Shown in pieces: positions 1-64,000 of a DNA stretch of 64,000 nucleotides. Source of the DNA: an uncultured Lachnospiraceae bacterium (GTDB lineage Bacteria; Bacillota; Clostridia; Lachnospirales; Lachnospiraceae); the NCBI GenBank assembly GCA_910578115.1, contig CAJTPO010000004.1:29539-93538 (forward strand), read 5' to 3'. Every line of letters begins with the position of its first letter. Within the stretch, counting starts at the first letter, position 1. Position numbers and translations under genes: made by a program. The notes beneath the pieces are model-generated. The model had not been told where the DNA came from. It searched no databases and saw only the letters and a program-made list of their open reading frames with translations.

Positions 1-1
1 T

Positions 2-310
2 AAGGCAAGCGGTAAGGTACAGTTTGTAGAGAATGAGTCAAGTGATGGGAAAATTACATCTATTAGTAAAGCAAGTACAGACGATACTTTTGAAATTTTC
101 TCTAAGATTCAGGTGAGTGGAACAACCGGTTGGGAATTGCCTGGAGCAGACGAGGGTAAAGTAGCAGCGGTTACCTACACTGTAAATAAGAAAGGTATTG
201 TTCAGCTGGTAGGTAATAAGGTTACTCCGATTAAGAAGGGTAACGTTAAGATTACTGCTACAACAGCAGATGGCAAGAAAGCAACACTGACAGTTAAGGT
301 TACAGACTAA
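2..310 (+). CDS. C-terminal end of a surface protein with a bacterial Ig-like (Big_2-type) domain; 5' end lies outside the window
   Basis: The frame is open from position 2. The tail VTYTVNKKGIVQL..GNVKITATTADGKKATLTVKVTD is typical of a Big_2 repeat. Confidence 0.6.
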   Translation, partial: KASGKVQFVENESSDGKITSISKASTDDTFEIFSKIQVSGTTGWELPGADEGKVAAVTYTVNKKGIVQLVGNKVTPIKKGNVKITATTADGKKATLTVKVTD

Positions 311-383
311 AGTTATGTTTTCGATGTCATGAAATGAATTAAGCTAAATCTATTAAAAATTAGATTATATTAATGCGGGTTAG

Positions 384-413
384 AACCCCTCCAGGCTTTT
401 GCTTGGAGGGGTT
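384..413 (+). terminator. Hairpin downstream of the Big_2 gene, terminator-like
   Basis: AACCCCTCCA (384-393) pairs perfectly with TGGAGGGGTT (404-413). No strong T-run follows. Confidence 0.45.
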
Positions 414-490
414 CAGCTTGTTGTCTGTTGTCCATTGATGAATTAAGCACCGCCCAAAACGGGTCAAACACTTGTAGGAAGAACGGGAAT

Positions 491-525
491 TATAGTAAAC
501 GAAATTTCTAATGTCGTTTACTATA
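491..525. repeat. Perfect 12-bp inverted repeat in an intergenic region
   Basis: TATAGTAAACGA (491-502) and TCGTTTACTATA (514-525), separated by an 11-nt spacer. Confidence 0.6.
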
Positions 526-727
526 GTTGTTGAAAAAAGGTCTAAAGAGATATATCATATCAGTAAAGAGATATTCAGCACACAGATTATCGTCATTCAG
601 AACGATTGCCAGTGCTCTTACAACAACATAGTATTTCTTATGAATAAATAATTTTAGTGGAAGATGTAACAGACATAATACATTCTGGAAGAAATCAAAG
701 TGCATCAGGGAAGGAATTGACAGTTAT

Positions 728-1855
728 ATGAAAAAGAAAATTATTATGATCGGGCCGGTTTATCCTTATAAGGGCGGAATTTCTCATTATACAGGACTGA
801 TGTATCGGGAATTAGTCAAGCATAATGATGTAGAGATGCTGACCTATAAGATGCAGTATCCGAAAATTTTATTTCACAAGGAACAGCGGGATTACAGTAA
901 TGACAGCTTTAAAATCGACGGGGCAAGTTATATGCTGCATACGGCCAATCCGTTTAATATTATCAGAACAGCGCGCTATATCAGGCATCAGAGGCCTGAT
1001 ATGGTGCTGATTCAGTGGTGGCATCCATATTTTGCGCCCTGTTATTTTCTGCTGGAGCGGTTTATAGGGAAGCAGAATCTTGTATTTGTATGTCATAATG
1101 TCTTTCCTCATGAAAGATTTCCGATGGACAAGCTGCTTACGCGTCTGGCGCTAAAGCATGGGAAACACTATATCGTGCATGCTAAAGAAGAGGGAAAGGA
1201 GTTGGAGAAAATAAAGGAGAGAGCTGATTATACGGTGACTCCGCATCCGACCTATAATGCCTTTCGGTTTGAGGGCCTCAGTAAGGAGCAGGCGCGTGAC
1301 AGGTTGGATATTGAATATGATAAGAAGGTATTGTTGTTTTTTGGTTATGTGAGGGAATATAAGGGGTTAAAGTATCTGTTGCAGGCACTGCCCAGAATTG
1401 TCAGGAATCTGGACGGACAGGTGCAGCTCTGGGTCGTGGGTGAGTTTGGAGCGGACAGAGAAGAGTATACGGAATTAATCAACGGACTGGAGATAGGGGA
1501 CTATGTTAATGTGGTGGATTCCTATACACCAGACCGGGAAGTGGAACAGTATTTCGCAGCAGCGGATCTGGTAGTATTGCCATATGTATCGGCGACGCAG
1601 AGCGGTATTGTACAGATTGCATACGGGTTTATAAAGCCTGTGATTGTGACGAATGTGGGCGGTCTGCCGGATGTGGTGGAGGACGGAAAGACCGGTTATG
1701 TGGTGGAGCCGGAGAAACCGGAAGAGATTGCTGAGGCAGTATGCAGATTTTATGAGGAAGATGTGGAGCGGCGTTTGATAGAGAATATCGAGAAGGCGGC
1801 ACAGAGATTCTCGTGGGAGAGAATGGGGGAAGTGATTGAAAGGTTTTATGAATAG
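728..1855 (+). CDS. Glycosyltransferase, GT4 (GT-B fold) family
   Basis: 375 aa. The C-terminal half carries the GT4-type E-x7-E region: VSATQSGIVQIAYGF.KPVIVTNVGGLPDVVEDGKTGYVVEP. Confidence 0.85.
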   Translation: MKKKIIMIGPVYPYKGGISHYTGLMYRELVKHNDVEMLTYKMQYPKILFHKEQRDYSNDSFKIDGASYMLHTANPFNIIRTARYIRHQRPDMVLIQWWHPYFAPCYFLLERFIGKQNLVFVCHNVFPHERFPMDKLLTRLALKHGKHYIVHAKEEGKELEKIKERADYTVTPHPTYNAFRFEGLSKEQARDRLDIEYDKKVLLFFGYVREYKGLKYLLQALPRIVRNLDGQVQLWVVGEFGADREEYTELINGLEIGDYVNVVDSYTPDREVEQYFAAADLVVLPYVSATQSGIVQIAYGFIKPVIVTNVGGLPDVVEDGKTGYVVEPEKPEEIAEAVCRFYEEDVERRLIENIEKAAQRFSWERMGEVIERFYE

Positions 1856-2005
1856 CAGGGAGGCGAAGGAGATTGGAGGGGATTGAATACAATTTTTTGT
1901 TGTGTAGATAGAAGTTTGGCTACTATTCGTGTGATTTTTATCTTACTTCTTTATGTTGTGTAATAATCTATTCAACAACGAAAGAGGAAGTGAAGGATAA
2001 GATAC

Positions 2006-2353
2006 ATGAAAGAACTACGCGAGGTAATAAGAGATTTACGAGATGATCATGATATGAAACAGAGGGAGGTCGCAGCTTATTTGAATGTTTCACCACAGTG
2101 CTATCAGAGCTACGAAAGCGGGCGGTGTGCTGTGCCTACAGCGGTATTGATTGCCCTGGCGAAGCTGTATCGTGTAAGTGTCGATTATCTTCTGGGGGTG
2201 GATACAAGTTATCTTGGCAGTACAAATCTTACGAATATCTATTATAATGGAACAACAATGCATAAGGTAGTGTACGATATACAGAGAGTTAAGAAGAATA
2301 AGAGGCAGGAACTACTGACCTTTATACAGTTTTTGATTGAGGATGATGAATGA
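2006..2353 (+). CDS. XRE-family helix-turn-helix transcriptional regulator
   Basis: MKQREVAAYLNVSPQCYQSYESGRCAVPTAVLIALAKLYRVSVDYLLG is a classic HTH_3 pattern. Confidence 0.8.
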   Translation: MKELREVIRDLRDDHDMKQREVAAYLNVSPQCYQSYESGRCAVPTAVLIALAKLYRVSVDYLLGVDTSYLGSTNLTNIYYNGTTMHKVVYDIQRVKKNKRQELLTFIQFLIEDDE

Positions 2354-2484
2354 AGGGAATCTGACAGGCGATTCTGATTCATTGCTTTTCAGGACAAAAG
2401 CAGGTATACTGATAATACAGGTAAATGAAAAGGGCGGATGGAGCATTCATGTGCCATTGTGTTATACAGAGAGAGTGACAGTCC

Positions 2485-4212
2485 ATGAAAAGAGTGATCG
2501 GTATTGGAAAACAGGATTTTGAGAAGATCCGGACAAATAATAATTTTTATATAGATAAGACAGATTTTATACGGGAATGGTGGGAGACAGACGATGAGGT
2601 GACTCTGATCACACGCCCGCGACGCTTTGGTAAAACTCTGAATATGAGTATGCTGGAGAAGTTTTTTTCTGTCAGATATGCTGGAAGGTGTGAGCTGTTT
2701 GAAGGCCTTTCCATATGGCAGATTGAAAAGTATCGGAGATTGCAGGGGACATATCCGGTCATTAACCTGTCTTTTGCTAATGTCAAGGAAGCCGATCCGG
2801 AAGGAATGAAGCGATCTGTTAAGCGTATCATTGAGGACATCTATAATAAGAGCACCTTTCTACTTGAAGGAGGTCTGTTGACAGAAAACGAAAAGGCTTA
2901 TTTCCACAGTGTAAACTGTGACATGGAAGATATTGAGGCAACGTGGACTTTGCATAAGATGTCGGATTTTCTGTCCCGCTATTATGGAAGAAAAGTCATT
3001 ATCCTTCTGGACGAATATGATACCCCGATGCAGGAGGCGTATGTAAACGGCTACTGGAAGGAAATGTCGGATTTTATAAGAAGCCTGTTCAATTCAACTT
3101 TTAAGACGAATCCTTATCTGGAACGAGCTGTTATGACGGGGGTCACGAGAGTCAGTAAAGAATCGATCTTTTCAGACCTGAATAATCTGGAAGTTGTAAC
3201 CACGACCTCCGGGAAGTATGCAGACAGTTTCGGATTTACGGAAGAAGAAGTTTTTGCGTCGCTTGAAGAGTATGGCCTGTCCGGACAGGAGGAGCTGATC
3301 AGGAAGTGGTATGATGGCTTTACTTTTGGAGAGACGGCAGATATCTATAATCCGTGGTCAGTGATCAATTTCCTTGATAAAAAGAAGGCAGGCACATACT
3401 GGGCGAATACCAGTTCCAACAGTCTTGTGAGCAAACTGATCCGAGAAGGAGATCTGGAAATCAAGAAAACGTTTGAGCGTTTGATGCAGGGCAAAACGAT
3501 TTGTATGGAGATAGATGAGCAGATCATTTATGATCAGCTGCCTGTGAAGAGAAATGCCATCTGGAGCCTTCTGCTTGCCAGTGGTTATCTGAAAGTAAAG
3601 AAACATCAGGCCTATGCGACGGAGTATGGCGACTGGAAAGAAGAATATGAACTGGAATTGACCAATTTTGAGACACGGGTTATGTTTATCGGTATGGTGA
3701 GAGGCTGGTTTGCCCCCGTACTGGGTGACTATAATGATTTCATCAGTGCACTGTTGGCAGCGGATGTAAAGGCAATGAATGTCTATATGAATAAGGTGTC
3801 TTCGGAGATATTCAGCAGCTTTGATACCGGGAACAGGCCATCAGAAAGGCAGCCAGAGCGATTTTATCATGGCTTTGTATTGGGTTTGATGGTGGAGCTT
3901 GCGGACCGGTATACGATCACGTCGAATCGTGAGAGCGGGTTTGGCAGATATGATATCATGCTGGAGCCGAGAAACACAGAATATGATGCAGTCATACTGG
4001 AATTTAAGGTACAGGATGAGGAGGAAAAGGAACTATCTGACACGGTACAGGATGCATTGCGGCAGATAGAGGAGAAGGGGTATCAGGCAAATCTGACGGC
4101 AAATGGAATCCCGAAAGAGCGTATACGGAAATACGGGTTTGCTTTTTGCGGGAAGAGGGTGCTGATTGGCGGTGGAAGTGCGAACACTGTGGATGATTGT
4201 AGAAGATGTTAA
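2485..4212 (+). CDS. Predicted AAA-ATPase (PF09820-like) with a C-terminal PD-(D/E)XK nuclease-like domain
   Basis: N-terminus IGKQDFEKIR..NFYIDKTDFIREWW...TRPRRFGKTLNMSML. C-terminus GRYDIMLEP...AVILEFKV (D...E.K motif). Confidence 0.8.
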   Translation: MKRVIGIGKQDFEKIRTNNNFYIDKTDFIREWWETDDEVTLITRPRRFGKTLNMSMLEKFFSVRYAGRCELFEGLSIWQIEKYRRLQGTYPVINLSFANVKEADPEGMKRSVKRIIEDIYNKSTFLLEGGLLTENEKAYFHSVNCDMEDIEATWTLHKMSDFLSRYYGRKVIILLDEYDTPMQEAYVNGYWKEMSDFIRSLFNSTFKTNPYLERAVMTGVTRVSKESIFSDLNNLEVVTTTSGKYADSFGFTEEEVFASLEEYGLSGQEELIRKWYDGFTFGETADIYNPWSVINFLDKKKAGTYWANTSSNSLVSKLIREGDLEIKKTFERLMQGKTICMEIDEQIIYDQLPVKRNAIWSLLLASGYLKVKKHQAYATEYGDWKEEYELELTNFETRVMFIGMVRGWFAPVLGDYNDFISALLAADVKAMNVYMNKVSSEIFSSFDTGNRPSERQPERFYHGFVLGLMVELADRYTITSNRESGFGRYDIMLEPRNTEYDAVILEFKVQDEEEKELSDTVQDALRQIEEKGYQANLTANGIPKERIRKYGFAFCGKRVLIGGGSANTVDDCRRC

Positions 4213-4293
4213 AGGAAGCAGGAGAAGAGCTTATAACGGTAATCGTTGTTGGTTCAAAAGATCAGGGGTATGGAATATTATAAAGAGGATGAA

Positions 4294-5175
4294 ATGAACA
4301 TGCTGCAGAATGAGAGAATACATGAGACAGAGATGCCGCTGATCTCTATTATTGTGCCGGTGTATCAGGTACGTGATTATGTTGGGGAATGTGTAGAATC
4401 GATACGGCAGCAGACTTATACGAATCTGGAGATTCTGTTGGTAGATGATGGCAGTACGGATGGTTCTGGTGAAATGTGTGATGAATATGCGCGTACGGAT
4501 GAACGGATCAGGGTGATTCATCAAGAGAACAGAGGGCAGGCTGGTGCTAGAAATACAGGTTTGGATAATGTGCAGGGTGAGTATATAGCCTTCGTGGACA
4601 GCGACGATTTGGTGTTGCCTGATTATATAGAAGTTTTATACATGCTTCTTACGAAGCATGCGGCGGATCTTGCGGCATGTGCGTATGTAAAGGGGACGAC
4701 GGAAGAATTGGCGGTTGCCAGAACTGTTAGCGGGAAACAAGAGTCTTCTGGGGATGTAGAGGAACTTTGCATATCGTCGGAGAAAATGTTGCGGCAGTGG
4801 CATGGGAAGTATAAGATGCAGGAGACGGTGGTGTGGAATAAGCTTTATCATAGAGACGTTTGGAATGGAAAAAGAAGAATGAGATTTCCGGAAGGAAGAA
4901 GCCTTGAGGATGTTCTGATAAGCCACCTGATCATTGAAAGCGTAGAGAGGATCGCATTGACAACGCAGGCACTTTATTTTTATCGTGTCAGGGACGGCAG
5001 TATTACTGTACAGACGAAATATGACCGTGAAAAGATCAGGAGGAATTTGGAGGCGCAGAGGGAGCGCATGGTTTTTTTTAGAGAAAGGAGATATTGGCGG
5101 GCGTATTTTAATCTTTTGGTGGGGTATTTACTGCATTGGGGGTGGTTTGTATGGTGGGCAGTGCGAAGATTTTGA
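4294..5175 (+). CDS. Glycosyltransferase family 2
   Basis: ISIIVPVYQV...LLVDDGSTDGS...FVDSDD. The ORF track starts at TTG 4246. ATG 4294 has the better RBS (AAGAGGATGAA). The exact start is uncertain. Confidence 0.85.
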   Translation: MNMLQNERIHETEMPLISIIVPVYQVRDYVGECVESIRQQTYTNLEILLVDDGSTDGSGEMCDEYARTDERIRVIHQENRGQAGARNTGLDNVQGEYIAFVDSDDLVLPDYIEVLYMLLTKHAADLAACAYVKGTTEELAVARTVSGKQESSGDVEELCISSEKMLRQWHGKYKMQETVVWNKLYHRDVWNGKRRMRFPEGRSLEDVLISHLIIESVERIALTTQALYFYRVRDGSITVQTKYDREKIRRNLEAQRERMVFFRERRYWRAYFNLLVGYLLHWGWFVWWAVRRF

Positions 5176-5355
5176 GACGAGGAAGCATGTTTGTTTACGG
5201 GAGATAAATTTGAAATTTTCAATACGGATAATTTGTTTTTAGGATCATGTTTCTGTGTTTATAGATGATCATAATTTAATCAAAAAAGTATTGTTATAGC
5301 AAATTTTTTATGCTGGTGGAAGAGACAGTATAAAAAGTTTAGAAGTTGAAAAAAT

Positions 5356-5400
5356 ATTCTTGTATAGTCCTTATTGGGGGCAATACAAGAATTTTTTGCT
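5356..5400 (+). terminator. Rho-independent terminator after the first gene block
   Basis: 10-bp stem ATTCTTGTAT (5356-5365) / ATACAAGAAT (5383-5392), followed by TTTTTTGCTTTT. Confidence 0.65.
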
Positions 5401-5457
5401 TTTATAATTGTAAATTAGATTCTAATATTTCCTATAGCATATGAAATGGAAAAATAT

Positions 5458-5545
5458 GTTTAGTGTTATTGACTCTAAAATGAGATATGGATATCAATTT
5501 GTTTTATAATCCTAAGTCGAGGGTACTTGTTGTTATTCTTGGAGA
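5458..5545 (+). promoter_or_regulatory. Conserved non-coding leader element, copy A (related copy at 33218-33300)
   Basis: GTTTAGTGTTATTGACTCTAAAAT...TTTGTTTTATAATC...TTGTTGTTATTCTTGG aligns with 33218-33300. It lies in the 530-bp gap upstream of the 5705 operon. Confidence 0.4.
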
Positions 5546-5704
5546 ATTAAGAATCAGAGCATATCCAGGCATGATAACAAAGGAATATAGTATTAATTTG
5601 ATAGAACGATACTTTTTAAACTAAACGGATGTCGGTAACTGAGTTAATAATACAAATTAGGATTAATAAGAATTTAAATACACTGCAGGGGAATATTTAG
5701 TAGT

Positions 5705-6637
5705 ATGATACAGACAAAATATGCGATTGTGGTCGTAACTTATAACAGGGAAATGCTCCTGCAGGAATGTATTGATAAAGCAGCTAATCAGACGATAAAA
5801 CCAGACTGCATTATTATTGTAAATAATGCTTCTACAGATAAAACGAAAATATATCTTAATAAGATAGATGATGGGAGCGGTTTTTTTGATATTATAAATC
5901 TTTCGCAAAATATAGGAGGAGCAGGTGGATTTGCAAAAGGAATAGAACATGCGGTAAAGAAAGACGTAGAATGTATACTGATCATAGATGATGATGCCAT
6001 GATCGAGAAGGATTATATGGAACGAATTCTTCAAGAGAGACAGAGAAGGTTTGAATATAAAGCATTTGCTGGAACGGTCAAGGTAAATGATAAGATTGAC
6101 ACGTTTCATAGAAGAAAAGTATCAGATATAGGAATGTTATTGAGAAATTGTAAGGAGGAAGAATACCTTTGTGCATGTTTTGAGTGTGATATCGCTTCAT
6201 TTTGCGGCATGGTATTAGATGTGGAGCTGATAAAGAGAATAGGACTTCCGCATTCCAGATATTTTATATGGCATGACGATGCAGAATACTCACTGCGAAT
6301 TAGGAAATATAGTAAGTTTTTGGTAGTTACAAAAGCAGTGTTAGCGCATAAGACAAAAATCAATGAAATATTTCGTCCAAGACGGTACGACTGGCGAGAG
6401 TATTATGCTATAAGGAATAGGATTCTGTTAGTAAAGGAGCATGGCACAATATTAGATAGAATTATAAATGCAATGCATTTGTTCGTTCATGTGATATTTA
6501 GAAATTGGGTGTTTAAGCTGATAAAAGTAGATCATTATGACTGGAAATACGAAAATGCTATTGTAAAAGAAGCGATTAGAGATGCGAAGGGTAACAAAAA
6601 ATATGTTGAAAACAGGACATGTAGAGTGAGAAGATAG
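5705..6637 (+). CDS. Glycosyltransferase family 2 (rhamnosyltransferase-like subgroup)
   Basis: AIVVVTYNREMLLQECI...IIVNNASTDKT...ILIIDDDA. Confidence 0.8.
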   Translation: MIQTKYAIVVVTYNREMLLQECIDKAANQTIKPDCIIIVNNASTDKTKIYLNKIDDGSGFFDIINLSQNIGGAGGFAKGIEHAVKKDVECILIIDDDAMIEKDYMERILQERQRRFEYKAFAGTVKVNDKIDTFHRRKVSDIGMLLRNCKEEEYLCACFECDIASFCGMVLDVELIKRIGLPHSRYFIWHDDAEYSLRIRKYSKFLVVTKAVLAHKTKINEIFRPRRYDWREYYAIRNRILLVKEHGTILDRIINAMHLFVHVIFRNWVFKLIKVDHYDWKYENAIVKEAIRDAKGNKKYVENRTCRVRR

Positions 6638-6786
6638 TTGTCTCGCTATTTATGGATTAGATTTGGCATGTATGATTGGAAATAAGAGAAAAGATTTGTT
6701 TGATAACATCTAAAAACATAAGAGAAGATCAGATTCGTAATGTAATACTTGAGAAATAAGTTGATAGTGCAAAAGGGGAATATGAT

Positions 6787-8772
6787 TTGAAGTGGAAGCA
6801 ATTAATTGAAATATTACATGAAAACAGTCCACACGACTATGAAAGATATATTGCCAAGTTAAATGATTTTGATGAATCTGAGTTTTTTAGAAAGATCAAA
6901 GCTTTTAAATTTGTAATTTCTAAAGTTTTCCAGCTTCGATTATATGCAAAAAAAACAGTACCTGAATCCCAATATTATGCAAGAATAGACAATCGGTTAT
7001 ATGGATCTAAATTAGCAGAATATGATGTGATTTCGCTTAACTTATTTGATACATTTCTAATTAAAAATGTAATGGATGACTCTGATGTTTATTCTTTGAT
7101 TGGAATGAAACTGGAAATAAACGGTTTTTGTGCGATTAGACAAAAAGCCGAGCAGGAAGCTATAAAAAGGATAAGAGATAAATATGGTAAAAAAGTGCCT
7201 GACCTTTATGCTATATATGAAATTATTCAAGAATGGTGTGACATAGAACCTGAAATAGGGATTTCAACGGAAATTGCAGTTGAAACAGCGATTTATGAAT
7301 TAAATCCATATTGGTTTGAAACTATATGTCAATTAATTCGATCTAAAAAAATAGTGTTGCTTATGTCGGATGCACCGCTACATGAGATGGAAATAAGAAA
7401 AATGCTGGAACAAATGGGGCTGGTATGGAAAGGGTATATTTTTACAGCATGTGACTGTGGTGTAACGAAGGAATCAGGAAAACTATTTGAGCATGTTAAA
7501 GGCTTGCTTGGAAATGAAAAGAGATATATTCATATAGGTGATAATCGTGTAGATGATGTGCATATGGCAAAGATTCATCGATGGGATTCCATATTCTATC
7601 AGGATGTTCATAAAGTTGGACGTCCTTACAGAAGAATTGGAAAAAGTGTAATAGTGGAGTCAATTACTGGAGGGATTATTAATACGACATTGCATAATGG
7701 TATAAGGGAATTATCTGCATTGGAAGAGTTTGGGTTTAATTATTTTGGCAGATTGCATATAGGATATTGTCAATGGCTTAATCACTTAGTCAAGAGTGAA
7801 CGAATAGATAAGTTGCTGTTTGTATCGCGTGATGGATATTTGATAAAGAAAATATATGACAAATATTTTGGAGAAATACCATCGGAGTATATATATGTAT
7901 CTCGATATGCTTTAAGTCAGATTACCGTGGATGAGAACATGGAGTCTTTTATAAGACAAAATTTGAGTCCGGTGGCATCAGAAAGTAAGATGACTGTAGC
8001 AGCAGTTTTTGAAAAATTACAACTTGAAATGTTTGTCCCAGAGCTTGAAGATGCTGGAATCAAAACTGATTCTTTACTATGTAAAAGAAACTTGAAAACG
8101 ATCAAATCCTTTCTATATTATAATAAAAAGAGAATTGCGAAAATATATGGGACGCAGTGTGATGCGGCAGTCAAATATTTTAAAGAGATGTTGTCAGATA
8201 GCAATAGAGTATGTGTGGTTGATATCGGCTGGCATGGTACTTGTATTATGGGTGTAATGGACTTTATTAGTAAACATCTGAGATGGTCAGGTGAAGTGAT
8301 AGGAGCGCAAATTGGTCTGGAATGTGATGAGATTAATATTGGGCTAAATGCTTTATCTAAGATTCGTGTATATGCGTTTTCACCGACATTCAATGTTGAT
8401 CTGTACAAAAGACATGACTTTGGATTGATTAATGTGATTGACGAGATTGTTTTTTCAGCACCAGAACCGTCATTGTTGCAATATGCCATGACTGAAAATG
8501 GTGAGGTAAAAAATATATTTGCTGAGGAACCACAGAAAAATGTGGAAATTGTTAAAAATATACAAAATGGAGTTTTAAAATACGTTGAAAAATACAATAA
8601 AATTATACGAGACTTGGATATGCAATTATATATTCCAGCCCAAGTTGCGTATAGACCAGTCATTGAGGTCGTTCAAAAAAGAAAGTATATTAAAGATCTA
8701 CTTGGCAAATATAAGGTACAGCGTAACTGTGGAATTAGTGATGACAATTGGAAGGATGTCACAACTGTATAG
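6787..8772 (+). CDS. HAD-like domain protein with a large uncharacterised C-terminal domain; paralogue of the C-terminal two thirds of 12336..15440
   Basis: TTG start with RBS AAAGGGGA. HAD motif I is degenerate (LNLFDTF); motif IV is IHIGDNRVDD. The C-terminal region LLFVSRDGYLIKKIY...VVDIGWHGT parallels VHFLARDGYMPMRAF...TFDMGYSGR in the 1034-aa protein. Confidence 0.6.
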   Translation: MKWKQLIEILHENSPHDYERYIAKLNDFDESEFFRKIKAFKFVISKVFQLRLYAKKTVPESQYYARIDNRLYGSKLAEYDVISLNLFDTFLIKNVMDDSDVYSLIGMKLEINGFCAIRQKAEQEAIKRIRDKYGKKVPDLYAIYEIIQEWCDIEPEIGISTEIAVETAIYELNPYWFETICQLIRSKKIVLLMSDAPLHEMEIRKMLEQMGLVWKGYIFTACDCGVTKESGKLFEHVKGLLGNEKRYIHIGDNRVDDVHMAKIHRWDSIFYQDVHKVGRPYRRIGKSVIVESITGGIINTTLHNGIRELSALEEFGFNYFGRLHIGYCQWLNHLVKSERIDKLLFVSRDGYLIKKIYDKYFGEIPSEYIYVSRYALSQITVDENMESFIRQNLSPVASESKMTVAAVFEKLQLEMFVPELEDAGIKTDSLLCKRNLKTIKSFLYYNKKRIAKIYGTQCDAAVKYFKEMLSDSNRVCVVDIGWHGTCIMGVMDFISKHLRWSGEVIGAQIGLECDEINIGLNALSKIRVYAFSPTFNVDLYKRHDFGLINVIDEIVFSAPEPSLLQYAMTENGEVKNIFAEEPQKNVEIVKNIQNGVLKYVEKYNKIIRDLDMQLYIPAQVAYRPVIEVVQKRKYIKDLLGKYKVQRNCGISDDNWKDVTTV

Positions 8773-8791
8773 AATATAAGAGGTATATAGA

Positions 8792-9559
8792 ATGGAACAT
8801 TTAAGAATGATACTTCGTTTGGCAAAGAATGATTTTAAATCACGTTACGCAGCGTCGATGTTGGGAATAGTGTGGGCATTTATTATGCCTATTATTACAA
8901 TACTTGTTTTTTGGGTTGTTTTTCAACTTGGCTTTAAATCGGTACCAGTAGAAGATATGCCATATATTTTATGGTTTGTGGTAGCATATGTTCCATGGAT
9001 ATTTTTTAATGATATGCTTAGTTTTGGAGTAAATGCGCTGGCTGATTATAATTATTTGGTTAAAAAGGTCAAATTCAAAGTGGGTTATATTCCATTGATT
9101 CGTATTGTTTCTTCGTTATTTGTACACCTTTTTTTCTTTATATTTATATATTTTATGTTTTGGTGCTATAAAATGCCAGTGAAATTTATATCGGTTCAGG
9201 CGTTATATTACAGTTTTGCCTTGACATGTTTTTCTTGTGGATTAGTTTTTCTTTTGTCTTCTTTGGCTGTTTTTTTTCGGGATGTTGCACAACTGGTTAT
9301 GGTTATATTACAGATTGGTTTTTGGGTGACTCCCATTTTTTGGAATTCAAACGGAATGGATACTAATATTTTAAATTTTGTTAAAATTAATCCTCTTTAT
9401 TATATTGTAGAAGGATATAGAGAGAGTTTTATTTATTGTATTCCTTTTTGGAAGCATCCGGTTATGACAGGATATTTTTGGGTGATTACAGTGCTAATAG
9501 GTATGCTGGGATATTTTACATTTAAACGTCTAAGACCGCATTTTGCAGATGAGCTATAA
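8792..9559 (+). CDS. ABC-2 type polysaccharide/teichoic acid export permease (Wzm/TagG-like)
   Basis: 255 aa with about 6 TM segments. N-terminus LAKNDFKSRYAASMLGIVWAFIMP is typical of ABC-2 permeases. Confidence 0.85.
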   Translation: MEHLRMILRLAKNDFKSRYAASMLGIVWAFIMPIITILVFWVVFQLGFKSVPVEDMPYILWFVVAYVPWIFFNDMLSFGVNALADYNYLVKKVKFKVGYIPLIRIVSSLFVHLFFFIFIYFMFWCYKMPVKFISVQALYYSFALTCFSCGLVFLLSSLAVFFRDVAQLVMVILQIGFWVTPIFWNSNGMDTNILNFVKINPLYYIVEGYRESFIYCIPFWKHPVMTGYFWVITVLIGMLGYFTFKRLRPHFADEL

Positions 9560-10824
9560 TGAAAGGAAGTCATATGAAGGCCATTAAAGTAAAGAATGTT
9601 AAAAAGATTTATCCGTTGTATAGTGGCAAGGGAAGTAAGGTTAGAGAAGCGCTGTCGCTTTCAAGTAAAAGTTATCATAGCGATTTTTATGCATTAAGAG
9701 GTATAAGCTTTGAGGTTGAACAGGGGGAATGCGTCGGAATAATTGGATTAAACGGTTCCGGAAAATCAACGCTACTCAAAATATTAACGGAAGTCATTAC
9801 TCAAACAGAAGGGGAAATAGAGGTCAAAGGTAAAGTTTCGGCATTGTTGGAACTTGGGGCTGGATTTAATCCTGAGTATACTGGAATGGAAAATATTTAT
9901 TTAAATACTATGCTAATGGGGTATACTCGTAAAGAAACGGATGAAAAAATTTCGCAGATTGTAGAATTTGCAGAAATAGGGGATTTTATAAATCAGCCTG
10001 TTAAAGTATATTCTTCCGGTATGTTTGTTAGGTTGGCGTTCGCAATAGCTATTACAGTAGAACCGGATATTTTGATTATTGATGAAGCACTCAGTGTTGG
10101 CGATGTATTTTTTCAGCAAAAATGTTATAGAAAAATAAAAGAGTTTTCAGGGAGATCAACTGTTCTGATTGTATCACATGATTTGAATGCAATTACAAAA
10201 TTTTGCCAGAGAATTATTGTAATGAACCAAGGCGAAATCGTATATAGTGGAAATCCTAACGAAGCTATATCTTATTATTTTAAATTAAAGCAAGGCGGCT
10301 ATGAACAAAAAAAGATACAGAAAACAAACGATGATACAGTAGATTTTGCCTTATTCAAAGAACCGGCAAAAGAACAGTACAGTGGTCACATGGATGTTAT
10401 AATCAAACAATATTACTATGATATCAATAATCAGCCATATGCAGAATACTGTATGAGAGATGATGTGATTCATATTGCTATGCTGGTAGAAATACAACGT
10501 ATGATCGAGGATGTTATTGTAGGATACCAAGTGAGAGATAAATTTGGGAACGAAGTGTTTGGAGAAACATCATTGACATCTGATGTTGATAAATTTTCTT
10601 TGATAGAGGGGAAAAGTCTGATTTCATTTACGATAACTTGGCCAGAAGTAAGAGAAGGAGATTATTTTATAACTTTAGGGATTGGAGAAGGAAGTGAAGT
10701 GCTTAATCAGGTAGAACAGTGTTGGATTAATAATGCGATACATCTTATTGAAACAACACATGGAAAGACTATATTTGGTATTTTTAATCATGAAATAGAG
10801 AATTTCTCCATTAAGAATATTTAG
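9559..10824 (+). CDS. ABC exporter ATPase (Wzt/TagH-like) with an extra ~170-aa C-terminal domain
   Basis: Walker A GLNGSGKST, signature YSSGM, Walker B ILIIDEALSVGD. The long C-terminal extension is beta-rich and Wzt_C-like. An alternative start is ATG 9574. Confidence 0.9.
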   Translation: MKGSHMKAIKVKNVKKIYPLYSGKGSKVREALSLSSKSYHSDFYALRGISFEVEQGECVGIIGLNGSGKSTLLKILTEVITQTEGEIEVKGKVSALLELGAGFNPEYTGMENIYLNTMLMGYTRKETDEKISQIVEFAEIGDFINQPVKVYSSGMFVRLAFAIAITVEPDILIIDEALSVGDVFFQQKCYRKIKEFSGRSTVLIVSHDLNAITKFCQRIIVMNQGEIVYSGNPNEAISYYFKLKQGGYEQKKIQKTNDDTVDFALFKEPAKEQYSGHMDVIIKQYYYDINNQPYAEYCMRDDVIHIAMLVEIQRMIEDVIVGYQVRDKFGNEVFGETSLTSDVDKFSLIEGKSLISFTITWPEVREGDYFITLGIGEGSEVLNQVEQCWINNAIHLIETTHGKTIFGIFNHEIENFSIKNI

Positions 10825-10881
10825 ATTTAATTTGTATTTATATAGAGTTACAGAATATAAAGTTTGACTGAGAGGAATTAT

Positions 10882-12315
10882 ATGAAAAAATGGGAGTATT
10901 TTGACGGGAATTTTTTTGCAGATCAGTATAATGATACACTTCTAAAGTATTCTCCGTGGTCCGGGCATAGACGCTTTGGATATGATTTGGTTTCTTATTA
11001 TGAACCGGAAAATGTAGTGGAGCTGGGTAGTTTTTATGGATGTTCATCCTTTGCATTTATGCAGGCAGTTAAGACAAATCATTTGCAAACAAAAATATAT
11101 GCAATTGATTTGTGGGAGGCAGATGATGAGTTTACAATGCATGATTATGAGCAGGATGTTTTTGGGTTTTTTATGCAGGTATATGAAAGTGAGTTTTCAG
11201 ACATTACAGTTGAAATAATGAAAATGTCTTTCGATGATGCTCTTAGGTGTTTCGATGATTGCAGTATAGAAATTCTTCATATCGATGGTTCGCATGCGTA
11301 TGAAGATGTAAGGCATGATTTTGAGACATGGCTTCCTAAATTGAAGAGGGATGGTATTATTCTTTTTCATGATATAAGTGAACAACTGCTGTATGAAAAG
11401 ACATTAGGCTCGTGTGTTTTTTGGAAAGAATTGAAAGAGGAATATCCCTATACTGCTGAGATGCAGCAAAGCTGGGGATTGGGAATTTTGTTTCTTTCAG
11501 AAGCTAGGTACAAAGATTTTATCAGCAAGGTAAATTTGAATTATTATTTAAAAATGAGTACTTATGATGAGAATGAGGCAAAGGATCGAATCAGAATAGA
11601 TTATTTTAAACTTTTGGATGCTGGTAAATGGATCGAATCGCTCAAACAGGATAAGGAAAAAGCTGATCAAGGGAATACCAGGTTATTATATGAAATAGAA
11701 AGAATTAAGAAAAGTTATGAAACAACTGAAAAAGAAAAAGAAAAATATATAAATGAATTACTGAATACAATACAAAATTATGAGAAGATGGTTAAGGCCA
11801 AAGAGGTTTATGTACAGGAATTAGTTGGAACTATTGATTTATTCAAAAAGGAAAATAAAGGAATTAAATCAGCATATGACAAGACGATAGTAGCAAAGGA
11901 TATGTATATAGATGAGTTGGGAAATACTATTTCTGCGTATGAAGATACATTTATTGGAAAGGACAGATACATTAAAGAATTGTCAGCAACAATCGATGCG
12001 TATGAGCAGACAATTAAGACTAAAGATATTTATGTAGATGAATTAAAAAATGTAATTTGTGAATATGAAGAGACGGTTAATGGAAAAGAACGATATATTG
12101 AGGAGCTGTTATCGACGATTGATTCTTACAAAAAAAGTGTTAATGAAATCAAAAATGCATATGAGCAGACAATAGTAGGAAAAGATGAATACATTGAGGA
12201 GCTGTTATCGACGATTGATTCTTACAAAAAAAGTGTTGATGAAATCAAAAATGCATATGAGCAGACAATAGTAGGAAAAGATGAATACATTGAGGAACTG
12301 GAAAAGGAAAAATAG
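10882..12315 (+). CDS. Class I SAM-dependent methyltransferase (Methyltransf_24/CmcI-like) fused to a repetitive coiled-coil tail
   Basis: VVELGSFYGCSSFAF...ILHIDGSHAYEDVRHDFETWLPKLKRDGIILFHD. This is followed by ~240 aa of K[DE]xYIxEL..TI..YE.T heptad-like repeats. ATG 10882 with RBS GAGAGGA is preferred over TTG 10864. Confidence 0.75.
   Translation: MKKWEYFDGNFFADQYNDTLLKYSPWSGHRRFGYDLVSYYEPENVVELGSFYGCSSFAFMQAVKTNHLQTKIYAIDLWEADDEFTMHDYEQDVFGFFMQVYESEFSDITVEIMKMSFDDALRCFDDCSIEILHIDGSHAYEDVRHDFETWLPKLKRDGIILFHDISEQLLYEKTLGSCVFWKELKEEYPYTAEMQQSWGLGILFLSEARYKDFISKVNLNYYLKMSTYDENEAKDRIRIDYFKLLDAGKWIESLKQDKEKADQGNTRLLYEIERIKKSYETTEKEKEKYINELLNTIQNYEKMVKAKEVYVQELVGTIDLFKKENKGIKSAYDKTIVAKDMYIDELGNTISAYEDTFIGKDRYIKELSATIDAYEQTIKTKDIYVDELKNVICEYEETVNGKERYIEELLSTIDSYKKSVNEIKNAYEQTIVGKDEYIEELLSTIDSYKKSVDEIKNAYEQTIVGKDEYIEELEKEK
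12099..12290 (+). repeat. Near-perfect 96-bp tandem duplication (2 x 32 codons) inside the coiled-coil tail
   Basis: Unit 1 (12099-12194) and unit 2 (12195-12290) differ by only a couple of substitutions that I can see, including taat/tgat (N->D). Confidence 0.95.
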
Positions 12316-12335
12316 TCAGGAGATAAAAGTGGCGT

Positions 12336-15300
12336 ATGAATAAGTCAATATTGAATAATGAATATAAGATTTCAATTATCATGCCGGTTTATAATACAGA
12401 AGAATATTTTGATCGGTGTATTAGGAGCGTACTGAACCAGTCCTATATAAATCTTGAGCTTATTGTTGTTGACGACTGTTCACCTGGAAATATCAAAGAA
12501 AAGGTAACATTGTATGCGGAGAAAGATCAAAGAGTGAAAATGATTTCTCATGAGAAAAATGAGGGATTATTCAAAGCACGTCTTACAGGGGCAAAAGCAG
12601 CAACGGGTGATTATATTGCTTTTATCGACAGTGATGATTATGTTTCAATGGATTATTATCATACATTGTTAGATAAGGCAGTGACGGAACAGGTAGATAT
12701 AACAATCGGTCGTACAGTGCACCAGGATCAGAATGGAAATAAGTTCATTTATAATCTGCATGATGCCGGATTTCATTTTGACCGTTTAGAAGGCGACGAG
12801 GTAAGAAAAAGATTCTATTGTCAAAAGGGGCAGTGTTATGCCTGGCATACTATTTGGAATAAGTTGTATACAAAAAAGCTGTGGGATCAATGTACTCCTT
12901 ATTATGACAGGATCGATAGGCATGTAATCATGACGGAGGATATTGCCTTTTCATCAGTATTATTTTTCTTTGCCCATTCGGTTGCGACAACAGCTAATGA
13001 TGCTTATTTCTATTGCGCGAATGATAAAGCATCAACAAACGCAGATCATATTACCATGAAAAAATTTGTCAAGAATCTGGAAGATATAAGCACGGTTTTT
13101 GATTTTGTGAAACAGTTTTTGGAAGAGCAAAATGCTCCCGAAAGCATAAATACTGATTTCCTTGAATTTAGAAAGTTATATGCCCGTTTATGGAATAACA
13201 TACCTAAATACCAATTGTCAGCTGCTGATGCAATAAAAGGCAGTAAAATAATGAAGGAATTTTGTCCGGATGAAACATCATGTGCGCATAAAGATGATTA
13301 CTTCTTTTCCAGTATTCAGACGAAGTGGACAGGTGGGCTTGAAAATATAAAGGAAAGGATTTTAAAGTCACAAGATAAGTATATTAGTTTTGATATTTTT
13401 GATACTTTGATCAAGAGACCATTTTTGGATCCTGCAGATCTATTTGAATTGATTGACAGGGAATTTGAGCAGCTTATGCCTTCTTCTTTGAAATTTCGGA
13501 ATATTAGAACAGAAGCAGAAGTTATTGCAAGGCGAAAGTTCGGATCCACGAATCCTGAATGGGAAGATATAACAATTTATGAGATTTATCAGGTAATGGG
13601 TGAGATGTATCATATTCCAGCAGATCTTATAAAAAGATTATTGGAGAGAGAAAAGGAACTGGAAATAGAGTTTTGCGGTGTAAGAAACGCGGGACGGGAA
13701 CTTTATGAAACAGCATTACTGTCTGGGAAACAGATTCTTATAATTTCCGACATGTATTTGGATAAAGAAACAATTATAAAAATACTTGACAAAAATGGAT
13801 ATCGTGAATATTCATATCTATATGTTTCGTCTGAGGTAAGATTGACTAAGAACAGAGGTAATCTGTATAAATATGTCTGTCAAGAATTGAAGATTGATCA
13901 GACAATGCATGTGTACCATATAGGTGATGCATGGCAAAATGATTATATTAATTCTGAAAAGAATGGATTTGAACCTATTTTACTTCCCAAAGCCAGGGAA
14001 ATATTTGAAAACAGAATTCAGGGCGTTAATACTAATCAATGTGGAACTATAGGTATTAATTCTAATGGAAATATAGTAGATAAGCAAAAACAATACAGGT
14101 CTATTGGCCTTAGTTGTATGTACTCAGTTGTTTGTAACATGTATTTTGATAATCCGTACAGAGCATTCAACCCGGAGAGTGATTTTAATGCTGATCCGTA
14201 TTTTATAGGATTATATGCTTTAGGTATGCATCTTATAGGACTTAGCAAATGGATTTCTGGTGTATGTAAAGATAAAGAAGTCAAGAGGGTTCATTTTCTG
14301 GCTAGAGACGGTTATATGCCGATGAGGGCGTTTGAAATTCTCAATTCAAATGCAGATTGTATTTCTGAATTTGATTATATGTATGCATCAAGAAAATCTG
14401 TTATGCCAGGTATGATTAAATCAACAACTGATTTTTACAATCTTCCAGTTGAGTATAGGAATCATTCGCCCAAGACGCTATTAAAGGTTTTGGAATTTGC
14501 ATCTGCTGATTTGAGCGAGGAAATAAAAGAAGATATTTGTAAGAGTAAAAAAATTTCATATCAAAAAACATTTGCGCAAAGAGAAGATTATCTAAGATTT
14601 ATCGATATTTTTTTAGATAAAATATATGATGAAGAAAGGTATAAAGAAAGTTATTCACTGGCAAAAGAATATTATTCTCAGATTTCAGAAAAAGATCTGA
14701 CATTTGATATGGGATATAGCGGACGTATTCAAAATGCAATTTCTGAATTATGTGGCAGGAGCGTTGATGCCTTGTTCGTACACAGTGATAATGATATGTC
14801 AGCCAAAATGTCTCGAATGGGCAAGTTTGATATTATTAATTATTATGATTTTATTCCATGTGTTTCAGGACTTTTAAGGGAACATATGTTGTCGGACTAT
14901 CATGATGGTTGCGTTGGCTTCCAACGTGTTAGAGGGAAAGTTGAACCAATCTTAAAAAGCGAAGAGAAATCTAGTCAGGATATTATTGTTATAGACATGA
15001 TTCAAAAAGGTGCGCTGGATTTTGTTACATATATGCGTAATTATTTTGGGGAGTATTGGGATTATATACCTTTTCGATATACAGAAACTTCGATGCCGTT
15101 TGAAGGTTATCTGAAGAATGCAAAAGATATAGATCGTAAAATTTTTGCGGCATCTTATTTTGAAGATTTTGTGTATGGAGCATCAGAAAAAATAAACATT
15201 GAGCAATTTATTCGGGATTATTATGGAAACGCAAATGTAATAAATGAAAAAGATGAAAACACCGAGCTTTTTTTTACACAGTGTATAAAAAATAAGGGAA

Positions 15301-15440
15301 AAATTTCCCGGGCATTAATTTTCTTTATATTAAATAAGGATGTATTTAGTAAAAAGATGGCGAATGAGCTTAGAGGTAGGCCGATATTGTATCGATTTGG
15401 GAAGTGGGCTTGGAATTTACTGAAAAAGAAGGAAAAATGA
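12336..15440 (+). CDS. Three-part protein: GT2 glycosyltransferase + HAD-family hydrolase domain + uncharacterised C-terminal domain
   Basis: GT2: ISIIMPVYNTEEYF...VVDDCS...FIDSDD. HAD: motif I SFDIFDTLIKRP, ILIISDMY, motif IV HIGDAWQND. The C-terminal ~450 aa are paralogous to 6787..8772. Confidence 0.8.
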   Translation: MNKSILNNEYKISIIMPVYNTEEYFDRCIRSVLNQSYINLELIVVDDCSPGNIKEKVTLYAEKDQRVKMISHEKNEGLFKARLTGAKAATGDYIAFIDSDDYVSMDYYHTLLDKAVTEQVDITIGRTVHQDQNGNKFIYNLHDAGFHFDRLEGDEVRKRFYCQKGQCYAWHTIWNKLYTKKLWDQCTPYYDRIDRHVIMTEDIAFSSVLFFFAHSVATTANDAYFYCANDKASTNADHITMKKFVKNLEDISTVFDFVKQFLEEQNAPESINTDFLEFRKLYARLWNNIPKYQLSAADAIKGSKIMKEFCPDETSCAHKDDYFFSSIQTKWTGGLENIKERILKSQDKYISFDIFDTLIKRPFLDPADLFELIDREFEQLMPSSLKFRNIRTEAEVIARRKFGSTNPEWEDITIYEIYQVMGEMYHIPADLIKRLLEREKELEIEFCGVRNAGRELYETALLSGKQILIISDMYLDKETIIKILDKNGYREYSYLYVSSEVRLTKNRGNLYKYVCQELKIDQTMHVYHIGDAWQNDYINSEKNGFEPILLPKAREIFENRIQGVNTNQCGTIGINSNGNIVDKQKQYRSIGLSCMYSVVCNMYFDNPYRAFNPESDFNADPYFIGLYALGMHLIGLSKWISGVCKDKEVKRVHFLARDGYMPMRAFEILNSNADCISEFDYMYASRKSVMPGMIKSTTDFYNLPVEYRNHSPKTLLKVLEFASADLSEEIKEDICKSKKISYQKTFAQREDYLRFIDIFLDKIYDEERYKESYSLAKEYYSQISEKDLTFDMGYSGRIQNAISELCGRSVDALFVHSDNDMSAKMSRMGKFDIINYYDFIPCVSGLLREHMLSDYHDGCVGFQRVRGKVEPILKSEEKSSQDIIVIDMIQKGALDFVTYMRNYFGEYWDYIPFRYTETSMPFEGYLKNAKDIDRKIFAASYFEDFVYGASEKINIEQFIRDYYGNANVINEKDENTELFFTQCIKNKGKISRALIFFILNKDVFSKKMANELRGRPILYRFGKWAWNLLKKKEK

Positions 15441-16969
15441 TGATAAAGAGAATACTATTAAAAGAAAAAAGCATGAAAGTATTCGTGCTATTTGTATTTA
15501 ATTTGTTTTGGTGTATTTTGTCTTTGGGAATATTTGTATTTAACAAGCATTTTTCAGTGGATGATTATTCGCTGCTTTATCAACAAAAAGCAGCAAGTTT
15601 TACTGATATACAGCAAAATATGCGAATAGTTTCGGGAAGTCTGTATTATCTATTGGATATGTGGGGAATTAATATTGTTGAGTGGCAGATTTTTTTCGGG
15701 ACAATTCTGATTATAACTTTTGCATGGATAATTACCCGAATCACTATGGAAATAGAAGAAGCTGCAAAGGCTAAAGTGGATGCTGGTAAGATTATACTTC
15801 TAAATGGAGGAACTCTGGTACTCTTTCTAAATGCCGCGATTAGTGAATATTTATATTATTCGGGAGTATACGCTCAATGGATTATAGGAATTCTTGGAAT
15901 AACCTATGGAGCTATTTGTATTGGTCGAGAGAAGAAAATTGCCATAAATTGGCTGGCCGGGTTGGCGGCGCTTATTGTTACAGCCGGAAGTTATCAGACT
16001 TTCATGGCGCAGTACGCTTATGTTGTTATGACATTAATTTTTTTGCGCAATGAAGGGAAAATAAACCGCAAATCAGTTATGGCGAGCATTAGGGCTGCTA
16101 TTGCTGCTGTTGTGGCAATGGGCATTAATATACTGGGAGTCAAAGCGCTGGTACAATGTGGAATTATCGGTAATGACAGCAGAATGAAATTTGATTTGAT
16201 GAAAATACCAGAATTGTTAAGAAGTATCAGTCATGAACAGAAATCAATATGGATTGATGGCATGGGCATTTATCCGAAGGGAATTTTGGCATTTCTGATA
16301 GTATTTTTTGTTGGTATTCTGTTCTTTGTCATGTATAAGAGAAGAGCAAAAATTGGTGAATGGATATATTTGGCAATTGTTTTGAGCTCGGGTTTTTGTG
16401 TGATGTATGGTGCGCAGATTTTGCAAGGGTTTATACGTGTTACAAATCGAGGAATGTATGCTGTATTTGGAATATATGCCGTTAGCGTATGGATAATAGG
16501 AATTTATATAAAAGAATGTGATTGGAAAATAGTTAAGCAGTTTATCGTATGTGTAATTAGTGTGTTTTTGTTTTATAGCAGTAGTAAAATTAATGGTATT
16601 GCTGTAGACGTTTTAAAGACAAATATTGTGAGCAGATGCTATATGGAGGAAATTAATCGTAGAATTTGCAATTATGAAAATCTGAATAGTGTTCACATTA
16701 CGAAGGTGGGATTTTTCAGGGACGCTTTTGTCAGTTACCGATATTATGATTTTATTGATACAGGAGCATATGGTGACATGTGTGCAAATCCTTTTTTGGC
16801 GGAATGGTCGAGTGTCAATTCATTAAATTATTATACAAATCGCCAATTGGAACTGGTGAGTGTACCGGAGGATATCATACAAGAATATGAAGGGAAAAAC
16901 TGGGATGAACCAGAATGGAATGATCAATTGATTTTTGATTATGATACAGTATATATTTGTGTGTTTTAA
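15437..16969 (+). CDS. Polytopic membrane protein, candidate GT-C-type (GtrII/glucosyltransferase-like) glycosyltransferase
   Basis: At least 10 predicted TM segments. Acidic motif SVDDYS sits in the first external loop, and there is a soluble C-terminal domain. ATG 15437 overlaps the upstream stop. Confidence 0.5.
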   Translation: MMIKRILLKEKSMKVFVLFVFNLFWCILSLGIFVFNKHFSVDDYSLLYQQKAASFTDIQQNMRIVSGSLYYLLDMWGINIVEWQIFFGTILIITFAWIITRITMEIEEAAKAKVDAGKIILLNGGTLVLFLNAAISEYLYYSGVYAQWIIGILGITYGAICIGREKKIAINWLAGLAALIVTAGSYQTFMAQYAYVVMTLIFLRNEGKINRKSVMASIRAAIAAVVAMGINILGVKALVQCGIIGNDSRMKFDLMKIPELLRSISHEQKSIWIDGMGIYPKGILAFLIVFFVGILFFVMYKRRAKIGEWIYLAIVLSSGFCVMYGAQILQGFIRVTNRGMYAVFGIYAVSVWIIGIYIKECDWKIVKQFIVCVISVFLFYSSSKINGIAVDVLKTNIVSRCYMEEINRRICNYENLNSVHITKVGFFRDAFVSYRYYDFIDTGAYGDMCANPFLAEWSSVNSLNYYTNRQLELVSVPEDIIQEYEGKNWDEPEWNDQLIFDYDTVYICVF

Positions 16970-17020
16970 AATGTGGAAGAAAATTAAGTATAGAAGATTA
17001 ATTTAGGGAGAAATTGGAGT

Positions 17021-18700
17021 ATGTATGAAAAAGATGATAAAAAAAAGAATTCAAAAACATTAAAAGAATTTTCATATGGTTGCATTATGTCTATTGCATT
17101 GTGTTTTATGTTGTTTCTATATGCTCCCTTAGAAATTTTTTTTTCTAACAAAAATGAATTTTGGTTTGATGTATATAAACTATTTCCGGTTATGTTCGTA
17201 ACATTTATAATCTTAACGGCAGTATGTGTTGGTGTTTTAGCGGTATGTTATATTATTGCCAGAAGATTATATCAGGGTATGCTTGTAGTTGGCTTTGTTG
17301 TCTTTATTTCGTCATATGTTCAGGGTAATTTCTTTATTTCAAATTTACCACCGTTAGATGGGACGGTAGTGGACTGGAGTCAATATACGAAAGATACAGT
17401 CGAAAGTTTTATCTTGTGGATTGTAGTTACATTGTTTGTAATTGGATTAATAAAATATATTCATATAGAAAAGTTTTATAAAGTAGTCAGTATTGTGTGT
17501 ACCTGTATGACACTTGTTCTATTTATTACATTGATAAGTATATGTTTAAGTAATGAAGGTTACAAGAAAAAAACGAATTTGTCTGTTACAAATGAAAATA
17601 AATTTGTTATGTCAACAGATACTAATTTTATTATATTATTACTGGATGCAGTAGATGCAAGAAATATGACAGAATTATTTGAAATGAGACCTGAATATAA
17701 AAAAATATTTTCGGATTTTACATATTATCCGAATTTGGTTGGATCTTATCCTTGGACACAGTGTTCAGTACCATTTATTCTTTCGGGTGACTGGTATGAA
17801 AATGAAGAGCCATTTGAGGAATATAATGTTAACGCATATAAAAATTCTCCTTTATTTTCTAAACTTGAAAGTATGAACTATAAAATAGGAATGTATGCAA
17901 ATGACATTCCGTTATATGATGAAGTAGTTTGTCGTTTTGAAAATATAAAAAATGATTCCGGTAAGTTTCAGTCATTATCTACATTGTCAATACTTGAAAT
18001 TAAATTGGCAGGCATTAAATACGCACCGTATAGCATAAAAAAATACTGCTTATTCGATATGAACCGATTGAATGATTTAAAAGTAGAAAATGATTTTTCT
18101 TTATTTAATTCATCAGACGTAGGATTTTATAATGAACTTAACAGTATAGGAATAACGTACACAGAAGATAAGAGTTTTAAGTTTATACATTTGGAGGGGG
18201 CACATGTACCTTTTCAGCTGGATAAGGACATGAATAGAATTGAAGATGCTAGCGGCACATATGAAGAGAAAATAGAAGCATGCATGACACTTACAGATTT
18301 ATATTTTCAAAAATTGATGGATGCTGGAGTATATGATAATTCTGTGATTATTGTAATGGCTGATCATGGGTTTGCTGGTGAACATGGCGATAGGGACAAA
18401 GATACAATTGGAAGACATAATCCCATATTCATGGCTAAAGGAATTAATGAGAAACATGACATGTATATTTCACAAGCTCCGATTTCTCAGGTAGACTTAC
18501 AGGAAGCTTTTTCTCGTCTTATGAGTGGGAGTGATAGCACAGAGATATTTGACTGGAAGGAAGGGGACGAACGCGAACGCCGTTACTTATTCCATTATTA
18601 TTTGGAAGATAATCATTTAATTGAGTATTTACAAACAGGCGATGTAAATAATATGGAAACTATGTTACGTACGGGAAAAGAGTTTTATCGCGAAAAGTAG
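17021..18700 (+). CDS. Membrane-anchored alkaline-phosphatase-superfamily enzyme (LtaS/sulfatase/phosphotransferase-like)
   Basis: About 5 N-terminal TM segments, then NFIILLLDAVDARNM...IIVMADHGF, typical of sulfatase/LtaS-type catalytic domains. Confidence 0.7.
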   Translation: MYEKDDKKKNSKTLKEFSYGCIMSIALCFMLFLYAPLEIFFSNKNEFWFDVYKLFPVMFVTFIILTAVCVGVLAVCYIIARRLYQGMLVVGFVVFISSYVQGNFFISNLPPLDGTVVDWSQYTKDTVESFILWIVVTLFVIGLIKYIHIEKFYKVVSIVCTCMTLVLFITLISICLSNEGYKKKTNLSVTNENKFVMSTDTNFIILLLDAVDARNMTELFEMRPEYKKIFSDFTYYPNLVGSYPWTQCSVPFILSGDWYENEEPFEEYNVNAYKNSPLFSKLESMNYKIGMYANDIPLYDEVVCRFENIKNDSGKFQSLSTLSILEIKLAGIKYAPYSIKKYCLFDMNRLNDLKVENDFSLFNSSDVGFYNELNSIGITYTEDKSFKFIHLEGAHVPFQLDKDMNRIEDASGTYEEKIEACMTLTDLYFQKLMDAGVYDNSVIIVMADHGFAGEHGDRDKDTIGRHNPIFMAKGINEKHDMYISQAPISQVDLQEAFSRLMSGSDSTEIFDWKEGDERERRYLFHYYLEDNHLIEYLQTGDVNNMETMLRTGKEFYREK

Positions 18701-18739
18701 GAGGAAAATTGATAATAGGATATTTATACGGTTTTTGAC

Positions 18740-18835
18740 ATGGATTATGGAAGGATGTTTCAGTATATGCCGTTTGCAATCATATTGTTTACGCTTCTTA
18801 GCAAAGCCATATTATTGTCTGCTTTGTTTAGGTAA
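18740..18835 (+). pseudogene. 31-codon relic of the N-terminus of a YidC-like::TagF-like gene
   Basis: MDYGRMFQYMPFAIILFTLLSKAILLSALFR* matches FAIILFTLLSKIVLLPISLW of the 24861 copy. Confidence 0.4.
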
Positions 18836-18947
18836 AAAAGGAAGCCAAGATCGGATCATAATAGACTTGAGTGAATGGTATATCAATACATCATGACAAT
18901 GTTTTTCTGCGTGGGCATGTATAAATGATAGAAGATTGGGGTAAGCA

Positions 18948-20015
18948 GTGGTGAAAAGAATAGGATGGATTGATTGTGCTAAATTTGTGGCTGTAATAGC
19001 AGTGGTAGTAGACCATTGCTATGGATTAATGTACATATCGCCCTTTATAGCCTATGCAAGTTATTTTTCAGTAAGTTTATTTATATTGTTGTCAGGTATT
19101 TCTACATGGACGGCATTTGAACGTGGAAAAGATACATCATTTTTATATCAATTTAGTAAGGTGAAAAGATTATTGGTTTTATATGCTGTTGCCGTATTAG
19201 TAGTGTTATGTATAGAACAAAAAAAGTTTGACATGAAGATATATTTGAGAAGCTTAGTGGAATTTAATATACAAGGACCTTACTACTATTTAGTCTTCTT
19301 TATTCAGCTTCTAATGATTGCGCCAATATTAGTAACATGGTGTAGGAATGTGAATAATAGAAAACATAAATGGATTATACATGCTGGTGCATTAGGAGCA
19401 TTTGGGTGGTTTGCATATATAAGTATTAATTATACATATATTCTTCCAGTGCATGGCGGTGGACAATTCTTGGGGGGGGGGACATATGTAATTCTATATT
19501 ATATGGGTATGCTTTTAGCAAGTAATGGTGTATTTGAACAAAGCATAAATAAAAGAGTATTGATAGCAGTTATATGCTGTGGAACATCTATTGTGTGGAT
19601 TCTCCTAATGGCAGAAGAAATACTTCCCTTTGATAGATGGATGAGTCCATATTGGGGAGCTGGATTTAATCCACCCAGTATAAATTTAATGATTTATTCT
19701 TTGCTGGTGTTATTCGTGTGTTATAGCGTATTTTCTTTATTGTGCAAGGTACAGAATAAATTAGTGAGAAGAATAGTTTTTATAGTGAGCTTTTTTGGAA
19801 AAAATACCTTATATATATGGTTATATCATTTGATAGTAAAGTCTTTCTTTTTAAAGCAGTTTCCAGATTTGTTTTATCAAAATTTAATTTTTAAAGCAGT
19901 TATATTTTGTGCAATTGTTGCTATACCAGCTATAGTTAAGCAGGTTATTTATATGTTCGGTGAGTTTTGCTATGATCATCTAGTTTGTCGTGAAGATGAA
20001 TATAAAAAGTTATAA
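18948..20015 (+). CDS. Acyltransferase family 3 (membrane O-acyl/acetyltransferase)
   Basis: GWIDCAKFVAVIAVVVDH... followed by ~10 TM segments. Confidence 0.8.
   Translation: MVKRIGWIDCAKFVAVIAVVVDHCYGLMYISPFIAYASYFSVSLFILLSGISTWTAFERGKDTSFLYQFSKVKRLLVLYAVAVLVVLCIEQKKFDMKIYLRSLVEFNIQGPYYYLVFFIQLLMIAPILVTWCRNVNNRKHKWIIHAGALGAFGWFAYISINYTYILPVHGGGQFLGGGTYVILYYMGMLLASNGVFEQSINKRVLIAVICCGTSIVWILLMAEEILPFDRWMSPYWGAGFNPPSINLMIYSLLVLFVCYSVFSLLCKVQNKLVRRIVFIVSFFGKNTLYIWLYHLIVKSFFLKQFPDLFYQNLIFKAVIFCAIVAIPAIVKQVIYMFGEFCYDHLVCREDEYKKL
19472..19481 (+). repeat. Homopolymeric G10 tract inside the acyltransferase-3 gene
   Basis: ttcttGGGGGGGGGGacatat encodes FLGGGT at about codon 175 of 355. It is currently in frame. 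Confidence 0.95.
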
Positions 20016-20034
20016 TTAAAATTAAGGAGGAAGT

Positions 20035-20454
20035 ATGAAATATTTAGGACCGCAGATGTTGGAATTTCCCCAGAACGGTGATGAGAGAGGTCACTTGGTT
20101 GTTGTAGAAGGACAAAAGGACATCCCATTTGATATTAAAAGGATATTTTATATATATGGTTCGGATGATGATGTTATCAGAGGACAACATGCGAACCAGA
20201 AAACAGAATTTGTTTTGATTAATGTTGCTGGGCAATGTAGGGTAAAGGTACGGGATGGGAAAGGAAATGAAGCGATATTTTTCTTGAATCGTCCTCATAC
20301 AGGTATATATCTACCTAAAATGGTATGGAAGGATATGTATGACTTCAGTGCAGATTCGGTATTACTTTGCTTGGCCAGTGAACATTATGATGCCACTGAA
20401 TATATAAGGGAATATGATGAATATCTTAAATTAGTGACGGATGAGGATAAATAA
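20035..20454 (+). CDS. WxcM/FdtA-like cupin, dTDP-4-keto-6-deoxyhexose 3,4-ketoisomerase family
   Basis: 139 aa. F.QNGDERGHLVVVEG..DIPFDIKRIFYIYG...RGQHANQK matches the FdtA/QdtA pattern. Confidence 0.8.
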   Translation: MKYLGPQMLEFPQNGDERGHLVVVEGQKDIPFDIKRIFYIYGSDDDVIRGQHANQKTEFVLINVAGQCRVKVRDGKGNEAIFFLNRPHTGIYLPKMVWKDMYDFSADSVLLCLASEHYDATEYIREYDEYLKLVTDEDK

Positions 20455-21378
20455 ATGAAGATATCAGTAGTTATTCCAGTATATTATAATCAGAACAATT
20501 TAAGACCGCTATATGCAGATATATCTGCAAAACTTTTAGATCAAGACAAATATGAATGGGAAATCGTCATGGTGGATGACGGTTCTAAAGACAAAAGCTA
20601 TGACATAATGAAGGAATTGTCTGAAAAAGATGAAAGAATTAAGATATATGGTTTGTCAAGAAATTTTGGCTCACATGCGGCGATCCTTTGCGGGCTGTCA
20701 AAGTGCACAGGTGATTGTGCAGTGGTCAAAGCAGCTGATCTTCAGGAACCGACGGAGATGATTCTGGAAATGGTAGACAGTTGGAAAAAAGGGAATAATG
20801 TTGTTTTGGCAGTAAGAAAAGACCGGCAGGAGGGGAAAGGACAGACGCTTTTTGCAAATTTGTATTACTGGCTGGTCAGGAAAGCAGCATTGCCGAATAT
20901 GCCGCGTGGCGGTTTTGATGTATATTTGCTGGATAGAAAAGTCATTAATGTAATGATGCAGCTTGATGAGAAAAACAGCGCACTGACCGGACAGATTTTA
21001 TGGAGTGGTTTCAGAACTGAGAAAATTTATTATACAAGGCTGCAGAGAGAAATCGGTGAGAGCAGGTGGACTTTGAGGAAAAAGATTAGGCTGGTAACAG
21101 ATACGTTATTCAGTTTCTCAACATTACCGATTACGATTGTTTCGGTTATAGGAACATTATCCTGCTTTGGTGCGACAATGTGGGCTGTACTAGTGTTTGT
21201 TTTCAAAATAATGGGGTTAATAGATGTGAGCGGCTGGACAACCTTATTTATTTTTAATTTGCTCAGTTTTGGAATCATTATGTTGACACTTGGAATTCTT
21301 GGTGGATATTTATGGAGAGCATTTGATGCCTCCAGAAACAGACCACCCTATATTATAGAGGAGGAACATGAACAATGA
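20455..21378 (+). CDS. GT2 polyprenyl-phosphate sugar synthase (GtrB/ArnC/DPM1-like)
   Basis: ISVVIPVYYNQ...IVMVDDGSKDKS...GLSRNFGSHAA, plus two C-terminal TM helices. Confidence 0.8.
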   Translation: MKISVVIPVYYNQNNLRPLYADISAKLLDQDKYEWEIVMVDDGSKDKSYDIMKELSEKDERIKIYGLSRNFGSHAAILCGLSKCTGDCAVVKAADLQEPTEMILEMVDSWKKGNNVVLAVRKDRQEGKGQTLFANLYYWLVRKAALPNMPRGGFDVYLLDRKVINVMMQLDEKNSALTGQILWSGFRTEKIYYTRLQREIGESRWTLRKKIRLVTDTLFSFSTLPITIVSVIGTLSCFGATMWAVLVFVFKIMGLIDVSGWTTLFIFNLLSFGIIMLTLGILGGYLWRAFDASRNRPPYIIEEEHEQ

Positions 21379-21986
21379 CTGTGCGGTTAAGGAAGCTCCA
21401 AAGTAAAGACCGTATAGGAATGCTCGAATGGATGCATGATATAGATACGGCAAAATATTTTCGCGATGACATGTTAGCCAAAACAGAGCAAGATGTTCTA
21501 AAATTCATAGAGCAGGCAGATCTTGCCCCGCAGAATGGTAAGAGTGTGCATTATGCAATTGTTGAAGAAACGGATATGTATTTGGGGACGATCAGCTTGA
21601 AATCAATCAATTTTCAAGACAGAAATGCTGAATATGCAATTAGTTTGAGACGTGCGGCACAAGGTAAAAAGATTGCGTATGTTGCAACAAAAGAGTTGTT
21701 GGACATAGCATTTAATCAATTTGACTTGGAAAGGGTTTATTTGAATGTCTTATCAAAGAATGAGAGAGCAATACGGTTATATGAGAAATGTGGATTTGTT
21801 CTGGAAGGTGAATTTCGAAATCATTTGTGCCTAAATGGGCAATATCAGAATTTGAGGTGGTATGCTATGTTAAAAACCGAATATCAAAAGTTAGGATATA
21901 TGTGTGTGGGGGGGGGTAACACCTTCTTGATTGATTCTATATACAGCCTCTTTGAACAGTGGGCAGAAAGGAGGCTGGCAGCATAG
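21375..21986 (+). CDS. GNAT-family N-acyltransferase (RimJ/RimL-like)
   Basis: ISLKSINFQDRNAEYAISL...GKKIAYVATKELLDIAF..LERVYLNVLSKNERAIRLYEKCGF. Confidence 0.8.
   Translation: MTVRLRKLQSKDRIGMLEWMHDIDTAKYFRDDMLAKTEQDVLKFIEQADLAPQNGKSVHYAIVEETDMYLGTISLKSINFQDRNAEYAISLRRAAQGKKIAYVATKELLDIAFNQFDLERVYLNVLSKNERAIRLYEKCGFVLEGEFRNHLCLNGQYQNLRWYAMLKTEYQKLGYMCVGGGNTFLIDSIYSLFEQWAERRLAA
21908..21916 (+). repeat. Homopolymeric G9 tract near the 3' end of the GNAT gene
   Basis: tgtgtGGGGGGGGGtaacacc, at codons ~178-181 of 203. Confidence 0.95.
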
Positions 21987-22439
21987 ATGTATAACAGTGA
22001 GAAATGTTTCAGAAGCGTGAAATGCAATGTGGGTGATAAAGCTGAGTTTTGCAAAACGATTTCAGAAAGTGATGTTTATATGTTCGCAGGGATTACGGGA
22101 GATATGAATCCGGTACACATCAATGAAATAGAGGCAACCCGAAGTTTTGTGAAAAAAAGAATTGCACATGGAGCACTTGTAAATGGGATGGTCTCGACAG
22201 TTATTGGAATGAAGCTTCCGGGTCCTGGAACAATCTATATGGAGCAGAATTCCAAGTTTGTTAAGCCGGTTTATATGGGAGATACGATTAAGGCGGTAGT
22301 GGAAGTACAAGAAATTCTGAATGAAGCTAAAGGAGTCATGAAATTGAGTACTATCGTATTTAACCAGAATGATGAGATTGTGATGAATGGATTTGCTGTC
22401 GTAATGGTACCGAAGGAGAACATGCATGAAAAAGATTAG
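21987..22439 (+). CDS. MaoC-like (R)-specific enoyl-CoA hydratase, hot-dog fold
   Basis: FAGITGDMNPVHINE..A......KRIAHGAL matches the MaoC dehydratase motif region. 150 aa. Confidence 0.8.
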   Translation: MYNSEKCFRSVKCNVGDKAEFCKTISESDVYMFAGITGDMNPVHINEIEATRSFVKKRIAHGALVNGMVSTVIGMKLPGPGTIYMEQNSKFVKPVYMGDTIKAVVEVQEILNEAKGVMKLSTIVFNQNDEIVMNGFAVVMVPKENMHEKD

Positions 22440-23124
22440 TAAACAGGCATATATTGCAGACACAGCGATCATCTATGATGATGTGGAAATTGGAGAAGAT
22501 GTTATTATACATGATTATGTAGTGATATATCCTAATACAGTCATTGAAAATGGTTGTGAAATTTATGATCATTGTGTGTTGGGAAAATTGCCGACATCAC
22601 CAGGGGTTACGTCAAGAAAAATTAAGGTAGAGTTTTCAAAGCTGATAATAGGTGAGAATTCGATTTTATGTCCCGGGGTGGTGTTATATGCAGGAAGCAA
22701 AATCGGATGTAATAATTTATTGGGTGACTTTTGTTCGATCAGAGAAGAGTGCATGGTGGGCAATAATTGCATTATCAGCAGAAATGTGAGTGTTAACTAT
22801 AATACCAGCATTGGTGATTATACAAAGATCATGGATAACACACATATTACAGGTAATATGAAAATTGGAAATCATGTATTTATCAGTGTCTTAGTGGCAA
22901 CTACCAATGATAATACGATGGGAAGAATAGAGTATAATGAGGATCATGTCCAAGGAGCGACGATAGGTGATTATGTAACGATCGGAGCAGCAGCAAATAT
23001 TTTGCCGTGTGTAAATATTGGTAAGAATGCAATCATAGGAGCAAGTGCACTTGTTACAAGAGATGTGCCTGATAATAAGGTGGTTATGGGAGTGCCGGCA
23101 AAAGTGATAAGAGATGTAGAATAA
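22426..23124 (+). CDS. Left-handed beta-helix (hexapeptide-repeat) acyltransferase, FdtC/QdtC-like candidate sugar N-acyltransferase
   Basis: Hexapeptide periodicity runs throughout: IGEDVIIHDYVVIYPNTVIENGCEIYDHCVLG... Confidence 0.8.
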   Translation: MKKISKQAYIADTAIIYDDVEIGEDVIIHDYVVIYPNTVIENGCEIYDHCVLGKLPTSPGVTSRKIKVEFSKLIIGENSILCPGVVLYAGSKIGCNNLLGDFCSIREECMVGNNCIISRNVSVNYNTSIGDYTKIMDNTHITGNMKIGNHVFISVLVATTNDNTMGRIEYNEDHVQGATIGDYVTIGAAANILPCVNIGKNAIIGASALVTRDVPDNKVVMGVPAKVIRDVE

Positions 23125-23137
23125 GGGAGAGCTTCGT

Positions 23138-24232
23138 ATGGATAAAATAATGCCAAATAGACTTGACCGGGGTTTTTATCAGTATCAGAAAGAATTCGAA
23201 GCAAAAGCAATCGAAGTCCTTCGGTCAGGCTGGTATGTTCTGGGGAAAGAAGTAGAGAGTTTTGAGGAGGAATTTGCTTCTTATTTGGGTGTGAAGCATT
23301 GTGTGGGAGTTGCAAGCGGCCTTGATGCTTTGTGGATCGCGTTCCGCATTTTGGGAATAGGAAGTGGAGATGAAGTGATCGTACAGGGCAACACTTATAT
23401 CGCCAGTGTGATGGGAATTACAATCAATGGTGCTACGCCGGTATTTGTGGAACCGGACGAATATTATAACATTGATACATCGAAGATTGAAGAAAAGATT
23501 ACGGAGAAAACAAAAGCTGTCTTAGTGGTGCATCTATATGGACAAGCTTCTTATATGAAACCTGTTGTTGATATATGTAAAAGGTATAATCTGCGACTTG
23601 TGGAGGATTGCGCGCAGTCACATGGGGCAAAGTTTGACGGTCAGACAACGGGTACATTCGGAGATATTGGCTGCTTTTCATTTTATCCGTCCAAAAATCT
23701 TGGTGCATTTGGAGATGCAGGGGCAATTGTGACCAATGATGACCAGATTGCAGTGGAAACACGTATTTTTCGTAACTATGGTAGCGAAAAACGGTATTAT
23801 AATAAGGTGGTTGGAACGAATTCCAGACTTGACGAAATGCAGGCCGGATTCTTACGGATACGGCTTAAGTATTTGGATGAACTTGCGCGGGAAAAAAGAG
23901 ATATTTGTGAGAAATATCTGAATCGAATGTATAACGAAAGAATCATTCTTCCGATGATTCGTGAAGGGGCTACACATATCTGGCATCAGTTTGTCGTTCG
24001 TACAGAGGTGCGGGATGAGTTGATCAGGTATTTAGATGAGAAGGGAATTGGGACGATCATTCATTATCCTATTCCACCGCATTTGTCAGAAGCATACCAG
24101 TATTTGAACTTACGGGAAGGGAGTCTTCCGGTTACCGAGAAATACGCGAATAGGGTTTTGTCGTTGCCGCTTTACAATGGTATGACGGATGAGGAGCAGG
24201 AATATGTTATTGATGTAGTCAATCATTTTTAG
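23138..24232 (+). CDS. DegT/DnrJ/EryC1/StrS-family PLP sugar aminotransferase (FdtB/QdtB-like)
   Basis: CVGVASGLDAL...DCAQSHGA...FSFYPSKNLGAFGDAGAIVTND. The K in SKNLG is the PLP lysine. Confidence 0.9.
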   Translation: MDKIMPNRLDRGFYQYQKEFEAKAIEVLRSGWYVLGKEVESFEEEFASYLGVKHCVGVASGLDALWIAFRILGIGSGDEVIVQGNTYIASVMGITINGATPVFVEPDEYYNIDTSKIEEKITEKTKAVLVVHLYGQASYMKPVVDICKRYNLRLVEDCAQSHGAKFDGQTTGTFGDIGCFSFYPSKNLGAFGDAGAIVTNDDQIAVETRIFRNYGSEKRYYNKVVGTNSRLDEMQAGFLRIRLKYLDELAREKRDICEKYLNRMYNERIILPMIREGATHIWHQFVVRTEVRDELIRYLDEKGIGTIIHYPIPPHLSEAYQYLNLREGSLPVTEKYANRVLSLPLYNGMTDEEQEYVIDVVNHF

Positions 24233-24244
24233 GATTATGTAATT

Positions 24245-24754
24245 ATGAAGAAAACAGGAAGTATTGTATGGTCTGCTTTTGAAGGTGTATTAAGATTTGT
24301 GGTATTTAGAGTATTACATATAAAGTTACAAGAAGATATATTTGATAAATTTCTTCAATTTGTCAAATTTGCAGTGGTCGGTTTTAGCAATGTTATGGTG
24401 TCTTATTTTTTTTATCTTATTTTTTTTGGTTTGTTTCAGATCGCAGATATTTTACCGAATGTGGACTATTTGATTGCCCAACTGATTGGATATGTGCTTA
24501 GCATTTTTTGGTCATTTTATTGGAACCGGAAGTATGTGTTTGCTCAAAGTGCGGATAGTGTACTATGGTATCAGGCACTGATTAAGTCATTTGTTGCATA
24601 TTCGTTTACAGGGGTGTTTTTGAATAGTATCCTGTCATTTTTGTGGGTAGAACTTATGGGCATGTCTAAAGTAATTGCTCCGATAATTAATTTAGTTATC
24701 AATGTGCCGATTAATTTCGTGATGAATAAATTTTGGGCGTTTAGAAGAAGATAG
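24245..24754 (+). CDS. GtrA-family small membrane protein (lipid-linked sugar translocation associated)
   Basis: 169 aa, 4 TM segments. FVKFAVVGFSN.......NRKYVF....NFVMNKFWAF. Confidence 0.8.
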   Translation: MKKTGSIVWSAFEGVLRFVVFRVLHIKLQEDIFDKFLQFVKFAVVGFSNVMVSYFFYLIFFGLFQIADILPNVDYLIAQLIGYVLSIFWSFYWNRKYVFAQSADSVLWYQALIKSFVAYSFTGVFLNSILSFLWVELMGMSKVIAPIINLVINVPINFVMNKFWAFRRR

Positions 24755-24860
24755 AAAAGTTTTTTCGAAAATAAAGGTTAAAGATACGTATAATATATCG
24801 GCCAAAGACAAAAAAGAATGAGCTTCTTTTAGACTTCGTTATTTGAGGAGAGGGGAACAG

Positions 24861-25241
24861 ATGCTAATGAATTATTTGTATTCATTTCTTGATTGGGTTA
24901 TGAACAGGTGTTACGAGTTTTGCGGAAGTTATGGATTTGCAATCATACTGTTTACTTTACTGAGTAAAATAGTTTTATTACCAATTTCGTTATGGACATA
25001 TATGAATTCCATAACAATGATCAAGATTCAGCCTGACATAAATTTTCTCAAAGTAAAGTATTATGGGCTGAAGGATACTATAGCAGAAGAACAGGCGAAG
25101 CTGTTTAAGGAGAAGAAATATCATCCGTTGACATCTACTATTCTACCGATTATTCAGTTAGTGATATTTATAGGAGTAGTAGGGGCTGACCGTGCTGGAA
25201 TTGATAATCCTGTAATTGATATGTCTTTTGTAACGGTTGAT
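24861..25241 (+). pseudogene. 5' fragment (~127 codons) of a YidC-like::TagF-like fusion gene, truncated by IS insertion
   Basis: High identity to the first ~125 aa of 33777..35681. DNA homology stops exactly after TTGAT (25237-25241). The remaining ~500 codons are absent. Confidence 0.75.
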
Positions 25242-25405
25242 TGAAACAATCCCACCCCTCCCCAGCAGAGCTGGGGAGAATCGTGTACGCAAGTGGCTAT
25301 GAACGAAGTCCCATAAAAAAGCCTCCGTTGTATAATAAGTGTAGGTCTGACAAACCACACAAAATACAACGGAGGCATCCATGGATAATCAAAGTTTATC
25401 ACATA

Positions 25406-27293
25406 GTGCGCCACGAAACAAGGGTGCATTGTTATGCGGGTGGAAATCCCGTCCAGTAAGGTATCAGTCATACCACTGAAAGCGAGTCTTGGTCCGGCAT
25501 TGGTAATAGTGCAGGTTAAGCGTAGACAGTAAGGCAGTAGGGTAGCCATTGAGTACCGAAATAAACTTAATTCCAGCAGGCCGACGCTGTTATGTGGGCG
25601 GAAGGCAAAATACCAGTTTATGGATATGGCGAGATTTCGGGTGTTGCTGCGGTATCGGAGAACCTATCATGCTGCACAAGAGCAATGCGTCAACTTGGGA
25701 GAGCCAACACCTCCCGGCAGAGAAAACTGCCGGGATGCCGTACAACCGCAAGGGAGAAAAGCAAATAGGGCGAGGGCAGTCGGACAGTACCAGAGAAAGC
25801 GGCGAAAGCCGCCGGAGGGAAGCTGAGAGGGGACAATTCCTCAAAGTCCCTGCTGTGCAAGGCAATATCGAAAAGGAAACATTGGCCATACACAGAGGTG
25901 GAATAGGCAATGGGAACGAAATTGAAGAGAATATCGCAATTATCAAGAGAGAACCTGGACATGGTATTTACATCCATAGAGCATTTGATTAACAAAGAAC
26001 TTCTAAGAGAATGTCATGAAAAGATGGATGAGAAGAAAGCTGTAGGAATCGATGGAATAACGAAGGAGGAATACAGTGCACACCTGGAGGAAAATCTGAA
26101 ATTGCTGGAAGGACGGATAAAGAACAAATCCTATAAGCCTAGGCCGGCAAGGAAGGTGGAGATACCAAAAGAGGATGGGAAGACAAGACCGCTGAGTATC
26201 TACTGTTATGAGGACAAACTGGTACAGGAGGCGCTCCGACGAATATTGGAGGCAGTATTCGAACCGTATTTCTATGAAAAGATGATGGGGTTCCGGCCGG
26301 GAAGGGGATGCCATCAGGCGCTCCGGCTGTTGAACACATATATCGAGAAAAGATATATTGGGTACGTAGTGGATGCGGACATCAGGTCATTCTTCAATAA
26401 CCTCGACCATGAATAGGCAGTGAAGTTCATTGAGTCGAAAATCAAAGACCCAAACATCATACAGTTAGTCAGACGGATGCTGAAAGCCGGAATTATGGAA
26501 GACTATCAGTTTGCGGCAACGGAGTCCGGTCCAGGGAAGCGTCTGTTCGCCAGTCATCGCAAACATATACATGCATTATGTGTTGGTGTGGTGGTTTAAG
26601 GAAAAGCTACAGCCGAAAGCGAAAGGATTCAGCGGACTGGTGGTGTATGCGGATGATTTTGTGGCCTGCTTTCAGTATAAATGGGAAGCGGAACGATTCT
26701 ACGAACGTCTGAAAAGGAGAATGGGATACTTTGGACTGGAATTACAAGAAGACAAGAGCAGGCTAATCAAGTTTGGGAGGTTCGCCCAGCAGGATGCATC
26801 GGAAAAGGGAACCAAAGCTGCAACATTTGACTTTCTGGGTTTTACACATTACTGATCCACAAACAAGAGTGGTAAGTTCAGGGTAAAGAGGAAAACCAGC
26901 AGGAAGAAATCCAAGAAGAAGTGCAAGGAAATGTGGAGATATATACGGGAAAACCGTCATATCCCGACAGATATGCTCATCAGGAAGTTGAATGAAGTGC
27001 TCATCGGATATGACCATTACTATGGCATTACAGACAATTATGCCAGTCTGCAAAAGTTTCACTTTAACATAAGGAAATTCCTGTTCTACTGGCTGAACCG
27101 CAGGAGCCAGCGCGAAAGCTATATATGGGAAGGCTTCAGAGATTTCATGAAAACGAAGCCATTGGTGGCACCTAAGATATATGTCAGTATTTGTGCTTGA
27201 TAAGGGCTGAATAATCAGTCCTGCAAAGAGCCGGATGCGGTAACGCCGCACGTCCAGTTCCAGGAGGGGGATGTCGCGTAAGGGGCATATCTA
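25406..27293 (+). mobile_element. Bacterial group II intron (~1.9 kb) with an ORF in domain IV
   Basis: The 5' end is GTGCG at 25406. Canonical domain V GAGCCGGAUGCGGUAACGCCGC-AC-GUCCAGUUC lies at 27228-27260 (AGC triad, AC bulge), followed by a domain VI-like stem. RT/maturase ORF fragments lie in between. The 3' boundary is uncertain by ~3 nt. Confidence 0.8.
25910..27200 (+). pseudogene. Group II intron-encoded reverse transcriptase/maturase, disrupted
   Basis: RT blocks (KKAVGIDGIT..., RPLSI...DKLVQEAL, FRPGRGCHQA, VVYADDFV) and the maturase X region are split by an in-frame TAG (26414-26416), a frameshift near 26520-26530, and an in-frame TGA (26853-26855). Confidence 0.85.
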
Positions 27294-27694
27294 CTCGACG
27301 TAGATATAATTGCACGTACCATATAGTATTTATCCCAAAATACAGGGTAAGGTGATGTTTGGGAATTTGAGAAAGGAGATAGGCGAGGCGATCAGTAAAG
27401 AGTGCAAGATGGAAGGAGTAACGATAATAAAGGCAGCGACGTAAACAGATCACGTGCATATGTATGTGTCAATTCCACCAAAAGAAAGTGTGTCAAAAGT
27501 AATGGGAAGAATAAAGGGAAAACAGCAGTCTAATTCTATTCGACAGACATCCAGAGTACAGGGAGAGATATAACCGGCATTTCTGGGCAAGAGGATATTA
27601 TTGCGAAACGATCGGTAATGTAGATGAGGCAACGATAACGAAGTATATTGCGGAACAATATGAGAGGGATCGACTGGAAGGAGAGACCTCGTAA
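27294..27694 (+). pseudogene. tnpA: IS200-type Y1 (HUH) transposase tnpA, exon 2, decayed; exon 1 is 25381..25405
   Basis: Joining MDNQSLSH (25381-25405) to TRRRYNCTYHIVFIPKYR reconstitutes the IS200 TnpA N-terminus. The HUH motif DHVHMYVSIPP is present. Several frameshifts and stops follow. Confidence 0.7.
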
Positions 27695-27878
27695 TGATTA
27701 AAGAGAAACCGCTTTTAAGTGGTTACCAGTAACAAAAAGGAACGGTTTGTCAGACCGTCTTTAGGCGGAAACACAAAAGACCTCGGAGGGGTTATAGCAA
27801 ACCACCAGCAGAGCTGGTGGCACTGACTTGGAGCCTTCAGAGCCTGAATATGATCATCATGAATGGAAGGAAATAATT

Positions 27879-29456
27879 ATGAGTGGGAATTTGGATGGAA
27901 TGCGTTTTTTTGAGTACATTCGTTCAAGAAGAATAGAAATGATATTGCTAAGTATTTGGATAACCATATTAAATACATATAGGGTCTTTTTTCATGTAAT
28001 CGGTGTGGATACGGAGCAGGCTCTTTTGGATTTAGATTCTAATTTAAATTGGACTTTGGGTTGTGGGCGGTTTGTATCCGCTTTTTTTAGAAAAATTTTA
28101 ATGCCTGATGGTTTTGGCTATGATATTGCGATGCTTTTAATAATCATTGGATGGGTAGCTGTATGTATGGCATATATATATATATTTGAAAGAATGGGTA
28201 TTTCTAATAGATTGTGCAGATTATTTTTTTCTATGTTGTTTGTAGCTTGTCCGCTTTGGGCTGAACAAAACTATTTTGTGTGCTCTGTTTTTATAAATGT
28301 TTATGGAATGCTATTTACAGTAATTGCGGCGTGCTTATTGGTTAGTGCCATACAGTGTAAGGCCAGATTGGCCAGAATTGGAATTTCGATGTTTTTAGGA
28401 GTGCTGGCGATAGGAATATATCAAGCACTTTTATATTTGTGGGTGGCGAATTTTGTACTTTTTTTATCTTTAAGTATGTATAAAAAAAATTGCAGCATAA
28501 GTAATTATATTGTGTCAGGAATAAAGGGGATAGCTATTATTGCCGCCGCGGTAGTAATATATTTTTGCTGTTCAAATGTAATCGTTTCTCTTTTATATGA
28601 TGCTTCTTTTGATTATGCAGGATATACAAATGCTGGCCTATATGTTGCAGGTCGTATGAGATGGCTGGATGGAGATATAAGGGGATGTATTGAGGCAATA
28701 AAATATTATATTAGCAATAGTTATAATGCAGAGTATACATATGGAATACCTTTTTATCCGATACTTTTTGCTTTGGTTCAGATATTTTTTGGAATCCGGA
28801 TTATAATGAAAAGGAACGGACGGGATGTGATTATGTTTGTTGGAAATGCATTGCTTCTTATATGCGTATTTATGGGATGCTTGTTGTTAGGCGGAACGAT
28901 AACTGTAAGGGAACAGGTTGTTTTGCCGCTGCTGGTTGCTTCAGATGGAATGTTCCTGGTTGGTGGGATTACTGATTTTGTTTTCAGAAGAGAGAATAAT
29001 AAAAGAATTAATCAGATTTTCTTTGTGGCTGTATGTTCTTATATTGTTATGTGCTGGGGAAGCAGGCAGCTGCGGATAAATAGTTCAGATTATGTAAGAT
29101 ATAGAGCTGATGTACTATGTGCGGAACGGGTAATGAGTGAAATAGGGCTTCAGTTTGGAAATTATTCTGATAGAAAAGTGGTGTTTGTAGGACAGAATGG
29201 ATGGGAGTTACCAGAATCTTATTACAAAGGAGAAGTAATTGGATATAGTATGTTTTCTTGGGATACTGGCGGCCCTGTTGGTGTTAATTACAGAGTTTAC
29301 GGATTTTTGCAGGTTTGTGGATATAAGTATGTGAAGCCAGCGATAGAAGAAGTGAAAGAAGTTCAGGACATATGTGCAGCAGGGACTCTGTTCAGTGACA
29401 ATAATCATGTGGCTTTGTGGAATGAATTCATAGTAGTCAACTTAAATAATTTTTAG
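27879..29456 (+). CDS. Polytopic membrane protein, second candidate GT-C-type glycosyltransferase
   Basis: About 11 TM segments plus a soluble C-terminal domain. Acidic motif GVDTEQ sits in the first loop. ATG 27879 with RBS GGAAGGAAA is preferred over TTG 27828. Confidence 0.5.
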   Translation: MSGNLDGMRFFEYIRSRRIEMILLSIWITILNTYRVFFHVIGVDTEQALLDLDSNLNWTLGCGRFVSAFFRKILMPDGFGYDIAMLLIIIGWVAVCMAYIYIFERMGISNRLCRLFFSMLFVACPLWAEQNYFVCSVFINVYGMLFTVIAACLLVSAIQCKARLARIGISMFLGVLAIGIYQALLYLWVANFVLFLSLSMYKKNCSISNYIVSGIKGIAIIAAAVVIYFCCSNVIVSLLYDASFDYAGYTNAGLYVAGRMRWLDGDIRGCIEAIKYYISNSYNAEYTYGIPFYPILFALVQIFFGIRIIMKRNGRDVIMFVGNALLLICVFMGCLLLGGTITVREQVVLPLLVASDGMFLVGGITDFVFRRENNKRINQIFFVAVCSYIVMCWGSRQLRINSSDYVRYRADVLCAERVMSEIGLQFGNYSDRKVVFVGQNGWELPESYYKGEVIGYSMFSWDTGGPVGVNYRVYGFLQVCGYKYVKPAIEEVKEVQDICAAGTLFSDNNHVALWNEFIVVNLNNF

Positions 29457-29586
29457 ATTATAGTATGTGATGTTTTTGGATTCGTAGTAATATATGTTGC
29501 TTTGTCCGGCATACCGAAAAACAACCGGATAATAGGATGAAAACAACTATTAAGTTATGAACCAATGATGGAGTGAAGGGCGGGCA

Positions 29587-30711
29587 ATGCAAGTCGATAT
29601 CATAACATTTCATTTTGTGAATAATTTCGGAGGTGCGTTACAGGCATATGCTCTGCAGAAAACAATTTCGGAATGTTTTAATGCAGAATGTGAGATAATT
29701 GATTATAAGAATCGCTTTATATCTCTTACGGATTACGTGAGACTATTTCCGATTACCTCAAATTTGAAAGAAATTAAAGCAGGACTAAGGACGATGGGAT
29801 TACGTTTTGAGAGAATTCACATGTTCCATGATTTTATTTTAAGCAATTGCAGGCTTACCAAATTATATAGAAATTACAGAGCGTTAAAAACTGATCCGCC
29901 CGTGGCGGATAAATACATATGTGGAAGCGACCAAATATGGAATCCAATGCTCACAATGGGAGTATCAAGAGGATATTTTTTAAGATTTGTTGCAGATACA
30001 AATAGTAGAATTGCATATGCCCCCAGTTTCGGAACAGACAAAATTCCTGATATTTTTAAAAAGGTAATAAGAAAGTATCTGGATGGAATGGGTCATCTGT
30101 CGGTTAGAGAAAGGGGGGGGGTGAAATTGATTAAACATTTAACGGGCAAATCGGCAGAGCAATTGATAGATCCTACGTTTTTAGTGAGTAAATGCGACTG
30201 GGAGAAGCTGGGGAATAATCCCAGAGACGATGAAGAGTATATTTTGTTATACATTATGCAGAGAGATATGCAAGTATATAAGTATGCGCGTAAAATTAAG
30301 GAACAGATGGGTATAAGACTGATAGAAATAAGCAGATATGGGTATAATCCGGGATTTGTAGATGAATGTTTAATCAACATTGGACCGGCAGAATTTTTAG
30401 GATTATTTCGAGATGCAAAATATGTATGTACAAACTCTTATCACGGACTGGTATATTCTATTATTTTTGAAAAAGATTTTTGTCTTATACCTTGCAAGAG
30501 ATTTAGAGCCAGAATTAATAATTTACTCAAATTATTACATATAGAGACAGTGGATGACTGTGTATACAAGGGCAGACTCACAGCTTCATATGATAAAGAA
30601 TTTGTTAGAAATACGATAGCTGCCGAGAGGCGTAAGGCACTCAATTATTTGGGAGTCAGTTTTAAAGACGAAAAGACAGAAAAGGACGAAAACCATGATA
30701 GAGATTGCTGA
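29587..30711 (+). CDS. Polysaccharide pyruvyl transferase family protein (copy 1)
   Basis: ITFHFVNNFGGALQAYALQ...ICGSDQIWNP...IAYAPSFG...TNSYHG are PS_pyruv_trans hallmarks. Confidence 0.8.
   Translation: MQVDIITFHFVNNFGGALQAYALQKTISECFNAECEIIDYKNRFISLTDYVRLFPITSNLKEIKAGLRTMGLRFERIHMFHDFILSNCRLTKLYRNYRALKTDPPVADKYICGSDQIWNPMLTMGVSRGYFLRFVADTNSRIAYAPSFGTDKIPDIFKKVIRKYLDGMGHLSVRERGGVKLIKHLTGKSAEQLIDPTFLVSKCDWEKLGNNPRDDEEYILLYIMQRDMQVYKYARKIKEQMGIRLIEISRYGYNPGFVDECLINIGPAEFLGLFRDAKYVCTNSYHGLVYSIIFEKDFCLIPCKRFRARINNLLKLLHIETVDDCVYKGRLTASYDKEFVRNTIAAERRKALNYLGVSFKDEKTEKDENHDRDC
30113..30121 (+). repeat. Homopolymeric G9 tract inside pyruvyl transferase copy 1
   Basis: gagaaaGGGGGGGGGtgaaa encodes RERGGVK at about codon 176 of 374. 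It is currently in frame. Confidence 0.95.
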
Positions 30712-31876
30712 TAAAAATGAATGTTGCGGATGTGGAGCGTGTGAACAGATATGTCCCGCACAATGTATTAGTTTAAAAGAGGATAGCGAAGGTTTCCTGT
30801 ATCCCGAGACAAACCGGATGGCATGTGTATCTTGTAGTTTGTGCGAACAGGTATGTCCCATAAAAATTAAGAAAAGTAGAGTGGGGAGGAGGGCCGTAAA
30901 GCCTTATGCATATGCTGGATGGCATAAAAAGGACGATATCAGAGCGGACAGTTCTTCGGGAGGTGCCTTTACGGCAATCGCAGAGTATGTAATAAAGTGT
31001 GGCGGAGTGGTGTATGGCTGCGCATTGAACGAGGATATGGAAGCCGTACATGTTGGGGTAGAAGCGATAGATGAACTTGTGGCTCTCAGAGGGTCGAAAT
31101 ATGTTCAAAGTAAAACAGGGTCTGTATATCAGAATATAAAAATATGCCTGGAAAAGGGCAGGGAAGTGCTATTTGTTGGAGCACCCTGTCAGGCAGCGGG
31201 ATTGCATGAATTTTTGGGCAGGAACTACGAAAATCTCTATGTGATAGATTTTATATGCCACGGGGTGCCGTCGCCTAAGTTGTTTCATAGTTATATCACG
31301 GATTTTGAGCAGAAGTATCATAAGAAAATAAATGCATATAGATTCAGAAATAAGGATTACGGATGGAAACAGTCTGGAATGCAGATGGGATCAAAGATAG
31401 AATTTGTGGATGGAACAGACATCAGAAAATATCCCGCATTTATGGATCATTATATGAATGCATTTCTGGATGATGTATGCCTTAGACCCTCCTGTTATGC
31501 GTGTCAGTTTAAGGAGGCAGAAAAGGAGTATGCTGATTTTACGATAGCGGATTTCTGGGGAGTTAATAGAATTTCAAAAGAATTGAATGATAGAAAAGGA
31601 ACTTCCTTGCTGTTGGTTCACAATGGTCATGCGAAGGAACTATTGGAGAAAATCAGTGATAGATTTGAGTATGTGCAAGTGGACTATGAGCAGGCGGTTC
31701 GGCGCAATAAGAGCTTGCTGCAGTCGGCAAGATGGAATCCCAATAGAATAAAATTCTATGAAGAACTGGAGGCAAAGGGATATCGATATGTAGAACGAAA
31801 ATACATGCTTGCATCTACATGGGGATTCCATAAAATTATTAATATATTAAAGAATATGTATAAAACTGGAACTTGA
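30695..31876 (+). CDS. FrhB/FdhB-like (coenzyme F420 hydrogenase beta-subunit family) flavoprotein with an N-terminal 2x[4Fe-4S] ferredoxin domain (copy 1)
   Basis: CCGCGACEQICP...CVSCSLCEQVCP, then SSSGGAFTA...GAPCQ...ICHGVPS...CYAC.F....ADFTIADFWG. Confidence 0.8.
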   Translation: MIEIADKNECCGCGACEQICPAQCISLKEDSEGFLYPETNRMACVSCSLCEQVCPIKIKKSRVGRRAVKPYAYAGWHKKDDIRADSSSGGAFTAIAEYVIKCGGVVYGCALNEDMEAVHVGVEAIDELVALRGSKYVQSKTGSVYQNIKICLEKGREVLFVGAPCQAAGLHEFLGRNYENLYVIDFICHGVPSPKLFHSYITDFEQKYHKKINAYRFRNKDYGWKQSGMQMGSKIEFVDGTDIRKYPAFMDHYMNAFLDDVCLRPSCYACQFKEAEKEYADFTIADFWGVNRISKELNDRKGTSLLLVHNGHAKELLEKISDRFEYVQVDYEQAVRRNKSLLQSARWNPNRIKFYEELEAKGYRYVERKYMLASTWGFHKIINILKNMYKTGT

Positions 31877-31902
31877 TGTGATTCCTGAAACACGGAGGAT
31901 AT

Positions 31903-32331
31903 ATGTCAAAATTCGACTATTTACGGGCGAAATTCGGGCAGTTTATTAAGTTTGCTGTTGTTGGATGCTCAAATACCATAGTTAATTTAGCGGTTTACTA
32001 TTTTTGTATTTTTCTTGGTGCTCATTATTTGCTGGCATATACATCAGGGTTTCTGATCAGTGTCTGCAATGCTTTTTTCTGGAATAGTAAATATGTATTT
32101 GTTAATAAACAGGAGACAAGTACTTATAAAGCATTTATTAAGGTTTTTGCATCGTATGGATTTAGTTTTTTGTTATCAGTTGCTTTAATGAGTTTATTAG
32201 TTGAAATTTGCGATGTATCTTCCTTTATTGCACCTGTCTTGAAGATGATGATTACAATACCTCTTAATTTTATCCTAAATAAGATTTGGGCTTTTAAAGA
32301 CAGGAAGGTTAAGTGCGCAAAGGAAACATGA
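31903..32331 (+). CDS. GtrA-family small membrane protein (second copy)
   Basis: FIKFAVVGCSNT...NSKYVF...NFILNKIWAF. 142 aa, 4 TM segments. Confidence 0.8.
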   Translation: MSKFDYLRAKFGQFIKFAVVGCSNTIVNLAVYYFCIFLGAHYLLAYTSGFLISVCNAFFWNSKYVFVNKQETSTYKAFIKVFASYGFSFLLSVALMSLLVEICDVSSFIAPVLKMMITIPLNFILNKIWAFKDRKVKCAKET

Positions 32332-32716
32332 TCATATTATCAATTACTGTACCCTGTTATGGGAGAAGATGCGAATGTGAGATTGAAGTAAAGATTCTAT
32401 ATACAAACTGGTAATACAGTAGGGATGGATGAGAGATGGATAAGATATGTAATCTGAATAAGTTTCTAAAGATGCTGTGTAGAGTGGTCTTTGCTTGTTT
32501 TTTTACAATTATGTTCTTTGGGACTGATTTTCAAAATAAGTATAATGCCTACGTGCTTGTTTTTTGTATTTATATCGCTCATAGGATGAATGTAAAGGAT
32601 AAAAGAAAAACTTATAGGGTGCACACTTTAGGCTGCTTTAGCAGCAAACCGAACCTACCGGCTTTAGCCGGTAGTGGTTGAGTTCATTGTTTTTAACAGG
32701 AATTTTTTTCAAAACT

Positions 32717-33166
32717 ATGCGGAAGTATTTGATGATAGTGATTGCAGCAGTGATTTTGGTCTATGTAGTGTTATTCAGCAATATATTAGTGCCTGCCTTA
32801 AAGATTGCGCCGGGAGGGAAACAGGAAGCTCTAAGCCTGCCTTTTCAACAAACAGCTTTGTATGTGAAGGAGTATGGAAATGAACTTACTCAGGAAGAGC
32901 ATGGAATTATCAATGCTGTATTACCGGTAGATGAAATTGCAGGTCTTTATGTGGCGGATAGAGCAGATAATGTTAAATTTAAGTATAAACAATCGGCTAC
33001 AGGAGAAGAACTTACAGATTATTTTTTGCTGTGGCTGAGGCAGTTTTTCAAGCATCCGGATGTTTATTTAAAAGCGTTCTTTGCAATCACAGACGGCTAC
33101 TATTATGTTGGTAGCGAAAGAGCAGCCTTGGACTTATATACGGGAATAGAAGTTGCCGAGCTATAG
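32717..33166 (+). CDS. Hypothetical N-terminally anchored protein, possibly a gene fragment
   Basis: MRKYLMIVIAAVILVYVVLF (TM) followed by a soluble region. It sits in a zone of short broken ORFs. Confidence 0.3.
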   Translation: MRKYLMIVIAAVILVYVVLFSNILVPALKIAPGGKQEALSLPFQQTALYVKEYGNELTQEEHGIINAVLPVDEIAGLYVADRADNVKFKYKQSATGEELTDYFLLWLRQFFKHPDVYLKAFFAITDGYYYVGSERAALDLYTGIEVAEL

Positions 33167-33217
33167 CATTTGTTTTGAAATATAAAATGGATGTATAAGG
33201 AAAAGATGGTTAAATGC

Positions 33218-33300
33218 GTTTAGTGTAATTAACTCTAAAATTTAATGTGCAAATTGATTTGTTTTATAATCTTATTTTGAGAGTATTTGTTATTTTGGGG
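33218..33300 (+). promoter_or_regulatory. Conserved non-coding leader element, copy B
   Basis: GTTTAGTGTAATTAACTCTAAAAT...TTTGTTTTATAATC...TTGTTATTTTGGG aligns with 5458-5545. It lies in a 610-bp non-coding gap upstream of 33777. Confidence 0.4.
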
Positions 33301-33776
33301 GAAAAGATTAAAATTTATCGATACCATGACGTCTGGATTGTGACATTTTCTTATTGATTCCAACAAACATTAAATAGTAAGTTGACATCTCAGAATCAAG
33401 TCCTTCGATTGGCTGCCAACCAGCTACCTCAACACGCTCTCTATATTATAGAAAGGATATCTATCCATTTATAAGTGTTTTTGAGAGTTGATGTAGATGT
33501 GAAGTTAGTGAATATTGGGGTAATGGTATTCAAAATGCCTGTGGTTAATGCAAAAGATGAATGTAATTCAATAAGATGGTTTTTTATATCATAAGAGTGA
33601 GGTAGTAATGACTGGTATTTATAGTAAACGACATAACAATTTGCTGGTTCCGGTTTTTATTAAAGCTATTATATACCGTAGCTTTTGCAGATGTGAAATG
33701 AAAATTCCAATGTCATAACTATAAATTTTTAAGATTTTACATTTACAGGATTAAGTATTGAGAGGAATGGCAAATT

Positions 33777-35681
33777 ATGGAACATCTATATAGTGCCTTA
33801 ACATGGGTTATGAATGGCTGCTATAGTCTTTGTAATAATTATGGACTGGCAATCGTACTGTTTACATTTCTAAGTAAAATCGTATTATTACCAGTGTCTC
33901 TTTGGACTTACATGAATTCCATAACGATGATTAAGATTCAGCCGGATATTAATTTATTGAAAATAAAGTATTATGGGCAGAAAGATATCATAGCAGAGGA
34001 ACAGGCAAAATTGTTTAAGGAAAAGAAGTATCATCCTTTGGCGTCAACCATTCCGTTGATTATTCAGTTAGTATTGTTAATGGGCGTAGTAAGCGCTGTA
34101 CGGGCTGGAATAGATAACCCTGTGATTGATATGACTTTTGGACCAATTGATCTGGGATTGATACCGAGCCAGACGGGGGTAGAGTTGATCTGGTCTCCGA
34201 TTGTTGCCGGTGTAGCGGCATGGATATTATGTATTGCACAGAATGCAAGTAACATATTACAGTCTGAACAATCCAAGTATAATAAATATGGTACTATGAT
34301 TCTTTCAGTTGTTTTGTCGTTGTATTTAGGATGGTATGTTCCGATAGGGACTGCTTTTTACTGGGTCTGTAGTAACCTTATGGCAGTTTTGCAGTTATAT
34401 ATTCTTAATTGGATTATTAAGCCAAGAAAATATGTAGACTATGAGAAACTGAATAAGAGCCGTAAGACCTTGGTGGAATTACAGAATATAGGAAAAAAGA
34501 AAAAGGAAAGTTTTTTTTCTGAGAATAAGAAAAGAGAAAGAAGAGATTATAAGAGATTTTTTTCGATAGTTAATAAGCATTTGGTATTTTACTCTGAGAG
34601 TAACGGATTTTATAAGTATTTTAAGGGATTTATAGAATATTTATTAGAGCATACAAATATTACAATTCATTATATTACCAGTGATGCAAATGATGATATT
34701 TTTAAAAAGGAAAAAGAGAATCCACAGATTAAAGCATATTATATAGGCGAGAATAGATTAATCACGCTTATGATGAAAATGGATGCGGATATAGTTGTAA
34801 TGACGATGCCGGATCTTGATAATTTTCATATAAAGCGAAGCTATATAAGGGATGATATTGAGTATATTTATGTTCAGCATGATATGGGTGGAACTAACAT
34901 GGGAATGAGAAAGGGAAGCTTGAATCATTTTGATACGATTTTTTGTTCTGGGCCGCATCAAATATCAGAGATCAGGGAAACGGAAGAAGTATACGATCTG
35001 CCTGCAAAAGAGTTAGTTAAAGTAGGGTACCCGCTTATTGATGAAATTAAAGAAAAATATGATTCTGTAGAACATGGTGAAAATGCGATAAAGAAGATAT
35101 TAATTGCACCATCGTGGCAGGAAGATAATATTCTTGATACTTGTCTGGAGGAGCTTTTGGATGCACTTAAAGACAGAAACTACAATATTATTGTGCGGCC
35201 GCATCCGCAGGAAGTGCGTCTGAAAAGAGAATATATGGAATCTGTTAGACAAAAATATGAATCAGAACATGTAATAGTTCAAACGGACTTTACATCAAAT
35301 AATCCGGTGATGGAAGCTGACATGGTAATCACTGATTGGTCTGGAATAAGCTGGGAATATTCTTTTACAACGAAAAGGCCGGTGTTATTTATTGACACAC
35401 CGATGAAAGTGCTCAATCCTGAATACCAGAGAATAAAAACCGTTCCTTTAAGTGTTCAGTTAAGAGATAAAATTGGTAAAAGCATTAAATTAGATCAACT
35501 AGGAAAAGCAGCAGAATATGTTGAATTTTTGATGAATCATAAAGAAGAATATCAGGAGCAGATTACTAGACTGGCTGAAACGTATATTTTTAATCTTGGG
35601 AGTTCAGCAGAAGCTGGCGCAGATTATATTATCAAAAGTTTACAAGAGAAATTGAGCAGAAAAGGGGAAGGTGAAAAATGA
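33777..35681 (+). CDS. Fusion protein: YidC/Oxa1-like membrane domain + TagB/TagF-type CDP-glycerol glycerophosphotransferase-like domain (copy 2, intact)
   Basis: N-terminus GLAIVLFTFLSKIVLLPVSLW...QPDINLLK...EEQAKLFKEKKYHPL..IPLIIQLVLLMGVV. C-terminus ILIAPSWQEDNILD...IVRPHPQ...MVITDWSGISWEYSF..KRPVLFIDTP. Confidence 0.8.
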   Translation: MEHLYSALTWVMNGCYSLCNNYGLAIVLFTFLSKIVLLPVSLWTYMNSITMIKIQPDINLLKIKYYGQKDIIAEEQAKLFKEKKYHPLASTIPLIIQLVLLMGVVSAVRAGIDNPVIDMTFGPIDLGLIPSQTGVELIWSPIVAGVAAWILCIAQNASNILQSEQSKYNKYGTMILSVVLSLYLGWYVPIGTAFYWVCSNLMAVLQLYILNWIIKPRKYVDYEKLNKSRKTLVELQNIGKKKKESFFSENKKRERRDYKRFFSIVNKHLVFYSESNGFYKYFKGFIEYLLEHTNITIHYITSDANDDIFKKEKENPQIKAYYIGENRLITLMMKMDADIVVMTMPDLDNFHIKRSYIRDDIEYIYVQHDMGGTNMGMRKGSLNHFDTIFCSGPHQISEIRETEEVYDLPAKELVKVGYPLIDEIKEKYDSVEHGENAIKKILIAPSWQEDNILDTCLEELLDALKDRNYNIIVRPHPQEVRLKREYMESVRQKYESEHVIVQTDFTSNNPVMEADMVITDWSGISWEYSFTTKRPVLFIDTPMKVLNPEYQRIKTVPLSVQLRDKIGKSIKLDQLGKAAEYVEFLMNHKEEYQEQITRLAETYIFNLGSSAEAGADYIIKSLQEKLSRKGEGEK

Positions 35682-35941
35682 AAAAAATATCAAAAATGTT
35701 ATTTGTTGTCGGCTTTACATATGGTTGCAGTATGCTGTTGTTTGGACAGGATGTACAGGCATATATTGATCCTTCCGTTATGACTTATGTAATACAGGCA
35801 GTGGCAGGGGTTGTTATTGCAGTTGGCGCAGTGGTAGGTATTTATTTCAGAAGGGCAAAGAAAAAACTAAATGAAAAGCTTGGAATTGATGAAAATAGGA
35901 ACAAAGAAGTAGAGTCAGATGAAATTATTATTAACAAATAA
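35678..35941 (+). CDS. Procoat-like mini membrane protein (87 aa), paralogue of 46321..46578
   Basis: Signal-peptide-like N-terminus ending VQA, then YIDPSVMTYVIQAVAGVVIAVGAVVGIYF (TM) and RRAKKK. ATGA overlap with the upstream gene. Confidence 0.6.
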   Translation: MKKISKMLFVVGFTYGCSMLLFGQDVQAYIDPSVMTYVIQAVAGVVIAVGAVVGIYFRRAKKKLNEKLGIDENRNKEVESDEIIINK

Positions 35942-35971
35942 TGTAGCTTATAGCTGGAAAAGGAATCTAAA

Positions 35972-36697
35972 TTGAAAATATTGATTATGTCTGATATCCA
36001 TGGTAATGAAGAGGCTCTTAATGCTGTACTGAATAAAGCAGCAGACTATGAAATTGATGCTTGTTTTTTACTGGGAGATGTCATAGATTATGGAATGCAT
36101 TCTAATGAAGTAATTGTTAGGTTGAAATCTCTCCCGTACCCGATTATTTGTAACATTCGTGGAAATCATGAGGATGCTGTAATAGCAGATCATTACGATG
36201 CATTTTCATCGGAGCGGGGCAGGCAGAGTGCTAAATATACAAAAAGTATACTGAATGCGGACTCATGGAAGTATATACAAAATAAAATGGCTGCAACTGG
36301 TATGATTGAATTTGAGTGTGCCAATAAAAAGTGTCTGGCAATACATGGGAGTCTTAGAGATCAATATTGGAAAAGTATAGATACTGACAATGACTTTTAT
36401 GATTACTGCGCTTATGATTATGTATTTTCCGGACATTCTCATATGCCGCATTTTGTGGAAAAGTACTATCCGTATGAGGATACCAGAAGAAGAAATAAAA
36501 AGAAGATTATTTTCATCAATCCGGGTTCAGTGGGGCAGCCAAGAAATCATAATCCTATGGCACAATTTGCTGTATTGGATATGCATACAGAGGCTATTTT
36601 GTTTGACAAAGCAGAGTATGATATAGCAAAAGAACAATTGGCTTTTGCTGGGCAGATCGACAAATTTTATAGAGATAGATTGGAGGCAGGTGTGTAA
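35972..36697 (+). CDS. Metallophosphoesterase (YfcE/MJ0936-like)
   Basis: ILIMSDIHGN...LGDVIDYG...GNHE...GHSH. TTG start with RBS AAAAGGAA. Confidence 0.8.
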   Translation: MKILIMSDIHGNEEALNAVLNKAADYEIDACFLLGDVIDYGMHSNEVIVRLKSLPYPIICNIRGNHEDAVIADHYDAFSSERGRQSAKYTKSILNADSWKYIQNKMAATGMIEFECANKKCLAIHGSLRDQYWKSIDTDNDFYDYCAYDYVFSGHSHMPHFVEKYYPYEDTRRRNKKKIIFINPGSVGQPRNHNPMAQFAVLDMHTEAILFDKAEYDIAKEQLAFAGQIDKFYRDRLEAGV

Positions 36698-37686
36698 TGA
36701 ATTTATATGTTATCAGTGGAGTTGCTGGAATGACGGGAAATGAACTTGCCAGGAGGCTGACTGCATCAGGGGATAGAGTAATTGGATTTGATAATTTTTT
36801 TGCTTCTTCCGTAAGGACGATTGAGGATGTTCTATCTAACACAAATTTTGTGTTTTATGAATATGATTTAAATAACGAAGCGCAGATGGAAAGTTTGAAA
36901 CAGGAGATCTTTAAACATAAGAAAAGCTGTGAAAAGCTTATTTATATAAATTGTGCGGCAGTTGTACACACTGAACATTTCTATTATGTAAATCGTACTT
37001 TTGAAACGAATGTGATTGGTATGAAAAAATTTTTGGAACAGGCAATAGAAGTAGAAGCTAATGTTTATATTAATTGTTCTACATCAGAAGTGTATTCTAT
37101 GAATTCATGGAATAGTGACGGTGGAGTGTCCGAATCTGATTATATTACAATGGCTAATGCAGAACACAGTCAGAGGACAAGTTACGCTACTGGTAAATTA
37201 CTTACAGAGTTTTTTATGAAGGATGCGGTGGCAGAACATAAGATTAAGGGATGTTCTATTCGCTTTGCTAATGTTTACAGCAAGAATGAATTGTATCCGA
37301 AACATATTATTCCGCATATCATTAATGAATTAAGAAATAAAGGGTGTGTGGAGTTGTTGGAAAATTCCAAAGTAAATAAAAGGACTTTTTTGCATAACGA
37401 GGATAGTTGTGCCGCGGTGATAGCCTTAGCGGAAACAGACTCGGCGTTAGATGGGTCGGTATATAATGTGGCAACTGACGAGGAGATATCGATTATTGAT
37501 CTGGTAAAGCTTTGTGGTGAAAAATTAGGTATTACTGATCCGGAGATTATGTTTGAGGGATATCGGGAATCAGATCCGGAGAGAAGAGTGTTGAGTACTC
37601 AAAAGATCAGAACCAGAACAAACTGGATACCAAAGATAACCCTGAGTCAGGGAATAGAAATGTGTGTTAAGGAGTTAGAACATTGA
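36697..37686 (+). CDS. NAD-dependent epimerase/dehydratase (extended SDR)
   Basis: GVAGMTGNELARRL (GxxGxxG), SYATGK (YxxxK). Confidence 0.85.
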   Translation: MNLYVISGVAGMTGNELARRLTASGDRVIGFDNFFASSVRTIEDVLSNTNFVFYEYDLNNEAQMESLKQEIFKHKKSCEKLIYINCAAVVHTEHFYYVNRTFETNVIGMKKFLEQAIEVEANVYINCSTSEVYSMNSWNSDGGVSESDYITMANAEHSQRTSYATGKLLTEFFMKDAVAEHKIKGCSIRFANVYSKNELYPKHIIPHIINELRNKGCVELLENSKVNKRTFLHNEDSCAAVIALAETDSALDGSVYNVATDEEISIIDLVKLCGEKLGITDPEIMFEGYRESDPERRVLSTQKIRTRTNWIPKITLSQGIEMCVKELEH

Positions 37687-38429
37687 GAATTATGATTATT
37701 ACAGTTGCAGGGGTGGCAAGTAGATTCAGTCAGTCTATAGGTTGTCCCTGCTTGAAGTGTCTATACTATAAAAATGATATAAAAGAGTCTTTATTGTACC
37801 ACATACTCAGCCAGAATTCAGAGATTGATAAATATGTGATTGTTGGGGGATTTAAATTTGAGGAACTGGAAAGGAGCATTCATCAGTATTTCTCCCAGTT
37901 TTATGATCGCATCATTTTAGTGAAAAATGAAATGTATGAAAAATATGGATCAGGGTACAGTCTATATTTGGGATTGAATGCGATCAAGGATTTAAATTAT
38001 GATGAGCTGGTTTTTGCAGAGGGAGATTTGTGGGTTGATGAAGAGAGCTTTAGACGTGTATGGGAGACCCCCGGAAATGTGATTACATGTAACAATGAGG
38101 CGATTTTAGCAAGTAAGTCCGTTGCATTTTATTATGATCGTGAGTATAGAATTCACTATATATTTGATACTACTCATTCTCTACTGGAAATCAGAGAACC
38201 CTTTCAGGGAATTTTTAATTCGGGACAAATTTGGAAGTTTTCTCAAAAGGATTGTGTTCAAAAAGCTATGGCTGGGCTTACGCAGGAAGAATGGCAGCAG
38301 ACCAATCTTGGTTTTATTCAGAGATATTTTGGATGTCTTAATCAGGAAGGTTATAAAATTGTTAATTTTCAGAAGTGGTTAAATTGTAATACGAAATTTG
38401 ATTTTGATAAAATTGAAGGAATGAAATAG
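37683..38429 (+). CDS. Nucleotidyltransferase-fold protein (MobA/LicC-like NTP transferase), candidate cytidylyl/nucleotidylyl transferase
   Basis: N-terminal MIITVAGVASRF resembles the GxGxR(F/L) NTP-transferase loop. The rest is not recognisable by eye. Confidence 0.5.
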   Translation: MRIMIITVAGVASRFSQSIGCPCLKCLYYKNDIKESLLYHILSQNSEIDKYVIVGGFKFEELERSIHQYFSQFYDRIILVKNEMYEKYGSGYSLYLGLNAIKDLNYDELVFAEGDLWVDEESFRRVWETPGNVITCNNEAILASKSVAFYYDREYRIHYIFDTTHSLLEIREPFQGIFNSGQIWKFSQKDCVQKAMAGLTQEEWQQTNLGFIQRYFGCLNQEGYKIVNFQKWLNCNTKFDFDKIEGMK

Positions 38430-38433
38430 TCAA

Positions 38434-39555
38434 ATGAAAATCGGAATTATTACGTACGAAAGCTTATATTGTAATTTTACAAATTATGGAACTGTATTGC
38501 AGGCATGGGCACTTTTTAAAGTGGTATCCGGTCTTGACATTCTGTATGAGCCGGTTTTGATTGATTATTGTCCTGATATTATGCATGATAAAGATCCACT
38601 TAATCCAATGAAGAATATGTGGGATATGGATTATGAAACGAGAAAAATGTGTGAGCTGTCATTGCCATCTATTAAAATAAATTTTGAAAAGATTAGAAAA
38701 TTCTATTTTGAAAAAATCAGGATGTCAGATCGAAGTTATACATCAGCTACAATTAACAAGGTGGTGGATGAAGGGATTTCTAAATTTATTTGTGGAAGTG
38801 ATTCGATATGGGATATTACGGAGTTTGGAATGGATAGAGGTTTTTTTGCAGATTATCCGATAATGCAGGGAAATTCTATTGCCTATGCGCCAAGCTTTCA
38901 AGATTCTTTTTCGGAGTATTCTCAGGAGGAAAGGAGTCGACTCATCAAATTATTAAATAATTTTTCGGCTGTTGGTATACGTGATGAGGAACCTGTTAGT
39001 GTTCTGTGTAATTATGTGAACAGCGAAGTAAAAAGGGTGGTCGATCCTACATTATTATTGAAGAACAGTGATTTTGATGAGATTGTTGCAGAGAAACAGG
39101 AAAGTGAACGGTATCTGCTATATTATTCTCGAAGATATAATGAAGCGATGGAGCGTTTTGCAGTTGAGACTGCAAAGGCCAGAGGACTGAAAGTAATAGA
39201 GATTAGTTTGCGTCATGAGAATTATGAAAGACACAGAATGTTTTATGAAGCAGGAGTAGAGGAATTTTTATCACTTGTCAAATATGCGGATTGTGTAATC
39301 ACGAATTCATTTCATTGTTTGATTTTTGCCCTTCATTTTGAAAAAGATTTTTATGCTTTTACAAGAGAGCACTGTAACAATAAGATTTGTGAATTGCTTG
39401 CCAGATTAAATTTGGAAGGGAGACTGCTCAAAGATGGCTGTGAAAAAACAAAAAGTAAAATTGACTATTTGGATATAAAAGACCGTTTAGAAAAGGAACG
39501 TTTAGAGTCTTTGGAGTTTTTGGAGAGACAACTTAAAGATATTTGTAGAGGGTGA
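38434..39555 (+). CDS. Polysaccharide pyruvyl transferase family protein (copy 2)
   Basis: IITYESLYCNFTNYGTVLQAWAL...ICGSDSIWD...IAYAPSF...TNSFH. Confidence 0.8.
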   Translation: MKIGIITYESLYCNFTNYGTVLQAWALFKVVSGLDILYEPVLIDYCPDIMHDKDPLNPMKNMWDMDYETRKMCELSLPSIKINFEKIRKFYFEKIRMSDRSYTSATINKVVDEGISKFICGSDSIWDITEFGMDRGFFADYPIMQGNSIAYAPSFQDSFSEYSQEERSRLIKLLNNFSAVGIRDEEPVSVLCNYVNSEVKRVVDPTLLLKNSDFDEIVAEKQESERYLLYYSRRYNEAMERFAVETAKARGLKVIEISLRHENYERHRMFYEAGVEEFLSLVKYADCVITNSFHCLIFALHFEKDFYAFTREHCNNKICELLARLNLEGRLLKDGCEKTKSKIDYLDIKDRLEKERLESLEFLERQLKDICRG

Positions 39556-39559
39556 TAAA

Positions 39560-40772
39560 ATGAAGTCTGTGTACAATGATATTAAGAAACAATGTTTTGG
39601 ATGTGAAATATGTGTGGGGGGGTGTATGTCCCCATAAAGCAATCACTATGGTCGAAGATGAGGAAGGATTTAGATATCCGGAAATTGATCAGGAATTGTG
39701 CATAGATTGCGGTGCATGCAGGCGGATTTGTCCATATATTAATATACCAGAGAAAAATCAGCATAAACCATATGTGTTTGGTGGATATCATAAAAGTTCA
39801 GGGATTAAAGATCAAAGTACTTCGGGTGGAGCATTTTCAGCGATAGCTGAGGTGTTTTGTAATGAAAATTATGTTGTTTTTGGAGCGGCTGTTGAAGGTC
39901 TGAGAGTTTACCACACATATACTGAGGATAAAAAAGAGCTTTATAGGTTTAGAAGATCTAAGTATGTCCAAAGTTTTATGGGAGATTCCTATAAAAGAGC
40001 GATGCAGTTTTTGAAAGACGGAAAGAAGGTTCTTTTTTCAGGAACACCATGTCAAATTGCAGCATTAAATAATTATATTGTCCCCGCGGCGTTAAAAGAA
40101 AATTTATACACAATAGAAGTAGTATGTGAGGGGTTTCCGTCCCCACTTCTAATGAGAAAGTATTTTACGCTACTCAAGGAGCGTCACCATTCATCGGTTA
40201 GAGAAGTAGATTACAGATATAAAGACAGAAACCGGTGGGATTTCGAAGTTATGAAAATAACGTTTGAGAATGGTAAAGTTATGAAAAAGGATAGGTGGTT
40301 TAATCCTTTTTGGATTTTCTGGTCGGAACGTGTTATGGGAAGACCCTCATGTGACGAGTGTCCGTTTAGAACGACAGACAGGGTGGCAGATATTACGTTA
40401 GGTGATTTATGGGGAGTGCATAAATATTGTCCGGAATTATATGGAAATAATGGTGGCAGTTCTTTGGTCGTATGTAACAGTGAGAAGGGAGAAAAACTAT
40501 TTAAACAGGCAGAAAAGCTATTATACGGGCATGAACTGGCATATGAGGATGCATTAAAATATCAAAGACCTATGAGAGTGATCGTTCCGGCAAATGAAAA
40601 AAGAGAAATGTTCATGCATGATCTTAAGGCGTTGGATTATACGTCATTATGTAAGAAATGGAAGCCAAGAACGTCCTTGAAGGTATTGTTCTCTAAATAT
40701 ATATGGGGAAGTAATCGACAGGTTGTTAATTTTTGGAAAGTGAAGTCATATTTTATTAAGCCTAAGACTTAA
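39560..40772 (+). pseudogene. FrhB-like Fe-S flavoprotein (copy 2), frameshifted at a G7 tract near codon 20 (phase-OFF or a sequencing error)
   Basis: ATG 39560 gives MKSVYNDIKKQCFGCEICVGGCMSP*. After the G7 tract the paralogous sequence (VCPHKAITMVEDEEGFRYP...) continues in the +2 frame to 40772. Confidence 0.75.
39616..39622 (+). repeat. Homopolymeric G7 tract at the frameshift point
   Basis: tgtgtGGGGGGGtgtatg. Confidence 0.95.
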
Positions 40773-40870
40773 TTCTCCGGATAGAGTATTAAAAGGATGC
40801 GGTAAGTATTTCAATGACCCAAAGTATAAAGTGCTTTTCTCGTCTATCTTTTTAGGTGAGAGGTGACAAA

Positions 40871-42079
40871 ATGAATTCTGTTTATGATAATACCAAAAGT
40901 CAGTGCTTTGGGTGTGAAATTTGTGTAAAGGTGTGCCCTTATTCAGCAATATTGATGCAGGAAGATGAGGAAGGATTCAGATATCCTCAAATTAATGAAG
41001 AAAAATGTAAAGATTGTGGAGCATGTAAACGTATTTGTCCGTATATCAATCCACCGCAGAAAAATCAAAGAAAACCTTATGTATATGGTGGATATCATAA
41101 AAATAGTGTAATCAGAGATGAGAGTACTTCCGGTGGAGCATTTTCTGCAATAGTGGATGTATTTTGTGATAAAAATTATGTTATTTTCGGAGCAACAGCG
41201 AAAGGATTAGAAATCCATCATGAGTATATTGAAGATAAGAAAGAATTGGGGATATTTAGAAAATCCAAATATGCGCAAAGTTCCATGGGTAATTCTTATT
41301 TGTATGCAGCCAAGTTTTTGGAATCAGGGAAGAAAGTACTTTTTTCAGGTACACCCTGCCAAATTGCGGCTTTGAAAAATTACATTAAGCTGGAGAAGCT
41401 GAAAGAAAATTTGTTGACGGTTGAGGTTGTATGTGAGGGTTTTCCGTCTCCGCTATTGTTAAGAAAGTATTGTGCAATGCTCAAAGAACGTTATCATTCG
41501 TCGGTGAAAGAATTGGATTACAGGTATAAAGATAAGAAGCGCTGGGATTTTCAGGTCATGAAAATTTCATTTGAAAATTGCAGGACAATAAAGGAGGACA
41601 GGTGGTTTAGCCCCTTTTGGATATTCTGGTCGGAGCGCTTAATGAGTAGACCGGCATGTATTGAATGTCCATTTAGAACAACAGATCGGTTAGCGGATAT
41701 TACATTAGGTGATTTGTGGGGAGTGCATAAATATTGTCCGGAATTATATGGAAATAATGGTGGCAGTTCTTTGGTCGTATGTAACAGTGAGAAGGGAGAA
41801 AAACTATTTAAGCAGGCAGAAAAGTTATTATACGGACATGAACTGGCATATGAAGATGCATTAAAATATCAAAGACCTATGAGGGTGATCGTTCCGGCTA
41901 ATGAAAAAAGAGATATGTTCATGGATGATCTTCGTACATTAGATTATAAGGCGCTCTGTAGGAAGTGGAAGCCGAAGACATCCTGGAAGGTATTGTTCTC
42001 AAAATATATAGTGGGAAGTAATCGTCAGATTGTAAATTTGTGGAAACTAAAAACCATTTTTAAAAGGAGAAAAAGATGA
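40871..42079 (+). CDS. FrhB-like Fe-S flavoprotein with a 2x[4Fe-4S] domain (copy 3, intact)
   Basis: CFGCEICVKVCP...CKDCGACKRICP...STSGGAFSA...GTPCQ...ADITLGDLWG. ATG 40871. Confidence 0.8.
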   Translation: MNSVYDNTKSQCFGCEICVKVCPYSAILMQEDEEGFRYPQINEEKCKDCGACKRICPYINPPQKNQRKPYVYGGYHKNSVIRDESTSGGAFSAIVDVFCDKNYVIFGATAKGLEIHHEYIEDKKELGIFRKSKYAQSSMGNSYLYAAKFLESGKKVLFSGTPCQIAALKNYIKLEKLKENLLTVEVVCEGFPSPLLLRKYCAMLKERYHSSVKELDYRYKDKKRWDFQVMKISFENCRTIKEDRWFSPFWIFWSERLMSRPACIECPFRTTDRLADITLGDLWGVHKYCPELYGNNGGSSLVVCNSEKGEKLFKQAEKLLYGHELAYEDALKYQRPMRVIVPANEKRDMFMDDLRTLDYKALCRKWKPKTSWKVLFSKYIVGSNRQIVNLWKLKTIFKRRKR

Positions 42080-43254
42080 CAACATTAAATGAGAAACTGA
42101 ATATTCTGAGAGAAGAATTAAAGAATCGAAAAGCCAGAATTATGATCATTGGGCTGGGCAGTGTGGGCAATTATCTGCTGGATTATCTCATGTCTGCAAG
42201 AGATGAGGAAGTAGAAATCTGTGTAGTTGGACGTAATGGAATAAAGATGCAGTCTGATGTGAATATCGTGAGAGTTGCGTCAATGATCCGGGGGCAGAAT
42301 CGGAGCAGGGTTACAGTCATAGATGGGGTGGATTTGAATCACGTATCAGACATAGAATCAGCAATCAGAGCGTATGGGCCGGATATTATTGTGAACAGCA
42401 GTCGTGCATATTCCGGACTGAAATACGGAAGTATTTCCTGGAAAAATATCCGAGCATATGGAATTTGGACACCATTGTCGATCAAGTATACCAAAAATAT
42501 CATGGAAGCATATGAACAGGTTGGCTCTAAAGCAATCGTGATCAATACGTCCTATTCCGATGCCGTGATCCCATGGCTGAAATCTGCTGGAAAGGCCTAT
42601 CCGGATTTCGGAAGCGGCAATATCAATCATTTGATTCCGAGATTTCAATTTGCGATTGCAGAGAAGATGGGAGTTGATGATTACTGGAATATTGATATTA
42701 CATTTGCTGTGGCTCATTTCCATGATGTAGTGATCAGCAAAGAAGGACAGACCGAAGGGGTGGACATGCTGATGGATGTTCGCTATAAGGGACAGAAGGT
42801 TAATGTAGATGTTAACGCTATAGCTGCTGGCTGCTGTATTCCGATGCCGGTGGATGCAAAGCGTAACATGATGAATGCGTCCAGCAATTTTGAGATAATT
42901 CAGGCAATTCTTACTGCTGTGCGGGATCATAAGAAAGTCAAACTGCATTGTCCGGGTGTTTTTGGCGAGATTGGCGGTTATCCCATAGTGATTGATGGTT
43001 CACAGGAGTTGGTTGAGGCGGCAATTTGCGAGGATTACTTTGACCTTGATACGATGAGAAGGAAAAATCGGGAGTCTATCTATTTAGATGGGATTGAGAA
43101 CGTAGCGGATGGTGTTCTTACATATACTGATGAATTACTTGAGAAAGTCAGAAAGGCATTTGGAGTTGATCTGGTGAAAAACATTGCTTTTAGTGAAATA
43201 GACCAGGTTGCTGAATTTATTGTGAAAGAGATCATTGATAAAAATGCAGGCTGA
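42076..43254 (+). CDS. Rossmann-fold oxidoreductase of uncertain family (saccharopine-dehydrogenase-like N-terminus)
   Basis: RIMIIGLGSVGNYLLDYL (GxGxxG)...EICVVGRN...PDIIVNSS. Overlaps the upstream stop and lies 10 nt upstream of the PEP mutase gene. Confidence 0.45.
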   Translation: MTTLNEKLNILREELKNRKARIMIIGLGSVGNYLLDYLMSARDEEVEICVVGRNGIKMQSDVNIVRVASMIRGQNRSRVTVIDGVDLNHVSDIESAIRAYGPDIIVNSSRAYSGLKYGSISWKNIRAYGIWTPLSIKYTKNIMEAYEQVGSKAIVINTSYSDAVIPWLKSAGKAYPDFGSGNINHLIPRFQFAIAEKMGVDDYWNIDITFAVAHFHDVVISKEGQTEGVDMLMDVRYKGQKVNVDVNAIAAGCCIPMPVDAKRNMMNASSNFEIIQAILTAVRDHKKVKLHCPGVFGEIGGYPIVIDGSQELVEAAICEDYFDLDTMRRKNRESIYLDGIENVADGVLTYTDELLEKVRKAFGVDLVKNIAFSEIDQVAEFIVKEIIDKNAG

Positions 43255-43263
43255 GAGAAAGGC

Positions 43264-44571
43264 ATGGTTATTAAAATGAAAAAAGTATATACATGTTTCT
43301 GTACCAGTGTGATCCATGAAGGACATCTGAATATTATTAAAGAGGCGGAAAAATATGGGGAAGTGATCGTTGGTGTGCTTAGTGACGAGTCTATGGTGCG
43401 CTTTAATAAATTTCCCGCAGTTTCGTTAGAAGAACGTATGGAAATGGTACAGAATATCGAGGGAGTTAAACGTGTTATTGTCCAGAAGGATATTATGTAT
43501 GACGCAGTGATCAGGGAACTGCAGCCGGATTATGTGATTCACGGAGATAATTGGAAAAATGGTCCGATGCAGGCAATCAGGAACAATGTGGCATTGCTGC
43601 TGAGTCAATATGGAGGACAGATCATTGAAGTACCATATACCTATAATGAGCGCGTTAAGCATGCCGATGCATGCATAAAAGAAAAACTGGCTATGCCGGA
43701 ATACAGAAGGAAGAGGCTTAAACAGCTTTTGGGGCTGTGCCCGATTGTTAAAGCAATGGAAGTGCATAGTGGCCTGACCGGATTAATCGTTGAGAAAACG
43801 ATAATTGAGAACAATGGCGCGCTTGACCAGTTTGATGCTATGTGGATAAGCTCCCTGTGTGATTCAACAGCTAAGGGGAAACCTGACATTGAACTGGTTG
43901 ATATGACATCTCGGTTTCGGACGATTGATGATGTTATGGAGGTAACGACAAAACCGATTATTTTTGATGGAGATACAGGCGGGTTAACGGAGCATTTTGT
44001 ATATACGGTTCGTTCTTTAGAGCGAATGGGGGTGTCGGCCGTCATTATAGAAGATAAAACGGGCCTGAAAAAGAATTCTCTTTTTGGTAATGAGGTAGTG
44101 CAGGAATTGGATTCGATTGAACATTTTAGCGAGAAGATCAGAGCGGCGAAGCAGGTTCAGCTGACGGATGACTTTATGATTATTGCGCGTTTGGAAGCAT
44201 TAATTCTTGAGAAGGGACAGGAAGAGGCATTAAGGCGTGCGTGCGCATTTGTGGAAGCGGGTGCGGATGGAATTATGATCCACAGCAGAAAGAAAGCACC
44301 GGATGAGATATTTGAATTTTGTGATGCGTTCCGCAGTATGGATAAGGAGACGCCGATTGTTGTCGTGCCGACGTCCTATAATTCTGTGACGGAACAGGAG
44401 TTGATAAGGCATGGTATTAATATTGTCATTTATGCGAATCAGCTTACCAGAAGTGCATTTCCGGCAATGGAGCAGACTGCCAAGGACATTTTGAGACATC
44501 ATCGTGCGAAGGAAGTAGATGAAAAGCTTATGCCGATCAAGGATATTATATCGTTGATTGATGAATTGTAA
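43264..44571 (+). CDS. aepX: Bifunctional cytidylyltransferase-like domain :: phosphoenolpyruvate phosphomutase
   Basis: N-terminus VYTCFCTSVIHEGHLNIIKEA is an HxGH cytidylyltransferase motif. C-terminus MEVHSGL...IIFDGDTG...SAVIIEDKTGLKKNSL...IIARLEA...GADGIMIHS is PEP mutase/isocitrate-lyase superfamily with the EDK..KKNS signature. Confidence 0.9.
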   Translation: MVIKMKKVYTCFCTSVIHEGHLNIIKEAEKYGEVIVGVLSDESMVRFNKFPAVSLEERMEMVQNIEGVKRVIVQKDIMYDAVIRELQPDYVIHGDNWKNGPMQAIRNNVALLLSQYGGQIIEVPYTYNERVKHADACIKEKLAMPEYRRKRLKQLLGLCPIVKAMEVHSGLTGLIVEKTIIENNGALDQFDAMWISSLCDSTAKGKPDIELVDMTSRFRTIDDVMEVTTKPIIFDGDTGGLTEHFVYTVRSLERMGVSAVIIEDKTGLKKNSLFGNEVVQELDSIEHFSEKIRAAKQVQLTDDFMIIARLEALILEKGQEEALRRACAFVEAGADGIMIHSRKKAPDEIFEFCDAFRSMDKETPIVVVPTSYNSVTEQELIRHGINIVIYANQLTRSAFPAMEQTAKDILRHHRAKEVDEKLMPIKDIISLIDEL

Positions 44572-44621
44572 CATGTCGATGATTGCTATGTGGCAGTTTT
44601 GACTATGAGGGAGATAAAAGA

Positions 44622-45746
44622 ATGAAAGTAGAGAAGCTTTTAGAAATCATTGATTCGGATTTTTATACGGGAGTTCCAGATTCTCAGCTTAAAGCATTGT
44701 GCGATTATCTGATGCAGCACTATGGTATAGATTCAAAAAGGCATTTAATTGCGGCAAACGAAGGTAACTGCACAGCGATTGCAGCAGGGTACCATCTGGC
44801 CACCGGAAAAGTACCTGTAGTTTATATGCAAAACAGCGGGGAAGGAAATATTATTAATCCTGTTACTTCTTTGCTGAATGATAAAGTATACGCAATCCCG
44901 TGTGTTTTTATTATTGGATGGCGCGGAGAACCGGGAATACATGACGAGCCGCAACATATTTATCAAGGGGAAATAACGGTTAAACTTTTGAATGATTTGG
45001 ATATCCAGGCCTTTGTGGTTGGAAAGGAAACAACGGACGAAGAAGTTATAGATGCGATGAATACATTTCGTGTGGCACTCGAAACAGGCAAAAGTGTTGC
45101 TTTCGTAATTCGCAAAGGTGCACTCTCTTATGATGGTAAGGTTGTATATAAGAATGAGAACAGGATGTTAAGAGAGGATATTATTAAGCATATTACAAAG
45201 GTAACGGATCATGATCCTGTCATATCCACGACAGGAAAAGCAAGTCGTGAATTGTATGAGATACGTGAATCAGCCGGTCAGGGGCATCAGTATGATTTTT
45301 TGACAGTTGGTTCCATGGGACATAGTTCTTCTATCGCTCTGGGGATTGCGGTCAATAAGCCGGAAACAAAAATCTGGTGTATAGATGGAGATGGAGCCGC
45401 TCTGATGCATATGGGGGCGATGGCGGTGATTGGGGCGAATACTCCCGATAATCTGGTGCATATCATTATCAACAATGGTTCCCATGAGACAGTTGGTGGA
45501 ATGCCCACTGTAGCAGGAAGTGTGGATTTAACTGGGATTGCCAAAGCATGCGGATATCCTTATGCTGTAAGCGTTGATAGTTTTGAAGAGTTGGACAGAG
45601 AATTGAAAGATGCAAAACAAAGAAACAGACTTAGTATGATTGAGGTGAAATGTGCTATTGGTGCACGTGAAAATTTGGGTAGACCAAAATCTACAGCTGG
45701 AGAGAATAAACGGAATTTCATGGAATATGTAGAAAAGTTACATTAG
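44622..45746 (+). CDS. aepY: Phosphonopyruvate decarboxylase (ThDP-dependent)
   Basis: FYTGVPDSQLKALCDYL...GNCTAIAAGY...IDGDGAALMHMG...NNGSHETVGG. ATG 44622 with RBS GAGGGAG. Confidence 0.9.
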   Translation: MKVEKLLEIIDSDFYTGVPDSQLKALCDYLMQHYGIDSKRHLIAANEGNCTAIAAGYHLATGKVPVVYMQNSGEGNIINPVTSLLNDKVYAIPCVFIIGWRGEPGIHDEPQHIYQGEITVKLLNDLDIQAFVVGKETTDEEVIDAMNTFRVALETGKSVAFVIRKGALSYDGKVVYKNENRMLREDIIKHITKVTDHDPVISTTGKASRELYEIRESAGQGHQYDFLTVGSMGHSSSIALGIAVNKPETKIWCIDGDGAALMHMGAMAVIGANTPDNLVHIIINNGSHETVGGMPTVAGSVDLTGIAKACGYPYAVSVDSFEELDRELKDAKQRNRLSMIEVKCAIGARENLGRPKSTAGENKRNFMEYVEKLH

Positions 45747-45770
45747 CAAGTGATTTAAAGAGGTTATGTG

Positions 45771-46286
45771 ATGCGGCATTTTGACGGAGTAGAATGGAAA
45801 TATAGAATTGTAAAAGTTGTTTGGATTTCGTTGATTGTTGCGTTTGCTTACTATATTTCCAGAAACTGGTATCAAATTTCATTAATTCGTGGTGATTCCA
45901 TGAGTCCATCGTATCACAATATGCAGTTTGTCATGCTTGACAGACATACAAGGGATTATAGTTATGGTGATGTAATTACTTTTCAATGTGAAAATCTGAA
46001 TACTGTATTAGTAAAACGTATTGTTGCATGTCCCGAGGATCAGGTGGTTATCAAAAATGGGATACTGTATGTAAACGATGCGGTCAGTGTAGTTTTTCCG
46101 GAAAAGTTCATTTTTACATATGCTGGAGTTGCGAAGGAGTATGTGAATTTGGAAGAAAACCAGTATTTTGTGATTGGTGATAATCTGGAAAAGAGCAAAG
46201 ATAGCCGATATGCGGAAGTTGGGATTGTATATGGAGATGACATTTTAGGAAGGATACTTCCGTGGAAATCGGTATGTAGTTTGTAA
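45771..46286 (+). CDS. Type I signal peptidase (S26, Ser/Lys dyad)
   Basis: TM anchor, then RGDSMSPSY (Ser box), LVKRIVACPED (Lys box), GDNLEKSKDSRY. Confidence 0.85.
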   Translation: MRHFDGVEWKYRIVKVVWISLIVAFAYYISRNWYQISLIRGDSMSPSYHNMQFVMLDRHTRDYSYGDVITFQCENLNTVLVKRIVACPEDQVVIKNGILYVNDAVSVVFPEKFIFTYAGVAKEYVNLEENQYFVIGDNLEKSKDSRYAEVGIVYGDDILGRILPWKSVCSL

Positions 46287-46320
46287 ATTCGGAGTCTTAT
46301 TTGTAAAGGAGATTAAAGAT

Positions 46321-46578
46321 ATGAAGAGATTAACATTACAGGCACTCAAATTTACTTATTTTGCCGGATGTTTCTGGTACTTATTTACTATACCGGTGCA
46401 GGCGTATATTGATCCGTCGGCAGTTACGTACGTTGTTCAGATGGTAGCGGGCGTTTTAATTGCACTTGGCGCGGTCCTTGCGGTTTTCAGACATAAAATA
46501 TTTGCATTCTTTCGAAAGAACAAAAGTACAAAAGAAGGGCAGGGAACTACAATTGAGTTTAAGGATGTAGATGATTAA
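46321..46578 (+). CDS. Procoat-like mini membrane protein (85 aa), paralogue of 35678..35941
   Basis: ...FTIPVQA then YIDPSAVTYVVQMVAGVLIALGAVLAVF (TM) and RHKIFAFFRKNK. Confidence 0.6.
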   Translation: MKRLTLQALKFTYFAGCFWYLFTIPVQAYIDPSAVTYVVQMVAGVLIALGAVLAVFRHKIFAFFRKNKSTKEGQGTTIEFKDVDD

Positions 46579-46588
46579 GGAGTGATTT

Positions 46589-48454
46589 ATGAATATCGTG
46601 ATAGACACTGTGGTTAATGGATTGCTTTGGCTCATCAATTTATGTTATGGATTTTGTAATAATTACTGGGTGGCAATTTTGTTATTCACATTTTTGACTA
46701 AGGTAATTTTGCTGCCTTTGTCAGTATGGGTTCAGAAGAATTCTATTAAAACTGTGAAGATGGCACCTGAGATGAATCGTATTAAAACAGTTTATTTTGG
46801 AAATCAGGAGGTCATTTCGGAAGAGCAGTATAAATTATTCAAAAAAGAAAAGTATAGTCCTTTTGCGGATTTAATTCCTTTGTTTGTTCAGCTTGCTTTG
46901 TTGATGGGAGTGGTAGAAGCTGTTAAGCAGGGCACTGACCTGACAGATATTCCGGTCAAGACTGGCGGAGTTACTTTGTTGATTCCGCTACTTGCAGCGT
47001 TATCTGCCTTTTTCATGTGTTTTGTGCAGAATAAAATTAATGTACTGCAGTCAGAGCAGGGGCATTTAAATCAGTATGGTACAATGATTTTTTCTGTTAC
47101 GCTTTCTCTCTATTTAGGTTTTTTTGTGTCGATTGGAGTTGGTTTCTATTGGATCTGCAGTAATCTTTTTTCTATTATTCAATTGGTTTTATTGAATATA
47201 TGGATTAATCCAAAGGATTATATAGATTATGAGGCCTTAAAGAGGAGTAAAGAAGAATTAAATAAAGTGCAGAAGATGATGTCAGTCAGGCGGAAGGCGG
47301 ATAAGAGGAATCCATATCGTTCTAAAGGCAAGGCTGATTATAAGCGTTTTCTCAGAACTTCGGACAAGAAGATTGTTTTCTATTCTGAGAAAAACGGGTT
47401 CTATAAATATTATAAGGACATTATTGAAGAGATAATTCGCAGGACGAATATTGTGATTCATTATATTACAAGTGATCCGGAAGATGAAGTCTTTCAGATG
47501 GAGAGTGATCAGTTTAAGCCGTATTATATTAATGAGACTCGATTGATCGTTTTAATGATGAAACTGGAGACGGAAATTATGGTCATGACTACTCCGGATT
47601 TGGAAAATTATCAACTTAAACGGTCTTATGTACAGAAGGATATAGAGTATATTTATGTGCCACATGATGTTAACAGTGTAAACTTGGCATTCCATAAAGA
47701 GGCATTGGATCATTTTGACACAATTTTTACTTCGGGACCGAAGAACACTGCTGAAATAATGGAGCGTGAGAAAAAATATGGACTGCCTGCTAAGAACTTA
47801 GTAGAATGGGGATCATCTATTATTGATGACATGACAGTTGCATATGAACAAATGGCAGGAGATCATGCACAAGAGAGACAGTGTGCAATTATGATTGCCC
47901 CTTCGTGGCAGAAGGATAATATTTTAGATTCGTGTATAGAGGAGATGCTTGATCAACTGGTACAAACTTCATATCATATTATAGTGCGGCCACATCCTCA
48001 GTATGTACGTCATTTTGAAGCTAAAATTGATGCATTGGCAGCAAAATATAAAGGGTATGATGTTGTTTTTCAGAAAGATTTTTCATCTACTGAATCAGTA
48101 TATATGTCGGATTTGTTGATTACGGATTGGTCAAGTATTTCATTTGAATATGCTTTTTCTACATTGAAGCCGGTATTATTTATAGATACGCCAATGAAGA
48201 TTTTGAATCCCGACTATCAGGAATTGGAAACTGTTCCGATTGATTTAGAACTTCGCAATAAAGTGGGTATTTCAATTGCACAGGATAGTGTTGGTGACTT
48301 GATTGTGGAGACTGTTGATAAACTTTTAAATGAAATACAGTTTGCACCGGAGTCAATGCAGAAATTAAAAGAAAAATATAGTTATAATATTGGAGAAAGC
48401 GGTAAGGCAGGAGCGAAGTATATTATTGAACGTCTTGTACAGCGTAAAAGATAG
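46589..48454 (+). CDS. Fusion protein: YidC/Oxa1-like membrane domain + TagB/TagF-like transferase domain (copy 3, intact)
   Basis: VAILLFTFLTKVILLPLSVW...EEQYKLFKKEKYSP...LFVQLALLMGVV. IMIAPSWQKDNILD...IVRPHPQ...LLITDWSSISFEYAF..KPVLFIDTP. Confidence 0.8.
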   Translation: MNIVIDTVVNGLLWLINLCYGFCNNYWVAILLFTFLTKVILLPLSVWVQKNSIKTVKMAPEMNRIKTVYFGNQEVISEEQYKLFKKEKYSPFADLIPLFVQLALLMGVVEAVKQGTDLTDIPVKTGGVTLLIPLLAALSAFFMCFVQNKINVLQSEQGHLNQYGTMIFSVTLSLYLGFFVSIGVGFYWICSNLFSIIQLVLLNIWINPKDYIDYEALKRSKEELNKVQKMMSVRRKADKRNPYRSKGKADYKRFLRTSDKKIVFYSEKNGFYKYYKDIIEEIIRRTNIVIHYITSDPEDEVFQMESDQFKPYYINETRLIVLMMKLETEIMVMTTPDLENYQLKRSYVQKDIEYIYVPHDVNSVNLAFHKEALDHFDTIFTSGPKNTAEIMEREKKYGLPAKNLVEWGSSIIDDMTVAYEQMAGDHAQERQCAIMIAPSWQKDNILDSCIEEMLDQLVQTSYHIIVRPHPQYVRHFEAKIDALAAKYKGYDVVFQKDFSSTESVYMSDLLITDWSSISFEYAFSTLKPVLFIDTPMKILNPDYQELETVPIDLELRNKVGISIAQDSVGDLIVETVDKLLNEIQFAPESMQKLKEKYSYNIGESGKAGAKYIIERLVQRKR

Positions 48455-48668
48455 ATTATTGCGTGCATCTATGTAGAACAGGAACAACAGAATAAACAGC
48501 TGAAACACGCATAGATGCGGTATTTTAATCAAATATTGCTTTTCAGTTTTTAGGTGAATAGAAAAAGACCTTTATCTGTGGTAAAATTTAAGTGGCAAAT
48601 CCAAACAACAGATTTGCTCCAGCCTTTGCTCCGCTTCTTCTTTAATGGGTTTGCGGCAGCACCTTTCG

Positions 48669-48874
48669 GGCTTCCGGCAAATGCCATAATCTACAGTCTT
48701 ACCGAAACTGCTCGTGCGAATGATCTAAATTTTTATTATTATGTGTGACATCTATTGACAGAGCTACCCCAACTCATCTATGCATATGGAAAGATAGAAG
48801 AATCAAGACTGGAACCGCTCATGCCGTGGTCAAAGACATTTCCAGCTGATTGCTATAGTAAGCGCCGCAAATAA
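48669..48874 (+). pseudogene. 3'-terminal remnant of an IS66-family transposase gene
   Basis: ANAIIYSLTETARANDLNFYYYV*HLLTELPQL....LEPLMPWS matches the characteristic IS66 TnpC C-terminus, with an in-frame stop. No upstream catalytic part is present. Confidence 0.55.
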
Positions 48875-48892
48875 GCGGCGTTTCAATTTATA

Positions 48893-49087
48893 GGAAGCGA
48901 AGGAGTTGACGCTTACAGTGCTGTAGTCTATATCATGGTTGAGATGACAAAGGCGCACGATCTGAACATTTACGGATATCTGGAATTTTTGCTGTATCGT
49001 CGGCCAACGAAAGAGATGACCGATGATCAACTCGCAGAGCTTGCACCCTGGAGTGAAAAACTTCAATCTATCAAAAATCGCATGTGA
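48893..49087 (+). pseudogene. Second, different 3'-terminal remnant of an IS66-family transposase gene
   Basis: AYSAVVYIMVEMTKAHDLNIYGYLEFLLYRRP...DDQLAELAPWSEKLQ. Confidence 0.6.
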
Positions 49088-49329
49088 ATTATAGTGAAAT
49101 ACTTCAACTCGCAAAAGGCTGAGGTAATTTTATATTTGACTGCATTATTATTTTCGAAAATTTGACGAAAAAATAAAACCTGATTGGCTTAAATAAAGGA
49201 TTCTTGCGATATGATGTTAAAAAGAAGTGTAAAACACCTGTTTATTACCCATTCGGACATGTTTTCCTTTCGTCTATCAATAAAATATGATATAATCAAT
49301 ACACTTCATGAGTTGAAGAGGAGCGATAG

Positions 49330-50676
49330 ATGAGGAGGAAGAAAGGAAAACAAAAATCTTTTTTATATCAATTAAGAAATCAGAAAAAGATATTTAGAAA
49401 TCGGCAAAAGTGTATTAAAGAAAATTATGGTAGAAAAGGGAAGAATAGCTGTCAGGAGAATGATTTTCTAGGAAGTGATTATATTAATGTCATCAATCTA
49501 CTGGATCGAAAGAAATTTGCCATAAGATATCGCGTATCCAGGCATCAGGAAAAAATTTATATACCTGAGGTTTTTTCCATATCGGAAAATGCAGAACAGG
49601 TCATCAGATTATTAAGGGAAACATATACGATATTGCGCTGTAAGGGAACGCAGAAAATTATTTTTGATCATTCGGCATGTCTTGACCTTGAACTGTCGGC
49701 CAGCACTATCATGGATATTATTGTGCTGGCGGGGAGAAAATATCGGGAAGGGCAGGGAGCGCATCTTGATATTGAAGGACATTTGCCGCACAATAAATTT
49801 GTCAGGGATATTTTATTAGCAAGTGGGTTGCCATATCATTTAAAGGCGGAAAGCTTGTCGCACTTTGACGAGAAGCGCGTTCAGCGTTTTGAAACTATAA
49901 GGGGACATCATGATATAAGGGCAAATAGAGCGGATGAAGTATCAACAAAATTAGTTTTATATTTTAATAAATGTTTGAAGACACAGTATCTGGAATTAAA
50001 TGAAGAAGGACGGCGTCTATTGAGCAGGATTTTAGGGGAGGTTATAAGTAACTGCGAGATTCATGGAGGTGAGAATGCCACATGGTATACACAAGGGCAC
50101 TATCAGATTAAGGACGACTATTCGTTTGGTGAAATGCAGATGTTGTTTTTAAATCTTGGAGAAACGATTTACGAAGGATTGAAAAATGACGTAAGTGATG
50201 AGACAAAAAACAAGGTACAGCATATACTAAATCGGCAGAGTGAAAATAGGAATCCGGATTGGGACGAGGAAATGATCCTGACAGTATTTGCCCTTCAGGA
50301 AGGAATCAGCAGATTAAGGGATAGAAATATAGAAGGATATGAAGCTCGAGGTTCCGGAACGGTAAGCATGATCGAAATGTTTAATGACATTGGTAAATGC
50401 GAGAGTGGTTTGAAGCCTCAAATGACAATAGTTTCCGGAAAAACACAAATTAAATTCACGGATGCCTATAAGATGAAGCGTGTCAGATTTGTACAGGATG
50501 CTGCTTTTGGTACCGGAAATAAAAGAATCATTGCTTTTAATGAAGAGAACGATATCTATGCACCTCCAAATAGAGATAATGTCATTAAGATGTCTGAATA
50601 TTTTCCTGGAACAGTAATATCATTAAAGTTTTATCTTGATAATCGATATATTAGCAGTAAGAAAGGGAAAAGGTGA
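49330..50676 (+). CDS. 448-aa protein with a C-terminal GHKL (Bergerat-fold, RsbW/SpoIIAB-like) ATPase-like region and a possibly STAS-like N-terminal half
   Basis: N-box-like LGEVISNCEIHGG, G1-like FLNLGETI, G2-like ARGSGTVSMIE. The N-terminal half carries IIFDHSACLDLELSASTIMDIIVL. Confidence 0.45.
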   Translation: MRRKKGKQKSFLYQLRNQKKIFRNRQKCIKENYGRKGKNSCQENDFLGSDYINVINLLDRKKFAIRYRVSRHQEKIYIPEVFSISENAEQVIRLLRETYTILRCKGTQKIIFDHSACLDLELSASTIMDIIVLAGRKYREGQGAHLDIEGHLPHNKFVRDILLASGLPYHLKAESLSHFDEKRVQRFETIRGHHDIRANRADEVSTKLVLYFNKCLKTQYLELNEEGRRLLSRILGEVISNCEIHGGENATWYTQGHYQIKDDYSFGEMQMLFLNLGETIYEGLKNDVSDETKNKVQHILNRQSENRNPDWDEEMILTVFALQEGISRLRDRNIEGYEARGSGTVSMIEMFNDIGKCESGLKPQMTIVSGKTQIKFTDAYKMKRVRFVQDAAFGTGNKRIIAFNEENDIYAPPNRDNVIKMSEYFPGTVISLKFYLDNRYISSKKGKR

Positions 50677-50680
50677 AAAT

Positions 50681-51022
50681 ATGAGCAGCACTATAGATAT
50701 TAAGATTTCGAAATATCGTGCCAATGGCGCTAAAATTTTTACCGGAAGAGATAATGGAGTAAAGGCACGGGAAGAACTTAATTTAAACAGAATTGATGAG
50801 GAAGACGCGCGTGTACGGATTTTAGTGCCAAGAGATACCTGGGGAATTAATCCTTCCTTTTTTGGTGGTATGTTTGAGGGTAGTATCAAGAAACTTGGCA
50901 GGAAATTTGAGGATAAATATTGCTTTTGCTATGCGAAGGGCGAGAGCTTAAATGATAGTTTGTTCAAAGATATACAAGATGATATTGATTATATTATTGA
51001 GAATATCAGGGTGGAAGAATGA
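50681..51022 (+). CDS. Small STAS-like (DUF4325-type) protein
   Basis: 113 aa. FTGRDNGVKAREEL.L......VRILVP.D..GINPSFFGGMF resembles the DUF4325 pattern. ATG 50681 lies 4 nt after the upstream stop. Confidence 0.4.
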   Translation: MSSTIDIKISKYRANGAKIFTGRDNGVKAREELNLNRIDEEDARVRILVPRDTWGINPSFFGGMFEGSIKKLGRKFEDKYCFCYAKGESLNDSLFKDIQDDIDYIIENIRVEE

Positions 51023-51546
51023 ATGGTTGGACGATTATAGGAAATCTGTCAAATGTTGTTGCGGCAGGAATGGCAGTTTTCAGTATTTGTATAACAATTA
51101 AAGAGCAAAAGAATATCAGAAAAAACTACAGAATTAAAACGATGGAAGAACAGGATTTAAATTGGTATAATACAGTGGTATTGGAAGATTTTGTCAAGCA
51201 ATTGGTCATTTTTATGGATGAATCAGAGTTGATATTGGAACACTGTAAGCGGACGGGCGATAAAGATTCATTGGAGAGAGAACTTGAAATGACTTATAAT
51301 TGTATCAAAGAGAAATTTAAAGCTTTATCGGCAAGGGCGCTGCTGTTAAAAATTTTTTCTGATTCTTTATATCGAAGCTGCGATGAGTCTCTGCAGAAAA
51401 TACTTGATCTGTATTGTGAGATCATAAATGAAGTGACTGCTAAGAAGTATTGGCAGAATAGAAGGGAACGTGACATACAGGATGAACGCGTTAAGATGAT
51501 CAGGGAGCTGTATTTGTTTAAAAGCAGTTTTATTCATGAAGCATAA
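51019..51546 (+). CDS. 175-aa protein with one N-terminal TM helix and a helical cytoplasmic region, unknown function
   Basis: NLSNVVAAGMAVFSICITI (TM). ATGA overlap with the upstream gene. Confidence 0.5.
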   Translation: MNGWTIIGNLSNVVAAGMAVFSICITIKEQKNIRKNYRIKTMEEQDLNWYNTVVLEDFVKQLVIFMDESELILEHCKRTGDKDSLERELEMTYNCIKEKFKALSARALLLKIFSDSLYRSCDESLQKILDLYCEIINEVTAKKYWQNRRERDIQDERVKMIRELYLFKSSFIHEA

Positions 51547-51740
51547 ATTTTTACCGTTAATATCGGGAAGTAAAGCACAATGCAGAGTCTTACAAAGAAT
51601 GGAAGTATTTATCTGTTATTATCGATTCTTTGGCATATCTAAATCTATTTAAGAATCTAATCTGGCAATTTGATTTATGGAAATTCCTGTTTAGAATAAT
51701 AGTTTGAAAGGTTGCTGTTTGCCGCAGATTTGTCAGTGTA

Positions 51741-53247
51741 TTGTCTTCAATAGGTCGGGACAAAAGCAGTGAAGAAATGGAGTACATTTCCGGAACTCCT
51801 AAAATTTTTTACCCGGGAGTGTATGAAAATACTCTGGCGGTTTCTGCGGTTGGACGGGAAGGCGCTTCTATGGTTTTTGCATCTTCTTATAGTAATTATG
51901 GAAGTTGGATCGATATCAGCGCGCCGGACACTGCGATCATGAGTACGATTCCTGGCGGATATGGTGGTAAAACCGGGACAAGTATGGCTTGTTCGATCGT
52001 ATCCGGTGCGGTTGCATTGTTGTTTTCTATGGATCAAACGATAAGCTTTGACGATGTGAAAACACTGCTGTCTGATTCGGCAACGGATTTTGGGGAGGCA
52101 GGATACGATGAGAAGTATGGTCATGGGGTGATCAATGTCAAAGCACTTATCGACAATTATCTGGTAGATAAGGAACTGCCGATGCCGACAGCTGCAGTAC
52201 CGGATGGCAGTGTGGTGGGAGCAGGGTATTATGAGCTTAAAGAGCTTTCATGATATGAAAGGGACGGTGGTCAGTGCGGAGAATGGGGAGGCATTGCCGA
52301 AGGCCAGCATCACGCTGACGAAAACCGGAGACGCTTCAGCGACGAAATACGCAAACGTTAATACTGACGGCAGGTTTACGATGGGGGCGAAGGGAGACGA
52401 GTCAAAAGGGCTTACCCCCGGGATCTATCAATTGACAGTTAAGTGCCGGGGTTACAAAACGGTGACACAAGAGGTGATCGTTCCTTCCGGCAATGAGGAT
52501 ACGGTAGAGATCGGAACGATAAAGATGGTTCGGGGTGTCTATGGTAATTGTGCACTGAAGGGCTATGTTTACGATATTGCAACAGGGCGGACTACAGGAG
52601 TTGATCTGTATGTTACATTGAGAAATGGTATTAATAACACTTCATCAGCACCCATAGATTCCTGTAATCTGGAAAGTGATGGACAGTATCTGTTTAATGT
52701 ACCGGTAGGCACTTATACGATTACAGTGGAGGATAAGAGAGCGCTGGTCAGCGACAGTGAGCGGTATCAGCCGACAAGCGTTACCGCCGTAGTGGAAGAT
52801 GGCAGCAGCCGGTTCCATACCTATTATTCGAACAAAACGTACCTGTATAATGGGAAAAAATATGCAGATCTTGATTTGGATGATACATCGAGTTACGGAC
52901 CGGAGACAACGACGATTTATTATAAGAACGGAAGCGGTGTTTACAGTTTCTATGTGCATGATTTCACTAACAGATCGTGGACGAACAGTAGTGCGCTGGC
53001 GGAATCGGGAGCTACGGTCAAAGTTTATGAAGGAAGTGCGTTGAAGGAAACCTATAAAGTGCCGAGTGATATAGGTACCGTATGGCATGTATTCGATTAT
53101 GATGCGGGGACGGGCGCCCTCATTCCGATCAACACAATGTCAAACCAGTCTTCTCCGGGTGATGTAGGGACGATGTCCATAGAAGACGGCATATCCCAGG
53201 AGGAGAGAGATCTGGAAATTATTTTTAATGATCTGGAGGAAAAATAA
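51741..53247 (+). pseudogene. Subtilisin-like (S8) serine protease, 5'-truncated and apparently frameshifted, with a C-terminal CarboxypepD_reg-like beta-sandwich region
   Basis: Only the Ser box remains (GTSMACSIVSGAVALL). No Asp/His boxes are seen upstream. The frame changes around 52204-52253 into ...KGTVVSAENGEALPKASITL...NTDGRF. Confidence 0.5.
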
Positions 53248-53249
53248 TT

Positions 53250-54071
53250 TTGAAAGGCATGGAATCGAAGAAGCTGTTAAAAAGGGTAAAGGTCTGCCTT
53301 GTTCTCTTTGTAATTTGGTTTATTCCGCTTGTAGCAGACCGTTTACTGCTTCATACAGACATATTGGCAAATATCTCCGGTGTGGGGATATTTGCCACCA
53401 TGGCCGTTCTGCTTGTCAGTGCGGTAAAGACTTCGAACGCCTGGCACATGGAGGCGGAAGAAAGCATTGAGAAGGTAAACGGGTTTTTACAGGAGGTATA
53501 TGGCGGCAGGCTGTATTGTTGCAGCGGGGAAATATCTGAGGAGGAAAAGAAGAGGAATCCTTTATTTACGGGACATACTGTATACAGCGGGATGCAGATC
53601 GATGGAATTCTATCCAATAGAAAAGTCCGGTACAGGGAACTTACGATTGAAGATCGGGAATTTCAGAGTAATGACCATAATGTACAGAAGGTAATACGGC
53701 GTTTCTCAGGATGTTCCTTTGCAGGCAGCGCACCAAAGATGCAGTCGCAGGCAGATCTTTTAATCTACTCTGCGGGTTTTTATAAGATAACGAGACTGCG
53801 TGCGGAAAGAAGAGGATATACAATTGCGCAAAAAATGCCGAACGGAATAGAGATATATGCAAAAGGCGTTTCGACGGCGCAGGATACAGCGCAGATAGTC
53901 TCTTTATGGGACAGGGTGGTGAAGGAACTGCAGACGCTGATACAGGCTTATGAAACCTGTTTTTGGTATCATAGCGGCAGCGTTGAGGTATATTTGTTGG
54001 AGGCGGCACAAAATAAGACGGATATCGCATGCAGGATGAGCTGCCTGGAAACATTTGCAAAGTACTTATAG
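53250..54071 (+). CDS. Hypothetical membrane protein (2 N-terminal TM segments)
   Basis: VCLVLFVIWFIPLV and VGIFATMAVLLVSAV. No recognisable motif. Confidence 0.45.
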   Translation: MKGMESKKLLKRVKVCLVLFVIWFIPLVADRLLLHTDILANISGVGIFATMAVLLVSAVKTSNAWHMEAEESIEKVNGFLQEVYGGRLYCCSGEISEEEKKRNPLFTGHTVYSGMQIDGILSNRKVRYRELTIEDREFQSNDHNVQKVIRRFSGCSFAGSAPKMQSQADLLIYSAGFYKITRLRAERRGYTIAQKMPNGIEIYAKGVSTAQDTAQIVSLWDRVVKELQTLIQAYETCFWYHSGSVEVYLLEAAQNKTDIACRMSCLETFAKYL

Positions 54072-54321
54072 ATTTTTATCAGGTAACGACATAAAAAATT
54101 TCGTTTTTTCTTCCTGCGAAAGCTTCCGTATATGGCTTTGGCGGAAAACGGAAACAGGAATTTGTTATGTCGTTTACTATGTCCGCAGTGAATAAAAGCA
54201 GTAAGAAGAGTGCGTTTGTATGAATTGCACAATTCCTGTTCCTCCAATCTGTGAAAAACACCGAACTTTCAAATTCCCTCTTGTCAAATATTCGTCAAGG
54301 TTATATACTTAACCCATGAAG

Positions 54322-54382
54322 CGGAAACGTTACCGAGAACGATGCCGATACCGTTACCGACATCGTTACCGAAAACGTTGCC
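54322..54382. promoter_or_regulatory. Candidate LacI-type operator pair upstream of the sugar ABC operon
   Basis: CGGAAACGTTACCG (54322-54335; 12 of 14 positions palindromic around AACGTT) and CGAAAACGTTGCCG (54369-54382), with CGTTACCG-type repeats between them. Confidence 0.35.
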
Positions 54383-54419
54383 GCACACAACAAACACTCA
54401 TGAAAGAGAGGGAAATAGT

Positions 54420-55850
54420 ATGAAAAAGAAACTGGTAAGCACATTATTGTGCGCAGCAATGGTTTCCTCCCTGCTTGCAGGCTGCGGTGGTTCTGATGCA
54501 CCGGCTGCAGACTCCGGATCGGACGCAGGAACAGAGGCGGCAGGTGATGATGCAGGGGCTGGAGATTCCGGCGCGGCAGCATCCGGCGATTACAGCGGAA
54601 CAGTCCGCATGTTGAACTTCAAACCCGAGATCTCCGATGCAATGCAGGAAGTAGCGGCAGCTTACACTGCTGAGACAGGTATTGACGTGCAGATTGAGAC
54701 AGCGGCTTCCGGTCAGTATGAATCCACACTGACGGCAAGAATGGACAGTTCTGAGGCTCCTGGTATTTTTGTAGTAGAGAATGTAACGGCACTGGGCAAC
54801 TGGAAAGAGTACTGCCGTGACTGGTCTGATACAGAGCTTTACTCCTATGTGACAGACCAGAAGTACACGATGCAGGAAGACGGCAAGGTTCTGGCACTGT
54901 GCTACGTGCTGGAAGGCTGGGGCATCATCGTAAACAGCGAGATTACAGATGCATACTTTGCATCTCCCAATAAGTCTACAGAGTACACTTCTCTGGACGA
55001 GCTGTATACCTTCGACGCATTGAAGGCAGTGGTAGAGGATATGACGGCACTGAAGGACGAGCTGGGAATCCAGGGCGTATTCGGTTCCACATCTTTGAAG
55101 CAGGGTGATGACTGGAGATACCAGACGCATCTGATGAACATTCCGCTTTACTGGGAGTGGGGAGCAGACGTTGACATCAACGGTGCTGTACCGGAGTTTT
55201 CTTTCGCAAATGCAGAGAACTTCAAGAATATTCTTGACCTGTACTTAAACAACTCCGTGATCGAGCCCAGCCTTGTTGGTACGAGAACAGTTGATGACTC
55301 CATGGCTGAGTTCGCGCTGGGACAGTGTGCTATGATCCAGAATGGTGACTGGGCATGGAATACAATCCTGAACACGGAAGGCAAGGTTGTAAAGGATGAC
55401 AAGGTTCGCTTCATCCCGATCACATCCGGCGCAGCTGGTGAGGAGAACATGGGTCTTTGCGTAGGCGGTTCCCAGTCCTTCTGCATCAACTCCCAGCTTC
55501 CTGAGGAAGATCAGCTGGCAGCGATCGATTTCCTGACATGGCTGTTCTCTTCCGACACAGGTAAGAATCTGGTAGCGCAGAAGCTGCAGCTTGTGACACC
55601 GTTCTCCTGTATGGAAGGCGCAGAGTACACCAATCCGCTGTTCGGCAGTGAGGCTGCGATCTCCGCAGCAGGCAAGACTGCATACAGCACAGCCTGTAAC
55701 CTGATTCCTGACCAGACATGGAAAGACAGCTTCGGTGCAAGCCTGCTTATGTATGCGCAGGGTCAGAAGACATGGGAAGACGTTGTTGCAGACGCTGTTT
55801 CCGAGTGGGCTGTTGAGAGAGATATTACCAACACGGCTAACGGTAACTAA
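54420..55850 (+). CDS. Sugar ABC transporter substrate-binding lipoprotein (family 1 SBP)
   Basis: MKKKLVSTLLCAAMVSSLLAGCGG lipobox. ATG 54420 with RBS GAGAGGGAAA. Confidence 0.9.
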   Translation: MKKKLVSTLLCAAMVSSLLAGCGGSDAPAADSGSDAGTEAAGDDAGAGDSGAAASGDYSGTVRMLNFKPEISDAMQEVAAAYTAETGIDVQIETAASGQYESTLTARMDSSEAPGIFVVENVTALGNWKEYCRDWSDTELYSYVTDQKYTMQEDGKVLALCYVLEGWGIIVNSEITDAYFASPNKSTEYTSLDELYTFDALKAVVEDMTALKDELGIQGVFGSTSLKQGDDWRYQTHLMNIPLYWEWGADVDINGAVPEFSFANAENFKNILDLYLNNSVIEPSLVGTRTVDDSMAEFALGQCAMIQNGDWAWNTILNTEGKVVKDDKVRFIPITSGAAGEENMGLCVGGSQSFCINSQLPEEDQLAAIDFLTWLFSSDTGKNLVAQKLQLVTPFSCMEGAEYTNPLFGSEAAISAAGKTAYSTACNLIPDQTWKDSFGASLLMYAQGQKTWEDVVADAVSEWAVERDITNTANGN

Positions 55851-56145
55851 GTAACGACAACATGGGATATCCACAGGCTGTCTGTCTAAGGACAGGCAGC
55901 GGGGTATTCTTAAGATCAGCTTTTGTATGACGAGAGCGCTTTGTTTTATGGTCCGCCAGCATAATAGCAGCCATTTTAATAAGGCGCTCTTTTTGTGAAA
56001 TTCTGCATCTGATTATCAGATCCTGAACATGCAAAGTGACGGCCTGATATGGGTGGTCGAGCGGCGGCCGGCAGATATTGGCGGGCAGGCATCCGGCAGA
56101 TAATCTGAAAGCAGAGTATAGAATATATGGGGAAAGGAGAGAATC

Positions 56146-56991
56146 ATGCAAAAGAATTATAAGAAGTATTTTCCGATTTTTGTACTTCCAACTTTGTTGG
56201 CATTTATCATTGCATTTGTGATTCCTTTTTTTATGGGACTGTATCTGTCCTTCTGTAATTTCAAGACGATCGGTTCCGCAAAATGGGTGGGGTTATCCAA
56301 TTATCTGTATGTGTTCCGTGACAGCGCGGGATTCCTTTCGGCGCTGTGGTTTACCGTTAAGGTAGCTATTGTGGGCGTTGTCTCCACGAATGTGCTGGCA
56401 TTTGCGTTGGCGCTGCTTTTGACAAAGGGGCTTAAGGGTACGAATGTATATCGTACGATCTTTTTCATGCCGAACCTGATCGGCGGTATTATCCTCGGTT
56501 ATATCTGGCAGCTCTTATTAAACGGTATCCTGATCAGAGTAGCAGGTGTGGATCTGACATTCAATTCCACCTTTGGTTACTGGGGTATCATTATTCTGTA
56601 CAACTGGCAGAAGATCGGTTATCTGATGATCATTTACATCGCAGGGATCCAGTCTATTTCCGGGGATATCCTGGAGGCAGCCAAGATTGACGGCGCAAAC
56701 TATGTGCAGACTTTGAAAAAGATCATTATTCCGCTGGTTATGACATCCATCACGACCTGTACGTTCCTGGCTTTGACAGACTGTTTCAAGATGTACGACC
56801 AGAACCTGGCTCTGACAGGCGGTGCTCCTGCAAACCAGACGGCGATGTTGGCGATGGATATTTTCAATACGTATTACAACCGGACAGGATTTGCCGGTGT
56901 CGGCCAGGCCAAGGCAGTGGTATTTACGGTTCTGGTACTTGTTATCTCATTGATACAGCTTCGAATCACACAGTCCAGGGAGGTGGAGTAA
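56146..56991 (+). CDS. Carbohydrate ABC transporter permease (MalF/UgpA-like)
   Basis: 6 TM segments. EAA loop EAAKIDGANYVQTLKKIIIPL. Confidence 0.9.
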   Translation: MQKNYKKYFPIFVLPTLLAFIIAFVIPFFMGLYLSFCNFKTIGSAKWVGLSNYLYVFRDSAGFLSALWFTVKVAIVGVVSTNVLAFALALLLTKGLKGTNVYRTIFFMPNLIGGIILGYIWQLLLNGILIRVAGVDLTFNSTFGYWGIIILYNWQKIGYLMIIYIAGIQSISGDILEAAKIDGANYVQTLKKIIIPLVMTSITTCTFLALTDCFKMYDQNLALTGGAPANQTAMLAMDIFNTYYNRTGFAGVGQAKAVVFTVLVLVISLIQLRITQSREVE

Positions 56992-56992
56992 G

Positions 56993-57829
56993 ATGCAGGA
57001 AAAGAGAAAAGCAGCAAATATACTCATTTATAGTATCCTTACGATTTTGTCAGTGATCTTCATTATTCCGATCGCCCTGGTGATCATGAACTCTCTGAAG
57101 AATAAGCTGTATATTTCGACTTCCCCTTTTGCGCTGCCCAACAACGAGAGCTTTCGGGGACTGAAGAACTATATTGAAGGTCTGACCAAGATCCATTTCA
57201 TGGACAGTATCGGTTACTCTCTGTTTATTACGGTAGTATCCGTTATCATGATCATCGTATTCTGTTCCATGACGGCATGGTATATCACGAGGGTGAAGAA
57301 TAAACTTACTTCTTTTATTTATTTTCTGTTTATAGCAAGTATGGTAGTGCCTTTCCAGATGGTAATGTATACGATGACCAAGGTGGCGAACATGACGCAT
57401 CTGGACAATTTCATCGGAATCAACGTTCTGTATCTGGGCTTTGGTTCCAGTATGGCGGTGTTCATGTTTACCGGATTTGTGAAGGGCATTCCGATTGAGC
57501 TGGAGGAAGCCGGTCTGATTGACGGATGTAATCCGCTTACCATGTTCGTGAAGGTGGTGTTCCCGGTTTTGAAGCCGATCTCCATCACCATCGCGATCTT
57601 GAATGCAATGTGGATCTGGAACGACTTCCTGCTCCCGTATCTGATCATCGGTACGAAGTACAGGACCATACCGGTTGCGATCCAGTATCTGAGAAGCGGT
57701 TACGGTTCTATTGACTATGGCCATCTGATGGCGACTATCGTGATCGCGTTGATTCCGATTGTTATCTTCTATTTTATGTGCCAGAAATACATCATTGAGG
57801 GTATTGTGGCCGGAGCCGTAAAGGGATAA
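56993..57829 (+). CDS. Carbohydrate ABC transporter permease (MalG/UgpE-like)
   Basis: EAA loop EEAGLIDGCNPLTMFVKVVFPVLKP. Confidence 0.9.
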   Translation: MQEKRKAANILIYSILTILSVIFIIPIALVIMNSLKNKLYISTSPFALPNNESFRGLKNYIEGLTKIHFMDSIGYSLFITVVSVIMIIVFCSMTAWYITRVKNKLTSFIYFLFIASMVVPFQMVMYTMTKVANMTHLDNFIGINVLYLGFGSSMAVFMFTGFVKGIPIELEEAGLIDGCNPLTMFVKVVFPVLKPISITIAILNAMWIWNDFLLPYLIIGTKYRTIPVAIQYLRSGYGSIDYGHLMATIVIALIPIVIFYFMCQKYIIEGIVAGAVKG

Positions 57830-58096
57830 TGATAAAAGTTACCGCGGCAGGTATTTGATGAAAGTAAGCAGGAGAGGATTGCCTGAGCTGATCAGGTAAT
57901 GGTTGGCAGGATACCAGGAAGGGTATTCTGCCAGTTTCTCATAAGAAGGATGCACCCTGTTCCCCTTTTAAAGATCGCACCTGTCGAATATATAGAAAAT
58001 TTGTCATTTTTAGCTTGCAGGAATAAGGGGAAAAGTGTAGAATGGAAACGATACCGAAATCGATACCGAAACTGCGGAGAAAGGATTGTTGCAGTC

Positions 58097-59572
58097 ATGA
58101 GAAAAAGCGGAGTTTTATTGCCTGTATCGAGTATTCCGTCCAAATATGGGATCGGTACATTTTCCAGACAGGCATATGAGTTTATAGATTTATTGGAGAA
58201 GGCAGGACAGTCCTATTGGCAGATCCTTCCGCTGGGACCGACGGGATACGGCGATTCGCCCTATCAGTCTTTCTCCACTTTTGCGGGGAATCCTTACTAT
58301 ATCGATCTGGAAACATTGATCGAGGAAGGGTGTCTGACAGAAGAAGATTGTGTAAAATGTGATTTTGGGGATAATGATAGATATATTGATTATGAGAAGA
58401 TCTACCTGTCCAGATTTAATGTGTTGAAGACGGCTTTTCGCAACAGCCATCCGGAGCAGGAGACGGCTTTCCTGGATTTTGTGGAAGAGAACAGCTACTG
58501 GCTCGATGATTATGCACTATATATGGCGGTGAAGAATTCTTTTGACGGCATAAGCTGGAGCGAGTGGGACGAAGATATCAAGCTCCGCAGGCCGGAAGCC
58601 ATGAAGAAATACCGGGAAGAGTATGCGGAAGAAGTAGAATTTTATAAGTTTCAGCAGTATCTGTTCGCAAAACAGTGGTTTGCACTGAAAGATTATGCGA
58701 ATAAGAAAAAGATAGAGATTATTGGGGATATTCCGATTTATGTGGCTTTTGACAGCGCAGATACCTGGGCGAATCCGGAGTTGTTCCAGTTGGATGATAC
58801 ATTGACGCCTACTGCGGTGGCCGGATGTCCGCCGGATGCGTTCTCGGCTACGGGACAGCTGTGGGGTAACCCGTTGTACCGCTGGGAATATCACAGCGAG
58901 ACGGAATATGCGTGGTGGATGAAGCGGATCGCCTACTGTTATAAGCTCTATGATGTGGTGCGGATCGATCACTTCCGCGGCTTCGATGAATATTATTCGA
59001 TTCCTTATGGTGATGAGACGGCGGAGTTCGGACATTGGGAGAAGGGTCCCGGTTACGATATCTTCAAGACGATGAAGGCGCAGCTGGGGAATAAGGCCGT
59101 GATTGCGGAGGATCTGGGATTTTTGACCGATACGGTCATCAAACTTGTGAAGAAGACCGGCTATCCGGGTATGAAGATTCTGCAGTTTGCTTTTGACTCC
59201 AGAGAGGAGAGCGATTATCTGCCGCACAATTATGTTAAGAACAGTATCGTATATACGGGGACACATGACAATGACACGACAGTCGGCTGGTACACGCAGT
59301 TGAATCGTAAGGACAAGGCGTTTGCCAGGAAGTATCTGCATATTCGCGGCAGTAAGGATGCTCATTGGGCGTTTATCCGCGCGGCAATGTCCAGCGTTTC
59401 CGACACTTGTGTGATTCCGATGCAGGATTATCTGGGACTTGGGACGGAGGCGAGGATCAATATGCCTTCCACGCTGGGGACGAACTGGAAGTGGAGGATG
59501 CTGCCGGGAGAGTTTACACAGGAACTGGCGGAACGCATTTATGACATGACCAGATTATACAGCAGGATATAG
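58097..59572 (+). CDS. malQ: 4-alpha-glucanotransferase (amylomaltase, GH77)
   Basis: RKSGVLLPVSSIPSKYGIGTF...YWQILPLGPTGYGDSPYQSFSTFAGNPYYID...VRIDHFRGF. ATG 58097. Confidence 0.9.
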   Translation: MRKSGVLLPVSSIPSKYGIGTFSRQAYEFIDLLEKAGQSYWQILPLGPTGYGDSPYQSFSTFAGNPYYIDLETLIEEGCLTEEDCVKCDFGDNDRYIDYEKIYLSRFNVLKTAFRNSHPEQETAFLDFVEENSYWLDDYALYMAVKNSFDGISWSEWDEDIKLRRPEAMKKYREEYAEEVEFYKFQQYLFAKQWFALKDYANKKKIEIIGDIPIYVAFDSADTWANPELFQLDDTLTPTAVAGCPPDAFSATGQLWGNPLYRWEYHSETEYAWWMKRIAYCYKLYDVVRIDHFRGFDEYYSIPYGDETAEFGHWEKGPGYDIFKTMKAQLGNKAVIAEDLGFLTDTVIKLVKKTGYPGMKILQFAFDSREESDYLPHNYVKNSIVYTGTHDNDTTVGWYTQLNRKDKAFARKYLHIRGSKDAHWAFIRAAMSSVSDTCVIPMQDYLGLGTEARINMPSTLGTNWKWRMLPGEFTQELAERIYDMTRLYSRI

Positions 59573-59584
59573 ACTGCAAAGAGC

Positions 59585-59622
59585 GGCTGACAGTCACAGA
59601 AACATAGACTGTCAGCCATTTT
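59585..59622 (+). terminator. Rho-independent terminator after malQ
   Basis: GGCTGACAGTC (59585-59595) / GACTGTCAGCC (59607-59617), followed by ATTTTG. Confidence 0.7.
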
Positions 59623-59626
59623 GCTG

Positions 59627-59863
59627 TGAAAGTCTTCGACTTTCACAGCAGGGATGGCCATGCGGCCCGCCAGGCGGCAGGCTGAGCAAGATGAGGGTTT
59701 TATTATGAAAGTCTTCGACATTCACAGCAGGGATGGCCATGCGGCCCGCCAGGCAGCAGGCTGAGCAAGATGAGGGTTTTATTATGAAAGTCTTCGACAT
59801 TCACAGCAGGGATGGCCATGCGGCCGCCGGGCGGCAGGCTGAGCATGACGGAGGTTTACTAAT
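59627..59863 (+). repeat. Three tandem copies of a 79-bp palindrome-containing intergenic repeat
   Basis: Copies start at 59627, 59706 and 59785. Each contains the hairpin GTGAAAGTC-TTC-GACTTTCAC (or a 1-mismatch variant) and GGCCATGCGGCC. Confidence 0.9.
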
Positions 59864-59921
59864 TTGTGTAAAAGGAAGATTCAAGTGAGAATTTGCTAAA
59901 AAGAATGGGAAGTGATGACGT

Positions 59922-60962
59922 ATGGCAGAGATAACGATCAAGGATATTGCAAAAGAGTGTGGTGTGGGAGTCAGTACCGTGTCGCGGGCGCTGAACAATC
60001 ATCCGGATATCAATCCGGAGACCCGCAGGAAGATTATGGAAGTGATCGAACGGACCGGCTTTATTCCCAATAACAGTGCGCGCAATTTAAAACGCACGGA
60101 TGCCAAATGTATCGCCATGCTGGTGAAAGGCATCACGAACCCTTTTTTCAGTAAGATGATAGAGATCATAGAGGATGAAACGAAGCGCAAGCGGTACGCG
60201 CTGGTGCTGCGGCATGTGGAAGCACAGGAGGACGAACTGGATGTGGCGCTGGAGCTGGAGAAGGAGAAGCGGCTGCGGGGAATCGTATTTCTGGGCGGTA
60301 TGTTCCGGCATTCTCAGGAAAAGCTGGACAAATTGAAGGTGCCGTATATTTTCTGTGCCATCAGCGTCGAGGCTTTTGCACAGGCGGGAGAGGCGAGATT
60401 TTCCAATATCGCGGTGGATGACTGTCTGGAAAGCAGGAAGATGACGGAATATCTGCTGGATCTGGGACACAGGCGGATTGCCTTTATCACGGAGAATATG
60501 GATGAATCCATCGGGCGCAGCCGTCTGGAAGGTTACCGGAGCGCTTATGTTGGAAGAGGGCTGGAGGTGCCGGAGGACCTGATCTGTTATGTACAGGAAG
60601 ATGTGGATCATTATGGTATGGAAAACGGCTATCTGACAACGATAAAACTGCTTCAATCAGGGCGTGAGGTGACGGCAATCTATGCGGCGGCGGACTCGCT
60701 GGCGATTGGGGCCTGCAGGGCAGTGCTGGAGGCGGGACTGCGGATTCCGGAGGATATCTCGGTGGCGGGTTATGACGGTATGGAAATCGGGGAATACTAT
60801 AATCCGAAGCTGACTACGATTAAACAGCCCGTAGAGGAGATGGCAAGAGAAGCCATCCATCTGCTGTTTGATGTGATCGCCGGACGCAAAGAACATCAGC
60901 AGATTATCTTCTCCGCGGAACTGGTGGAGAGAGAATCTGCTGCAAGGATAAACGATAATTGA
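59922..60962 (+). CDS. LacI-family transcriptional regulator
   Basis: ITIKDIAKECGVGVSTVSRALNNHPDINPETRRKIMEVIERTGFIPNNSARNLK, plus a periplasmic-binding-fold C-terminal domain. Confidence 0.9.
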   Translation: MAEITIKDIAKECGVGVSTVSRALNNHPDINPETRRKIMEVIERTGFIPNNSARNLKRTDAKCIAMLVKGITNPFFSKMIEIIEDETKRKRYALVLRHVEAQEDELDVALELEKEKRLRGIVFLGGMFRHSQEKLDKLKVPYIFCAISVEAFAQAGEARFSNIAVDDCLESRKMTEYLLDLGHRRIAFITENMDESIGRSRLEGYRSAYVGRGLEVPEDLICYVQEDVDHYGMENGYLTTIKLLQSGREVTAIYAAADSLAIGACRAVLEAGLRIPEDISVAGYDGMEIGEYYNPKLTTIKQPVEEMAREAIHLLFDVIAGRKEHQQIIFSAELVERESAARINDN

Positions 60963-60999
60963 TTCTGGCTTTGGGCAGATGCAGATTGGAACGGTGTAT

Positions 61000-61055
61000 C
61001 TGCCGCCTGGCGGGCCGCATGGCCATCCATGCTGTGAAAGTCGAAGACTTTCATA
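61000..61055 (-). repeat. Inverted partial copy of the 79-bp repeat between the convergent lacI-family and CYTH genes
   Basis: CTGCCGCCTGGCGGGCCGCATGGCCATCCATGCTGTGAAAGTCGAAGACTTTCAT is the reverse complement of the core of the 59627 unit, with 2 mismatches. Confidence 0.85.
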
Positions 61056-61063
61056 GTAAACAG

Positions 61064-61555
61064 TTAGAAAGTCTGCCGGCTGAGCACGGAATTGTGGTAG
61101 GCCGGATCCTGCGTTACGTCTTGATCAAACCAGTCAAGAGGCAGGAAAGCATTGGCCATGGCCTCATCCGGAAACTCCACCTCCGCGATGACGAGAGGGG
61201 CAAAGGGCGGCTCAAAAAGATCCAGTTCTACAAAGAGACTGATTTGGTCAATGTTTTCGTCGTAATCTGACGCAAATGTCGGCTGCTCGATCGGAATGAC
61301 ATAACGCCTCTTTGATATCACATTTCCATCTGCCTTATCACGCAGATGATAGTAAGAATCTCGGTTTAACGGGAGATTATACTCTTCTCGGGCAAGCAGG
61401 CCCTTACCCTTATAGGTCAGGTAATATTCGTCGTCCTGACGACGGATCCTGACAACCGGGTCAGTGTTGAGGTAGGCCTGCTCGATCATATGGCAGGGAT
61501 AGTCAGCCAGATTTTCCGGCAGGTTTTTGACGGTAAATTTTCGTTCGATTTCCAT
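61064..61555 (-). CDS. CYTH-domain protein (triphosphate tunnel metalloenzyme)
   Basis: MEIERKFTVKNLP is the CYTH EIERKF signature. 163 aa. This is the only convincing minus-strand gene. Confidence 0.85.
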   Translation of the reverse strand: MEIERKFTVKNLPENLADYPCHMIEQAYLNTDPVVRIRRQDDEYYLTYKGKGLLAREEYNLPLNRDSYYHLRDKADGNVISKRRYVIPIEQPTFASDYDENIDQISLFVELDLFEPPFAPLVIAEVEFPDEAMANAFLPLDWFDQDVTQDPAYHNSVLSRQTF

Positions 61556-61718
61556 AATAATTCCTTTTTGGCAAAATGTGAGCGTGTCAGTACACTAGAT
61601 TATAACAAGGGAATGGAAAGGTGTAAAGTCTTGCTATTTCAAAGATTGTTGGGTATGATTATTTTAAAGCCAATCGTTACAGATTAATATTAAGAAGTAG
61701 GAAGAACGGAGGAAATGA

Positions 61719-62273
61719 ATGATGAGCAGAGTGGCGGTTTTTTTTGCAACGGGATATGAGGAGATCGAGGCGTTGACTGTAGTGGATATCCTGCGTCGGG
61801 CGGATGTGGATACACCGATGGTTTCCATTACGAAAGAGCGCAGCGTGACGGGTTCACATGGGATCTCGGTGGCGATGGATGCGGTACTTGCAGATATAAA
61901 TTTTGAAGAGGTGGATATGATCGTACTGCCGGGTGGCGGTCTGGGCACACAGAATCTGGAGGCGTGTGAGGCGCTGATGGCGCAGGTGGATGCTTTCGTG
62001 GAGCAGGGTAAGCCGGTGGCGGCTATCTGTGCGGCGCCCAGTATTCTGGGACACAGAGGATTCTTAAAAGGACGGAAGGCATGTTCTTATCCTTCCTTTG
62101 AAAGTCATCTGGAGGGCGCGGAAGTGATGCACCAGCCTGCAGTCATCGACGGCAATATCGTTACTGGACGCGGTATGGGTGCGGCGGTGCCGTTTGCACT
62201 GGCGGTGCTGGAGAAGCTGCAGGGTGCGGATGCGGCGCGGAAGATGGCGGCGCAGATCGTGTATGAGGCGTAA
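61719..62273 (+). CDS. DJ-1/PfpI family protein
   Basis: VLPGG...KPVAAICAAPSILG, with the nucleophile-elbow Cys. 184 aa. Confidence 0.85.
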   Translation: MMSRVAVFFATGYEEIEALTVVDILRRADVDTPMVSITKERSVTGSHGISVAMDAVLADINFEEVDMIVLPGGGLGTQNLEACEALMAQVDAFVEQGKPVAAICAAPSILGHRGFLKGRKACSYPSFESHLEGAEVMHQPAVIDGNIVTGRGMGAAVPFALAVLEKLQGADAARKMAAQIVYEA

Positions 62274-62594
62274 TGTGTATTTCCAGGGTGATTTGGCAGA
62301 GGGCTGACCGTCCTGCCGCCTGTTGCAAATAATGGCAAATGTTACCATAATATTTTCAATCGATCCGAACATACTAACATCAAGATAAGCGATAAAGTGA
62401 ACGCTTTAACAGACGACGAGATTCCAATTCGAATCGCAGCGCCGGAAAGATTTCACGGATTCCAGAAGGATCTGAGATCTGAAAGGGGCATAAGCATCTG
62501 GGATAAGCGTATAAACGGCAGCGCTTATCTCAATAATATAGATTATGGATGGAATTTGAAGATTTCATTCAAAAGTATTTCGGAGGTGAAAGAA

Positions 62595-62795
62595 ATGGCA
62601 AGCAACAAGACGAATAGAGTAGAAGTTCCTGAAGCTAAGGCAGCAATGGATCGTTTCAAGACTGAGGTTGCATCTGAGCTGGGTGTAAACCTGAAGGAGG
62701 GTTACAACGGTGACCTGACATCCAAAGAGGCTGGTTCTATCGGCGGTGAGATGGTTCGTAGAATGATCAAGAGCCAGGAAGAGCAGATGAAATAA
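62595..62795 (+). CDS. Small acid-soluble spore protein, alpha/beta type
   Basis: MASNKTNRVEVPEAKAAMDRFKTEVASELGV...EAGSIGGEMVRRMI. ATG 62595 with RBS GGAGGTGAAAGAA. Confidence 0.85.
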   Translation: MASNKTNRVEVPEAKAAMDRFKTEVASELGVNLKEGYNGDLTSKEAGSIGGEMVRRMIKSQEEQMK

Positions 62796-62817
62796 GCTAA
62801 GCAGGAAACAGAGAATG

Positions 62818-62850
62818 ACCCGTCTGAGTGATCAGGCGGGTTGTTTTTTT
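62818..62850 (+). terminator. Rho-independent terminator after the SASP gene
   Basis: ACCCGTCTGA-GTGA-TCAGGCGGGT, followed by TGTTTTTTT. Confidence 0.8.
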
Positions 62851-62903
62851 GCGGAAAATCAGCTATACTTAATGCAGTTTAAAGTGTAATGAGGAGTGAG
62901 GTT

Positions 62904-64000
62904 ATGAAGAAGAGAACGACAGCCATATGGATGAGCATGGTATTGTGTGCGGCAATGCTGGCAGGATGTGGAGCGGGCCGGAAGGTAGATGCCGATACGG
63001 AGACCGGAGCGGTGAGCAGCGAAGCGGAAGAAGGACCGGAGACAGATACGGCGTTGAAGGCAGGTGCAGGAAACAATGACGCGGATACGGCGCTGAGGGC
63101 AGGAGCTGACAGTAAAGATGCAGAGCCGGGCACGGCAGGCGGTGACGGAGCCGGGCAGGAGGAGACAGTGGGAGGACAGGAGGATCCGGTGGAGCGTGAT
63201 GGGCAGGCTGCGGGAGAAGGGACGGCAGATGACACAGAGAGCGGGGACGCCGCGGCGCTCAGAGTCGGCTCCCTTAAGGGACCCACGTCCATGGGGCTGG
63301 TCTATCTGATGGATCAGGCACAACAGGGCGGGACGCAGAACCGCTATGAATTTACCATGACAGCGGCGGCGGATGAACTGCTTCCGGCTATGCTTTCCGG
63401 GGATCTGGACATTGTCCTGATTCCTGCCAATATGGCCAGCGTGCTGTATAACAAGGCGGAAGGCGACGTGTCGGTGATCGATATTAACACGCTGGGCGTG
63501 CTGTATGCAGTATCCGGGAATCAGGAAATAAAAGAAATGAAGGATCTGAAGGGAAAGACGGTATACATGACGGGCAAGGGAACTACCCCGGATCATGTGA
63601 TGCAGTATTTATTAAGGGAAAACGGCCTTACGGCGGCGGACGTGACGCTGGAATACAAATCGGAGGCGGCGGAAGTGGCGGCGGTGCTGGCGGAAATGCC
63701 GGAAGCTGTGGGAGTGTTGCCGCAGCCCTTTGTGACGGCGGCCTGTGCGCAGAATGAGCAGCTGGCAGTGGTGCTTGACCTGACCGGGCAGTGGGAAGCC
63801 GTGCAGGGAGAAGGGGGAAGCAGACTTGTGACCGGTGTGACTGTCGTGCGGAATGCCCTTTTGACCGAGAATCAGGCGGCGGTGGATGTATTCCTGGAAG
63901 AACATGCGGCCAGTGCGGCTTACGCCAACGAGCATGTGGAGGAGACTGCGCAGCTGGTGGCGGAAGCGGGTATCATCGATAAGGCGCAGGTGGCGGCGAA
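62904..64000 (+). CDS. ABC transporter substrate-binding lipoprotein (NMT1/aliphatic-sulfonate-like SBP); 3' end lies outside the window
   Basis: Not in the ORF track because it has no stop in the window. ATG 62904 gives MKKRTTAIWMSMVLCAAMLAGCG (lipobox), a low-complexity acidic linker, then LRVGSLKGPTSMGLVYL...DIVLIPANMASVLYNK. Confidence 0.7.
   Translation, partial: MKKRTTAIWMSMVLCAAMLAGCGAGRKVDADTETGAVSSEAEEGPETDTALKAGAGNNDADTALRAGADSKDAEPGTAGGDGAGQEETVGGQEDPVERDGQAAGEGTADDTESGDAAALRVGSLKGPTSMGLVYLMDQAQQGGTQNRYEFTMTAAADELLPAMLSGDLDIVLIPANMASVLYNKAEGDVSVIDINTLGVLYAVSGNQEIKEMKDLKGKTVYMTGKGTTPDHVMQYLLRENGLTAADVTLEYKSEAAEVAAVLAEMPEAVGVLPQPFVTAACAQNEQLAVVLDLTGQWEAVQGEGGSRLVTGVTVVRNALLTENQAAVDVFLEEHAASAAYANEHVEETAQLVAEAGIIDKAQVAA

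Follow-up and report, generated by a model that had tools for sequence, protein, structure and literature searches.

A predicted VapKSC-related gene cassette with a small membrane protein in place of the PIN toxin

Introduction

VapKSC is an anti-phage system that consists of a kinase, an antitoxin and a toxin (Chambers, Rani, Min, Villa and Corbett, EMBO J 2026; PMC13373217). Its kinase drives release of the toxin from the STAS antitoxin, and the system protects against a phage (PMC13373217). CapK and CapS are regulators of immune operons (PMC13373217). A pair made of a STAS-GHKL kinase and a STAS substrate has recently been shown to switch on immune operons in CapKS and to release a PIN toxin in VapKSC (PMC13373217).

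Here we analyze a three-gene cassette from an uncultured Lachnospiraceae bacterium, located in a 64,000-nucleotide stretch of DNA (contig CAJTPO010000004.1 of GCA_910578115.1) that we refer to as the window. The cassette appears to carry this kinase-STAS switch as well, but with a small membrane protein as its output. Gene 1 encodes a VapK/CapK-like protein, gene 2 a divergent DUF4325 (STAS-like) protein that is the likely VapS counterpart, and gene 3 a single-pass membrane protein that we propose as the effector.

Results

Organization of the cassette

The cassette consists of three tightly coupled, presumably co-transcribed open reading frames on the + strand: gene 1 ("K", 49330-50676), gene 2 ("S", 50681-51022) and gene 3 ("TM", 51019-51546). 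A ribosome-binding site, GAGGAG, lies 8 nt 5′ of the gene 1 ATG. The TGA of gene 1 is followed after 4 nt by the ATG of gene 2, which is preceded by GGGAAAAGG, and genes 2 and 3 overlap at ATGA with GGTGGA ahead of the gene 3 start. The gene 2 reading frame itself opens at a TTG at 50636, and counted from the ATG the product is 113 aa. A sequence-only reading of this DNA had described three coupled + strand genes with a 4-nt gap and then an ATGA overlap, set between IS66 relics and a truncated protease gene, and the coordinates, junctions and flanks all agree. The 5′ flank contains an IS66 C-terminal relic at 48935-49087 (PF13817, E 2e-5), and the 3′ flank contains a subtilase gene at 51741-52253 that is missing about 160 N-terminal profile positions. 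A promoter and terminator scan returned sites no commoner than in shuffled sequence.

The three genes are conserved and move together

Searching with a gene 1 profile recovered 1,460, 1,013 and 636 representatives at E ≤ 1e-3, 1e-10 and 1e-30, respectively, each standing for a 50%-identity cluster. The cassette had been called an orphan, which the 1,013 clusters at E ≤ 1e-10 show to be wrong. The 159 gene 1 homologs found by a word-indexed search are every one unnamed or annotated as "hypothetical". Recurrence of the trio as a unit had been put forward as a check, and the order gene 1, gene 2 and a single-pass membrane protein of about 145-225 aa was found in 50 of 50 loci examined, which span Bacillota, Bacteroidota, Gemmatimonadota and Fusobacteriota and some of which lie beside defense genes.

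Comparison of the window with one of these loci (L016) gave 85% DNA identity over 49258-51533 only, and the flanks are unrelated. The similarity starts at 49258, so that a leader or promoter region upstream of gene 1 (49258-49329, + strand) moves with the cassette. Beyond gene 3, the genes are unrelated between loci. We conclude that the three genes are conserved as a unit and are transferred horizontally together.

The surroundings of the trio are diverse. It stands alone between purine genes and rho (L137), lies 3′ of a gap-pgk-tpi operon in five loci, and is found among serine recombinases adjoining Abi_2 (L134). Downstream of it in L001-L005 come IS elements and a variable set of ThsB_TIR, SIR2-STALD, PIN and SocA genes. 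Thoeris-like genes thus occur next to it, and its neighbors in Bacteroidota and the other phyla include type I and IIG RM systems, AriA/AAA_21, MADS, PbeA, AbiLi, Schlafen and integrases. A sigma factor or PP2C phosphatase was found neither in the window flanks nor among the 25 most frequent neighbor families (283 neighboring ORFs). The sequence-only reading had likewise noted that neither is adjacent, and we rejected a classical sigma-factor partner switch because none was found nearby.

Clusters of glycosyltransferase, acyltransferase or epimerase genes contain the trio, or have it at their end, in the window and in three other Lachnospiraceae lineages (39-57% identity). Surface-polysaccharide loci beside several Lachnospiraceae copies, that of the window included, could mean an envelope-related role, an observation that counts against a defense reading. 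STAS/GHKL partner switching classically controls stress responses, as in RsbW/RsbV and SpoIIAB/SpoIIAA, and one component of the cassette is membrane-anchored, so the trio could be a regulatory module of the envelope or surface glycopolymers in which gene 3 senses wall or polysaccharide status or phage adsorption and the STAS-kinase partner switch tunes a housekeeping response with no killing. We consider this rather unlikely. The polysaccharide association is not general, given the gap-pgk-tpi, purine-rho, prophage, recombinase and RM or defense-island copies; variable polysaccharide loci are insertion hot spots, and the cassette sits between IS66 relics and a truncated gene; the DNA identity with L016 ends at the cassette borders; and no sigma factor or PP2C phosphatase was detected in the window flanks or the most frequent neighbor families. 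Because other copies occur in unrelated contexts, a functional tie to the adjoining polysaccharide locus was rejected.

Several relatives are carried by phages. In one prophage (L006) the trio follows the endolysin, precedes the integrase and adjoins a Tad2-like gene, and another prophage (L135) also carries it. Related kinase-STAS pairs occupy moron slots of temperate phages, including Streptococcus Javan phages in which the pair comes directly after the holin-lysin genes. PHROG families of unknown function match gene 1 (phrog_3364, E 5.5e-14) and gene 2 (phrog_37359, E 4.8e-7), and in Bacillus phage AR9 a gene-2-like protein is followed by small membrane proteins. These findings would fit a moron of prophages or mobile elements that acts in membrane superinfection exclusion, or in lysis timing with gene 3 as a phosphorylation-regulated holin- or antiholin-like protein. 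Such a role is unlikely in our view, since most copies, including that of the window, are outside prophages and have no lysis genes nearby, and the slot behind the lysis cassette is the usual site of defense morons. Superinfection exclusion, moreover, would in effect be a form of the explanation that we prefer and not a distinct one. A tblastn search with gene 1 against 50,697 phage records gave no match.

Gene 1 is a probable STAS-GHKL protein homologous to VapK

Pfam and NCBIfam scans of the three window proteins returned nothing significant, and no HMM of PADLOC-DB v2.0.0 matched any of them at E ≤ 1. Comparison at the level of families was more informative. When the gene 1 family was aligned to the VapK family with hhalign, the two matched at 93.6% (E 2.2e-7) over 282 columns that cover gene 1 residues 72-441. 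As controls, 30 column shuffles gave E ≥ 0.025, and shuffled and reversed profiles reached at most 24.6 vs 60.6 for the true comparison. A single VapK sequence aligned to the gene 1 family at E 0.0036. These alignments show gene 1 to be homologous to VapK over its STAS and GHKL domains. The earlier statement that no named system matches the cassette no longer holds, as this homology ties it to the VapKSC family.

The 448-aa gene 1 product begins with a basic extension of 69 residues (49330-49536, + strand) that has 21 K/R vs 5 D/E. An AF2 model of the full-length protein (pLDDT 88, pTM 0.84) places a long helix at residues 5-35 of this extension. Across homologs the basic N-terminus has a median length of 70 aa and is 32% K+R, with a median net charge of +14 in the first 35 aa, and in 76 of 77 homologs its composition is kept and its sequence is not. 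Because the character of the tail is kept across homologs, the ATG at 49330 is supported as the start codon, a point that had been marked for verification.

A STAS-like domain follows at residues ~72-195 (49543-49914, + strand), which is modeled as a beta-alpha repeat and aligns with the STAS domain of VapK, in keeping with the STAS-like N-terminal half described earlier. Its residue C117, in the motif FDHSAC, aligns to the invariant Cys of VapK. Foldseek with this domain gave weak matches to anti-sigma antagonists, RsbS, SpoIIAA and SLC26 STAS domains (E 0.3-0.9).

Residues 196-448 (49915-50673, + strand) are predicted to form a GHKL (Bergerat-fold)-like domain that aligns with the GHKL domain of VapK through the G3 box. 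On the + strand, the N-box E237-x3-N241-x3-H245 (EVISNCEIH, 50038-50064), which is invariant across phyla, aligns with VapK WEIYANSFEH; the G1-box equivalent FLNLGETIY (50146-50172), with an invariant G277, aligns with VVDFGVGI; the G2-box equivalent R340-G-S-G-T344 (50347-50361) aligns with PRGLGL; and the G3-box equivalent F425-P-G-T428 (50602-50613) aligns with FEGT. The close alignment of the family is invariant at E237, N241, H245, G247, G277, R340-G341-x-G343-T344, F425-P426-G427-T428 and C117. In the cross-phylum alignment E237, N241, H245 and G277 are invariant, and R340/G341/G343, the FPGT residues and C117 are each at least 90% conserved. The Bergerat-type boxes quoted in the sequence-only reading are these conserved positions. 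The elements of the modeled domain run in the order N-box helix, two strands, lid helices, G2 helix and strands, and this order of motifs and secondary structure fits the GHKL fold.

Structure searches, which had been put forward as a check of the GHKL fold, did not recover it significantly. Foldseek of the full-length model against the PDB gave nothing below E 0.1 and weak STAS matches only, and the best match of the C-terminal domain modeled alone (pLDDT 88.5) was a histidine-kinase CA domain, weakly (E 0.25, TM 0.32). Searching the BFVD viral structure library with gene 1 gave no matches, and a profile search of the PDB sequence set gave none for gene 1 and chance-level matches for gene 2. 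Pfam HATPase models matched none of 27 diverse gene 1 family members. We assign the GHKL fold because of the profile-profile homology to the VapK family, relatives of which carry PF02518 (HATPase_c).

In canonical GHKL proteins the G1-box Asp contacts adenine. Gene 1 has Asn275 in place of this Asp; family members carry N, T, S or D here, most of them Asn, Thr or Ser, and of the glycines of the box only G277 is kept, the second being Thr or Ser. Replacement of the Asp could change how nucleotide is bound, or gene 1 could encode a pseudokinase. The latter would make the cassette a degenerate, non-catalytic module with gene 1 as a scaffold and partner switching by binding alone, and the failure of Pfam HATPase models to detect the family is consistent with it. 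However, the N-box Glu, Asn and His are invariant across phyla, and there is little or no variation in Arg-Gly-x-Gly of G2, in Gly-Thr of G3 or in gene 2 Ser59, which is the pattern expected of an active kinase-substrate pair; Asn could still hydrogen-bond to adenine as well. We judge a non-catalytic module to be quite unlikely. The alignments show that the catalytic residues of the N-box and of the G2 and G3 boxes are retained in gene 1, and CapK N218, the equivalent of its N-box Asn, is needed for phosphorylation (PMC13373217).

Gene 2 is a probable divergent DUF4325 protein with an invariant serine

Fifty gene 2 homologs share contigs with gene 1 homologs, and gene 2 lies immediately 3′ of gene 1 in 50 of 50 loci. 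In L050 a truncated gene 1 continues in frame into the gene 2 portion, so that both lie in one ORF. PF14213 (DUF4325) matches 17 of 27 members of the gene 2 family at E ≤ 1 (best 2e-7), and it does not match the window copy even at E ≤ 10. A relative that is 42% identical to gene 2 (P0170, E 3e-10) scores 31 bits against a PF14213 cut-off of 23. Since 17 of 27 relatives match and the window copy does not, gene 2 appears to represent a divergent DUF4325 subfamily; its earlier description as DUF4325-type is borne out by the family, though not by a match of the window copy itself.

PF14213 also matches VapS, at E 2.7e-17. Comparisons of the gene 2 family with VapS and CapS single sequences by hhalign, with a 72-sequence VapS alignment by hhalign (E 0.28) and with VapS by reciprocal hmmsearch (best E 0.044) were not significant. 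The tie between gene 2 and VapS is drawn because both belong to Pfam DUF4325.

Across four phyla, P50 and S59 are the sole invariant residues of the gene 2 family. Ser59 (INPS59FF; codon at 50855-50857, + strand) occupies the "S-F" position of CapS S54 and is one residue off VapS S48, and we propose that it is the phospho-acceptor.

The STAS-GHKL core that gene 1 shares with CapK (a weak direct hhalign match, E 0.024) and the identical capK-capS gene order raise the idea of a CapK/CapS-like transcriptional controller of neighboring genes, which we regard as highly improbable. A wHTH is lacking in the 113-aa gene 2 and an HTH in gene 1, the pair is always followed by a member of one membrane-protein family and not by a variable operon, and the neighbors past gene 3 differ from locus to locus. 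A CapKS-type transcription regulator was rejected on the absence of DNA-binding domains.

Gene 3 is a predicted single-pass membrane protein

The 175-aa gene 3 product has one TM helix at residues ~6-28 (51034-51102, + strand), with a hydropathy of 1.74 over 19 aa, and the K/R-rich KEQKNIRKNYRIK follows. The predicted topology is N-out/C-in, and the cytoplasmic domain is all-helical as judged by composition and pattern. Among 32 homologs, the charge flanking the helix has a median of -1 before and +2.5 after it, and a second TM segment is absent in 30 of the 32; L027 and L029 have an extra hydrophobic stretch (1.71 and 1.57). These features agree with the earlier description of gene 3 as one TM helix plus a helical domain. 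A gene 3 homolog follows gene 2 in all loci, and BLAST and jackhmmer link 43 of 44 distinct sequences. Searches of Pfam (best E 0.02, far below the cut-off), NCBIfam, PADLOC and PHROG gave no significant match for gene 3 and no similarity to known toxins or effectors. With this topology the helical domain would lie in the cytoplasm and be accessible to gene 2.

Discussion

Based on the homology of gene 1 to VapK, the DUF4325 affiliation of gene 2 and the fixed gene order, we suggest that the cassette is a VapKSC relative with a small membrane protein in place of the VapC PIN toxin. The explanation that we favor, with a probability of about 0.55, is that this K-S-TM cassette is a module of the kinase-antitoxin-toxin type, most likely an abortive-infection or stress-triggered defense on mobile DNA. 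In a resting cell, the gene 2 STAS protein would bind the cytoplasmic helical domain of gene 3 and hold it inactive. A trigger, perhaps a nucleic acid or a signal close to the membrane, which gene 1 would sense via its basic tail and/or its STAS domain, would switch on the STAS-GHKL kinase, which would phosphorylate the invariant Ser59 of gene 2. Phosphorylated gene 2 would release gene 3, and gene 3 might then self-associate in the membrane, collapse membrane integrity or energization and so halt the growth of the infected cell. Analogy with VapKSC and CapKS is our basis for inferring the trigger, the transfer of phosphate to Ser59, the binding of gene 2 to gene 3, the toxic effect of gene 3 and a role against phages. 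The earlier guess of a sensor-switch-effector module for abortive infection matches the closest studied relative, VapKSC (PMC13373217), and the function itself is inferred.

A tentative and rather speculative extension is that gut Bacillota and Bacteroidota may widely carry K-S-TM as an abortive-infection system that has had no name so far and that has a new trigger logic. In it, the basic tail would replace the ssDNA-binding aromatic pocket and sense phage nucleic acid or perturbation of the inner-leaflet membrane or envelope, with the kinase docked on its own effector, and AR9/PBS1-type phages would carry kinase-less STAS decoys that silence the effector.

The gene 1 family comprises about 1,000 50%-identity clusters over several phyla. 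Lachnospiraceae and Bacteroidota that dominate in the gut are among its hosts, and it is also found in prophages. Should our reading be correct, the cassette would represent a third output class for the kinase-STAS signaling module and a compact three-gene candidate defense system absent from PADLOC v2 (2023), the sole annotation database tested. It would also provide a function for a divergent branch of DUF4325 and for two PHROG families of unknown function, and it would raise a clear question as to the trigger, given that the ssDNA-sensing residue known from CapK and VapK is missing. The CapK/VapK paper makes no mention of a membrane-effector form (PMC13373217), which together with the absence of a PADLOC match suggests a new version of an already known kind of system.

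Comparison with known systems

The SpoIIAB-SpoIIAA and RsbW-RsbV switches resemble the cassette in combining an anti-sigma-type GHKL Ser kinase with a STAS substrate, and there are weak Foldseek matches to SpoIIAA, RsbS and RsfB. They differ in that the cassette has no sigma factor or PP2C phosphatase, its kinase has a STAS domain of its own, and its output would be a membrane protein.

Abortive-infection systems with membrane effectors are exemplified by the TM effectors of CBASS, Pycsar and Detocs. As in these, a small membrane protein ends what would be a sensor-transducer-effector cassette in defense islands and prophages. There is no sequence similarity between them and the cassette by PADLOC, and the membrane protein of the cassette would be controlled by a STAS protein that lets it go on phosphorylation, and not by a nucleotide signal or phosphorelay.

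Two phage cassettes, Fhv_0046-0048, which lies close to the integrase in the Francisella prophage KIRK, and g177-g179 of Bacillus phage AR9, also consist in part of a DUF4325 protein of about 100-112 aa followed by a small membrane protein, and AR9 g178 is 35% identical to gene 2. However, no GHKL kinase is demonstrable in the upstream position, which is taken by proteins of 293 aa and 164 aa; AR9 g177 has no N-box, and the membrane proteins of these cassettes are shorter than gene 3.

CapK-CapS is similar in that a STAS-GHKL kinase is followed by a STAS-domain substrate, CapS, that is phosphorylated on a conserved Ser at a helix start, and the "S-F" context of gene 2 Ser59 is that of CapS S54. 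It differs from the cassette in three respects: gene 1 has a basic N-terminal tail where CapK has its HTH; gene 2 is without the wHTH of CapS, which matches HTH_24; and a fixed downstream membrane protein takes the place of a variable immune operon.

VapKSC is the closest relative. Both have the operon order of a STAS+GHKL kinase, a DUF4325/STAS protein of about 115 aa with a C-terminal helix and a conserved Ser, and an effector; the two kinases share the conserved Cys of the STAS domain and the motifs of the N-box, G2 and G3; and both lie near other defense genes and on mobile DNA. The effectors differ, as gene 3 is a single-pass membrane protein with no PIN match and VapKSC has the VapC PIN nuclease; the third gene of most VapK loci encodes about 205 aa and starts MAINY...D.N. 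Gene 1 is about 150 aa longer than VapK, with a highly basic tail of about 70 aa, a long ATP-lid insert and an extra beta-hairpin insert, and it has Asn275 at the G1 Asp. The gene 2 family and VapS have diverged so far that direct comparison does not detect their relationship. The hosts differ as well, the cassette being found in Bacillota and Bacteroidota and the retrieved VapK relatives mostly in Pseudomonadota, Cyanobacteriota, Nitrospirota and Desulfobacterota. Finally, the ssDNA-contacting aromatic of VapK, F54 (CapK W68), aligns to Asp119 of gene 1, in a column that is D, N, E, K, R or T and never aromatic in the gene 1 family. With this known ssDNA-sensing residue missing, the trigger of the cassette is probably different from that of CapK and VapK.

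The cassette and its surroundings

The three plus-strand ORFs lie where the sequence-only reading had placed them, with gene 1 at 49330-50676 (448 aa), gene 2 at 50681-51022 (113 aa counted from its ATG, in an ORF that opens at TTG 50636) and gene 3 at 51019-51546 (175 aa). The tight coupling described for them was seen at both junctions: the TGA of gene 1 is followed by 4 bases and an ATG with GGGAAAAGG ahead of it, and genes 2 and 3 share an ATGA overlap with GGTGGA ahead of it. A GAGGAG is located 8 nt 5′ of the gene 1 ATG. The proposed flanks, an IS66 relic and a truncated protease gene, were also present. Upstream, a low-GC surface-glycopolymer locus is followed, just before the cassette, by C-terminal remnants of an IS66-family transposase (48554-49114), where one ORF matches PF13817 and an earlier IS66-like ORF has a similar "...ETARANDLN.YYY" tail without a Pfam match. 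Downstream is a 5′-truncated subtilase gene without its N-terminal part (51741-52253). Together, the IS66 remnants and the truncated subtilase gene mark a rearranged site at which low-GC DNA meets DNA of higher GC.

The product of the low-GC surface-polysaccharide locus (roughly 5-48 kb) is probably a glycopolymer decorated with phosphonate. The locus carries a cytidylyltransferase-PEP phosphomutase fusion and then a phosphonopyruvate decarboxylase-like TPP enzyme (43264-45746), it also encodes a signal peptidase, and it is closed by a 621-aa protein of unusual architecture in which a YidC/60KD_IMP insertase domain is fused to a CDP-glycerol glycerophosphotransferase domain (46589-48454).

The three genes form a conserved, mobile unit

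A word-indexed search with gene 1 returned 159 homologues, all unnamed or "hypothetical" and, where named, mostly from Lachnospiraceae MAGs. At E ≤ 1e-3, 1e-10 and 1e-30, a profile built from 58 of these homologues and searched against 1.84 billion proteins matched 1,460, 1,013 and 636 cluster representatives (50% identity), respectively. Gene 2 has 50 homologues on the same contigs as the gene 1 homologues, and when one genome was scanned for each GTDB species, 39 loci were found in Lachnospiraceae, other Clostridia, Halanaerobiales, a Longimicrobiales (Gemmatimonadota) MAG, a Sebaldella MAG and many Bacteroidota, including Flavobacterium and Chryseobacterium. The ORF directly 3′ of the gene 1 homologue is matched by the gene 2 HMM in 50/50 loci, in one of which, from a Cytophagales MAG, the two are fused. 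The third ORF is always 145-225 aa with an N-terminal hydrophobic helix, and these proteins are one family, as 43 of 44 distinct sequences connect by BLAST or jackhmmer. Since gene 2 and gene 3 family members accompany the gene 1 homologue at these 50 loci, we conclude that the trio is a conserved three-gene unit and not the orphan cassette it had been taken for.

The cassette is also mobile as a unit. Its closest genomic relative, L016, shares 85% DNA identity with the window from 49258 to 51533 only, which covers the three genes plus 72 bp upstream, and its flanks are unrelated to those of the window. At another locus the trio stands alone, with purine-biosynthesis genes on one side and rho on the other. 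In five related Lachnospiraceae/Clostridia genomes (L018-L023, about 5.5-9.8 kb per locus) it lies directly downstream of the gap-pgk-tpi glycolytic operon, which suggests a recurrent insertion site.

The neighborhood check showed the trio recurring beside defense-related genes at several loci. One copy sits among large serine recombinases and adjoins an Abi_2 gene. In five loci (L001-L005) it borders a glycosyltransferase cluster, and the downstream segment varies among samples and carries IS66/IS110, ThsB_TIR, SIR2-STALD, PIN and SocA genes. Recurrent neighbors among 139 ORFs at 22 loci from Bacteroidota, non-Lachnospiraceae Clostridia, Gemmatimonadota and Fusobacteriota are AAA_21/AriA, type I and IIG restriction-modification, ResIII, Schlafen-AlbA_2, MADS components, PbeA, AbiLi and integrases. 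We considered that the trio might be an envelope- or polysaccharide-linked regulator, as several Lachnospiraceae copies, including that of the window, adjoin polysaccharide loci. This arrangement is not general, however, and most contexts do not fit such a regulator; we read the polysaccharide neighborhood as insertion into variable regions rather than as a functional tie. A prophage lysis or exclusion function was likewise considered. One copy lies within a prophage (L135) and another between a prophage endolysin and an integrase, two genes from a Tad2-like gene (L006). The Tad2-like (anti-Thoeris) protein is encoded at L006:6079-6594, between the holin and endolysin genes of the trio-bearing prophage, so that counter-defense and candidate defense cargo are adjacent.

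Gene 1 belongs with the VapK family by sequence

Chambers et al. (EMBO J 2026, PMC13373217) described CapK, an HTH-STAS-GHKL kinase, and CapS, a STAS-wHTH repressor, which switch on adjacent immune operons upon DNA damage. The same paper defined VapKSC, a three-gene operon in which the small STAS protein VapS is phosphorylated on Ser48 by VapK (STAS-GHKL), freeing the PIN toxin VapC. This operon protected against phage Bas42 by about 2 logs. VapKSC also fits the observation in an earlier census that one VapC subfamily is "transcriptionally coupled to DUF4325". VapK itself gives a sub-threshold HATPase_c match in Pfam, and among 990 relatives there are many with PF02518 that go under the name "ATP-binding protein" or "sensor histidine kinase".

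With VapK, VapS, CapK and CapS sequences taken from the supplementary files of PMC13373217, profile alignment of the gene 1 family (27 sequences, four phyla) with the VapK family (33 sequences) gave a probability of 93.6% (E 2.2e-7, 282 columns), with the first STAS strand (gene 1 residue 72) at one end of the alignment and the close of the GHKL domain (residue 441) at the other. The score was 60.6, versus at most 24.6 (E ≥ 0.025) for 30 column shuffles and a reversed profile. Paired features were C117 with an invariant VapK Cys, the two N-boxes, LNLGETI with VDFGVGI, ALQEG with WACQSG, RGSG with RGLG, and FPGT with FEGT. Because the alignment spans STAS and GHKL and lies far above the shuffled controls, we assign gene 1 by homology to the VapK family of STAS-GHKL proteins. 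The STAS-like N-terminal half and the GHKL-like boxes claimed for gene 1 both held up in this profile comparison. In the close family, E237, N241, H245, G277, R340-G-x-G-T and F425-P-G-T are invariant; in the wider alignment across phyla, E237, N241, H245 and G277 remain so, with conservation of 90% or more for the residues of G2 and G3.

An AlphaFold2 model with the family alignment as input (pLDDT 88, pTM 0.84) begins with a long basic helix (residues 5-35) and a short one, followed by a beta-alpha repeat domain (~72-195) and a C-terminal alpha/beta domain (~196-448). The latter runs from a helix ending in E237-x3-N241-x3-H245 through two strands ending in F-L-N-L-G277-E-T-I and three lid helices to R340-G-S-G-T, which starts a helix, and then strands with F425-P-G-T, an order that fits the Bergerat fold. 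Foldseek with the whole model returned weak STAS-type matches only (RsfB, RsbS, SpoIIAA, SLC26 STAS; E 0.3-0.9), and BFVD and PDB-sequence profile searches returned nothing. For the separately predicted C-terminal domain the best match was a histidine-kinase CA domain, at a weak E of 0.25. The structure check thus did not confirm a GHKL fold.

Gene 1 could instead be a pseudokinase scaffold, because the G1 Asp of VapK is replaced by Asn (or Thr/Ser). However, every other catalytic residue is conserved, as is the putative acceptor Ser of gene 2, and we favor a VapK-like kinase. Genes 1 and 2 were also weighed as a CapKS-like transcription switch, but they have no DNA-binding domains.

Gene 2 and gene 3

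Gene 2 and its Lachnospiraceae relatives fall below detection by Pfam DUF4325, the STAS-like family to which gene 2 had been likened. The likeness is nevertheless supported across the family: among 27 members drawn from all phyla, 17 have a DUF4325 match (E ≤ 1), and the homologue P0170, 42% identical to gene 2 (E 3e-10), exceeds the gathering threshold. VapS is itself a DUF4325 protein (E 2.7e-17). Only Pro50 and Ser59 are invariant in the 27-member alignment, with Ser59, the putative acceptor, within I-N-P-S59-F-F. In CapS, too, a Phe comes right after the phospho-acceptor, Ser54 (T-D-S-S54-F); the VapS context is A-S48-P-F-F. In all three proteins the Ser opens a helix after a beta strand, a correspondence drawn by eye and not from a computed alignment. 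Gene 2 and VapS each have a C-terminal helix, conserved in gene 2 as D-I-x-D-x-I-x-Y-V-I-R-N-I. Because the gene 2 family gave no significant match to VapS or CapS when profiles were compared directly, the relation is one of shared superfamily and identical operon position rather than of proven orthology. In the fused ORF of the Cytophagales MAG (L050:9743-11017), the gene 1 homologue matches only to about residue 333, beyond which the same frame encodes a gene 2 homologue's C-terminal two thirds; the ORF is a decayed copy or else a natural fusion of kinase and STAS protein.

Gene 3 has one hydrophobic helix near its N-terminus with a K/R-rich stretch directly after it. In line with the one TM helix proposed for gene 3, 30/32 homologues lack a second TM segment (L027 and L029 have a further hydrophobic stretch). 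The median charge flips from −1 before the helix to +2.5 after it (32 homologues), which predicts an N-out/C-in protein with a cytoplasmic domain of ~140 aa. The proposed helical domain is judged all-helical from composition and pattern only. Conserved features are a W-Y/F motif just past the basic stretch, Asp130 and a C-terminal L-Y, and searches of Pfam, NCBIfam, PADLOC and PHROGs gave no significant match.

Phage relatives

Two PHROG families of unknown function match the cassette, phrog_3364 to gene 1 (E 5.5e-14) and phrog_37359 to gene 2 (E 4.8e-7). VapK-like + DUF4325 pairs occupy moron slots of temperate phages without an obvious third effector gene: in Streptococcus Javan39 after holin-lysin and before paratox (L131:2111-3300), in Marinitoga MPV1 adjoining a serine integrase (L132:2411-3764) and in Burkholderia vB_E188 adjoining an integrase (L133:2501-3708). 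In Francisella prophage KIRK, HP-DUF4325-TM genes are situated close to the integrase. In jumbo phage AR9 (g178-g179, L139:1941-2433; same in PBS1), a 102-aa DUF4325 protein 35% identical to gene 2 and containing VSPSFFLGMFE is followed by a 57-aa two-TM protein; the gene upstream of g178 lacks a GHKL N-box, and no kinase was recognizable there. The AR9/PBS1 pair could be a kinase-less STAS decoy (anti-defense) or the phage's own S-TM pair.

Proposed mechanism and comparison with known systems

A VapKSC-like working of the trio is most likely. By analogy, gene 2 would block the activity of gene 3's cytoplasmic domain until a trigger arising from infection or stress activates gene 1; gene 1 would then phosphorylate Ser59 of gene 2, and the freed gene 3 would damage the membrane, halting the infected cell. 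The analysis itself establishes that the trio is conserved and mobile, that its kinase is homologous to VapK, that catalytic and acceptor residues are conserved, and how the membrane protein is oriented. We infer the activity, binding, toxicity, trigger and phage protection of the trio from this analogy.

The PADLOC check of the trio matched no model, PADLOC-DB v2 having none for any of the three proteins, and Pfam, NCBIfam and PADLOC-DB v2 gave no meaningful match to any window protein. A full-text literature search found no description of the trio, and PMC13373217 makes no mention of transmembrane effectors, DUF4325, Lachnospiraceae or Bacteroidota.

Compared with VapK, gene 1 has a basic N-terminal extension of ~70 aa (32% K+R; median net charge +14 over the first 35 residues) and longer lid and beta-sheet inserts, and the ssDNA-binding F54 of VapK aligns with Asp119, with no aromatic there. 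Because the basic tail replaces the HTH of CapK and the ssDNA-binding aromatic is lost, we speculate that gene 1 senses differently from CapK and VapK, possibly responding to nucleic acid or anionic membrane. The cassette is of note for its abundance and its presence in gut commensals and prophages. We class it, from sequence, as a VapK/VapS-type switch coupled to a candidate membrane effector, and as a natural extension of the modularity stressed by the authors of PMC13373217.
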